Assembly: GCA_029717555.1 (NCBI GenBank)
Contig: JAMDHS010000044.1
Location: forward strand, 124,001-177,287
Direction of reading: 5' to 3'
Source: Peribolospora baueri
Lineage: Eukaryota
DNA: 53,287 nt
Shown here: positions 1-53,287 of the stretch, one piece after another
Numbering within the stretch: the first letter of the stretch is position 1
Layout of the letters: each line of letters begins with the position of its first letter
Notes under the pieces: generated by a model
Told to the model about the DNA's origin: nothing
Database searches by the model: none
Seen by the model: only the letters and a program-made list of their open reading frames with translations
Made by a program: the position numbers and the translations under genes

Positions 1-310
1 GCGACGGCCCCGCGTGCGGAGCACCTGCCTCGCTGAGGCGGCGCTCGAACATGAGCGCCGCCTGGCGGACCCGACTGGTCGGCGGCGGTGGTGGTGGCGG
101 CGGCGACAGCGAGGATGAGACGGCGCAGAAGGAAGAGTCACGAGCTGTCGCGGCGGCGGGCGTGTCGGAGGGGGACGAAGGGGAGAAGGAGGGGCCGGGG
201 GAGGAGGGAGAGGAAAGCGATCGGACGCGGGTCGTTGTCGGGGGAGTAGCGGGTCGGCGTAGCGTGTCGGCAGACGATGGAGGGGGAGGAGGTACGGTGG
301 CTGCTGCCAT
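1..310 (-). CDS. 5' part of a gene running off the window edge; Ser/Pro-rich low-complexity N-terminus, product unknown
   Basis: ATG at 310 follows a pyrimidine-rich leader. The frame is open to position 1: MAAATVPPPPPSSADTLRRP...RVRQAALMFERRLSEAG. Confidence 0.55.
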   Translation of the reverse strand, partial: MAAATVPPPPPSSADTLRRPATPPTTTRVRSLSSPSSPGPSFSPSSPSDTPAAATARDSSFCAVSSSLSPPPPPPPPTSRVRQAALMFERRLSEAGAPHAGPS

Positions 311-759
311 GCGATACGGCGTGAAGCGGCCCGAGGTATAGAAGACGGCAGAGGGGGTTGGTAAAGGATAGTGGAGGAGGAGGAGGAGGGGCTGGGACGA
401 AGGTGGTGGTGGCCACTAATACCGACCGCTCCGTCACTGGCGCTCGGTCGCCTTGCCGCAGAAGACGCCGCTAATTAAGGAGCGTGAACGGACTACATTG
501 GAATCTTTCGCCCGTCAGTCGGGTCAGTGAACAGAACACAAAAACCACAGGCGTCGCCTAGAGTCTTCTTTGTCTGCTCCTCGCACCCCTGCTTTCACTC
601 TCATGTCGGGCCGCTCTCTCGTCCATGTCCATCACAGCGGCGAGCACGAATTCAATCGGATAGATCCGCCATACGGCATGAATTTCACCTAGGGGCACAG
701 TGCAGAGGGGAATGTAGAATAAGACTACATAATGGCCAGATCGTTCCAGAATACTAGCT

Positions 760-1635
<876 letters not shown>

Positions 1636-1927
1636 CTAGACGGCGTGAACGCGTTGGGGGGGGGGTGGGGGCGAGCGACGGGGCGAGGGAGAATGTGGAG
1701 ACGGCGCGTGGGTGAGGATTCTCGTCCTCGAACAGTCCTTATCCGACGGACGAAGGCGGCTACGACTACGAAGACGGTGCTGACGATGGCGACGCACCTT
1801 GACTCCGTCTAATCAACCGTCGGTTTGTTGATGTCCTTGAGGGAGCTTGGAGAGGAAAGAAGACAGCGAAGAAAAAGCGAGACGTCAGGTCGACTTCTGT
1901 TCGGACGTCGCGTATGCGAGCTGGGCG

Positions 1928-1988
1928 GCTCGCGCACTCCGCTCGCGCACGCTAACAGCCGCGTGCGCGAGATATAACCCTAACCCTA
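1928..1988. promoter_or_regulatory. Putative RPS31/bidirectional promoter elements: repeated and palindromic CTCGCGCAC sites plus a telomere-like (TAACCC)2 box
   Basis: GCTCGCGCAC occurs at 1928 and 1941. There is a perfect 11-bp inverted repeat at 1942-1952/1961-1971 and TAACCCTAACCCTA at 1975-1988. The block sits between pyrimidine-rich TSS-like tracts on both strands (~1850-1880 minus, ~2000-2030 plus). Confidence 0.5.
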
Positions 1989-2429
1989 TAATCGACGCGT
2001 TCCTCCCTCTTTCATACCACCGTCTCTTCCATAGCAGCCCGTCTGATCGCTTCCACCACACCGTCGTCGTCGTCGTTGACTACACCTTGTTGACTTTCTG
2101 CTCGACCCAGCTCGATTAGAATGTTTTTCGAGAAAGTCGAAGTTTTGGCTTGTCTTCAAAGATGAGCCTGAAGCCGGCTCACCAGCCGCGGCGACTCATC
2201 GGCGACCTTCTTGTGAAACGACGGGCCATGTCCTGGACTTGCCCTCCCGGTACGCGTGAGGTAGGCGTCGCTGTCAGGGGCCCGCCGCAGTAGGGTCGCG
2301 CAGCGTATATATACCGCCCCTCTCCCCCCTGCTCGGGTAAAGAAGGACAAGAGACGACTACCAACATCAGCATCACAGAGCAAGCCTCCACCATAACCTG
2401 TGTCGCACCCGTACCTTCTCATTTCATAG

Positions 2430-2698
2430 CTGGTGGACCTCGAGCGGGTCATCTGTTCTCACCCGTCGAGCTGGCGCGGCGGTTTTAAACGTAAGATCAG
2501 CTGTCGTGGAACACACTCCCCATCGTTCCTCCGCTTCCTAGTGTTCATAGCATATATACGCCCCACGTGTATTCCTCATTGTTCAACGAGGTGAGAGTGA
2601 AATGTTGAGGGGAAGGGAATGACCAGATAGCCTGGCCCTGCGACCAATGTTCGCCAGCTCCGACGGGTGAGAGAGACGACCCGCTGGAGGTCTAACAG
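2430..2698 (+). ncRNA. Candidate structured non-coding RNA (long imperfect hairpin enclosing a multibranch domain); identity unresolved
   Basis: 2430-2476 pairs with 2652-2698 (~40 bp with a few bulges and mismatches). There is no credible ORF. G-U pairs in the inner helices favour the + strand. Confidence 0.45.
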
Positions 2699-3115
2699 AG
2701 TTCACTCTCCCACTAGAGCGGCCGGACCGCTGTCATGACTCCCGGTTTGCGTACAAGTGAAAGAAAGCATGTTCTTGGCGATCACAGCAATGTACATTGA
2801 CCAAAAGGGAGACGAACGAGAAAGAGAACGACGTGAGAACGTCGGAGCGGAAAAGTCGTCCTCCCTGACACTGCCGGCGGGTGTGGAGAGCGGAGGGGAA
2901 AGTGGGAGATATGTACATGCAAGGCTGCGCGTCGCACGAAGAACGTTGATGACGTACGACGAACAGTCGAGCCGTACGAGGTAGTTTTGCCGGGCACTAC
3001 TCCTTTGTGCCGCTGAGGTCGCAGCTAAACGGCAACAAGAGACGGAGGGGAAAGAGGACCGCTGTCCTGCAGCGGAGTTGGGAAGAAGGCATGATGACCA
3101 AACCGAGTCCTCTCT

Positions 3116-4541
3116 CTATGCCCTTCTCTCCATCTCCTCCCTCCCCTGCTGCTCCTTCCTCCAGCGCAAGCGCCAAGGCCAACTCCTTTCTTGCTCCTTA
3201 ACCGGTGGCGTATCGGATGGAGCACCGTCAGTCAGCGGCGGGCCGAGATCAACGACGGTCATTTCAGTCGCCTGCGGTCCGCCGGCCTGCTTTTCGTCCG
3301 CGAGGCGAAAGTCCACTGCTCCCGCGCCGTAGCCGGGTAGACGGGCGGCGATATAGGACGGAAGGTAGGCATTTGGGTCGTAGACAGAGGGAGTGGGGAC
3401 TACGGGGAGGGTGATCACTAGGTCGGCGCTGATGCGAAGGGAGGGGTGTCAGCGGGTATGAGCGCAGAGGAAGAGGGAGGAGCGAGTTCAGCATCCAGTC
3501 GAGGTACGTCAAGCGCGTCAGGCAGGCGCAGGAGAACGTTGTATACCCACTGAGCCCTGGCAAAGGAACTCGGCCGGATGTTCCACGTTACCGCGAAATG
3601 CGGTCCGCGAGCTGCATCCGCAGCTGTGAACTGACGAACCAAGCCGTTTGTCTTGACCTTGGCCTGATGACATGAAGCGAGAAAGACGATCGATCGCACC
3701 GGGTCAGTCAAGTCCGGGGAGAACCGGTTCGGGAGCCCAACGAGCGTTCGAAAACGGGGAGCGCTACCGAGCTTACCATGCGATTCCAGACGAGCACGGG
3801 AACCCAGAAGACAATGAAGATGCCAAAAAGGATGCCAAAGCCGATGAGCCGGGCCGTGGCAAAGTGCATGCCGTGGTTGTTCAGGATGGCTCTGTCGGCG
3901 ACACTGATTAGGGGCCAGGGGCTGTGTCGGTGCGTGCACATCGCGGCGAAGGATAGGAGGGCGGTGGACAATGTGTTCAGCAATGGGACGCAACGTAAAA
4001 TTGACGTCGAAAAAGGAAGGAAGAGGCTTACAGGATGAGGGTGGCCAGAACTGCGGGGTACGTAAGACGGGGTTCGTCAAGATAAAAAACGCATTCACGA
4101 GGCGACGAGGACGAAACCAAAGAAAGCGTCGACGACACCACGATGAGCTGCGAAAAGGAGCCACCTGTCCGTCCCTCGCTACTCACGCGCGACGACGGTC
4201 CAGACGCGCTCAAAGACTGTATCAGACGACGGGCGGAGAGCGGCGTAAAGGGTTAGCAAAGTCGCGGGGTCCGCTCCGGTCGCTGCTTTCTTATGACATC
4301 GTCCTCCCCTCTCTTCGAGCGCGAACCACGCCGGGCGGTGGAGACACTCACGGCTCCACTCCCACCGCCTAAGGACCCTCATCAAACCCCCGACGCGACT
4401 GTACCACTCCTCCTGTCCGAGGTACGCCGCGAGCTCGAACGGCAGCGGAGGGGGCTGTTTCTGCTGTTTGGTGAGCGTGACGACCAGTTCGTTGTGGCGA
4501 CGGTGGTAGGGGAGGCGGTAGTTGAGCGTCGCCGTTGACAT
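3116..4541 (-). CDS. Hypothetical membrane protein (about two TM segments), 6 exons
   Basis: From ATG 4541, five GT-AG introns give an unbroken frame: MSTATLNYRLP...WEWS|LFERVWTVVA|LLATLIL|PWPLISVAD...LIGFGILFGIFIVFWVPVLVWNRM|AKVKTNG...|HADLVITLPVVPTPSVYDPNAYLPSYI...stop 3116. Confidence 0.75.
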
Positions 4542-6221
4542 TTTCCGTGGGCAGTCGGGTAGGTGGGGCCGGGTGAGTGTAATTGGACGTGCGAAAATAG
4601 GATAGGTACGACAGGATTTCACTCCGCTGGCGGGTCGCCTGATGTCGCGTTCAAACGACGAAAGAGCGCGAAGAGGCGATGAGAGAGAGAGGTGAACGAG
4701 ATGCCTGATCTCTGAGCAACCAGTGTAGATCTTTCCAGAGGGCAGGTGATGTTGATGTGAGGGTGCGTAAAGACTGTGACGCTGTCCGGACGGAAGGGTC
4801 GAGCGAAGCAAGGGAGTTAGGACAGTGCCGGAGACGACAAAGGCCGTGCAAGTTGGGAGTGTGGCGGCCGGTGCTGTCTTCGAAAAACAAGGGAAAGAGA
4901 CAAAGAGTGCGGGACAAAGGAGTGAATCGCTCCACAAAGCCCCGAAGAAAGGCGAACCGTGCGTCAACGGGTGGACCAGCCGGGAAGAAGAAAAGGCGCT
5001 CTGGTAGTTGGTGGTGGTGAGGGAAAAAAGTGAGAAGGGGGGCGACGAGACGATGGAGAGAAGGGAAGAGATTTGTCTATGAAGCTGGGCTCTTGTTTGA
5101 GCGCGTCAGTCACTTGTCCCGATATCGCAGCGGACCAAACAAGAGCTGGGCAGCGCTGACGTTGATACGGTCAGCCTGCCAACCAACCAACCGACGTCGC
5201 TCGCCGTAATCGCTCAGCCCTGCCCTGCCTGCCGCACGGTCAACAACGGACGGCGTTGGGTGTTGTTGCACGTCACGTAGCTCAAACGAGTCGCCATCTT
5301 TCGCCCGGTCCATCGAAATAGGAGCTGTCACCCTGTCCGGCGCAGGTGGTTGTTGGACGACAAGCCGTGACGACGACGACGGGTCGCCAGGGGAACCAAC
5401 CGCTCTGGTCAGGGCGATCGCCTGCGGCGACGGCGAACTGCGTCATTGACATCCCTGTTCCTGTCGCCTGCCGCAGCCAGCTCTGGATTGCATTGTGATA
5501 GTTTGCCAAGATCCCACACGTTGCCTCTGGCTTGGCACGTGCGTGTATGTGTGACACGTGCTCGCGCTGCTTGTCCCTGTCCGGTCTTCGTGTCCGAGCT
5601 ACGGTCCGGCTCGACCAAACGAAGGCAAAGCGAAGAGGCGTACGGAGAAGAAGACAGTCGACTCGCCGAAAGGAAGGCCGAAAGGCAGGGCGCGAAGAGA
5701 TGGACGAAAAAGAGTTCTTTCAGGTAGAAGTAAGAAACGATAGATAGGACGATGACGACGAGGAGAAGATCGCGGAGGTGGGGCCTGAACAAGCAAAAAA
5801 GCAGAGGGTAAGGGGATGGATGGAGGGGTAACTCGATGGAGGGATGGATGGATGGCTGGCTAGCAGACGGACGGACAGACGGACTGACGGACTGACTTCG
5901 ATAGACATCTGAGGTGAGGCAGGTGAAGTGGGGTGACGTGAAGCCATGACATGACGGACTGGTGTATGTGGTGAGAGGAAGGAGTGGTTCGGTGACGACG
6001 ACCGCGATCCGCTGAGCGACGCTGGCGCCAGCCGTTCGTTCGGACGATCGAAAAAGGGCAAACAAAGGGGAGGGCGAGAAGAGCTGGGGGGAAAGAAACA
6101 CGCAGATGCGCGCGAGTAAAACCTAAATTACGACGGCGATATGGAAAGATGAAAAAAAAGAGAGGAAAGACGACGCCACGCTCCCGGCGCTGGGCTGGGC
6201 TCCTCGTCCTAACCTTCCCGG

Positions 6222-9130
6222 CTACCCATCCATCTCGACGTCTCCGCCTGGCGCCTGCAACTCATGCTGCTGCTGCTGCTGCCGGTGGTGGTGCTGTGCA
6301 CGATGGTGGTGCGACTCTCCATCCTCATCCATCCGCTGCACCTGCTGCCCTCTTCCTTCTCCTCCTCCTCCACCACGGGCCTCACTACTTCCTTCTCTTT
6401 CCCTCTCCCTCCTCCTCGACTTTTTTCCCTCCTTCGCCGCCGCCATATCCCGATCACGATCGTTCTGAACCTCCGAACCACGACCGTCCGTCTGCTTCTC
6501 CCTCCTCCGCTCATGCTCACGTTCCCTTTCCCCTTCACGCTCGCCGCCAGATCTAGGGGACGACGACGATGCCGGTGGGTGTTCCAACGAGGAAGGCAAG
6601 CCAGGCACGCCGATGCCGGCGCCAGAAGCATAGACGAGCAACTGATCGGCATACCGCTGCATCTCCTCCAGAGGGATTACGAGGGAAAAGTCGTTGAGGA
6701 GGAGGAATTGCAGTTCCAGTTGGTTGAGCTCGTGCAGAGGAAGCCCGCCGACCTGCGTTGTGCGTGGAAGGGATAAGGAGACGGTGAGGGACTAAAATCA
6801 GCCAACCAGGGACCCGAACGGAGACGACAAAGGGAAAACGACGGCACGGCGACGAAATCGGGGCGTACCTTGGCATAGCGGCTATTGGTGTAGAAAACGT
6901 CGCTGAAAAACTTGCTAGCGACGGTCACGCCAGCGATGACGAGTCGGTGAACGTTGTAACTGTCGATGGCAAAGCCTCTCTTCGGAGTCGAGGAGGATGA
7001 TGCCTTATCCTTATTGTCCGCGCCCGCGCCGCCACCAGCTGAATCCATGCCGCCAAGTTTCGACAATCCCTCGCCAGCTTCCCTCTCCGTGTTGGCGCTG
7101 CCGGCGGTGGCATTGCTTCCCCTTCTGCTCCCGCTCCCGCTCCCATGGCCCGAACTGTGTGGCCCACCAAGACCTCTCCGACTCATACGATCAAAGTAGA
7201 CAAGCAAGCTCAAAAACACCTCGTTGGTCGTCGGGCAGTATTTGAGGATGCGCAGAAGATACGCCTCGATAGAGATGCTGGGCACGTTTCGAGCGTGGAA
7301 GCATAGCGTAGAGGAGGGCGCGCGGAGCGCCGTTTGTGCCGCCGTCGTAGGTCGTTTCGTGAGAGGGGCGGGCGCGGCGGTGGTGGAGGGGAAGGAAGAG
7401 GACTGAAGGTAGGGTGGCCCCGTCTGACTTAAGGAAGCGAGGGAAGAAGAGGAGGAAGAGGAGGGGAACTCGCCGAACGTAGCGCTAGTGACGCTGGTGG
7501 GGAAGCCGCCGGATGCTGTCGCCCCCCCATCCGAATGACCCGTCGAAGGCCCCCGTCGATCCTCCTTCCTCCCCTGTCCATCTGTGGAGGGCTCAGCGGC
7601 CCTCTCCTTCCGCTTCCCATCGCTACTCTCCTTCCTGCTCTTCTTGCTCGGACCTTCCATCCCTCCCGATCCCGCACCGCCACTACCTTGTTGAGGCCTC
7701 AAAGCATCGTTGGCACTAGCGATCTGCTGTAAAAGCATAGCAAGGATGCGAAGGAGGTCATGTGTAGGGAAGGTGGCCAGGTGGAGGTGCGGAGGCGAGA
7801 CCTGTCGAGGTTTCTTTTCGTCGACGACGTCAACGGCAGACGAGGGATCAGAGGACGAAGAAGATGTAGATGAAGAAGCGGAACGAGATCGGGGTCGTCG
7901 AAGGCGGTGGGAGGCAGAGTGATGCGAGCTGGAGGCCGACTGGGAGCGATGACCGCGATGACCGGCAGAGGAGGACCTCATTCGAGACTGTGAGCGAGTA
8001 GATCCAGGGTCTCCACGGTGCCCGTCGGGCACGTCCCTCGTCTGACCCTCGTCTTCTGCTCCACCGCGGCCGCGGTGCGAAGGAGAAGCGCCCTTTCCAT
8101 CGCGGACGCGTCCTACCATATCGTCCATCCTGGAGGCCTGCGCAGCGAAGGAACTGGAACTGGCGTACCGGTCGGACGAAGAAACGGAAGACGACAAGAA
8201 AGCTGCGGATCGAGGCGACTTTGACGAGTCACCTGCGGCCGCGCCCGAAGAGGCTGCCAAGGACGACGAAAAGGCCGAGGAGGAAGCGGTGGCTGCCATG
8301 GGCGACGAGACGAACCCACCTGGTATAGCAGGAGACGACGCGGTTCGAGGTGCGACTCCGCCGCCCTGCTCAGTCCAATCCACGTCCATGGCCTCCTCGT
8401 CCGTGCTTGCCTTCCGAGAAGGGTTGCTGGACACGGGGACCGAGTCCGAACCGGAAGGCTCGCGAGGCCTGGAGACCGTTGCAGAGCGCGATGCGCTCGA
8501 GTTCAAGCTCGAGCCGCCACCCACATTCGCTCCAGTGGCCCCATCGACACCTGGGTGAAGGAGGCCTTCGCGGCCTGCCATTTCCGGAAGGCTCGCGGCC
8601 GCGGCATCCTCCGCTCGCGCCGCGTTGACGGCGTCAGCGGGCGCGGTGTCGGTACCATTAAGACGAGGAGCGGCGGTGGTCGAATAGACAAGATGGTTGG
8701 CAACCTTGGAAGGATGAGGGTGAGCGTGGCCAAAGGACGAGGAGGCGGAGGTGGAAGGGACGAACACGCCGCATCCGTCCATTGGAGGACTGGTGTTGCT
8801 GCTACTCGCGCTGCGCTCCAGACGATCTGTACCGCTACCGCTGCCAGACGTGTCCGTAGATGCGGAGGAAAGCGAGGAAGCGGAGGCCAGACTCTGCGAC
8901 TGTGACGTAGAACGGGGGGACGGAGGGTAGGAGGCGGAAGGCAAGCGGGGGTCGTGGGCACGGGGACGGTGTTGCTGTTGCTGGTGCTGGTGCTGCCCAA
9001 GCGGGCGTGAGTGGTGCGCTGGGGAGGGCGCCGGAGACGAGGAGAGAGGGGAGCGGGTGGGAAGCGGAGCAGGATAAGATGGGACGGCGGCGATGGCGGC
9101 GGAGGAGGACGAGGGCGAGGTGGACAGCAT
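6222..9130 (-). CDS. Pho85-type cyclin of the Pho80/Pcl6/Pcl7 family with long disordered N-terminus
   Basis: Cyclin-box motifs FHARNVPSISIEAYLLRILKYCP...LLVYFDRM and IDSYNVHRLVIAGVTVASKFFSDVFYTNSRYAK|VGGLPLHELNQLELQFLLLNDF. One intron at 6868-6753. Confidence 0.93.
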
Positions 9131-10331
9131 CCTGCGCCGGATCTCGGAGAGGACACGTGGAGCCGGCGGTGGTCTTCAAGTTGGGACGATATCCGACTTG
9201 GTGACGGTATGATCAGCGTCAGTCGTCGGCGAGGGATGAGATGGGGGTATCTAAGCTTGAGAGGCGAGGTCGAAAATGGGTGTGGTCTCGTCTGTCTATA
9301 TAGCGACGAAAGAGGGAGTCTTGCGGCGGATGCCGACCGAGGTGAGCAGCGCGAGTTGGACGAGACGAGAGCGATTGCCGGACGCTCGCGGAGAAGAGGA
9401 GACGAGGCGGCGAGGGGACTGCGACCCGATTCGATTCGAATCGTGGTGTGCTCTCGTTCGCGGAGCGGAGCCGTGGTTGTGGTAGTTGGTTGTGTGATTG
9501 TGTGGTTGTGGTTGAGTCTGTGAATGAGAATGTGAATGTGAATGTGTGTGTCTGCTTGCGCCCTCGACCGCACGCGTGACGCGGGTGGTGCGAGCGCAGC
9601 ACGACGCAGCGGAGAGCCCGGATGGGTGGGCGGGGGTGAAGATGGGAGATGGAGATGGAGATGGAGGAAAGGATGAAGAAGACAAGGCGAGGATGAGGAT
9701 GATCTCGACTCGACTCGACTCGTCTCTCATCCGTCTGTCTGTCTGTGCGACCCTCCACCGACGACCGACTTGGCTCCGCCGGTTTTCTCCTTATTGAGCA
9801 GCCGTCCTCGAACGTGCCCACCGCCTATCTCCGCCATCTCCGCTTCCCTTGCATGTCGTCGCACGTGGGCCCACCAACTACGTCGCCGACCATCCCGATC
9901 TCCCGACGGCCCGACGTCGGGATCGCCGAACACAGACACAGACACACACACGCATAAGGGGCACTCATGGAGGCGGTCCCTTCGAGATGAGCGTCGTCGA
10001 TGAGCGTCGCATCGGAACGCAAACCGGATTTCATACTCGTCCTCGGCATGGCCTCCCCATCCACCTTCGCCCAACAGTCGGGCACACGTCCCCTCAGCTA
10101 GAAGTGCGATCAGAAGCACAGTGGCATGCAAAGGGATTAGAAAAAGCATCACCGCGTTCCGATGCGCGGGGCTCGAAGGGGCCGTATTCTTTGGACGTGG
10201 CGACCGATGCCGTCTTGTTCTTCATCGTCCAATGCTGCGACCCTTGTGATGCCGAGCGGCCGGCTGTTGGACGATACCGGCTGCTTGCAAACAAAGCAGC
10301 CTGGCATACGATGCGTGCCTTCCTCCACTCG

Positions 10332-11412
10332 TTACGACGACGACGACTCCTTGACCCAACCTCCGGCATCATACTCAGGCCCCTCCACCGCCTTGCTCAC
10401 CAGCTCGGCAAACGCCCTCACTTCCTCCGCCTCATCCGGCCCGATCCTCAGCCCCATCCTCAGCAGCTCTCTCTCCGACACTGTTCGTCCCGCTCCCCGT
10501 CCTCCAGTCACGCCCACTCCTGCCCACCCGTTTCCATGTCCTCCCCCACCCTCGTCGCCTAGTCCTCTTGCAGGGAGGAGGGAGGGATGGACCTGTGGGA
10601 CGGCGCGTGGCCGCGAGACGGAGCCGACGCCTAGGATGAGCTCCAATGCAGACCGGCGCGCGGCTTCGGTGGGGAGAGCGTCGATGGAGGACAGCACTCG
10701 CGGCAAAGAGGCCGACGAGGTGAGCAGGCGACGGAGGCCGGGATCGGTCGCTGTGTGGGCGCAGGGGCGGTCGACGGGCAGGCGGGCGGTCAGCGAGCAT
10801 ACGATATGCGGCACAGATCGACGCCGACTCGACTCGATTCGTCGTCACTCGCCTATTCTCATGAATTCACTTCGCCTCAACGGCTTGGGGTCGTTCTTGT
10901 AGAGCGGGTCCGTGTAGATCGAATCGTCTGGCTCTGGAGGCCATGCGAGCTCTGACAGCGCTCGGAGGCGTGGAGTTGGGGACAGTGGAGCTACCGGGGA
11001 AAGAGGGGATGAAATGTGAGAAAAAGTCGTTTGGAAGAAAAGCCGCTCGTCGCTTTCAGCTAGCCCCTTCGGTCGCGCACTTGCACACCTTCGGAACCGA
11101 TCTCCTCCTCATCCAAGCCGTCCATGTCCATGGCGGAAGAGGAGCGCACAGGCGTTGCTGCCCCCGATGTGCCGTCTGAAACGGAGGGAGGGGGAACGAG
11201 GCAGGAGTCTGTCTTGTGCTTCTTGTAGCACGGCACTGAGCAGCTGTAAGAGGCGAGAAGGGTGGAAGACGGTGTCAGCGCAGGAAGGGGAGCACGATTG
11301 CGGCCAGACTCGAGACTCACTACTGCACCCTCTTACACCCCGGGCATTTGTACTTTGCCTCGTTCTCCAAGCACACCTGACAGACTTGCGCTGCCTTTCT
11401 CTTCGGCGCCAT
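10332..11412 (-). CDS. HIT1: HIT-type zinc finger protein (Hit1/ZNHIT3-like, box C/D snoRNP assembly)
   Basis: MAPKRKAAQVCQVCLENEAKYKCPGCKRVQY|CSVPCYKKHK matches the zf-HIT pattern. Downstream exons read WPPEPDDSIYTDPLYKNDPKPL...|ATDPGLRRLL...VRAFAELV. Three introns, one of them GC-AG. Confidence 0.85.
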
Positions 11413-11572
11413 GTCCACTGGTGACGATGCGATGGTGTTGGGAGACACGAGTGGGTCCACTAAAAGGTCGCATTTCAGAACCACCCTCTCCTCGTCGCCG
11501 CAGCCGATCGTCTTCTTGAGATTGTCCTCGCTCCCCGTTCCAATCGTCCCTCGTATTCACCACCTCGCTGCC

Positions 11573-12988
11573 ATGTTTTCCATCATCACCCCTCCACCCG
11601 CTCCTCTCCCTTCTTCTTCCAATCACTACAACGGCCGGTACGTCGACGACCACGGTTTGCGCGATGAGGACGCGATGGACCTGGACGCAGCCGGGCTTGC
11701 CGGAGACGGATACCTGGTCGACGCCTTTGACGAAGAGGACGTCGATGGCGCGGGGGGAAGCGGAGCGATGGCAGCGCCGGGCGAGGTCGTGACGAGCGCG
11801 ACGGCGTTCATGAGAGGTCATGGCACGTTTGTCGAGGACGATCAGGTCGTCTCCTCCCTCGCCGGCACCGTCGAGCGCGTCAACAAGCTCGTCTCCGTTC
11901 GGCCCGCCAAGACGAGGTATAACCCTGAAGTGGGCGACCTCGTCGTCGGACGGATCACCGAGGTCGGACCGAGGAGGTGGAAGGTGGACGTGGGCTCGAG
12001 ACAGGATGCCGTGCTCATGTTGTCTTCCGTCAACCTGCCAGGTGGAGTGCAGGTGTGTCCGCCATACTGTCGTGTCTCATCTGGTCTCGTCTTCTTTAGC
12101 GTAGCATCCAAAACTCTTATCCATTGGATGGGCGGTCAACGCATCGCTTCCTACGTCCTCCATCTCTGGTTTATCGCAGCGACGTAAACTCGAATCGGAC
12201 GAGTTGCAAATGCGCACCTTCTTTCAAGAGGGCGACCTGCTCGTTGCAGAAGTGCAAGCTTTCTTCGGAGACGGCTCGGTGAGCTTGCACACGAGGAGCT
12301 TGCGATACGGAAAGGTCAGTCCCTCGTCATTCTATCCTTTCTTCCTCTGGCGCGGCCTGCTCATGTCCTTTGCCTTTGCCTTTGTTGACCCATCGCCTCT
12401 CCGACAGCTTCGCAACGGCCAGCTCGTCCGCGTTCCTCCCGTGCTCATGCGCCGACTCAAGTCGCATTTCTACACCCTTCCATGCGGCGTCGACCTAATT
12501 CTTGGTCTCAACGGCTACATCTGGGTCTCCATGCACGTCGCTGCCGCCAGCGGCGAACAAGGCGGGGACGGCACCGCGGGAAAGGATGGCTTGGCGGACA
12601 AGGGTTTGGATACGGAGGGCGTGTACTCGGATACGAACGAGGTGAGTTCACATTCGTTCGCTTCCCGATTTGCGTCCCCTTAACCGAATTTTGTCCCTGC
12701 TTTTTTCCCCCTCAGTTCATCCCCTCCCAAACGCGCCTGGCCATCTCTCGCGTCTCTAACCTCATCACCCTACTCGCGCGACACAATCTACCCATCTCCG
12801 ACAGCATCGTCGCCGAGGCCTACGACGTCAGCCTTGACCTCGTGGAGGATGATCGGCTGGATGAGGACGACGGAGGAGGAGCAGACGGCGTGATGGCGCT
12901 TGGTACGGAGGGCAGGAGAACAGGAGTGAAGAAGATCCTGTCCGAGGACGTTGGCGCGCAGATCCTTGCGGCTTTGGCGGCAAGATGA
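11573..12988 (+). CDS. RRP4: Exosome complex cap subunit Rrp4
   Basis: FMRGHGTF...SSLAGTVERVNKLVSVRP...RYNPEVGDLVVGRITEV...WKVDVGSRQDAVLMLSSVNLPGGVQ|RRKLESDELQMRTFFQEGDLLVAEVQ...LHTRSLRYGK|LRNG...ILGLNGYIWV. Three introns. Confidence 0.96.
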
Positions 12989-13162
12989 TGGTGTTAATGG
13001 CGACAGTTTAAGCGAAATGATATTCCAAATGCCCACCATGAGTGCCGTGGCCACGTTGTTCAGAAACAGGTCCCTTCTATCCGAAGGTCAAACACAGATA
13101 ACAAGAAAGCGGAGAGGAAGCGGAGGAGAGGAAAAGCAAGGCGGATATAAAGCGACAGACGG

Positions 13163-15349
13163 TTACAGGTGGCTGGTCCCTCTTTCACTCTCCCTACGAA
13201 GAAGATGAGGTCCGAATTCTTTGATGCTCTTGCACCCCGCGAGGCCTCTGAAAGAAGGTCCACCATGCGTCGCGGCGATGGATGAAAAGAGACGTCATCA
13301 GCTCCCTTCCTTCCGCTTGGGCTAGCAAAGTCAAAAGAAGGGCGCTCGCAACACTCACGCGTTGAGCTCTAGATCGGCTAACAAGCCGCGCACCACGTCC
13401 CTCACGCCGTCCTGGCCGTTCACCGCGAGGCCCCACGCCCAGGGGCGCCCGATCATCACTGCGTGGGCGCCGAGGCAGAGAGCTTTCATCTGCTCGGTAG
13501 GTATGATCGAATATGAAAGAAGAGGGAAAGTTAAGAGGGCTTGCTCGCAAGATAACGGCTTCAACACCGCCCACCCAAGGCGGAAGGAGGAGCAAAGGAA
13601 CTGACGATATCAGCGCCGCACCGCACGCCAGAGTCGAAGAGGACGGTCATGCCGCGAGGACGAAGGTAAGCGGCGATGCTGGGAAGACAGTCGATCGAGG
13701 CGACGGCACTGAAGAGGAAACGCCAAAGGTTTGTGGCCAGACCGATGGGAAATGAGGAAGGGCATGTCAGAACCGCTCGTTCATTGGTGGTGCGGAAGGG
13801 AACGGACGAGGCAACGCTAGAGGAAAAAGGGCCTTACCCATCGACTTGGCGGCCGCCGTGCTGTCGGTTCGGAACACAGTATACAAACAAGCGTCCACGC
13901 CGCATCAGCTCGCCCAACGTTCGAGACTTAAAATGCTCAAAACTGAAAACTTTTCATCATGCCAGGCTAAGGTCTCACGTTGCTGACCACCACGCCTTGA
14001 ACGCCGGCTTCGTGGGCGCGTCTGAAGAAAGGGAGCAAGTTGTTGCAGGCGAGTGATGGGGGAGGAACGAACGGCGGAGGCCGGTCAGTGTTTGTTCCTC
14101 CGCTCGTATTTACTTTGGTCCACCCACGCTCCTCGCTGACTAAGGACAAAGCCAAGCCACATCCACTCACTTCGCATCTTCTAGATCCTGCACCCCCTTC
14201 AAGACGATCGGGCCGTCCCAGTCCATCCTTAACTTCTGTAGCTCCTCCCAGCTCCGACTGTTGTTCGGAGACAATTGTCCGACGGCTAACGCGGAGGCCT
14301 CCAAAAGATCTTCTAGGGAGATGTCCTTGCGGAGTGGGGACTGGCCTGAGAGGTATTTATTGACGAAGACGGCTGTGTGGAGCAAAAGGCCCTGTAGGAC
14401 GCCGTCAGGATGGGGGGGGTGGAGGGAGAGAGGAGAATGGGCGATGTGATATGATTGCAAGACAGCTCACGGTCTGAGAAGAGGTTGGCTGCAGATCGGG
14501 AGGCGCAACGGGTTAGGAAACAAAACGTCCTTCCGTACTGTGCACGATGGGCCATGTGCTTCATCGCTTCCTCGACTCACCTACGCCCTGGCCGTGGAGG
14601 AAGGGGTTGTAAGCGGTGTCGAGGTCGTTCGGTCGCCAGCCCAAGGACCAAGTGTCTAGAGTGACCACGAGCACTTTGTAGCCGGCCTTTTTGGCTCTCT
14701 GGAGCAAGCTCGAAGTGATCTCGTCGTCGTCGGGCCAGTACTGTGCGCATGTCGCAATGGACGGCGAGAAAGGCTCAGCTCGCTGGCTCGCCCGTGCTCT
14801 CCCCTCCCGGACTATCGTTGCCCTTCAAGCTCGGTGCTTTTCACCGGCAATCAAACGGCCCAACCATCTTTTAACGCTCACCAGCTGGTACCACTTGACC
14901 CCGTCCGGCACCTTTTCGGCCACCTCCTCGATGCTCCGACTGGCAGCGGTCGAATGCGTGTAGGGCACGCCTGCCTCCTCTGCCCCGGCGGCAGTAGCGC
15001 AGTCCGCATCCTCCTTGTTCAGCTGCGCCTGGACGCCGATCGGCGCGATTACGACGGGCGCCGCGACCTGCTGGCCGAAGAGACTCGTCTCCATGTCGAA
15101 GTCTTCCAGCTTGACGCCGGTCAACATGCGCGGGACGATGCGGAACCGGTCGAGGGCGCGGCGGTTCGCATCCATCGTCGAGCCGGTGGAGGCCCCACCG
15201 GCGACGTACCAGTAGGCTTGGGGGTGGAGCTTACGACGGGCGGCATCTTCGAGAGCCTTGTACGAGGTCGGCGTCGATGGCACGACGCCGGCCACGCCTT
15301 GCACGTAGATCTCACGCATGTAGAGGGATTTCGAGTCGGAGCTGGTCAT
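13163..15349 (-). CDS. FMN-dependent alpha-hydroxy acid oxidase, lactate 2-monooxygenase-like
   Basis: Motifs YVAGGA, PRML, APIGVQ, WYQL|YWP, LVVTLDT, PIVLKGVQ, the signature VVVSN|HGGRQVDG, and FDSGVR...IGRP. The last exon ends ...ERGTSHL*. Confidence 0.93.
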
Positions 15350-15656
15350 GGCGGGCGGGCGGGCGGGCGAGCGAGCAAATGGCAGGGCTGTGGTGGTGGT
15401 TGGCTGGAAAGACGACGGGCGGGGCGACGAAGAGACGAGGGCTGATATCTCAGAGCGGGCGGAGGGGGGCTTCCGGATGTAGCGTAAAAGCGGGGTAACG
15501 GACCGGCAGCCGAAATGGTTCATCCGCTAGCTAGCGATTCACCCGTTCGTTCACGGAAGAGGTCGTGATCGTTTGCAATCACAAGCAAGCAGCAACATCA
15601 CCATCGTCCCCCTTCCAAAGACAGCACGGCGACAGACAGACAGTTTATTATCTTAT

Positions 15657-18600
15657 CTAGACTAGGTTGACCGAAGCACGTGCGAGGTAGGCCGCTAGGG
15701 CGAGCCTCACTTCGTCCAGCTTCGTGAGCACCATGCGCTTCCTCCCTTCATCGAACGCGTCCGCGCCCGCCGGCTCCTCCCGACGCCCACCAACGCCGTC
15801 GCCATGGCCGTCGCCGTTCGCCCGTCGCCGCGACCCCTTCTGCCTGCCTGCCTCGCGCGCGAGAATTCGCTCCAGCGTGCCGAGGTACGTCCATGCTTCA
15901 TCCCGATGCATTTCCGAGGCCGTCACGATGTCTTCGAGGGTGCGCAGCAGATCGTACGTCTCCTCCGTGTTGAAGAGGATATCCTTGTCTGTAGTTAAAA
16001 AAAAGAGGCGAAATGAGGAGCAGAGAAGAGTCGAGACGGACTGGTTCAGTGTCGGCGTAGATCACAAAGACCGATCTATCTATCACTCAAGCGACAAATC
16101 GCGAGGAGAGGAACGATCACGCACCACGCAAAAGCGGCAAAGCATCGACGAGTAGGACGGCCCAAAACCTCCTAGGCGCCAAGTCGCTGGTGAGCAAGAC
16201 CACCAACAGGCTCGCCGCCTTCCTCTTGTCACCCATACCCATCCTTCCCACTAACCCGCCTCGCATAATTCCCTCACCTGCGCCCTCCTTCTCCCCGTCC
16301 TCGCCCTCGGTCTTTCTTCCCTCCTTCGCGACCCTGCGCAACTCGAGAAAGTCGCGATACCGAGAGAGGAAATAGAGTCGAGAGCTGAACAACCTCCGCG
16401 CTTGAGCGGTGGCGAAGACGCGCGCCTCCTCCGACTCGTCGGCCTCTGACCCCTCGATCCTTTCCATTTCCATGGATCGCCGGCTCAGGTCGCTTAGCGG
16501 CACGAAGAGGTCCGGTCGCTTTGCGCGCTCTCTGGGGTCGAGGAGAGAAGTTGGGATAGTGTTGACGAGAGACACAAACTCTTCCGGACCTGTTCGTATG
16601 GGGTAGAACAGAATTCTATTCAGCCATCGAGCTCCCGCTATACGGAACGAGGAACGCAGCGATCGTCTGGACTCTTGCTCACCTTTTTCGACATACTCAT
16701 CCAACAGCAAGTCCGCTATTCTTCCCACCCTCACCGCGTCGGTCGCTCGAACACAGTAGGCCACCGCCTGGCCGTACTCTCGTCGGAGCACGAGTGTTTC
16801 AGCCGCCATCTGAGAAAAACAAACCCAAGTGAGAACGACAAAAGAAAAAAGGAGCAATGATGAGCGGACAAGCGACCAGAAAATCCAATCCAATCGATCA
16901 AGAGCCAAACGCACCTTGCACACCTCCTTCGCCTCGTCCTCCATTTCATGTTGCATGCACACCCTCAACACCTCTTCCACCCTCTTAAGCCCTTGCGGCG
17001 TCGCCCTGCCACCTCTCGGGGACCCCTCTCGGTCTGCCGAAATACCCCAGCCCGTGGTGCTCTCAGACTTGACTTCGACCATGCTTTCGTCCACACTTTC
17101 CTCCATCCTCTCCTCCGCCTCCAATCGCGTCTTGCCCTTCTCCCCAGTCTTCAAGGCCGTCTCGTCCTCCCCCAAAAGCAGCGGCACCTTCCGAATCAGC
17201 TCGGACATCCTTGCCCGCCCCGTCGGGTGTTCCACATGGGAGAGGTAGCCGGCGTTGATCTTCCAGAGGTCTGAGTCGGAAGAGAGGAGGTCGGAGAATT
17301 CGAGGATGAAGTAATCTCGGAGGGATACGTCAAAGCTGTTGAGTGCCGAGGCGACACGAGGCATTGACGACGAGACAAGCGAAAGCACTGACGTCAACGA
17401 GATGACGAGGATACGGCAAACGGCTAGAAGACTCACCCAAGGTCAGGATCCAACCTCTTCATCTTGTCCGCAAGATCGGCCAAATGCGCAGCAAGCCACT
17501 TATCGAGTCGGTAGATTCGTGAGAGAGCCTTAAAAGTGTGCACGAAAGCCCAAAGGGTGACACGGATGAAGAAGAAGAGGCGTCGTGAGTGATTCTTGGG
17601 GAAATGAGATTGAAGCATCCATTCCAGGCAGCGTTCAGCCAAGTTCTGCTTACCACATCTATTTCGCCTTCCACCAAAGCGGCCTGGATGGCCTCGATCG
17701 GGTCGTCGCGATCGATCGGATGGTTTTTGGTAATGACACTGAGGATGGTCCTGGTAGAGGGGTTAGACGAAGTGACACCACAGCAGGTGAGTCGTCTAGG
17801 CGGCTTCCCTCGGCTCGCGGGTGCACAATGCAGAAATGCGATCACTCACGGGATCTCATCCCTCCTCAAGTTGGGCTTGACGTACAAAGCCCAACAAGAG
17901 AGGGCCTCCCTCCAATCGTTACAAGCATCCAAGACCCTTTCCTCCCTGCCCCACAGCAGTTCCAAAATGATGTTGAACTGCGCTTCGATGTCGAGAGGCT
18001 CTTGAATGAGGTCGTTGTACTCCGCTTCGGTCGGCTCGCGTCCCTTACGACGCACAAAGTGGCGGATCGTCTCCTCGTGCGCCTGGCCCATGCGAGGTTC
18101 GACTTCAAGGCGTACTTTGTGCACGCGCTCGCGCCAGGATCGGTAAGTGAGCACGATTTCATTGTCGGCCAAGTAGGACGTTTGGCGCGGAAAGGAGTCG
18201 AGGAGAGATATGATGGAGCGCGCGAGGTCGGCGATGTGAGTCGAGCGGTGCTCCGTAAGCGTCTGAAAAACCTGCATGGCCGTTCTGTGGAAGCCTCGGA
18301 CGAGGGCACTGATGAGAAAAAAGGTTCGATGATCGGGTCCAGGTCAATCAGTCACCTTGCATGAGACTGGGGCCCTCCGAACAAGACTTTATCTGAAAAG
18401 AGAGTAGGCAGCAGGGAGGGGGTCGCAATAACTCACGTCAGGACAAAGTGCTCGAATTTCGGGTGCTTGTACGGGACGGGGGCTGACATGACCTCCTCGC
18501 CCTCTTCCGTCGTCGGAGCTTGATGTGCAAAAGATCCAAGGTAGAAAGGGAGGGGATCAGGATTTCGCTTCGTTGGGAACGACGCGACGTTATGACTCGA

Positions 18601-19621
18601 TCACATGGGCGTCACGGAAGAAAGCTAGACTCACAGGGATCCCACATATTAACCCAGTGCAGCAGTTCCTCACCCACGGGCCCGGACCCGATTCCGTCTT
18701 CAGGGAGGTACAGAGTCTGAGCGAGCATGAAGATCATGAACAGCGACTGGACGTGCGCGATGGCGTCCACATCTGGTCCGTCCTCTGCGGCCTCGAGAGC
18801 AGCTAGGAAACGCCTGAGAGAATCGAGGTAGAGCCCTGCAGCGCGAGAGTAGTAGGCGGCGTGATGAGGGTCGGGAGGCCTGGGTGGTCGATCGGACAGA
18901 GGGGGGGGCCACAAGAATGAGCTCGCCGTTCGAATGTGAATGACACGCTCGAAGTACAGGTCCGACCACTCGTCGCATGTACGAAAAATGACACGGACAA
19001 AGACGGCCGGAGAATCAGACTTGCACTCACTGTGGCGCATTACGTTTGACGCTGGGCGGTGGTTCAAAGATACTCCTACCCGACCGCTTCCCTTTGAAGG
19101 TCGCCGACGTTGGATCGTCCGTCGAGATCTTCTGAACCGACTCGAAAACGGTAGATGCGTCTGCGTAAAACTGTTTTCAGGGAGGGTGAGCAACGTGGTC
19201 AGTGACCAAACCTAGTCAAGCCTGTACCAGGGCAAACAACCGCGTCGCGCATGCCAACCTTGAACGCCGCCTCCTCGACGGGGCCATACCGGGCAAAGTG
19301 CACGGCCTTGTCCTGTTCGAAAGCGGTTCCTTCCAGCTTTGGACCGTGATCGGTGATGGAGGCGCTAGATAACGTGGTGTAAGCGGCTACGGAGGTGGTG
19401 AAGGGGTGAAAGGCGGCGCCGAAAGCGCGGCCCGAGGCTGCGAAGGCGTTTCGCGGCTCCATCGTCGTGCCGGGCGCGGACGGGCGAGTGCGTCGGTCGG
19501 CCGAGACGGGAGTGGGCATGGAAGGGGAAAAGGAATGCGAAACAGGCGACGGAGAAGGGGAGGCGGATGGGGACTGAAACGGATCGGCGTGGAGAGAAGG
19601 AATGCCGTTGGGGACGGGCAT
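15657..19621 (-). CDS. NUP85: Nucleoporin Nup85
   Basis: The multi-exon model keeps frame at every junction. Motifs: LYLPEDG...PVGEELLHWVN, DWREAL, LDKWLAAHLADL, LRDYFILEF...LWKINAGYL, RLYFLSRYRDF, APRRFWAVLLVDALPLL, ETYDLLRTLEDI, VRLALAAYLAR. Confidence 0.88.
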
Positions 19622-19928
19622 GGTGCGAAGAAAGGGAAGCAAGTCCGGCCAGGCGAGGCGAGATCGGGTGGGAGTAAGGTGACGGTGGACGGCGAGCTGG
19701 ATCGGAATCAGCCGGCGAGAAAGCTGCTCGGATAGAGCGAGGCAAATATGATGAGTGTGCCTCTGTCCTAGGATTGTCGCGCTCTTTTTTCTCGTCGTCC
19801 TCGTCGTCGTCGTCGTCCGAGGCGGTCACGAGGTTGGGAAGAGGAGCAGAATCGTCGGGAGGGTTGTTCGATCGATGGCACGTGACCCGCGTCGCTCGAC
19901 GTTGCGCTCACCGCCATGGGGGGGGTTA

Positions 19929-20617
19929 TTACAGAGTGACGACCACCGTCGAAGCATACGTCGGATCATGCGACCTGTGCCAGCAAACCAAAGCCACTCG
20001 ACATCGGCTCTACGGTACATTGCAACCGCTCCCGGTTCCGGCTGGTCCTTGGCAATCACTATCTATGGATCATATCACGCAACTACCGTTTAGCAAGGGT
20101 TCGACTCGATTCTTGTCGTCGTGGACAGGCTTGATCTTTTTCGACTTTGAAGTGCTCCTCTCTGTCGACGATCTCTGGCGGAGGCAGAGGAGCGAGTGAG
20201 ACGGGACGGAGCACTTCAAAGTCGAAAAAGGTTTTGGACTCTCGTCTTCAACGCAACAAGCTCGAATATTTCGTCGATTATGAAGGCCTCGGAGTTTAAG
20301 GATGGGTTTCTGCCTCTGATCTCAGCCACGATTACGCACACCTGCTTGGCGGCAAACCTCCGTGAAGAATTTGGAAGCGAAGAGAGGTCCGCGATCAGAA
20401 ACAATGTTCAAGGAAAGAAAGTCCGGTGCCTGCTGACGATGTGGTTGAAGAACTGCGTTGCTATTTTTTGGAGTCGTCAGTGCTATTCGTAGGGATAAAG
20501 TGAGCCATCTTCGTGACCCTGTCCACAACGACAAGAATCGAGTCGAACCCCCGATCCATAGATAGTGATTGACAAGGACCAGCCGGAATTGGGAGCGGTG
20601 GTCGTCACTCCGTAACA
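19929..20617. mobile_element. Degenerate Ty3/Gypsy (chromovirus) retrotransposon relic: two integrase fragments in opposite orientation around a chromodomain fragment
   Basis: The + strand reads [15 protein letters not shown]...[25 protein letters not shown](fs)[11 protein letters not shown] and EHFKVE(fs)KVLDSRLQRNKLEYFVDYEG. The - strand reads [21 protein letters not shown]...NIVSDRGPLFASKFF. All pieces carry frameshifts or deletions. Confidence 0.92.
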
Positions 20618-21707
20618 GGCGAATGGAAGCGAAGCGGGGGTGTAAATGACTGCACGAGGACTCGAGGAGAGGCGGGGCAAAGACGACTGACTGCACGAGG
20701 AGACGCCGAAAAAGAAGCTGGACCGGTCCGGGGTCCCTGTCGCTCTCTTTCCTTCGGCGCCATGTCACGTCCACAGCGAACCCTCCAGCATGAACACATA
20801 TATGGAGCGGCGCGCCGGTTTCGGACCAACTTCAGACGGCTGTCGGGTCACGAACGGACGGACTTGGGCCGCCACTTTCACCTGTCTTCCTCTCGTGCGT
20901 GTCGCCTGCTCACGACTGATTCACTACTTCCGCTTCCTGCTCAGCAAGAAGGACGTGCGAGATGAGCCTTGGCAGGCCCGACTTGCGTCGACCCGCTCGC
21001 TGCCCGCCCGGCCCTCAGCAATCACCGTCCCAGAGCACTCGCTAGCGAGTTCACTCCTTTCCTTTCCTGAGCAGCTCACAAGCTTCACCGGTCCGGCTCG
21101 GTCCGTGAGCGCCGCCTTAAGTGGGATGTAAAGCGGGTCGTCGGCACGGAGCAAGGTAAAAGAGTTCGCACGGTGCTATGTATCTACACACAGGTGGCAC
21201 GTGACCGCATTGGCGTTTTCCGTTCTTCCATTTCCCCCTCCCTTCCGTTCTTCTTCCTTCTTCCTTCCTCTCTACAACACACCAGATGCTCCCGACCGGG
21301 GAGCCGTACGCCTCCACCCCTCCCTTCTGTCCTCCGCTCGCAGTCGCAGTCGCGCCGGCAAGAGGAGGGAAGGAGGGAAGTGACGCACAGGACGGTCGTC
21401 TACGAACGGAGCTGGTGGAGAGAAATAGACAACGCCCCGAGTCGAGCCCGGCTCGCCCCGATTGCGTTCTCCGGCCCCCTCGGGACTCGGAGCGCATGTG
21501 GGCTCGGCGGGGTGGAGCCCATCGGCCTGCTCGCTGAGGAGGACGCCGTTCGCACATCCATTGCCATTTCCATGTACGTATGTATAAATATACGCAGACC
21601 GGAAATCATCGCTTCACTTCGTTTCTCTTCACCCGACCGACTTGGCACGCGAACGGGGCCGTACGGTCTTGGCGTCAAACAAACGACATAGGGAGGGAAG
21701 TAGAAAC

Positions 21708-21742
<35 letters not shown>
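21708..21742. repeat. (GACA)n microsatellite
   Basis: About 8 tandem GACA units, downstream of the ZDS1-like stop codon. Confidence 0.9.
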
Positions 21743-21744
<2 letters not shown>

Positions 21745-22312
21745 TCGGCCGAACAGATGGATTGTTACGAGAAGAAAGAGAGCAAAACTACGAGAGAGAG
21801 AGGTCGATGGAGAGGAACGAGGACAGACACCGATAGATTTAGAGAGAGAAAAGGATGAAGGTTCATGAGGTCAAGGAGAGAAAGAGGATGGACCACCGGC
21901 ATAGCACCAGACAAACGTGCGAAAATGGATAAAAAACGCTTTGAGTGACGAACGAAGGGAGATTGGAGAGAGACGGGAGGATGAGGAGCGGTCGGTTGAA
22001 GGAAGACAAGGAGAGTGACAGGGACGGAGAGGAAGGGAATCGATGTCGACGGAGCCGCTTTCCTCCGGTCCGCTCGAATGCGAAGCTGAATGCGGGCGGG
22101 GAACGAGCACGAACCCAACCGGGGGTGGGGGAAAGAAGAACGCGCGTAGGAACAAAAATTGGGGAGCGTCTCAGGCGGGGTGATACAAGTGATGAGGCGG
22201 GGCATGTGTCGTTGGCGTTGCATGCTTGGGCGATTCAGGAGGGAAATAAAAAAAAAGACGAAAACACGAAGCAAGTATGACGGGAGGACGGGATAAACAG
22301 AGCCCCGCCCCT

Positions 22313-25300
22313 TCACCGCCTGCCTTGCTGCCCATGCCCGATCCCCAGCCCGTCAAAGCCGTTCACCGAAAAGGACTCCAAGTCGGCCAGAGCCGGCAAT
22401 CTTGGCGACCCCCCGCCGCCCTCCACCTCCGGGTCAACGCTCGAGCCCATCGACGATCTTGATCCCGGTCCTCTGCCTCCGCCCCCACCTCCGCCCAGCC
22501 AGGCCTGCTCCCCCTGCTGCTGCGAATGCGAGAAAACGTCGGCGCCCCTCGCCCCCGCTCCTCCACCCACAACGGCGGCGCGCATGTCCTTATCGATCTG
22601 CCGATGCTGGGAGCCGTAACCGGGAGCACGAATGGGAGCCTCGGCAGAACGCCCAGGCGGGCCCCTGTTGGCCTTGGTCAGGCCCGTCCGCTTCTGTCTT
22701 CCTGCCGGGCCGGCGCCTGTCGTCGGCGGTGCGTCCGAGGCCACTCCCTGCTGGACGCCGGGCAGTTGTTGCTGGAAGTGCGCACCGCCGCCACAGCCTT
22801 GTTGTTGTTGTTGTTGCTGCTGCTGCTGCTGCGGCTGCCCCGGTGGTTGCGGTGTCGGTGGTGGCTGCCCTTGTTGGTCAAGCTGCTGCCCTTGCCCTTG
22901 CCCTTGCCCTTGTCCTTGTCCTTGCTGCAATGCCTGCTGCTGAGCGATAAGGGCGGCCTGAGCCGCCTGTCCTCCTCGCCCGTTGGCGGCAGCGGCGGCC
23001 TGAGCGTTGCGCAGGGCGAGCAGCTGTTGCTGCTGCTGAGCCTGCTGTTGTGCACGGTTGATGATGCTTAAAAACCAGAACATGAGGTTGGAAATCAGCA
23101 CTTGCTCCACCAGCGGTCGGCGCGGGTTGGCCAGCTTGATGTGCGAGAGCCGGTAGAGGGCTCGCTCGACGTGGATCGGGTAGCGGGCAAAGTTGGTGTA
23201 CGGCCGCGGCTGGCCCGCGGGTCCGCCTCCCGACGGCGCACCTACGGCGTTGGAGCGGACGATATTGATGGAAGTGGAGGAAGACGCGGAGGATCCGCCG
23301 CCGTAGATCTGGTGATGAGCGGAAGAGGCGGAGGCGGGATAGGAAGACGAGGCAGAGTCGTCGGCCTTCTTCTTGCCGAAGAGCGAGCCAAGGAAACCGC
23401 CCTTCTCCTTTTCCTCCTTGGCCGCCGCCTTCTCCTCCTCTCTTCGCTCTCTCTCCCTCTCCTTCTCCGCCGCCCTCGCGGCCTTGTTCTTCCCGCCACC
23501 CCCAGATTCCTTGTCCTTGTCCTTCCCACCCGCATCCCTCTCCTCCTTGCTACTGAACCAGCTTCCAATACCAGACTTCTTCTCCTTCTTCCCCGTCCGC
23601 GCCGCCACTTCCCGCTCCGGCTCTGGCACGGGGATGGGCTGAGCAGGAGGTCGGACGGCCGAGGCCGGGGGAAGGCCTGTCGACAATTGCGGATGGGAAA
23701 GAGGCCGATGACGGTCCTGCGTAGGCGTCTTGACGAGCGACGGTCGACGCGTCTTCTGCTGCTGCTGCTGCTGTTGCTGCTGCTGATCAGCTTCTCTCCC
23801 CTTCTCATCCTGCTCCTTCTCCCGCTGTCGCTGCCGCTCCCTCTCTTGCTCCCTCTCCCTGTCCCGCTCCAACGCCGCCGCCTTGACCTGGGCCGCGGGT
23901 GTCGGCGTCGAGGATGCCGCCGTGGAAGACGACGCAGTCGACGCACCGGGAGGAGGCCAAGTCTTCTCAAACGCCTTCGGAGGCTCGACACTGCTGATCA
24001 GCACGGGGGTAGAAACATCTCCGGCTCCAAGCCCGGCGGCGGCAGCGGGGGCCGCCGGGTCGGGGTCAACGCCCGCACCCACGTCCCCCTCCAGATCGAA
24101 CCGATCTGGATCCACGCCCGAGCCGGCGCGCCCGACCGTCGTCGGACTCTTGAGCGTCAGAGGCGGGCTAGGAGGTTGACCGGCCCCGGTAGCAGCGGCG
24201 GGCAGCTGTCTTGTATCTAGCCGGATCCGCCCCGCAGAGGCGGCCGCGGGGTCGGACGGGGAAGCGGCAGCTTCTTCTCCGGGAGAGTCGTCGACGATGT
24301 GGACCGGCCTCGGCGTCATCGCCTCCTTCTCGTCCTCGCCCTTGCGCGTCATCGGCACGACTTCGTCGAAATATTCCCTCGCGCCTCCAGCGGGGGCAGC
24401 CTGCGTGGGCGTCGCAGGCGGGCTCGGACTGCCGCCCTCTAGGGCCGGCGCGTCCGTGCTGTCGCTGGTCGTCGTTGTCGTCGTCGCTTCCGACTCGGCC
24501 GTGTTGGTGCTGAGCGTGCTCGTCGTGCTCGCGTAACTATCACGATACGAGTCCACAATGGCCTCCTCCTCGCCGCCAAACGTCCTTGACGCCCTGCCTC
24601 TGGTCTTGGCCATGGCCTCGGCCTCGGTCTCGCCTCGTCCGCCACCGCCGTTGCTCTCGGAGCTTGCGAGGCTGGCAGCGCTGTCTCGACGGCGTTCGCG
24701 CTCCTTCTCCATCACCGCCAACGCGACGTCGGCGAGGCCCATCTTGCCCTCTCCCTGTCCATCCTCGCCGCGCGTCCTTCTCTTCGACGGAAACCGGTGT
24801 CCGCCTCCGTCTCCGGAGAGCGACGACTTGCGGATCTTGGTGCGCGCGGCCCGACGGAGGATCTGTCCCGGCCGGGGCACGATGATCGGTGAGTCCGCCT
24901 CGTCCTCCTCTGGGCCCGCATCTTCGACCACCTCGAGGGCTGGTAAGGGGACGGGACGAAGACGCCGGAGCGAGGAGAGGACGAGCATGAGACAAGGTGA
25001 CGACGACCATCGGAAGGGCGGTGTGAGGGCGACGTCGTGTAGAAGGAAGGGATGGGGGGCCGACGTGAAAAGAGGAGTCGCGACGGGGTGTCAGAAATGA
25101 GGGCGAGCGACACGAGCGCAAAGTTAAATGGAAAGGGAAACGGAGGAAATGATGAGTGAGCATCGGGCACCGTTGGGGAACGCCTGCGTTGGCGAGACTG
25201 CGCAAACAGCTACCCCCGGCAATCGGACGCCGACGCGAAAAAAGGATGCGTCCACTAGCGCCGGCACGCCGCCTTATCACCCGTCCCGCTCCGGGAGTGA

Positions 25301-26404
25301 ACGCGACGGTGAGGCGACGACGACGGAAAACGGACGCAGCAAACGCTTCCTTCCTTCTATGCGTCCGCCAGGACGGCATTTAGTCCACTGTGATTACCGT
25401 CCCGTGCCGGCGGAAGCGAAACGCTTCAAAGCAAACATCACCCGACCAAGAGGGCGAAGGGGCAGGGGCAGAGGAGGGAGAAGGAAAAGAAAAGAAAACT
25501 CACCACTAGGGGCGACGTTCAAACTAAGCGTTCTGCGCAACACGCTCCTCAATCTTCTCGGGTCCTCCAACCTCGTCGCCTCCTCGGCCAGCTGCTCGAG
25601 CTTTTGCAAGTCGTCGATGGTGAGCTGCGGACCGGACTTGTAGACGGAGCGGTTGCGTCGGAGGGGTTCGGGATCGTCGTCGCTGTCGTCGTTGACGTGC
25701 TTCGATGGGTCGTACTGTCGGCTCAGCATGGAGCGCTTCCGCGTCAGCGACGTGGCACGTGCAATGCGCTGCTCGACGGGCGAAGGCAACTCGCCGGCGG
25801 TCCCGCTGCCGCTGGCGGACGAGTCGGAGGCGCTGGACGTCGACGGTGTCCGACTGGGCAGACCAGCGACGGTGTTGCGGGCTTCCTGAGCGGCGAGGGC
25901 AGAAGCGGCGCGCGAGGCGTGATCCTTGAGAAAATTGCGAAAGTCGATGGGCGAAATCTCCGGGTGGAGGTGTGCGGGGACCCAGAAGAGGTGGGAGGGG
26001 TCGTCCGGGGCGATGACACCGTCGTCGTCGGCGCCGCTTTCGCCGCCGCTGCCGGCGGAAGAGCGTCGCGAGCGTATGCTGGCTCTCGAGCGGCTGCTCC
26101 ACGCCCGTCGAGGCGATCCGGAGCTTGCCCGGGCCACCCTAGCCTCTCCTTCCGGGCTGGCAGCGGCCGCTGGAGGGGCGGCGGAGGCGTCGTCGGCGGC
26201 GTTGCCCTCGCTAGCGGCGAGCATGGCCTTGATCTCGTGGACGACGTCAGCGCCGGGCCCGCCAAGGATCTCCGACCCGCCGCCGCGGACGGCAGCCATA
26301 TCCGGCAGGTCCGGATCGAGGATGGGCCGGTTGACGGAGCGGCGTCGGTGGGACTTGAGTGCGGCCACCTCGCGCTCGAACTCGGACTCCGTGATTTTCT
26401 GCAT
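22313..26404 (-). CDS. ZDS1: Zds1-like PP2A-Cdc55 regulator (Zds_C domain), with polyQ tracts
   Basis: HLFWVPAHLHPEISPIDFRNFL, SLTRKRSMLSRQY and the C-terminal RYPIHVERALYRLSHIKLANPRRPLVEQVLISNLMFWFL. Intron 25503-24940 joins LSLNVAPS|ALEVV in frame. Confidence 0.9.
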
Positions 26405-27682
26405 GGCGGGCGGGTGGGCCAATGCAAAGGCGGGGGGTGGGCGGTCGGCTCTGTTCTGGCTGCGGTCAAGGGCGACCGCAGGTGCTCGCTAGCCGGTGGT
26501 CTTGCTTGCCAACCGATTTGACGAGAGCCGAGAGTTGACCGGGGCGGCCGTGACGGGATCGCCGGCGGTCGAGGGGGGAAGGGGCAGGTGAATGAGAGGA
26601 GAAGGAGGAAAATGGGATGGGATGGAGGGAGGTGACGATGGTGTGAGAGGGAAGGAGAGGATGGGGAGGGGAACGTTGGAATGCTGGCTCGTCAAGGCGG
26701 TGGCATCGATGTCGACGATCGAGGCGACGAGGAGGGCGAGAAGGAAAAGTGGTGGAGCGGGCGGTCGAGTTACTCGGCGAACGCGACGAACGACGATGAC
26801 GACAACACGACGACGACGACGACGATGACGACGGCGACGATGATGATGACAACGACCAAGCCGGGACAAGAGAACGAGGGATGCAATCCGATCTGCGTTG
26901 TTCAAAGCCGAGCCGAGCGAGCGTGGGCGCGAGTCCAGTCCAGTCAAGTCAGCTAGCTAGCTGGCCGGCGGGTGGGTTTTGTCAATCTATCAATCAGTCC
27001 ATTCGTGCGTGAGTGCGATCGTTCTCGTTCTCGTTCTCGTCCTCGCTCGTCGCTTCGTTTGTTTGACGTCGACGACGCCGGCTTGGTTGGACGATGTCTC
27101 GGGACGAAGGAAGCGCGTACGGTGAACGAGGGGGCGAAGGAGGACGAGACGAGACGAGGGCGGTGGATGGGTCGGTTGGGCGGGGGTGTGGGAGGTGAAT
27201 GGAGAAGGAGGGAGGGAGGAGGGAGTGAGAGGCGAGATGGAGGATGGGGGAGGGGGGAGGAGAGAAGGAAGGAAGGAAGGAAGTTGGCTGGCGGTTGAGA
27301 TGGATCGGATGACGGATGACGACCAGCTCGACGACGACGACGGCGAGCGGAGACGGCAAGAAGGAATTCAAGCCGAATTAAAGTCGAGTGTAATCCAGGG
27401 TAGTCGAAATTGGCCGGATCACGTGCAGCTCATCAAGCCAAGTCAATTGACCAGAGTCCGCCGTCACCGCCACCTCCTTACAAAATCCCTTCTTCACCGC
27501 TTCTAAGCGCAACTAACCGCCCTCACGCGACCCTCCTCACTCAAGACGCATCACGTGACACGGGACGAATCCACGGCTGTATTCTTTCGCCAAGAGCATG
27601 ACCACCACACGACACACAGAAAGGATCTAGAGATCGTTCGAAACGCAACGCAAACGCAACGCAACACAAAGACCCAACCCGC

Positions 27683-30622
27683 TCAGGCCGCCACGTGCCA
27701 GTCCAGCTTCTTCGCCATGTCCCCCTTCTGCAGCAGCTCTGCGATCTGCTCCACGTCCTTGTCCCCGCGGCCCGACAGCACGACGACCACGTCGGTGCCC
27801 TTGGCCATGCCGCGCGCCAGCTCGTAAGCGCCCCAGATCGCATGCGACGTTTCGAGTGCTGCCGCGCACAAACAGAGACAGACAAACACACACACACAGA
27901 GAAAAAAGAGAGAAAAAGCCGAGTCAGTCGTCCGCCTACGTCCTTATCCGTCCGCTCCCCCAGGCTGGCTCACCCGGAATGATGCCCTCCAGTTCGGTCA
28001 GCATCCTAAAGCCCCGCAGCGCCTCCTCGTCCGTCGCCGTCACGTACTCCGCCCGTCCAGAGTCCTTGAGGTGCGCATGCTCCGGGCCGACGCCTGGGTA
28101 GTCCAGTCCGGCAGACACCGAGTGCGTCTCCAGGATCTGTCCCACCTTGGACTGCAGGATGTACGTCCGGACGCCGTGCAGGACGCCCTTGGTGCCCTTG
28201 GCAAGCGTCGCCGAGTGCCGCACCGTGTCGACGCCGTCGCCGGCCGCCTCGACGCCCACCATCCGCACGCTCTTGTCCTCGATGAAAGGGTGGAACATGC
28301 CAATCGCGTTGCTCCCCCCTCCCACACACGCCACCACCGCCTCCGGCAGCTTGCCCCGCTTCTCCATCATTTGCTCCTTCACCTCCTTGCCGATCACCGA
28401 CTGGAAGTCTCGCACGATCGACGGGAACGGGTGCGGCCCGATCGCCGAGCCGACGAGGTAGTGTGTCGTCGACAGGTTCGTCACCCAGTCGCGGAACGCC
28501 TGGCCGTATACGAACAGAACAAAGGGCGGTGAGCGCGTGCCGAGAGCCAGTTCCGTGCCGTGCCGTCGTCGGCCATTCACGCACCTCATTGATGGCGTCC
28601 TTCAACGTCTTCGAACCGCTCTCCACCGCCACCACTTTGCCGCCCAACATCTTGATCCGGAATGCGTTCAACGCCTGACGCCGAACATCTTCTGCCCCCA
28701 TGTAGATCACGCACTCCATCCCGAACCGAGCGCACACCGTCGCCGTCGCCACGCCGTGCTGGCCCGCCCCCGTTTCTGCAATGATCCGCGTTTTCCCCAG
28801 CCGCCGGGCCAGGAGAATCTGCGGCGCGGGCGGCATGTGCAAAAGGACGCGACGATGAAAATGGGGCCCGGTCAGAACAGAGAATGCAACGCCCATCCAT
28901 CATACTCCGTTCACCGACCGGCTCACCTGCCCGATGGCGTTGTTGATCTTGTGCGATCCCGTATGATTCAGGTCCTCCCTCTTGAACCAAATATTCGCCC
29001 CGCCCGCCTTCTCCGTCAACCTCTCGGCCAAATACAACTCCGAAGGCCGACCGATATAGCCGTACAAACTCTCAAACTCTTTCCAGAATTCTGGATCCGC
29101 TTTGGCAGACCGGTGCGCCGCCTCCAGCTCCACCAGGCAGTCGAATAGCGCCTCTGGCACGTACTGCCCGCCAAACTCGCCAAAGCGCGGCGGCAGCACC
29201 TCGCCGGCCGAGGTCACCACCGTGTCCAAGCCCGGGATGGGGGCCGACTTGGTCGCGTCCGCCACGCCGTCCACGGGAGGGGGAGCGACCTTGCTGGGGC
29301 CGTTCGGCTGCGAGGCATTATTCAGCTGAGACCCCTCTTTCGCCTCCGATCCTTCTTCGTCCCTCCCCGTCACCATCGCACAGTACTTCTCCACCATCTC
29401 TGCCCTCTCATCCTCACGCGCCGTCTTGAGCACGTGGATGATCGTGCTCCCGATGACGACGCCGTCGGCGTGCTCGGCGACCGTCAAAAAGTGCTCCCTC
29501 GTGCTGACACCGAACCCTACCGCGAGGGGGACCTGGGTGTGTGCGCGAATGCGGGATAGGATGGCGGGAAGCTCCGTGTTGACCGAATTGGAGGCACCAG
29601 TGGTGCCCATTTTGGAGACGACGTAGATGAACGAGTCAGCCAGAGTGGAAAGGAAGGCGATGCGTGAGTCCGAGGTGCTGGGAGCGATCAAGGGGACGTA
29701 GGACATGCTGAGAGGTGCGGCGGACGACGGACGAGGAAATGGTGGTGCAAGGTCAAAATGGGTATTGTCGGTCAGGCTGGTCCCTGTAAAAAGAAAGCAA
29801 CGAAGAGACCACTCACGATTCCTTGGTGCACTGCTTCCTAAAATCGACGGCCTCCTCGGGAGGCAAGTCCACAACGATGAAGCCGTTCGCGCCGGCCGCG
29901 TGAGCGTCGCGCACTGCGCGCTCCTCGCCGTACGCCAGAATGGGATTGTAGTAGCCTGAGGGAGCGGGGGAGAGACGAGCGTGACGAGGGATAAAAGACG
30001 ACTTTCAGCGACAAAGGACCGACGAGTTGATCCGAAACCTGCGGCGACGGTGTCGAGGAATGCAGACGCACCCATGAGGAGCACGGGCACGTGGAGTCCT
30101 TTGGTACGAGCCTGCCGGACAAAGTCCAAGCACTCGGCATACCCGACGTCGTATTCAAGCGCGACCTACGGGCGGGCAGGGGACAGGGAAAACAAGCACA
30201 GAAATGAGCGCGGGAGCCCGCGTCCAAGGCGCCATCTCACGTAATGGTCGCAACCGCGGACCAGCACACTCGGAGCTCACATTGTTGCTCTCTTGAATTG
30301 CAGCTCCGTCGGCGACGGGGTCCGAGAAAGGCACGCCCAGCTCGATGACGTCCGCTCCGCCCCTTTGGAGTGCGAGGAGAGTGTCGACGGTCGAGTCCGG
30401 GTGCGGGTGACCCGCTGTGACGAAGGCCACGAAGATGGACTTGTTCTGGGGGCAGAGCGCCACAATTTGATTCGATTCGATTCAATTCGATCAGCTCTGC
30501 TCTCGTCTTGCTTGCCTTGCTTCCTGCAGCCAACAACCGTGAGGCCGGTGGTGCGCTGGGCGGGAAGGAGGGCTCACCTGGGCCTTCTTCGCAGCAAAAG
30601 TCTGCTTGAGAAGTTCGGTCAT
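27683..30622 (-). CDS. TRP5: Tryptophan synthase, fused alpha-beta
   Basis: Alpha domain: [39 protein letters not shown]. Beta domain: [65 protein letters not shown]. All junctions are in frame. Confidence 0.98.
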
Positions 30623-31155
30623 GGTGATAGTATCTTCCTCTTTCTCTATCTCCCTTCCTTGGACCTGAAAGAGGAATGGGATGGGAAAAGGATGCGAAGT
30701 GGACGCCGCGAGCCTTAAATGTCTTCAGAAGGAGGAGTCACTTGCTCTCTCGTCTCACTCGCTCAACCTTCCTGCCGCAGCAGTGATCTCTTCTCAGATC
30801 ATACCCGCGTAACTCCGATGGCGGTGGGCTGCTGCGGCGACGGCGGCAGCCCCGTCCGTGCGACGCCGGGGCCAACAAGGTGCGGCTGATTAGCGGCCGG
30901 GGGGCCGGCGTCGAGGGAAGAGCGAGAGACATCGTCTTTGGTTGGAGAGACACGAACACGGACACAAGCACAAGGAAAAGGGAAAAGGGAAGACAGAAAA
31001 GAGAAGAAAGGGCGCTCCAGCTGGTCTATCGTCCGCTTCCTTCTTCTCTCTCACCACCATCACTCAGCGCACTCACGTAGACTGGGCCCTATCCGCTGCC
31101 TTCGCCTACATTCTCGCCCCCATCCTTTTCCAACCTTACTCGGCCGACAAGGGCC

Positions 31156-34100
31156 ATGTCCCGCCTAGACGCCGATCGAGCGGGGCCTCCCAGCGACTCG
31201 GTCGAGCTGAACAACCTGCCGGTTTCCTCCACCTCGTCCACCTTTCTTAATGACGCTTCCAGCCACCCCTTGCCCTCTCCTCGCCGCCGGGCCTCGCTCG
31301 ATGAGCGAGGTCGCGCAGAGAGCGAGGAGGGAGACGAGGTGGCATACGAGGACGAAGACGAGGCTGCGTTTATGCTTGGCCCCATCTCCGGTCGGGACCC
31401 AGAGGTAGCGGGCGAAGAGGAGGAAGGGGCGGGAGAGGAAGAGGATCTGGAGAAGAGGGCGGCGTGGAGGAAGAGGCAGCGACGGAGGAGACGAGGTGGT
31501 GCCGGCGCAGGACCAGTAAACGAGGACGATCCATTGGAGGTCATCGCCAACATCGTGCCTGAGACGGATGACCCAAGCTTGCCTAGCCTCACGTTCCGTG
31601 TCTTCTTGATCGGTGTGACGCTCTGTATCATCGGTGCTGCCGTTACGCAGGTGAGTTGGCAATTCAAGGCCACGGCAGTCACCGCTGTCGCCCAGTCTGC
31701 CAGTCTTGTGGGTTCGCTCGTTGCCATATTCATTCTGATTTGCTTCTTGTCCGCCGTACTGTGCACAGCTCTTTTTCTTCAAATCCAACGCCCCGCGCTT
31801 CTCGAGCTACTTCATCATCCTTGTCTCCTTCCCTATCGGTAGATGGCTCGCCCGCGTTCTCCCCGCCAAGGACGTCCGTATTGCATTGGGCAAGCTCACA
31901 CTTTGCGAGTTCAATCTCAACCCCGGGCCCTTCAGTCCCAAGGAGCATTTGCTGAGTGAGTAACCCAGGTTAACAGGAGCTACGGGGAGGCTGTGTAAGG
32001 CCCCTCATCCTCTCGGTTTTCCTACCTGCGCCTACTCACCGCTTTGGGTTTCGATCCCGGCTCAGTTACCGTCCTCGCAAGCTCTGGCGCAACCACCGCC
32101 TACGCTTCGGAGTGAGCTTCCCGTCTTGTACAGCTTATACGTTCACTCGGGCCACTCACCTCAATTCCGCCCTCATCCTCGCCTTCCAGCATCATAGCAA
32201 TCCAAGACCTCTATTACCACCAAACTCTCTCAACCGTAGCCGGAATAACCCTCCTTCTAACGACCCAAGTAATTGGGTTCGGCCTCGCCAACCTCGTCTC
32301 CGATCTCCTCGTCAAACCCCCCCGCATGCTCTTCCCCTCCAGTCTCGTCACCGTGACGCTGTTTCAAACTCTACACGATACGCAGTCCGCACTTACAAGG
32401 CCCAGATTGAGGCTTTTCATGTTTGGCTTCATCGCCATCTTTTTGTATCAGGTGGGTCCCTCGCCGGCCCGTCTGCAAGTGGTTGCGCATGCGACCAAGT
32501 AGTCGGTCAGGCGATCTTACGTTTTCGCATACCTGCACGTTCTTACCCGCTACGGATTTCTCGACCCACCTCGTGAATCTTCAGTTCCTCCCCTCTTTAA
32601 TAGCTCCAACCCTGACCTCAATCGCCGTGCTCTGCATCGTCGACAACAAGTCCCCTGTGATGACTGTCCTCAGTTCTGGATACAAGGGCTTTGGCTTCCT
32701 CAACTTTTCGCTCGATTGGACGGCCGTGGGCAGTTCGGGTCCGCTGTTTACGCCATGGTGGGCGAGCTTGAGTGAGTTTCTTCTTTGTGGATAAAACGAG
32801 GGTGGGGCCCCTCGTGAGAGAGTGGCGCCGCGAAACGGGATTTTGGACCCGTCTTTTGCTGATGCTTGTTATTCACCCCGCTTCGGCTGTCCCTTCCTGC
32901 CCTTTGCTTTGCTTAAGACTTCTTCGTCGGCGGTATCATCCCCATGTAAGTGTCGACGGGTCTTGAATGGCTTAGCGCCGACGTTATGGGCACTTTGGGC
33001 TGACCATCTTTTGCGCGTCGCATGGGATGAATCTCAGGATGTGGATCATTGTCCCCGCCTTAGTGAGCGGTCCTGCCGTTTCCTAATCGTGGCATGTACT
33101 GATTGACTCACCCACTCTCCTGACGTCGTCCTTCCTCCGCGCCGCCATCCTTCGCGTCCGACAGTGGTTTTCCAACTTCTGGAACGCTCAATCCTTCCCC
33201 TCCCCCCTAGACTCGGGTCTCTTCAACTCCTCGTACGGTCATTTCGAGGTTGCCTCTGTCCTTGACAAGGAGACGCTCACCCTCGATGAGACTAAATGGG
33301 AGCATGCCAAGCCGTTGCAGCTCACGCCATTCTTCGCCATCAGCTATGGAGTCAGCGTAAGGCCCTCTTCCTGTTTCAATATTTCCTAGCGTATCCATTT
33401 CTTTCTCGTCCTGCGGACGGAAGCCCAATTTTGCTGAACGAGCCGCTTATTACCTTTGTTACCGACGCAGTTTGCCATCCTCACCTCGGTCATCTCCCAC
33501 GTCCTCCTCTGGCACTGGGCTGACCTCAAAAGGGCCATCTTCTCCAAAGCCGAGCACGACGACATCCACAACGTGCTCATGTCCGCCTACCCTCCTGTCC
33601 CCAAGACCTGGTACCGAGTCACCTTCGCTCTCTCCCTCGCCTCTTCCGTCCTGCTTTGTTTATTTGCGCCGCTTCAGTTGCCTATTTGGGGGTTGTTTCT
33701 CGCACTCGTCATCGCCATCGCATTCCTTCCGCTTACCGGCATCGTGGTCGCCGTCAGTAATACAACCATTGGGCTCAACGTCATCACCGAGTTCGTCGCC
33801 GGTTTCTTGTTGCCTGGGAGGGTGAGTGATGCCACTTGGTGCAGAATAGGAGTTACCCTCGTGACTGTAGCTGATATGCTTTTTGCGCTGCGTTTGCCTC
33901 CCAGCCGATCGCCAACGTTGTTTTCAAAGTGATTAAGACTCTGCCAGTGCTGTTCCTTGGATTGGCCTCTTCAGCTGACCCTGCTTGATTCCCCTCGCCT
34001 CGCCCATTTTTAGTGCTTTGGCTACATGGCCATGTCACAGGCCCTAGACCTTGTCAAAGATCTTAAACTCGGACACTATATGAAGATCCCTCCTCGCCAT

Positions 34101-35271
34101 ATGTTTATCACCCAGTGAGTGCAATCTGGCATAACCCCTCGAGAGAAGACGATCACTAATGCCTCGTTTTCTTATTTGTCGCCCAAACTTGTAGGATCGT
34201 TGGCACAGGAATTGGCTGCGTCATCAACTACACCGTTCTCTACTCGGTCATGAAATCCAAGCGCCCCTACCTCGACGGCACCATGACCGACCCCACGGGC
34301 CAGTGGACCGGACGAGGCGTCGCCATCTTCTACTCAGCCAGCGTGATATGGGGAGCCGTCGGGCCTGCTCGGTGGGTCTCGCCTTTCTTGTCTGTCCATC
34401 TCGAGCCCTTCTATCTGCACAAGGGCGACAGAGCCATGATATGGGCTTAAGAAACACGTGGCTCATTTACGGAAGACCCCTCTGGCCCATCTCCCTTGCA
34501 TCGTAGCTTCTTCACGGGCAAGTACAAGGTCCTCTACATCGGTTTCTTGGTCGGCCTCATCCTGCCTCTTTTGCCCTGGTGGCTGCACAAGCGAATGCCA
34601 GGCCGGGGGTTCGACAAAGTGGCGTGGCCCCGTGAGTCTCTTTTCGTCACGTAGTTTCCCATTTCTCCTGTGTGATATCGTCATCGATGTTCGCCGAGGG
34701 CTCAACTCACTCTGATCTACGACATGACGGCGTTGTATATGGATTGGTCGCTCCGCGCGATAGTCATCTTCCACGGCTCCATTTCGGCCCCTCAGACCCC
34801 CACCAATATCATCACCCTCGGTTTCCTAACCGCTTGGGCGTCACAAAAATGGGCGAAGGAGAAGCAGTGGGTTTCAGGTCGATCGCTCTATGCGGGTGGA
34901 TTTTGCCGATCAACCGCTGACTTCTTTTCGGCGTTTCATTTGTCTGTCTGCCCGCCTTCGCCCTCGTCAAGTCCTCGGTGGTACGAGAAGTACAACTACG
35001 TCCTATCGGCAGCACTGGACGCTGGCACCTCCATCAATGCGTGAGCATACTTTTTCCGCTCGCTTCCGCTTTGCGCTCGCTGATCGCTTCCCATCGTGTT
35101 GGACTTTGCTCAACGCTGGCGACTTCTCGATGTTCCCTCCATTTCTTTTGGACCTCTTATTCCAGTCTCGCCGTGTATGTGCTGTCTGTGACCCTTCTTG
35201 CAGGATGGAAAGGCGGGGACTGGTGGTGGAACAGCTCGATGGACACCGAGCATTGCAAGCCAGGCTCGTGA
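31156..35271 (+). CDS. OPT-family oligopeptide transporter
   Basis: [71 protein letters not shown] and [17 protein letters not shown]. About 14 GT-AG introns were checked for frame. Confidence 0.95.
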
Positions 35272-35723
35272 GCGCTTGCCGCGAGTCGCTGCCACTGTCC
35301 ACTCCCGCGCGGCCGTGGCCTTCTTCGTACTGCATTTGATAGATATCCTTCGTGGCAAATTGAAGTTCGTTGAGGGATGCCGGATCTCGGCATAGCACGA
35401 CACACTCCGTGTGAGGAAAGGGGCCTGTGCATGTCATGCCACAAAGTCAAAGTTTGAGCAAAAGATCCATGGCTTGGGTCTCGGATGGGCGTCCAGGTCT
35501 TCAGACCAACGTCGACGTCCGTCTCCATTGCTCGTTTCCTTCCATGTTGGCGTCCCTTTTCGTCCACACCCGAGTCAGCACAAGTCTTCACCGGCCTCGC
35601 GAACGTAAACCCGTCCAGTTGGTTCAAACAAAGACGGCTTTTGACATCTCCTTATTTCGCCTAAGACCCACCAGACGGCCGGCCGTCGGCACAGTGTACA
35701 AAAAACGCGAAAGCGACCTCCCA

Positions 35724-37471
35724 CTAAAAGACGCCAGTGCACGTCAACACTCCGTTGGCATATAACCCGGTGACGACAAGCGAGCCGGAATGGGGGTCCC
35801 ATACGCCGGTCGTGCTGGTAGGGAAGACGCAGTCGGCGCCTCCTTTGCCCTGATACAAGGTCCGAACAGTGTACCCTTCGCCGCCGCTCATCCACAAGGA
35901 CCGGCCATTCGCCGGTACCGGTGCGGAGTCAGATTCGTTCGCCTCTCTCGGGGCCGAGGAGGCGCGGGGGGTGATGGACACCACCCACGACGGGGCGGCC
36001 TTGGAGGGATTGTAGGGATCCTTGGCCATCGCTATGAGGTGCAAGCCGTAAGGGTGTCCAGCGGCCACGAGAGCCGCTCCTCCAAAGTCGAAGCTCAAGG
36101 CCGGGTCCGAACGCGAGCTCGAAGAGGAGCTAGAGCTGTCGTGTGCGCGAGCGCGAGCGTCGGCGTCTTCTTGGACGGCGACGCGATGATCACCGGCGTA
36201 CTCCTTGGTGAAACCGATGTTATCGATGGTGAATGGCACGGGGATCTTGGCGACCGCTCTCGTAAGGCGCCTCCCGAACGACGTTTTTGCGCCTTTGCTG
36301 TCGCCGTCGCTGTCGCCGACCTGTTGCCGTTCAAACAGGTGCACGCTCAGGCCCGTCGAGGCAGCGACTGCGAGGAACTTGCCGTTGGGCGAGATGGCCA
36401 GGCCGTTAGCGAACGGAATGCCCCTGGCCACTGTCTCCACCTCGACGTTGTCGCTCCTCATCTGGCCGGCCTCCTGCTCCTTGGAAACAGGCGAGGAAGC
36501 GGTTGAATCGTTGAAAGTGACAAAGGAGACGGAGCCGCCGGGGAGTCCGAGAAGCGTCTCGACGTGGTTAAACGCCTTAAAGAGAGCCCATTGGGAGCGT
36601 TTGGTGAAGAGGTGGTCTTCGCTAAGATAGAAGGAGGTGGGAGTAACGAAAGCGACGGAGTTGGGCGCGCGGATCTTGGGATGTCGAAGGGAGCGGACGA
36701 CTGTCGGATCAGGAAGGAGGAAGGGCAAGGAAGGGGAGCGGATTCAGTGAAGCGACGGAGAAACCAGCGCCAGCAAACTCACACTTTGCCCGATAAGAGG
36801 TCGTCATAGTGCTTTCTGGCATGACGTCCCCTCCATTTATGCTCGACTCGTGTTGGTACAGCTTGAACACGTCCACGGTGCTGCAGTCTCTCTGGTGATT
36901 AACGACGAGCAGCGTGGCGCTCCGCTCGCTCCCCTCCAAAGGCACATCGTCGGTGAGCACGGACATTCCGAGTGGGTGGAAATCGTGACCGGCGGGTAAA
37001 CCTTCGAGAGCAACGGGCACCGGCTTTGAGTCCTTTCCAGGGGTGACGGTTGTGGAGAGCACCCACAACGCCCCGCGAGGCTCCGGGTCACGCAGCGGGC
37101 CCATGACGGTATTCCAGTTGGGTCTTCCGGGATCGCAGGCAAGAATGGCGGCGTCGGCGGCGGGCCACGCTATCCCGTCTTCGCAGAAGCCGAACTTCTG
37201 ACCGATGAGCGCTTGCGACGCTTTGGGGGTGTGGACGACATGGCAGGACGCGGTGGTGTTGTCGGTCGTCGCGCCCGGGTGGGAGGAAACGAAGGAGAGC
37301 GAGAGCTTGGGGGCCGGGCCTAGTTGGAGATACAGCCAGCGGGCATGGTAGAGAAGAAGAGCGAGAAGGACGGCCTGGTCGGACGACGGACGGGTGAGAT
37401 GGAGGCGGTTTGCGGACGGGTTGCGAGATGTATGCGCTCACCTGGACGCTCAACCAAGAAAGACGGGGCAT
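35724..37471 (-). CDS. Paraoxonase/arylesterase-like six-bladed beta-propeller with N-terminal hydrophobic anchor
   Basis: FCED, CDPGRPNWNTVMGPL, FHPLGM, LLVVNH, APNSVAFVTPTSFYLSEDH, GIPFANGLAISPNG and FTIDNI. Two introns. Confidence 0.88.
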
Positions 37472-37713
37472 GGTGCGCTGGAGTATCGAAGCGGTGAAGG
37501 GAGTGAGGGGACGTTGGTGAGGAAGGGGGTGAGTGGAGTGAGAGACGACGACGAGGACAGCGACGACCGACTTGCTGTTCCTTGCCCGCCTCTGGTCATG
37601 ATGATGTTTGAGGTTTGTCTCGAATTGAATGAATGCATTGGCTCGACGGCGTCCGCCGTCGCCGATCACGTCACCCATCCCCCACCGACCCCGACCCCGA
37701 CGACGACGGACGA

Positions 37714-39117
37714 ATGGCGGCGACGACGTCGGCGCACGACATTGCGCATGATCTGCAGGAGGCCACCTCTTCCTTTCTCCGCCTAGCAGTATCTACGGAT
37801 GATCACCACGACAGCCCTAGACACCCGGCGGTGGGTGCGTCCGCGGCGCGGGGCGGAGCGAAGGGCAACGGCGCTTCCAAGCTCTCGAGACTGCCGGCGG
37901 ATGCGGAAGACGGAGTGAGACCATCGTCGGCAAGGTCGCACATGGCCCCTGGTTCACGCAAAGCTGCTCTCGCTCCGCCCATAACCGCCCTGCCGGACGG
38001 AGGCCTCCACGCAAAAGGCAAACAGAAGGAAAGGAGAGCGGACGCCGAGGAACAAGACCCGTGGAAGACGTTGGAGGCTCTGGCGGAGCGAGCAAGAAGC
38101 AAGACGGACTCGCTGGGGAAGGAGCTGGGTAGGGAGCTGTTCATGAAAAAGCAGAGGGCGGCGGCGGCGGAGGAGGAGGAGGAAGAGGAAGAAGAAGAGG
38201 AAGGGAGCCGCGGCGAGCGGTATGTGGGTGGTGGTGGTAGTGTTGGTGGTGTTGGCACGTCTCCGTCCTCGTCGTCAGTCTCGCCATTGCCGTCAACGAC
38301 TTCATCACCCTCACCGATGGCAAGCGGCCCCACCTCTCTCTCTCGCCGGTCGTCCACATCCTCCTCCGCTCGCGCCGTCGGTGGCTCCCGCAAACTCTCG
38401 CACGCTCGACGGGCGTCCACGGCGAGCATCGGCTCGGCCTCGCTCCGCTCCCTCTCTCCGCGCTCCTCCCTAGTCTCCTTGCCGGCCTCCAGTTTTGCCC
38501 CATCCAGCTCTTCCAGGAGCGTCAGCGGCAGGAGAGGAGGAAGCTCGGCGTGGGATGACGACACCGCCGGGAGTTTCGTGAGGGAGGTCAGCGTGAGGGG
38601 CTTCCACTTCGTGGGGGAGAAAGTAGGAGGGTGGGTCGTTTACGATGTCATCGTCTTTACAAAGCAGGTGCGTGCTCGATCCATCATATCATAACTCTCC
38701 GTCCTCCATCTCGACTCTTCGTCTGACACGGAATACTACGACGTGCCACGTCGTTTGTTTATCAGGGTCAGACCATCCGAGCTCTCCGACGTTACCGCTC
38801 TTTCGTCCAGCTGCGTAAGGATCTCATCCGACTCTTTCCCGTAAGCGCACCGCCTTCTTCATTCTCTCCTTCGCTCCACAGATACTGAACTCCGCTTGTC
38901 TTCCCGTCGCTCCCTCTCGCAGTCCCTCTCCCCACCCATCCCCTCCTTACCTCCACGCCGGGTGACGGCAAAGTACCGGCCCTCATACCTCGAGCTGCGA
39001 AGAAGACAGCTCCAGCTTTGGCTCAACATCGTCCTGCTTCACCCCGACGAGCGCGTAAGTGGAGGAGAGGTCGTGCGCCGGTGGTTGCTCGACAGGGAAG
39101 ATGGAGGGGCCGGTTGA
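37714..39117 (+). CDS. YPT35: PX-domain protein, Ypt35-like
   Basis: A disordered N-terminus precedes a C-terminal PX domain: WVVYDVIVFTKQ|GQTIRALRRYRSFVQLRKDL...FP|...IPSLPPR...KYRPSYLELRRRQLQLWLNIVLLHP. An in-frame upstream ATG at 37633 is possible. Confidence 0.8.
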
Positions 39118-39366
39118 CGAAAATTCGCTAGATTCGTACCTCGGGTCTCGGATGGTTTGGAAAATACCTTTGGAAGGAACAGCCGGCCTGCCATTGCGAT
39201 TGCGTCGTGCAGAACGGAGGAGACTCTTTTATTTCTTGGCGCGATCGCACTGTTCGTTCATCCGGACCGTGATACTGTCCGACCTCCTCCTCCTACCGCC
39301 ACAACATCTGCGGGCGCTCGGCGGCAGCGGCTTCGACCCTATTGATAAGTACACCGAGCAGCCTTC

Positions 39367-42300
39367 TCAAAACACCTGGCCGCTGAGGATGTCCTGGCGG
39401 TCGCCGAGGAAAAACACCGGGATGGTGGACATGTTGACGGGCACGTTGATGGCTTGGCCGCCGGCATAAGTCTCATTTGTCCACCTTGGTTTGGGGGGAG
39501 GGGCGCAGAGGGGGGGGGGGACAAGCAGCAGGGAAGCCAGTTCGTCAGCTCAGAGAAGTGGCCAAGAAACGTCGAGATGCAGCAAAGCCAGGTTGAGCTC
39601 CCACCAGTCTGTCCACGGCTTGGTGCCGTTCTGACCCGTCTTGGGCAGGTACACCTTCCATGAGGTGACGTTGGGCGCGGTGACGGGCGCGATGAGCATG
39701 CGCGGGCCGAACATGTATTGCCTGTCCAGACACACCCGCAATCAAACGGTAAGCAGCGTAGGAATTTGTCGACCGATCCGCTCTCGCATCTCTCTGCCTG
39801 CGCTCCGTTTCACGGCGCGCCGCGGGCACTCACTGCGTGGTGAAATTGGCGTTCTCGGCGGTCCACTTGGGAACGTTTTCGTCCGTCTTTCCAAAGTCCA
39901 TGAAGAGCGGTCTCATGATCATCCGACCCGTCTGGTGGAGCTGGGTGAATAGCGCCTTGATGTACGGCTTGAGAGTGTAGCGGAGCTCGATGAACTGCAA
40001 CGCCGGCCGTCGCGACGGTGAAGGTATTCCATCAGATAACCGTGCGAACGAAAAAAGGACGGGCAAGGATAGATACTCACGGACTTGATGATGGGAGTGT
40101 TCTGTGCTCCGTACGCCCAAGGTTCGTTGTTGCACGTGTAGGCATCCTGGAAGTTGCAGGCCCTGCTGCCGTGGACTCGCATGAACGGGAGGAAGGTGCC
40201 CCACTGACTGTGAGAGGTGAATTTCGCATTGAAGGCCAAGGAAATCAACTCGTCAGGGGCACAAGCCGCGGCAAGAAACACCTGGCTTGAGTCGGTAGGA
40301 AAGGAGCCCTCACAGCCAGCGAACGAAGAGTTGACGGTACTGTTGATGCGCAAGGCGGCAAAGCATCGCCGTCAGTGTCGTACAAGGCCAGCTTGGCCAC
40401 AAGCGCATTGAGCTCACCTCGGGAGTGTCAATGTTCCCGCTCCAAGGTACTGTTGGGTCAGTCTGGAATCCACCGATATCAAGGGTCCACCAACCAAGGC
40501 CGGTCGCGGCCATGGACAGTCCGGCAGGGATCTGGTTGCGGATCGTCTGCAGACGGCGAGATGAAGGGAAGGTAAAATAGTTAGCAACCTCGCCATATAC
40601 ACGGGAAGACGTGTCGTGTCGCCAAGCTTGCGGGAAGAGGAGGCAAAGTCGACCACGTACCTCCCAGACGCTCGTAGTATCTCCGCTCCAAACCAGAGAG
40701 CAATGCCTCTGACCACCGGTATAGGTGCTCCTTGAAAGACTGACATATTGACACTGCGGGTCCTCGGCGCTCGACTTGGTCGCGTTTCGCTGTCCCTCGT
40801 CGATGGCCTTTTGATGGAGCCAGGGGTACATTTTGCCCGCGCCTTCTTGGCTGCCTATTGCGTAGAGGGCGTAGGGACGGGAAAAGGGAATAGACGTGAT
40901 GAGAGGAGACTGACCGTTGTTCTCCCATGCTTCACCGAGAGCGCCGCCGTCCGCCTGGTCGATCTGAATTAGTGAGACGTACGAAACAGTGCATGCTAAG
41001 TCTCTGTTTCAACTAAAAATAAGAAGACTGTGACGAATGAGATGCACACCCAAAAGTTGTGAATGCCATATTGATAGTAGTTCTTGTAAAGCGTATCCCA
41101 TAAGAACTTGCGAGCATATGGATTGGTGCTGTCGCTGCACTCGACAGACGTAGGTTTTGAAGAACAGGAACATGTATTAGAGAGGCAGGACAGCTTCAGA
41201 AATGATCTCTGTGCTGGCCTTCTTTCCCACTTACATCAAGCGCGTGTAAGATCCATTGAAGCTGTTTCCGAGCGGCGAGGACTGATCAGATCTCCAGGGT
41301 TCTGAAGGATCGCTCTCTTTCCATATTCTCACCTATCCGTCACACCTGTGCCATCGCGAGTCCCCGCCAAAAGCCCTTGTGTGATGAGCTCGTTATAGTT
41401 GACGGAGTCATCAGCTGTGGGAAAAGAAACAAGAGTGAGCATCGGTTTGTCCAAAAAGCCGAGGGCGGAGAGGCTCCGCCTTCTGCTCACCCACTGAAGG
41501 CCATAACGAAACCATGAGCTCCGCTCCAGTCAGGTCCTTGACATCCCGGGCCATGGCCGCAGGATCAGGCCATAGATCCTGCTGGAAGCCCCTGCAAGGA
41601 GACAAAATGGATGGGGGGAAGCCGTTTGTGAGACGACCTTTGGGCGTCGTGCATGCGTCAGCCAGAAAGCTCACCAGTCGCCCTGATGAGCCCAGTTGAA
41701 GTAGTCGATCACAATCTAATGAAGGCAAAGAAGGGAAGGGGAGGAATGGAAAGTGCACATCAACACATTCGACCCCGGCTTCATCAATGCATTGGCGCTT
41801 CCGAGATCCCCACCATAGCGACGGGAATGCCATACTGCTGGAACTTCTTCGCAATGTTCTCGACCTCGGTCTGGTTTTCATACCGGAGCTTGCTCTGGAT
41901 GTAGCCGAGGCTGAAGTCGGGCGGGAGTGGCGCGCGGCCTGTGGCTGCCGTGTAGCGCTGTTGGAGGATGTCGTAGTCACCGGGCTCGGCGGCGGTGCTG
42001 AGATTGGATGGGGGAAAGAAAATCGGTGATGAGATTGGCGGATGGAGTGGTATCATAGATACCAATTAAGAGACTTACACGTAGTAGTCGACGACCTGTT
42101 TCAAATGCGACCGCATGAGAGAAATACGAGGGGCAACCAGGACCAGACGATGGGTCAAGGCCTGCAGAAAAGCAAACGTCTTCAAGCAGAAAGATATTCG
42201 ATAGAGGGAACGGCACTCACGTTCGTCTCGGAACTGACAAAACGGTTGCGCAAGGGGCTGAACTCCATTCGACCTTCAGAAGGCAAGTTCTGGAAGCATG

Positions 42301-43546
42301 CAATAGGAAAATAGACCGGTCATTATTGAGCAGAACCACATTGCCGCGAAGACGTCGGCCTTACTTACCCATGCAAACAGATAGCCCTTGTGGTGGAGAA
42401 GTGGGTTTGGTAATGAGAGACTTTTTCGTGTAGGTCAGGGCGATCGACTAGGGAGTGAACCGACCTTGTTCGACATGTACACGGGCACCGGAATGTACGA
42501 GCTACAGAGCAACAGTCGGATAGGCAAAGTCAGCCAAGCCTTCGGTGCTCCCTGCTGAGTTCAGACAGCAGAGGCGATACGCACTGCAAGCGCAGACAAA
42601 GCAAGGACGTCAGCTCAAGCACGCTTTCCGCACGTAGTTTTGAAGTCGATCGGGACAGTTCACCTTCCAGTTCAACAAATCCAAACTCTGTCCCTTCTGG
42701 TTCAGCCTAAAGTCCTGGTGCTGGCCCGTGCCGTAGACCTGTTCATCAGGTGAGGAGGTGAAGCTGAACTCGGCCGCAAAGCTAGAAGTGGCCCAGCTCC
42801 ATCGGTAATAGCGAGGGTTGAGCGCTTTGACGGGGCGGTACTCGTTCAGGATCACCGTGCTCGTGCCATTCGGTTCGACGCGGTCAAAGGTAAGAGTGTA
42901 CTGCGTTAGAGTCGAAAGCCAGGCCGGGTCCGGTCAAGATGAGCGCAACTCCAAAGACGGACGAGGGTTTTCCACTCGATCGAAACGCTCACTCCGTCCG
43001 TCCTGGCGATCATGTTGCCATTCCTGATCGCCGCATACTGGGTGCCGTTCAAAAAGGTGTCATAGCTCATCCCCCTCGCCTTCCCACCCTCAGGACCTTC
43101 GAGCGGCGGATCATAAAGCAAGCTGATCTCATTGCCGGTCGGGGGGCGGTAGACCCAGGTACGCACACGGAAACCGTCGTAGCCGAAGGGCTGAACTAAG
43201 ACTTTCTCGAAACCGTGGTTGATGAGGAAGCCTTCCAGGAGCGATGCGACGGGGTATGCGGGAGACGAAGAAGGAATGGGCAGGAAGACGTTTTAATACG
43301 AAGGTTGGCCAGAGGTTGGTCTGGCGAGGAGCAACGCATACCGGTGGAATTGGGCTGGACATAGCCCGTCGTGTCCGAAGCGCGCTCGACGGGGAAAGAG
43401 TTGGGCTGGACATAGCCCGTCGTGTCTGAACCGCGTTCGACGGGGAAAGGGTCGTTCGGCGAGGGCAAGATGCCTGCGGACGCTAGGCCGAGGAAGAAGA
43501 GAAGAGCCGCCGAGGCGACGGTAATGCGCGGCAACAAGGAACGCAT
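39367..43546 (-). CDS. Secreted glycoside hydrolase family 31 (alpha-xylosidase/alpha-glucosidase-like)
   Basis: A signal peptide is followed by VYGTGQHQD, YIQSKLRY, IVIDYFNW, the nucleophile region FW|IDQADGG, the acid/base WSGDT, WWTLDIGGF, FMRVHGSR and MIMRPLFMDF, ending IPVF...GQVF*. Many introns, including a stwintron. Confidence 0.94.
42502..42664 (-). other. Stwintron ([D1,2] nested spliceosomal intron) in the GH31 gene
   Basis: The internal intron 42663-42584 (GTGAAC...GCTGAC...CAG) splits the external donor G|TGCGT. The external intron has GCTGAC and ends at TAG 42502. Confidence 0.8.
43347..43448 (-). repeat. 51-nt tandem duplication in GH31 exon 1 (FPVERGSDTTGYVQPNS / FPVERASDTTGYVQPNS)
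   Basis: 43347-43397 and 43398-43448 differ at 4 positions. Confidence 0.95.
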
Positions 43547-44609
43547 CCGAGTCTGCAAGCGGTGCGCAAGAGATATCAGCTCGTAGGACCTCGCACCTCT
43601 CTTTCTCCTGGGAATACAAAATTGTACGAAAGCTCCCAGCCGCCGGACTTTATATGAGCAGGAACGCAAAGAGATCAGCGCGAGAGACGTCAAGAGATCA
43701 GCGCGAGGGACGTAAGAGATCAGCGTTTGCGCTAGTCGGAGATGTTGTGGTGATACCGGCGGTGCCGGCGCAGGCTCGGTGTGCCATTCGGACCGAACGC
43801 CGGCGATGTGGAACCCTACTTTCCTTACAGCCCCTGGTGGCTCTCTTTGCGTTTTGGTGTGCCACTGTTGAGTCTATAAGAAGGCATCGTGGCGTGGCTG
43901 GTGTAGCAGATAGTCGGTCATAAGATTTGCCGACGGACACGCACAGGGCAGAACGTAACGGTGTGCGCCGCAGCCCTCGGACCGATGGGCCGACCGGAGT
44001 GCTATAGTCGTCGCTCTTCAATTTCATGTCTCTCTCGCCTTGCCTCGCCTCGTCTTTGCGCTCCTTTCCTGCTTGTCCTGGCGCTTCTCTTGCTCTTGTC
44101 GTCGGCCATAGGTGAAGGGCTTCGCCTCGAAAACACGAGCGACGGACGGCAGAGCGCGGTTGCCGGACTGCGGGGGCCAAAAGGAACGCCTAGGTAGACC
44201 CGAGTGCATGGTTTGACGCAACGCTGCCAGAAGGACACCTGCAAATCCAAAACAGATACGTACTGGAACCTGGTGGGAAGATGGCACGGAGTGAGGACGA
44301 GCGGACTGTAGTGTCCTTGTCCTTCCAGCCGGTCTCTCATACTCCGGTCACTGCGTGGAAAGCGAGGTGCGGGGTCGGCGCAGAGCGGATATAGGCGGCC
44401 GTAAAGGGGCCATGGGGCTGTGGCCCTCGTGGGCGCTTTCGACTGCGGCGACTCCCGCGATGGCGATCGTGCGTGCGAGTGTCAAGCTGAGCACGACGAC
44501 CGACCGAACTGCGTATCGTTCTCTCCTTCCACGTCTCCCCGCTCTTTGCCACGCACGCTTTCTTCCCTCCACGACAGGACGAAGCAAAGCACGAGAACTC
44601 TGCGCAGCC

Positions 44610-47600
44610 ATGTTCAAGGCACCCAATCCCTACGTGAGATCTCGTCGTCGCCTCAACCTCGAGCTCCACAAAGATAGACGGACAGACGCTGACGCCGTCG
44701 TCCGATTGGCACGCCGATCTCTCCTGTCGTCTTTCCCTAAACATGATGTGTGATGCACCCCATTTGACGGTTCCAGGACGATGTCGTTCTGAAGGCGACC
44801 GATGAGAACCTCACCAGCGAGGATTGGGAGCTCAACATCGACGTGTGCGATCGCGTGCAGAACGAGGATGAGGTCGGGTGAGTGGGTGGGCACGCACGGG
44901 AATGCGCCGGGCGGAATCCTTTAAAGACGATTCTCTCTCCGGAGTTGCTGCTGACCTATGCTTTGACCCGTGCACCCTCAAGCGCCCGCAATTGCGTTGC
45001 GGCGGTTCAGAAGCGCCTGACGCATCGCAATGCCAACGTCCAGCTCTATTCTCTGACGGTGAGCAGGCCTCGGCCCTCATCACGTGTCCGGCCAAACATG
45101 TAATCACTGTCTTCAGACTCGCACTCACGAAATTCCACATTAATGCTCGCACCCTTATCCCTTCCGTCGTTGTTCCATTCACCCCGACTCAGCTCGCAGA
45201 CGCGCTCTCAAAGAACTGTGGACTGATCGTCAACCGCGAGTTGGCGTCTAAAGCGTTCACGCAGACGCTCCAGCGTATTGTGACGGATAGGGTGAGTTTG
45301 CGGGTCAACTCTGGTTTTCTACGTCATCTCGGGGAATGGTAGCGTGGGAAGATGGGGCCGCCACGTCGGCCGTCTGAGGTGCCACGTCGGCAGTAGGAAG
45401 ATTCGAAAGGGAAGGCTTACGTTCAGGCGATGTCTTTCTTGCCTCCTGTACTTCCTTTCTCCATCCATCACCATCTCTTCTTTTGCTGTCACACCCATTC
45501 AGAATACGCATGCGTTTGTTAGGCAGCGGATCTTGCAGCTGATCAAGCAGTGGGCGAATGAGTTCCGCGAGGACGAGAGTTTGGGCATCATGGAGGAAAC
45601 ATACGAAACACTGAAGAGTCAGAGTAGGTACACGTTCCAGTTCCTCGAAAGAGGCAAGCTTCGGAGAGCCTATTTCGTTGATTGTTTTGTTTGCCCTTAC
45701 CATGCACTGGTCAAATTCACAGACTACAGCTTCGACGTGGAAGAACCAGCCCCTGTGGAACCGTCGGTCGAAGAGCTTCGCAAGGAGGACGAAGAGCTGC
45801 GGCGCGTCCTCGAGCTCTCCGTCCACGATCAAGGCGGCCGACAAGCCTGGTTGAAGTACTACGAGAAGGAGCAGCAGCAGAAGCAGGAGCAGCAAGCCAG
45901 CGCGAGCGGATCGGGGACGAGCGTTGGTGCCCACGCGACGCCTAATCCTCCCTCCTCAGTTGCCGCCGCCCCCGGCTACGTGCCCGGTCCCGCGCCGGTC
46001 AGGCAGCAGAGCCTGGCTTCCGTCCCTGCCGCCGATTCGCGCACCCAGGCCGCCCCCATCTCCACTACCGTCGCTGCGGCAGCAACGACTTCCACATCGG
46101 TGGCTTCGACCACCTCCCCAACTTCCCCCGGATCCTCTGGTGCGAACAAGCCCAGCGTGTCGCGCGTGCGCGCACTCTACGACTTCCAGCCCACGGAGCA
46201 GGGCGAGCTGGCTTTCCAGAAGGGAGATGTGGTTCGCGTGATCGAGTCAGCGTACAAGGATTGGTGGCGGGGGGAGCTCAAAGGCCAGACGGGTATCTTC
46301 CCCGTCAACTATGTCGTGAGTGATCGCTCGCGCCCTTCCCCTTCGCCCTATTTCGACTCTGATCTTACTTCCTTGTCTTCCTTTCCCTCTGTTTATGTTT
46401 TATAGGAGAAGCTTGCCGATCCGACGCCCGCAGAGCTGGCTAAGGATGCGCAGATGGAGGCCCTCGTCTTCGGTCAGGCTGCCAACATCGATCGTCTCTT
46501 GAGCCTTCTTAGGGGTCTCGACCCGCGCAAGGATAATTTGGCTGAGAATGAGGAGCTGCAGGTGTGTGGTGCTGCTGCGAACTGAGTTTTCTCATCTCTT
46601 CTTTTTTTCTTACAAAGAGTTTACCCGCTTTTCCGCACACCCCCACTTCCTACAGGATCTCTACCAAATCTCCCTCGCCCTCCGCCCGAAGATCGTCCGA
46701 CTGATCGACAAGTACAGTCAAAAGATGGCGGATCTGAAGAGCATGAACGAGAAGTTTGTCACCGCACGCAGTACCTTCGATCGGATGATGGAGGAGAGCT
46801 TGGCCAAGTATAATCCCCGTGGTGAGTCGGTGCTTCTCGCCTTTGCTTTGGAAATTGCACATGTGAAGAACAGGTCGGGCCCGGTGGATGAACTGGCTGA
46901 CATGCTCCGCTTTGCGCTTTTCTTAGCCGCCGCCTCCGACTATATCCAGGTGCGCTCTGGGTACCCACAGTCAGGTTACGGTTACGCCTCGCCCGGCCAG
47001 CAAGAGGCCTACGCAGCCTACTATGCTGCTCAGCAGGGCCAGTCTCAAGCTCAACAGGCGGCTGAGGCTCAGCGACAAACTTACGCTACATACGCCCAGG
47101 GTCAACCTCAGGGCGGGTACGACTACAGCGCTTACTACCAGCAGGCGCAGCAGGGCCAACAGCAGGCTTATCAGCAACAGGTAAGCAGCGTAGTGGATGT
47201 TCCGTCCGGACGGATATGGAAATCTGGCGGAGAACGGTTGTGCTGACACGTTTGCACGTCCTTTGTGCACTTCCGTTCTTCCCCCCGCCGTGCTTGCGAC
47301 GTCTCACAACAGGCTAGTCAGGATGCGTACGCTGCTTGGTACGCCGCCCAGAGCGCTAACGCGTAAGTAACTCCTACGGGGATGGCGGATAATTCCTGCA
47401 CGGTACTCCTTCTCGACCTTATACAACATTCGTTCGTTCGCGGAGGACTTGAAGCTGAGTAGAATCAAATTGTTTTATGGTAGCGTGCAAGTCGCTCAGC
47501 AGCAACAGCAGCAACAGCAGCAGCAGCAGCAGCAGCAGTATCAACAGCAGCAACAGGAGCAGCCGCAACAGCAGCCAACTGGGGCGAATGGGTACGGTTA

Positions 47601-48261
47601 CCTACAGTACGGCACTCCAGCCCTGAACGTGCAAGAAGCCACCCCTACCTCCCCGGTTGGGACAGTCGGGCCGATGTCTCAGCAGTCAGGCCAAGTCGCT
47701 TACGCTTCGGGGGAGCAGCAGCAGCCAACCGTTGGCAGCCCTTCTCACGCCTACGCCACCGCCAGTCAGCAGCCTGTCCAGTCTAACTACACGCAGCAGC
47801 CCGTCGGCCCTCAGCCTCAGACCTATCCCTCCTCGGGCGTCAACCCCAGCTCCCAGCAGCCTGACCAATCGACCTATCCCCACCAAGGGCAAGTGCAGCA
47901 GCAGCCCGCTGGATCTCAGACGCATGTCTACCCCGCTCTGCAGCCAGACCAGACCGCCTACACACACCAAGGGCAAGTGCAACAGCAAGCCGCTGGATCT
48001 CAGGCGCAAGCCTACCCCAGTAGACATCCGGACCAGACCACCTACACACACCAAGGTCAAGTTCAGCAGCCATCCGCTGGATCTCATCCGCAAACCTCGC
48101 CCACTCAGCAGGTTGATCAGACCGCGCACGCGCTGCAGCAGCTGCAGCTGCAGCCCGGAGGAAGCGAAGCGCAGGCCTACGCTGTCTCCGTCACCGGCGC
48201 TACTGCTACTGCTGCGGAAACCCCGGCGACGACCGCTGTAGCGATGACGTCCCCGCAGTAG
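44610..48261 (+). CDS. HSE1: ESCRT-0 subunit Hse1/STAM (VHS-UIM-SH3-GAT, Q/Y/P-rich tail)
   Basis: [31 protein letters not shown] and [28 protein letters not shown]3: VRALYDF...[38 protein letters not shown]. Confidence 0.95.
47857..48132 (+). repeat. 84-nt (28-aa) coding tandem repeat, about 3.3 copies, in the HSE1 tail
   Basis: Units begin at 47857, 47941, 48025 and 48109, with consensus (Q/H)PDQ(S/T)xY(P/T)HQGQVQQxxAGS. Confidence 0.9.
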
Positions 48262-48581
48262 TGGTAGTGAACGCCTTCTTTTCTCGACTTGGCTTATCAC
48301 TTCTATGACTCGGATCTTCTGAATCGATCGATCGACCTTGCATGTTTTTATTCCCCTCTCGACTAGCCTTGCTTTCTTCTCTCATTCGTCGTTACTATAC
48401 CATCTTAGCCTGCCTTCTTCTCCGCCCGCCCGAACGTTTTTTAAGCGTACGTCGCGGCGATGCCGAGTTTCTTACAGCGCCGGCCGGCCGGCAAGCAACA
48501 AACATACAGGATCGCGTCCAGAGAAGAGTAGGAAAGAGATCGGTCTACAACTTGCATTGGCCATGTCCCTATGTCACATGT

Positions 48582-49702
48582 TCAGGCGACTTTCTCTTTC
48601 GGAGGCACTACGTCCATCGCGCACTGTTGTAGTCCTCGCCAGACCCATCTGCTGCCGAACCATGCCAGCGTGGCGACGGCCGCCAGGGCGGCGATGAGAG
48701 GCGCGGATGTGGCCGGCACGAAGCCAAGGTAGAGGCGTTCGAAGGTCAGAACGAAGGGAGTGGGCGGGGGGTCGATACCGTTGCCGGCCGAGAATGAAGA
48801 GCCGGTGCGGGCCTCTGCGTCGGGCTGAGCCACGGAGGGCCAGCCGAACAGAGCATCCGGCAGGCGGTCCCACCAGGGGATATCGAGGTGGGTCACGTCG
48901 CTGGCGGACGGGACGCCAGCGGAGAATGCGCGGATGCGGGCGAGAAGCGGCATGCAGCGCCCGTCGCCTCGGGAGGGGGAAGAGAGAGGCTCCATGTCCG
49001 CCGTGTACATGATAATCGAAAAGTCCGTCGGATGCTGGAAACGAGCAAGAACAGTAGGGGTAAGAATCGACGCATACCTTCTCTGGACATGAGCTGGATG
49101 GATCATGCGATGTGTGCACTACATCTTGCTCGTTTCCTTGCAACGTCAAGGGCGAACGAGGCTAAATTCGAACGTTCCCGCACTCACGCTAGCTGGCCAG
49201 GACAGCCTGAGTGTGTATCTCTCGAAGCAGAGCCTCCGTATCCGTCCCGACAAGGGCTGCCAGTCCCGCGATGGGGACTGTGACCGTGCCTCGAGCTCCC
49301 CTCGGTCCCCGTCCGAGTCCTGGACCGCATCCTTCTTTGGGTCAAACTCGAGCGCGATCCACAGTTCGGTCGGCGACCCGGTCGCTATTCTGCCCTCTTC
49401 AGTGGACGGGCCCCGCACTGGGGAGATCAGGTATTGCGAGGACTGGCCGAGGGAGAGGGTGGACGATGCCGGTGATGGCCTGGCAGGTATCCGGAGAGGG
49501 GGGCAATGAGTCCGTGGGCAAACCTCACAAACGACGGGCTAGAAGGCATCGTTCGAGCGGACGCTTACCATCGCTCGCCGGAGCGGTCGCAACGTCGCGG
49601 AGGGGAGAACTGGACGACCTCTGTGTTGGCTCGAACGAGGAGGGAGTGGACGAGGCATAGGAAGAAAAAAATGGCGATGGGGCGAGTGACGGGTGGAGAC
49701 AT
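48582..49702 (-). CDS. PGA1: Pga1-like GPI mannosyltransferase II accessory subunit (type I ER membrane protein)
   Basis: The signal peptide ends at A-NTE. Further motifs are YTLRLSWPAS|HPTDF and a C-terminal TM helix after LERLYLGFVP-like sequence. The terminal KEKVA is a KxKxx ER retrieval signal. Confidence 0.65.
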
Positions 49703-49779
49703 GGTGGTTGGTGCGACGAAGACCGTTCGACACATTCCTTCCTATCTGCCCCTCGTCCACCCGTCGTCGTCACCATCCA

Positions 49780-49829
49780 CATCGCGTAGCGCTTTAATTA
49801 ATTTACGCGTGTCGTGATCCGATCGCGTT
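49780..49829. promoter_or_regulatory. MCB-like elements in the PGA1/RAD9 bidirectional promoter
   Basis: ACGCGT at 49805-49810, flanked by two ATCGCGT copies and an AT-rich TTAATTAATTT. Confidence 0.4.
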
Positions 49830-49943
49830 CCGCCTCGACGGTCAGGTTGATGGCGACAGGAGATGGTCATGACCGGCGGCTCATCTCCCACACTCCATCC
49901 ATCGTCAGGCCATCGACCAGGCGCTCTGTCTGCGCCCATTCGC

Positions 49944-52081
49944 ATGGAGGCCGTCATCTCAGCCCACGCTCTCAAGAGTACGTGCTGCTCACAAGCCGGC
50001 GGCCGTCTCCTTCGCCGTCCCTCCTCTCACCACTCGTTTTCCTCCCGGCTCACACTCAGCTTTCGTGAGGGCGCTCGGATGCCTAGCCAAGTTCGGCGAC
50101 AACCTATCCATCCAAGCTGACGGCGAGGAGGGCGTGGTGAGCGAAAGGCCTCGTGCGCTGTCTGTCTGCGTTCTCCTACTCGCCTTTTCACACTATCTCC
50201 TCCCTCCGCTGTCTCTCAGCTTAAGCTGTCCATCATCAACTCTTCCAACTCTGCGTTCGCCATCTTCGTCTTTGACGCCCCCTTTTTCGACAGCTTTACG
50301 GTGACGGCCTGGGATGACAAGTCAAAGGGGAAGAGGTTAACAGAATGTCAGGTGCAGGTTAAGGTGATCTTTCGTGCGTCTCCCTCCCGTCGAAACCACC
50401 CGTCGAACGTGAAAACGCTTTCTCTCACGCCTGCGCATTCCCTAGTCAATTCTTTCTATATTGAGACATAGGAACGTGGACAGGTCGGTGGAGAGCTGCG
50501 ATATGAACGTCGTCGAAGGGGACGGCGAGTCGCCTCAGTGTCGCCTCGTTTTCCGGCTTCACTGCAAGCACGGTAAGCCTTGACGAGATCGAAAAAAAAA
50601 AGCCATGCTAAAAGCTTCGGGCGCGCCGGTGACACATGAAACTGATGCCTTGCACACTGTCCCCACCTCGACAGGTGTCCTCAAGACGCACCGCCTAACC
50701 TACTCCTCTACGCCTGCGCTCGTAGCCATGGGTGACCCAATCTCTTGCCCGCACACCTTTTTCCTTCGCCCGGGCATCGCCCACGAGTGGATGGAACACT
50801 TTACAAACGCCGGCGGAGGCGGAGGAGGGGCGAAGCCGAGAGGGGGCGGCAATAGCGCGGAGATCACGTTTGATTTGGGGCCTTCTGGGTGCAAGATGCG
50901 AAGCGAGCTGCTCGACGGCGATGGTGGTCGAGGTAGGCGAGCCTTCGCCATCCGGGCTACTCTCACCCTCACTAATGCTAATCCTCTTTCTTCTGAACAG
51001 ATCTCACGAAGAAGCCAATGCAGACGGCGATCCGAGTTGAGACGGACGAATTTGAGGGTTACGACGTCTCCGACAACGTCCAACTCACTTTCTCGCTCAA
51101 AGAGTTTAAGGTTAGTCGCAAGCTTCTCGGATCGTTCCTCCGTCCAGCTTCTCTGACCTCATACCATCGCTGCTTGTCCGGACAGGCAATCATCCAGTTT
51201 GCTGATGGCGTCAGCGTCCCTCTCGAGGCGCACTTCACGGCCGGCGGAGAGTGAGTGGTGTAGTTTCAATTCATAGCACTCTGCAGACGAGGACTGACCA
51301 CGATCACGTCTCTCCTTCACAAGGGCCCTCTTCTTCTCGCTCTACACAGAGGCCTTCTCGACAGACTTTGTACTCTCCACGTCGCTCTCCCCCTCTCAAG
51401 TCAAGGCACAAGCCGACCACAGGTCGGCTCAGAGCACAGCGGCAACCATAGCGAGAGCGCGTCCTTCTGCGACGCCGTCCCAGGGTAAGCAGAGAGTGAT
51501 TGTTTGCGCCTCTGAAAAGCTGGAAACGCTAAATGCGTCCTTGGCCGCCTTCCTCCTCCCCCTTCCACATTTCAGCTCCAAACGCCACCGCGCCGACGGC
51601 CGGCGATCCCCGACCCGTTCAGTCGGCGTCACGCGCGAGCGGAGTACCCAGGACGCTGAGCCAAGTACCGCACCGGCGGCTGGGACAATTCGGAGGCGGC
51701 CGGCCCGCGGCAGCGTCTATAGAGAGGGCGGACACCGGGATAACAACGGAGGAGGGGACGTCCCGAAGAACTGGGGATCCACCGGCCGGGCAGCCCGTTT
51801 TTACGGCCGACGGTGTGAGGCCCAGGGTGGGGAGGCCTAGGCTGGAGATGGACATCGACCTGGAGGAGAGAGTCGCTGCGTCTAGGAAGAAAGACAGTCT
51901 CGGGACCGGTCTCTTTGTCGACGACAGCTCGGAGGGGGAATCGGAAGAGGAGGAGTTCGGGGCCAGCGAGTCGTCGTCGTCGGCGGACGATGAGTCAATG
52001 CCGAGGGGAGCGATGGCGGAGAACGGGTCAAGAAGGCCGAAGAAAAAGGTCAGGGCACTGTTCGCCGATTCGCAAGGCTGA
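49944..52081 (+). CDS. RAD9: 9-1-1 checkpoint clamp subunit Rad9 (Ddc1 equivalent)
   Basis: FVRALGCLAKFGDNL, LKLSIINSSNSAFAIFVF, CQVQVK|SILSILR, CRLVFRLHCKHG|VLKTHRLTY, FSLKEFK|AIIQFAD, and an acidic tail. All junctions are in frame. Confidence 0.93.
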
Positions 52082-52376
52082 TTGATGGACGACGACGCCG
52101 TCCGTCATCCTGCGTTCGCCGTTCGTCGACCAACGTGACCCTCCATCGGTCCCCCGCTACGTCTGCTCATCGCCCACTCTCCAGTCAGTGGCCTGCTATC
52201 CCACACGGCATGGCATGTACGCTATCGCGTTCTTAAAACTGTAACACTAGTCAGTCAATCGGCCAACTGCCCGCGCCGCGCCGTCTGGACCGAGCCGACG
52301 AATGAGGATAAAAAAAGCGATCTTCCATTATCGCCATCGTCATCACTGCCGCCAACTAATATCGACGGCTGCTGCT

Positions 52377-53227
52377 TCAAAATCCGGAGGACGCCGCCCA
52401 GCTCTCTTCTGCTATCCTCGTCTCAGCTGCATCAGCCGCTCTGGCCGCCCTCCTCTCCCTCGCCGTCGTCAAATCCACGTCCCCGTCGCCGCCGTCGTCC
52501 TCGCTCCTTCTATGTCCCACATCACCATCCTCTCCGTCCCCTTCGACCCGCCCTCCTCTATCCGCTAGAGCCGCCGCCGCTCTTCTCCGCGTCCACCGCC
52601 GTTGCACCCGAGGCGGCGCGAGGGGCCGCAAAAGCTGCTGGAGTATGTCTCCCATCGACCGTCCTCCTCCAGCTGCGGTGGACGCCGCCTCGTCTGCTCC
52701 GTCGGTCGTAGCGGGAAAAGGAGAGGAGGGGACGGAGCCAGACTGTCGTCTTCTTCTACTTCGATTTGGGCCAAGTGAAGACGAGGGAAGGCCTATCGAC
52801 GCTAACGTAGACGTCGATGGTAGCACAGTGTGGCCAGCAGAGGAGGGGAAGAAGACGGTGCGAAGGAGGGGGACGAAGCGGATGGAGAGGAGGGGGCGGT
52901 CCACGGTGATCTGGGTTCGATGAAGCGTGCGCGGAAGCGTGGAGGAGAGCATCGAGTGCTCTCCGTCGCCGCCCTCGTCGTCCTCGCCGCGCCATCTCTG
53001 ATCCTCCGCCGCTGCTCCCTCCTCCAACTTTGCCTCATCATCCTCGCTGTCACAGTCAGAGGTCGCGAGTAGGTCATAGGCAACATTGTCTTCTTCGTCG
53101 CCGTCATCGCTCTCGTAGCCCTCGACGGAGCGCGGCCTGGTGCTGTATGCCGTGACGACGAGAATGAATTGGAGGAAGGCGGCGACCAGGTCGATGAGGA
53201 TGAGGTGCAGACGGGATGGGGGGTTGG
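52377..53227 (-). CDS. 3' exon of a DUF1746 (Dsc E3 ligase-associated Vld1/Dsc4-like) membrane protein; 5' part outside the window
   Basis: An acceptor CAG at 53230-53228 follows a poly-T tract, then NPPSRLHLILIDLVAAFLQFILVVTAY and an acidic stretch. The frame is open to 52377. Confidence 0.6.
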
Positions 53228-53287
53228 CTGGGAAGAAGGAACGGGATTGGAAAAGTGAGATGAAAAAAAAAAAAAAAAAAAAAAAGA

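Follow-up and report, generated by a model that had tools for sequence, protein, structure and literature searches.

How is a coding sequence read through an interruption that no single canonical intron can remove? The window (the whole stretch of 53,287 nucleotides analysed here) carries on its minus strand a GH31 gene in which 163 nt, 42664-42502, interrupt the region of similarity to homologous proteins. The sequence of this gap begins with GG, and for this reason no single canonical intron can remove all of it. The gap is probably a spliceosomal twin intron (stwintron) of the [D1,2] kind, which would be removed in two steps, an inner intron first and an outer one afterwards. Stwintrons serve as models for intron gain and loss. 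An earlier note on this DNA had made the same proposal, and the coordinates and motifs that it gave for the interruption were all found when the minus strand was read.

The GH31 gene and its host

The gene and the exons that matter most for the argument are as follows.

43546-39367, minus strand: GH31 alpha-xylosidase-like gene, from spliced alignment to protein P0001 and Pfam matches
42900-42665, minus strand: exon 3, 236 nt, 57% identical to P0001, ending with the AA of the junction Asn codon
42501-42465, minus strand: exon 4, 37 nt, in which C completes the Asn codon and conserved S-Y-I-P-V-P follows
42386-42369, minus strand: exon 5, an 18-nt micro-exon from the alignment and the coordinate build, which illustrates the local crowding of introns

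P0001 is an alpha-xylosidase of 750 residues from the ascomycete Hortaea werneckii, 61.5% identical to the GH31 protein over its whole length; the name "alpha-xylosidase" is the source databases' own label, both for P0001 and for the metagenome proteins mentioned below. The whole GH31 gene is collinear with P0001 (region 43235-39370 by tblastn), which carries PF13802, PF01055 and PF21365, in keeping with the GH31 set of an N-terminal mutarotase-like domain, a TIM barrel and a C-terminal domain; single exons of the gene match PF01055 (E 3e-16 and 1e-7) and, in one exon, PF13802 (E 8e-5, below the curated cut-off). The 79-residue upstream exon matched only one protein, P0001, among 147 candidates. 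A custom protein-to-genome aligner, phase-aware and allowing GT/GC-AG introns, gave the other 18 interruptions of the gene as GT-AG introns of 62-125 nt; the first intron, 43341-43232, was placed by hand from the match of exon 1 to protein P0053. Built by coordinates according to the two-step model, the gene has 20 exons and a coding sequence of 2352 nt with one terminal stop, an open frame of 783 residues, and it includes four micro-exons at 42079-42095 (17 nt), 42369-42386 (18 nt), 41235-41261 (27 nt) and 40314-40339 (26 nt). Twenty exons in 2.35 kb of coding sequence is a very high intron density for a fungal gene.

Two further features of the gene are recorded here in their own right. At 43350-43449, in minus-strand exon 1, two tandem copies of a 51-nt unit (93% matches) double a stretch of 17 residues just past an N-terminus that is predicted to resemble a signal peptide; the stretch Y-V-Q-P-N-S-T-G, with which the second copy closes, is also present in relatives such as P0053. 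In the last intron of the gene, a minus-strand run of about 10 C lies at 39500-39520; it is the kind of site at which long-read assemblies err, and a length error there would be harmless because the run is intronic.

The affiliation of the host was assessed with a second gene of the window.

30622-27704, minus strand: bifunctional tryptophan synthase gene, intact, with 7 GT-AG introns of 85-132 nt

Its product is closest to proteins of Ustilaginomycotina (60-64% identity over the searched region) among the 120 best matches listed, from which Pucciniomycotina are absent. A tree of 49 proteins was built by a quick maximum-likelihood method, with groups assigned from organism names of which two were checked in the taxonomy; in it, the tryptophan synthase falls inside Basidiomycota with an SH-aLRT value of 100 and is sister to the 12 Ustilaginomycotina sampled with support of 85. 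The tree thus bears out the basidiomycete origin that had been suspected from the sequence. The GH31 protein itself is nearer to Dothideomycete enzymes, such as that of Hortaea werneckii, than to the agaricomycete protein P0002 (50.6% identity); the gene nonetheless has five intron positions in common with an intron-rich metagenome locus, L017. Unequal rates or an old transfer may account for the Dothideomycete-like sequence, and the GH31 family looks patchy among fungi.

Elsewhere in the window, on the plus strand, a long open frame at 45296-46405 encodes, according to Pfam, an SH3 domain as well as a fragment of a VHS domain, and presumably represents a protein resembling the endosomal sorting protein Hse1. 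Another plus-strand open frame, 19678-20199, has a Cys/His-rich stretch that recalls retrotransposon integrase, with no Pfam match at E 0.001.

Layout of the interruption

Read on the minus strand, the gap divides into three parts.

42664, minus strand: G, the putative first base of the external donor and at the same time position -1 of the internal one (from the sequence; the alignment is best with the gap starting at 42664)
42663-42584, minus strand: putative internal intron, 80 nt, with donor GTGAAC, branch motif CTGAC and acceptor CAG
42583-42502, minus strand: remaining 82 nt of the putative external intron, which measures 83 nt once G42664 is counted, with the composite donor, CTGAC and TAG

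The upstream exon terminates with ...AAC TGG AA at 42665 and is followed by G42664 and then by GT at 42663-42662, which gives the 5'-GGT start required of a [D1,2] stwintron. The internal donor GTGAAC occupies 42663-42658 and the internal acceptor CAG occupies 42586-42584; between them, CTGAC at 42613-42609 places the branch A at 42610, 26 nt ahead of the intron's end, and the longer motif GCTGAC fits DYTRAY and lies 22 nt ahead of CAG, the first AG past the branch A. TGCGT, at 42583-42579, adjoins the internal acceptor and with G42664 would make up the composite donor GTGCGT. The external unit has its own CTGAC at 42533-42529, with the branch A at 42530, 28 nt ahead of the intron end; here GCTGAC is 24 nt ahead of the acceptor TAG (42504-42502), again the first AG past the branch A, and the downstream exon opens with C at 42501. 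Of the 8 AG dinucleotides in the 163-nt gap, none but that at 42585-42584 has T as its next base, so that there is a single nested solution. An intact GTGCGT is already present at 42584-42579 in the primary transcript, a feature that the earlier note overlooked.

The mature junction and homologous proteins

When the aligner was restricted to canonical introns, its score was 2196 and a 5-nt micro-exon, identical to the branch motif itself, was forced into the gene; when a GG start was allowed, 42664-42502 was removed in phase 2 and the score rose to 2220. Joining 42665 to 42501 gives N-W-N-S-Y-I-P, which corresponds to N-F-N-T-H-I-P in P0001. A HMMER search with P0001 against 1.84 billion representatives returned 8755 relatives, of which the best 150 were listed; 107 of the proteins compared span the site. 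The column of the junction codon is Asn in 88 of these 107 homologues and the Pro column of the exon 4 stretch is conserved in 106, and the local length equals that of the two-step model in 95, the others having insertions of 1-7 residues (10 proteins) or deletions (2 proteins). Related metagenome loci, 17 in all, encode N-(F/Y)-N-(T/S) at this place without exception and without an indel; 16 of them are intron-poor and uninterrupted at the site, and L017 is intron-rich, with 19 introns. The N-x-N-S-x-I-P pattern that the earlier note had ascribed to GH31 homologues, and the junction 42665/42501 predicted with it, are therefore supported by the Asn codon, by the shared length and by read-through in all 17 loci, and the absence of an insertion from orthologues, suggested earlier as a check on the model, was found in the same 95 homologues and 17 loci. 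Taken together, the conserved Asn, the conserved length and the 17 loci lend strong support to the predicted removal of exactly these 163 nt from the mature message.

Only this removal gives a match free of gaps, because models built from canonical splice sites add 2, 18 or 28 residues or delete 4. Splicing in one step from GT at 42663 to AG at 42502 shifts the frame, as the earlier note had stated, and leads to a stop at residue 260; retention of the external unit leads to a stop at residue 255. The TGC micro-exon that it had considered proved to be out of frame, again as claimed, and was dropped. A donor GTTGAA at 42676 paired with the acceptor at 42502 stays in frame and was rejected for the deletion of 4 residues and for the poor donor. 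A U12-type reading of GTATCG at 42580 is out of frame; to our knowledge, minor-spliceosome introns are not expected in Dikarya.

Three canonical variants of the gene model are in frame and free of stops, and each would imply a real protein with a local insertion.

Donor 42663, acceptor 42555, minus strand: canonical variant 1, 18 residues added and N changed to K
Donor GTGCGG at 42633, acceptor 42555, minus strand: canonical variant 2, a 79-nt intron, 28 residues added
Two introns flanking a 5-nt micro-exon at 42613-42609, minus strand: canonical variant 3, 2 residues added

The first had been named as a competing model, correctly described as in frame with a net gain of 18 residues; the second and third had been overlooked. 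A gene finder limited to GT-AG introns would pick one of the three, just as our own canonical-only run chose the micro-exon, and a branch-to-acceptor distance of 55 nt for the acceptor at 42555 lies inside the local range; the donor at 42633, moreover, has G at +5. These models nevertheless sacrifice the Asn conserved in 88 of the 107 homologues and require an insertion where 95 of the 107 have no indel, where the largest insertion is 7 residues and where the 17 loci have none. The inserts score -0.21 bits per codon; among 1442 exon windows only 0.2% fall to this level, and among 249 stop-free intron windows 24% rise to it. By its codon usage, then, the would-be coding insert looks intronic. 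It would also hold the second CTGAC, together with a pyrimidine tract whose closing TAG falls at the very point where the homologues become similar again. Variant 3 in addition turns the branch motif itself into an exon, and its first intron, at 50 nt, is shorter than all of the 24 reference introns introduced below and lacks CTRAY, while its second donor lacks the G at +5. We consider a purely canonical gene model very unlikely.

Comparison with local introns and tests of chance

The 24 reference introns comprise 17 from the GH31 gene and the 7 of the tryptophan synthase gene (30622-27704). They measure 62-132 nt with a median of 100 nt, so that the nested units, at 80 and 83 nt, are of typical length, whereas a single unit of 162-163 nt would exceed all of them. 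The composite donor GTGCGT, which was said to be used elsewhere in the window, does serve as donor in 2 of the 7 tryptophan synthase introns, at 30071 and 28584; it has G at +5, T at +6 and, as in 4 of the 24 reference introns, C at +4, departing there from the W of the Aspergillus-based hybrid motif HAG|TRWGY. In the internal donor GTGAAC, which AAG precedes, positions +3 and +4 are G and A, but +5 is A and +6 is C, compared with G at +5 in all 24 reference introns; this donor thus mismatches GGTRWGY at +5, a point overlooked in the earlier note. The exonic AAG ahead of this donor may compensate for the absent G at +5. In the reference introns the distance from branch point to acceptor ranges from 20 to 68 nt and several skip an AG; given this loose spacing and these skipped AGs, the argument from the first AG carries less weight here than in ascomycetes.

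To estimate how often such an arrangement arises by chance, the first 7 and last 34 nt of the gap were held fixed and the middle 122 nt were dinucleotide-shuffled or replaced by random segments of the window. The full architecture was defined as YAG followed by T, a composite donor with G at +5, both units of at least 60 nt, CTRAY 15-70 nt upstream and no earlier AG. The shuffles produced it 36 times and the random segments 22 times, each in 20,000 trials; with neither the first AG nor YAG demanded, the looser architecture appeared in 864 and 325 of 20,000, respectively. The inner architecture is unlikely to be due to chance. The published [D1,2] pattern (PMC5587772), which according to the available text of that paper was built on an Aspergillus nidulans consensus, has no match in the window as written. 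Relaxed at two positions (the inner +5 to R, and +4 to N), it has a sole match on both strands of the window, at 42664, compared with a mean of 0.15 matches in 60 block-shuffled windows.

These results bear on a simpler interpretation, that G42664 is a one-base assembly error or a strain-private insertion, the real intron being a plain GT-AG intron of 162 nt (GTGAAC ... TAG) in phase 2 and the inner signals coincidental. Such an intron would yield the same mature message and protein, so that all of the homology evidence fits it equally, and it relies on the same weak donor. Because a working enzyme always needs the GTGAAC donor, the weakness of that donor does not separate a stwintron from an assembly error. 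What does speak against the error is that an internal CTGAC and CAG followed by TGCGT would have to be present by chance, at the frequencies just given (36 of 20,000 shuffles, or 864 under the looser definition). The intron would moreover be longer than the longest reference intron (132 nt), a strong 3' site 80 nt from its donor would act as a decoy, and without G42664 its weak donor would lose even the G at -1. The approximately 4.4 kb of coding sequence in the GH31 and tryptophan synthase genes contains no frameshift, and GG is not a typical site of homopolymer error. On this evidence a misplaced G is unlikely, yet of the interpretations set against the stwintron it is one to be taken seriously.

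A model of two-step splicing

In the stwintron model, the spliceosome would first excise the 80-nt internal U2 intron, 42663-42584 (GTGAAC ... CTGAC ... CAG). G42664 would thereby meet TGCGT and form GTGCGT, a donor that is absent as an outer donor until the inner intron has been excised. Together with the second CTGAC, which has its branch A at 42530, and the TAG that ends at 42502, this donor would then define an external intron of 83 nt. Excision of that intron would join 42665 to 42501, so that the Asn codon AAC is formed and the GH31 sequence has its conserved length. The layout of the motifs, the fit of the two units to local intron sizes and the need, from homology, for the junction 42665/42501 were shown here; the order of the steps, and splicing as such, are predicted from the DNA.

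The order is constrained by the alternatives. If the pre-existing GTGCGT at 42584-42579 were used first, the internal acceptor would be destroyed, leaving ...GCA|C without AG; because the next exon starts with C, the upstream unit is left without an AG whenever the outer intron is spliced first, and there is no [A2,3] alternative. Splicing in one distal step and the route by way of the pre-existing GTGCGT both give premature stops, and for a productive message the upstream unit would therefore have to go first. Such an upstream-first order would fit co-transcriptional, intron-defined splicing.

The same constraints raise the question of whether the gene yields an enzyme at all. The weak internal donor makes inefficient or unproductive splicing more plausible, and with two routes to early stops (residues 260 and 255) and a competing intact GTGCGT at 42584 in the primary transcript, the gene might be decaying or regulated by unproductive splicing, giving mostly frameshifted messages and no functional enzyme from this copy. 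Against decay, all of its other exons and introns are intact, down to the micro-exons of 17, 18, 26 and 27 nt, its 783-residue frame is uninterrupted, and identity to the Hortaea enzyme is 61.5% over the whole length. We regard this possibility as highly improbable.

A single non-canonical step from GG to AG would also produce the required junction, at the price of leaving a complete set of inner signals unexplained. We know of no accepted class of GG-AG U2 introns. In the available text of the study that formulated the [D1,2] pattern, a 5'-GGT start is treated as a mark of [D1,2] stwintrons (PMC5587772). Removal of all 163 nt in one such step is the least probable of the interpretations considered here, and the stwintron remains the one that we prefer.

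Evolution of the intron position

The stwintron position corresponds to residue 204 of P0001, phase 2. A first metagenome scan gave 139 pattern matches and no relative; a second scan, using alignment A1, gave the 17 related loci, in none of which is there an intron at the junction codon. Of the 19 aligned intron positions of the GH31 gene, 5 are common to L017 and none to five of the intron-poor loci compared (L004, L009, L010 and L013 among them). The GH31 intron at position 672, phase 2, lies one codon from an intron at 673, phase 2, of L011-L016, and the two may occupy the same position, the alignment being ambiguous at two Gln codons. In L017, the sole intron-rich relative found, the stwintron position is empty, and there is an intron at residue 195, phase 1; conservation of the position consequently gives no support to the stwintron. 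The protein search and the two metagenome scans found no closer relative with the same intron.

Possible origins of the nested arrangement were also considered. A propagating ("sister") stwintron or introner was rejected because the best secondary match in the window is 11 nt long, and a special fold because its z-score is -0.63 and 44 of 200 shuffles fold as well. The inner and outer introns align with a score of 46, which 10 of 2000 shuffles reach; their normalised score of 0.575 is no higher than unrelated canonical intron pairs can reach (48 pairs, mean 0.42, maximum 0.73), and tandem duplication of one intron was rejected on this ground.

Relation to known stwintrons

The original description of stwintrons reportedly dates from 2013. 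According to the available text of papers by Flipphi, Fekete, Karaffa and co-workers (PMC5587772, PMC5639578, PMC9024468, PMC12403724), [D1,2] stwintrons of Pezizomycotina occur in the lipS and DHA1 genes of Aspergillus and number more than 1500 in Hypoxylaceae. In common with those described there, the GH31 candidate has the form 5'-G|GT...AG|T..., in which a putative internal U2 intron splits the external donor after its base 1, ahead of base 2, and consists of two short units of ordinary intron size, each with its own branch motif and acceptor. As reported for Hypoxylon stwintrons, splicing in one distal step would leave the G exonic and shift the frame by +1, and as reported for many [D1,2] stwintrons of Pezizomycotina, the position is unoccupied in relatives. 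The candidate differs from the Aspergillus-based pattern at two positions, A at +5 of the inner donor and C at +4 of the outer donor, and from the propagating class, as portrayed in those texts, in that the window holds no sister copies of it, inverted-repeat symmetry is absent and its fold is not unusually stable (z -0.63). It thus resembles the class that the same authors, in the text available, call "uniquely occurring" rather than the propagating one. Here the downstream exon begins with C, and so an [A2,3] alternative route does not exist.

A comparable principle operates in animals, in which recursive splicing at zero-length exons (in Drosophila Ubx and others; work cited in PMC6616335) regenerates in its first step a 5' splice site for the second. 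The two-step model shares this use of a regenerated 5' splice site; in animal recursive splicing, unlike in the GH31 candidate, the whole of the regenerated donor lies downstream of the acceptor (AG|GT), and the units, which are very long introns, abut instead of being nested.

Outside Pezizomycotina, [D4,5], [D6,7] and [D7,8] stwintrons have been described from Lipomyces (Saccharomycotina) in a paper whose available text calls them the first outside that group and proposes "stwintronisation", the evolution of new splice sites inside an older intron (PMC7138796). As described there, the Lipomyces stwintrons are, like the GH31 candidate, nested U2 introns beyond Pezizomycotina; unlike it, they split the donor at other positions, belong to Ascomycota and have an intermediate verified by cDNA (PMC7138796). 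In the openly available literature searched, no report of a basidiomycete stwintron was found, in agreement with the earlier note, which knew of no such example. The available text of the stwintron literature mentions basidiomycetes only as being without a given stwintron or gene. Within the literature so covered, and as far as its available text goes, stwintrons have been described only from Ascomycota, namely Pezizomycotina and Lipomyces.

On balance, we lean towards the view that the 20-exon GH31 gene contains a genuine basidiomycete [D1,2] stwintron at a lineage-specific position, the first reported for the phylum. The candidate departs from the [D1,2] stwintrons of Pezizomycotina in its basidiomycete host; as the kind of element is already well described and its presence here is predicted from sequence, the gain is moderate. 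The available text of the work on Aspergillus notes that automatic GT-AG gene models must err on such elements (PMC5587772), and this holds here as well: a 5'-GGT start is beyond automatic annotation, which would give the GH31 gene a frameshift or a spurious insertion, or would truncate its protein. If the model is correct, gene finders bound to GT-AG introns would mis-model genes of this kind in intron-rich basidiomycete genomes. The known range of stwintrons would widen to the sister phylum Basidiomycota, where the two-step order would be direct evidence for intron-definition splicing, and neither splicing from the inside out in two steps nor "stwintronisation" would be confined to ascomycetes.
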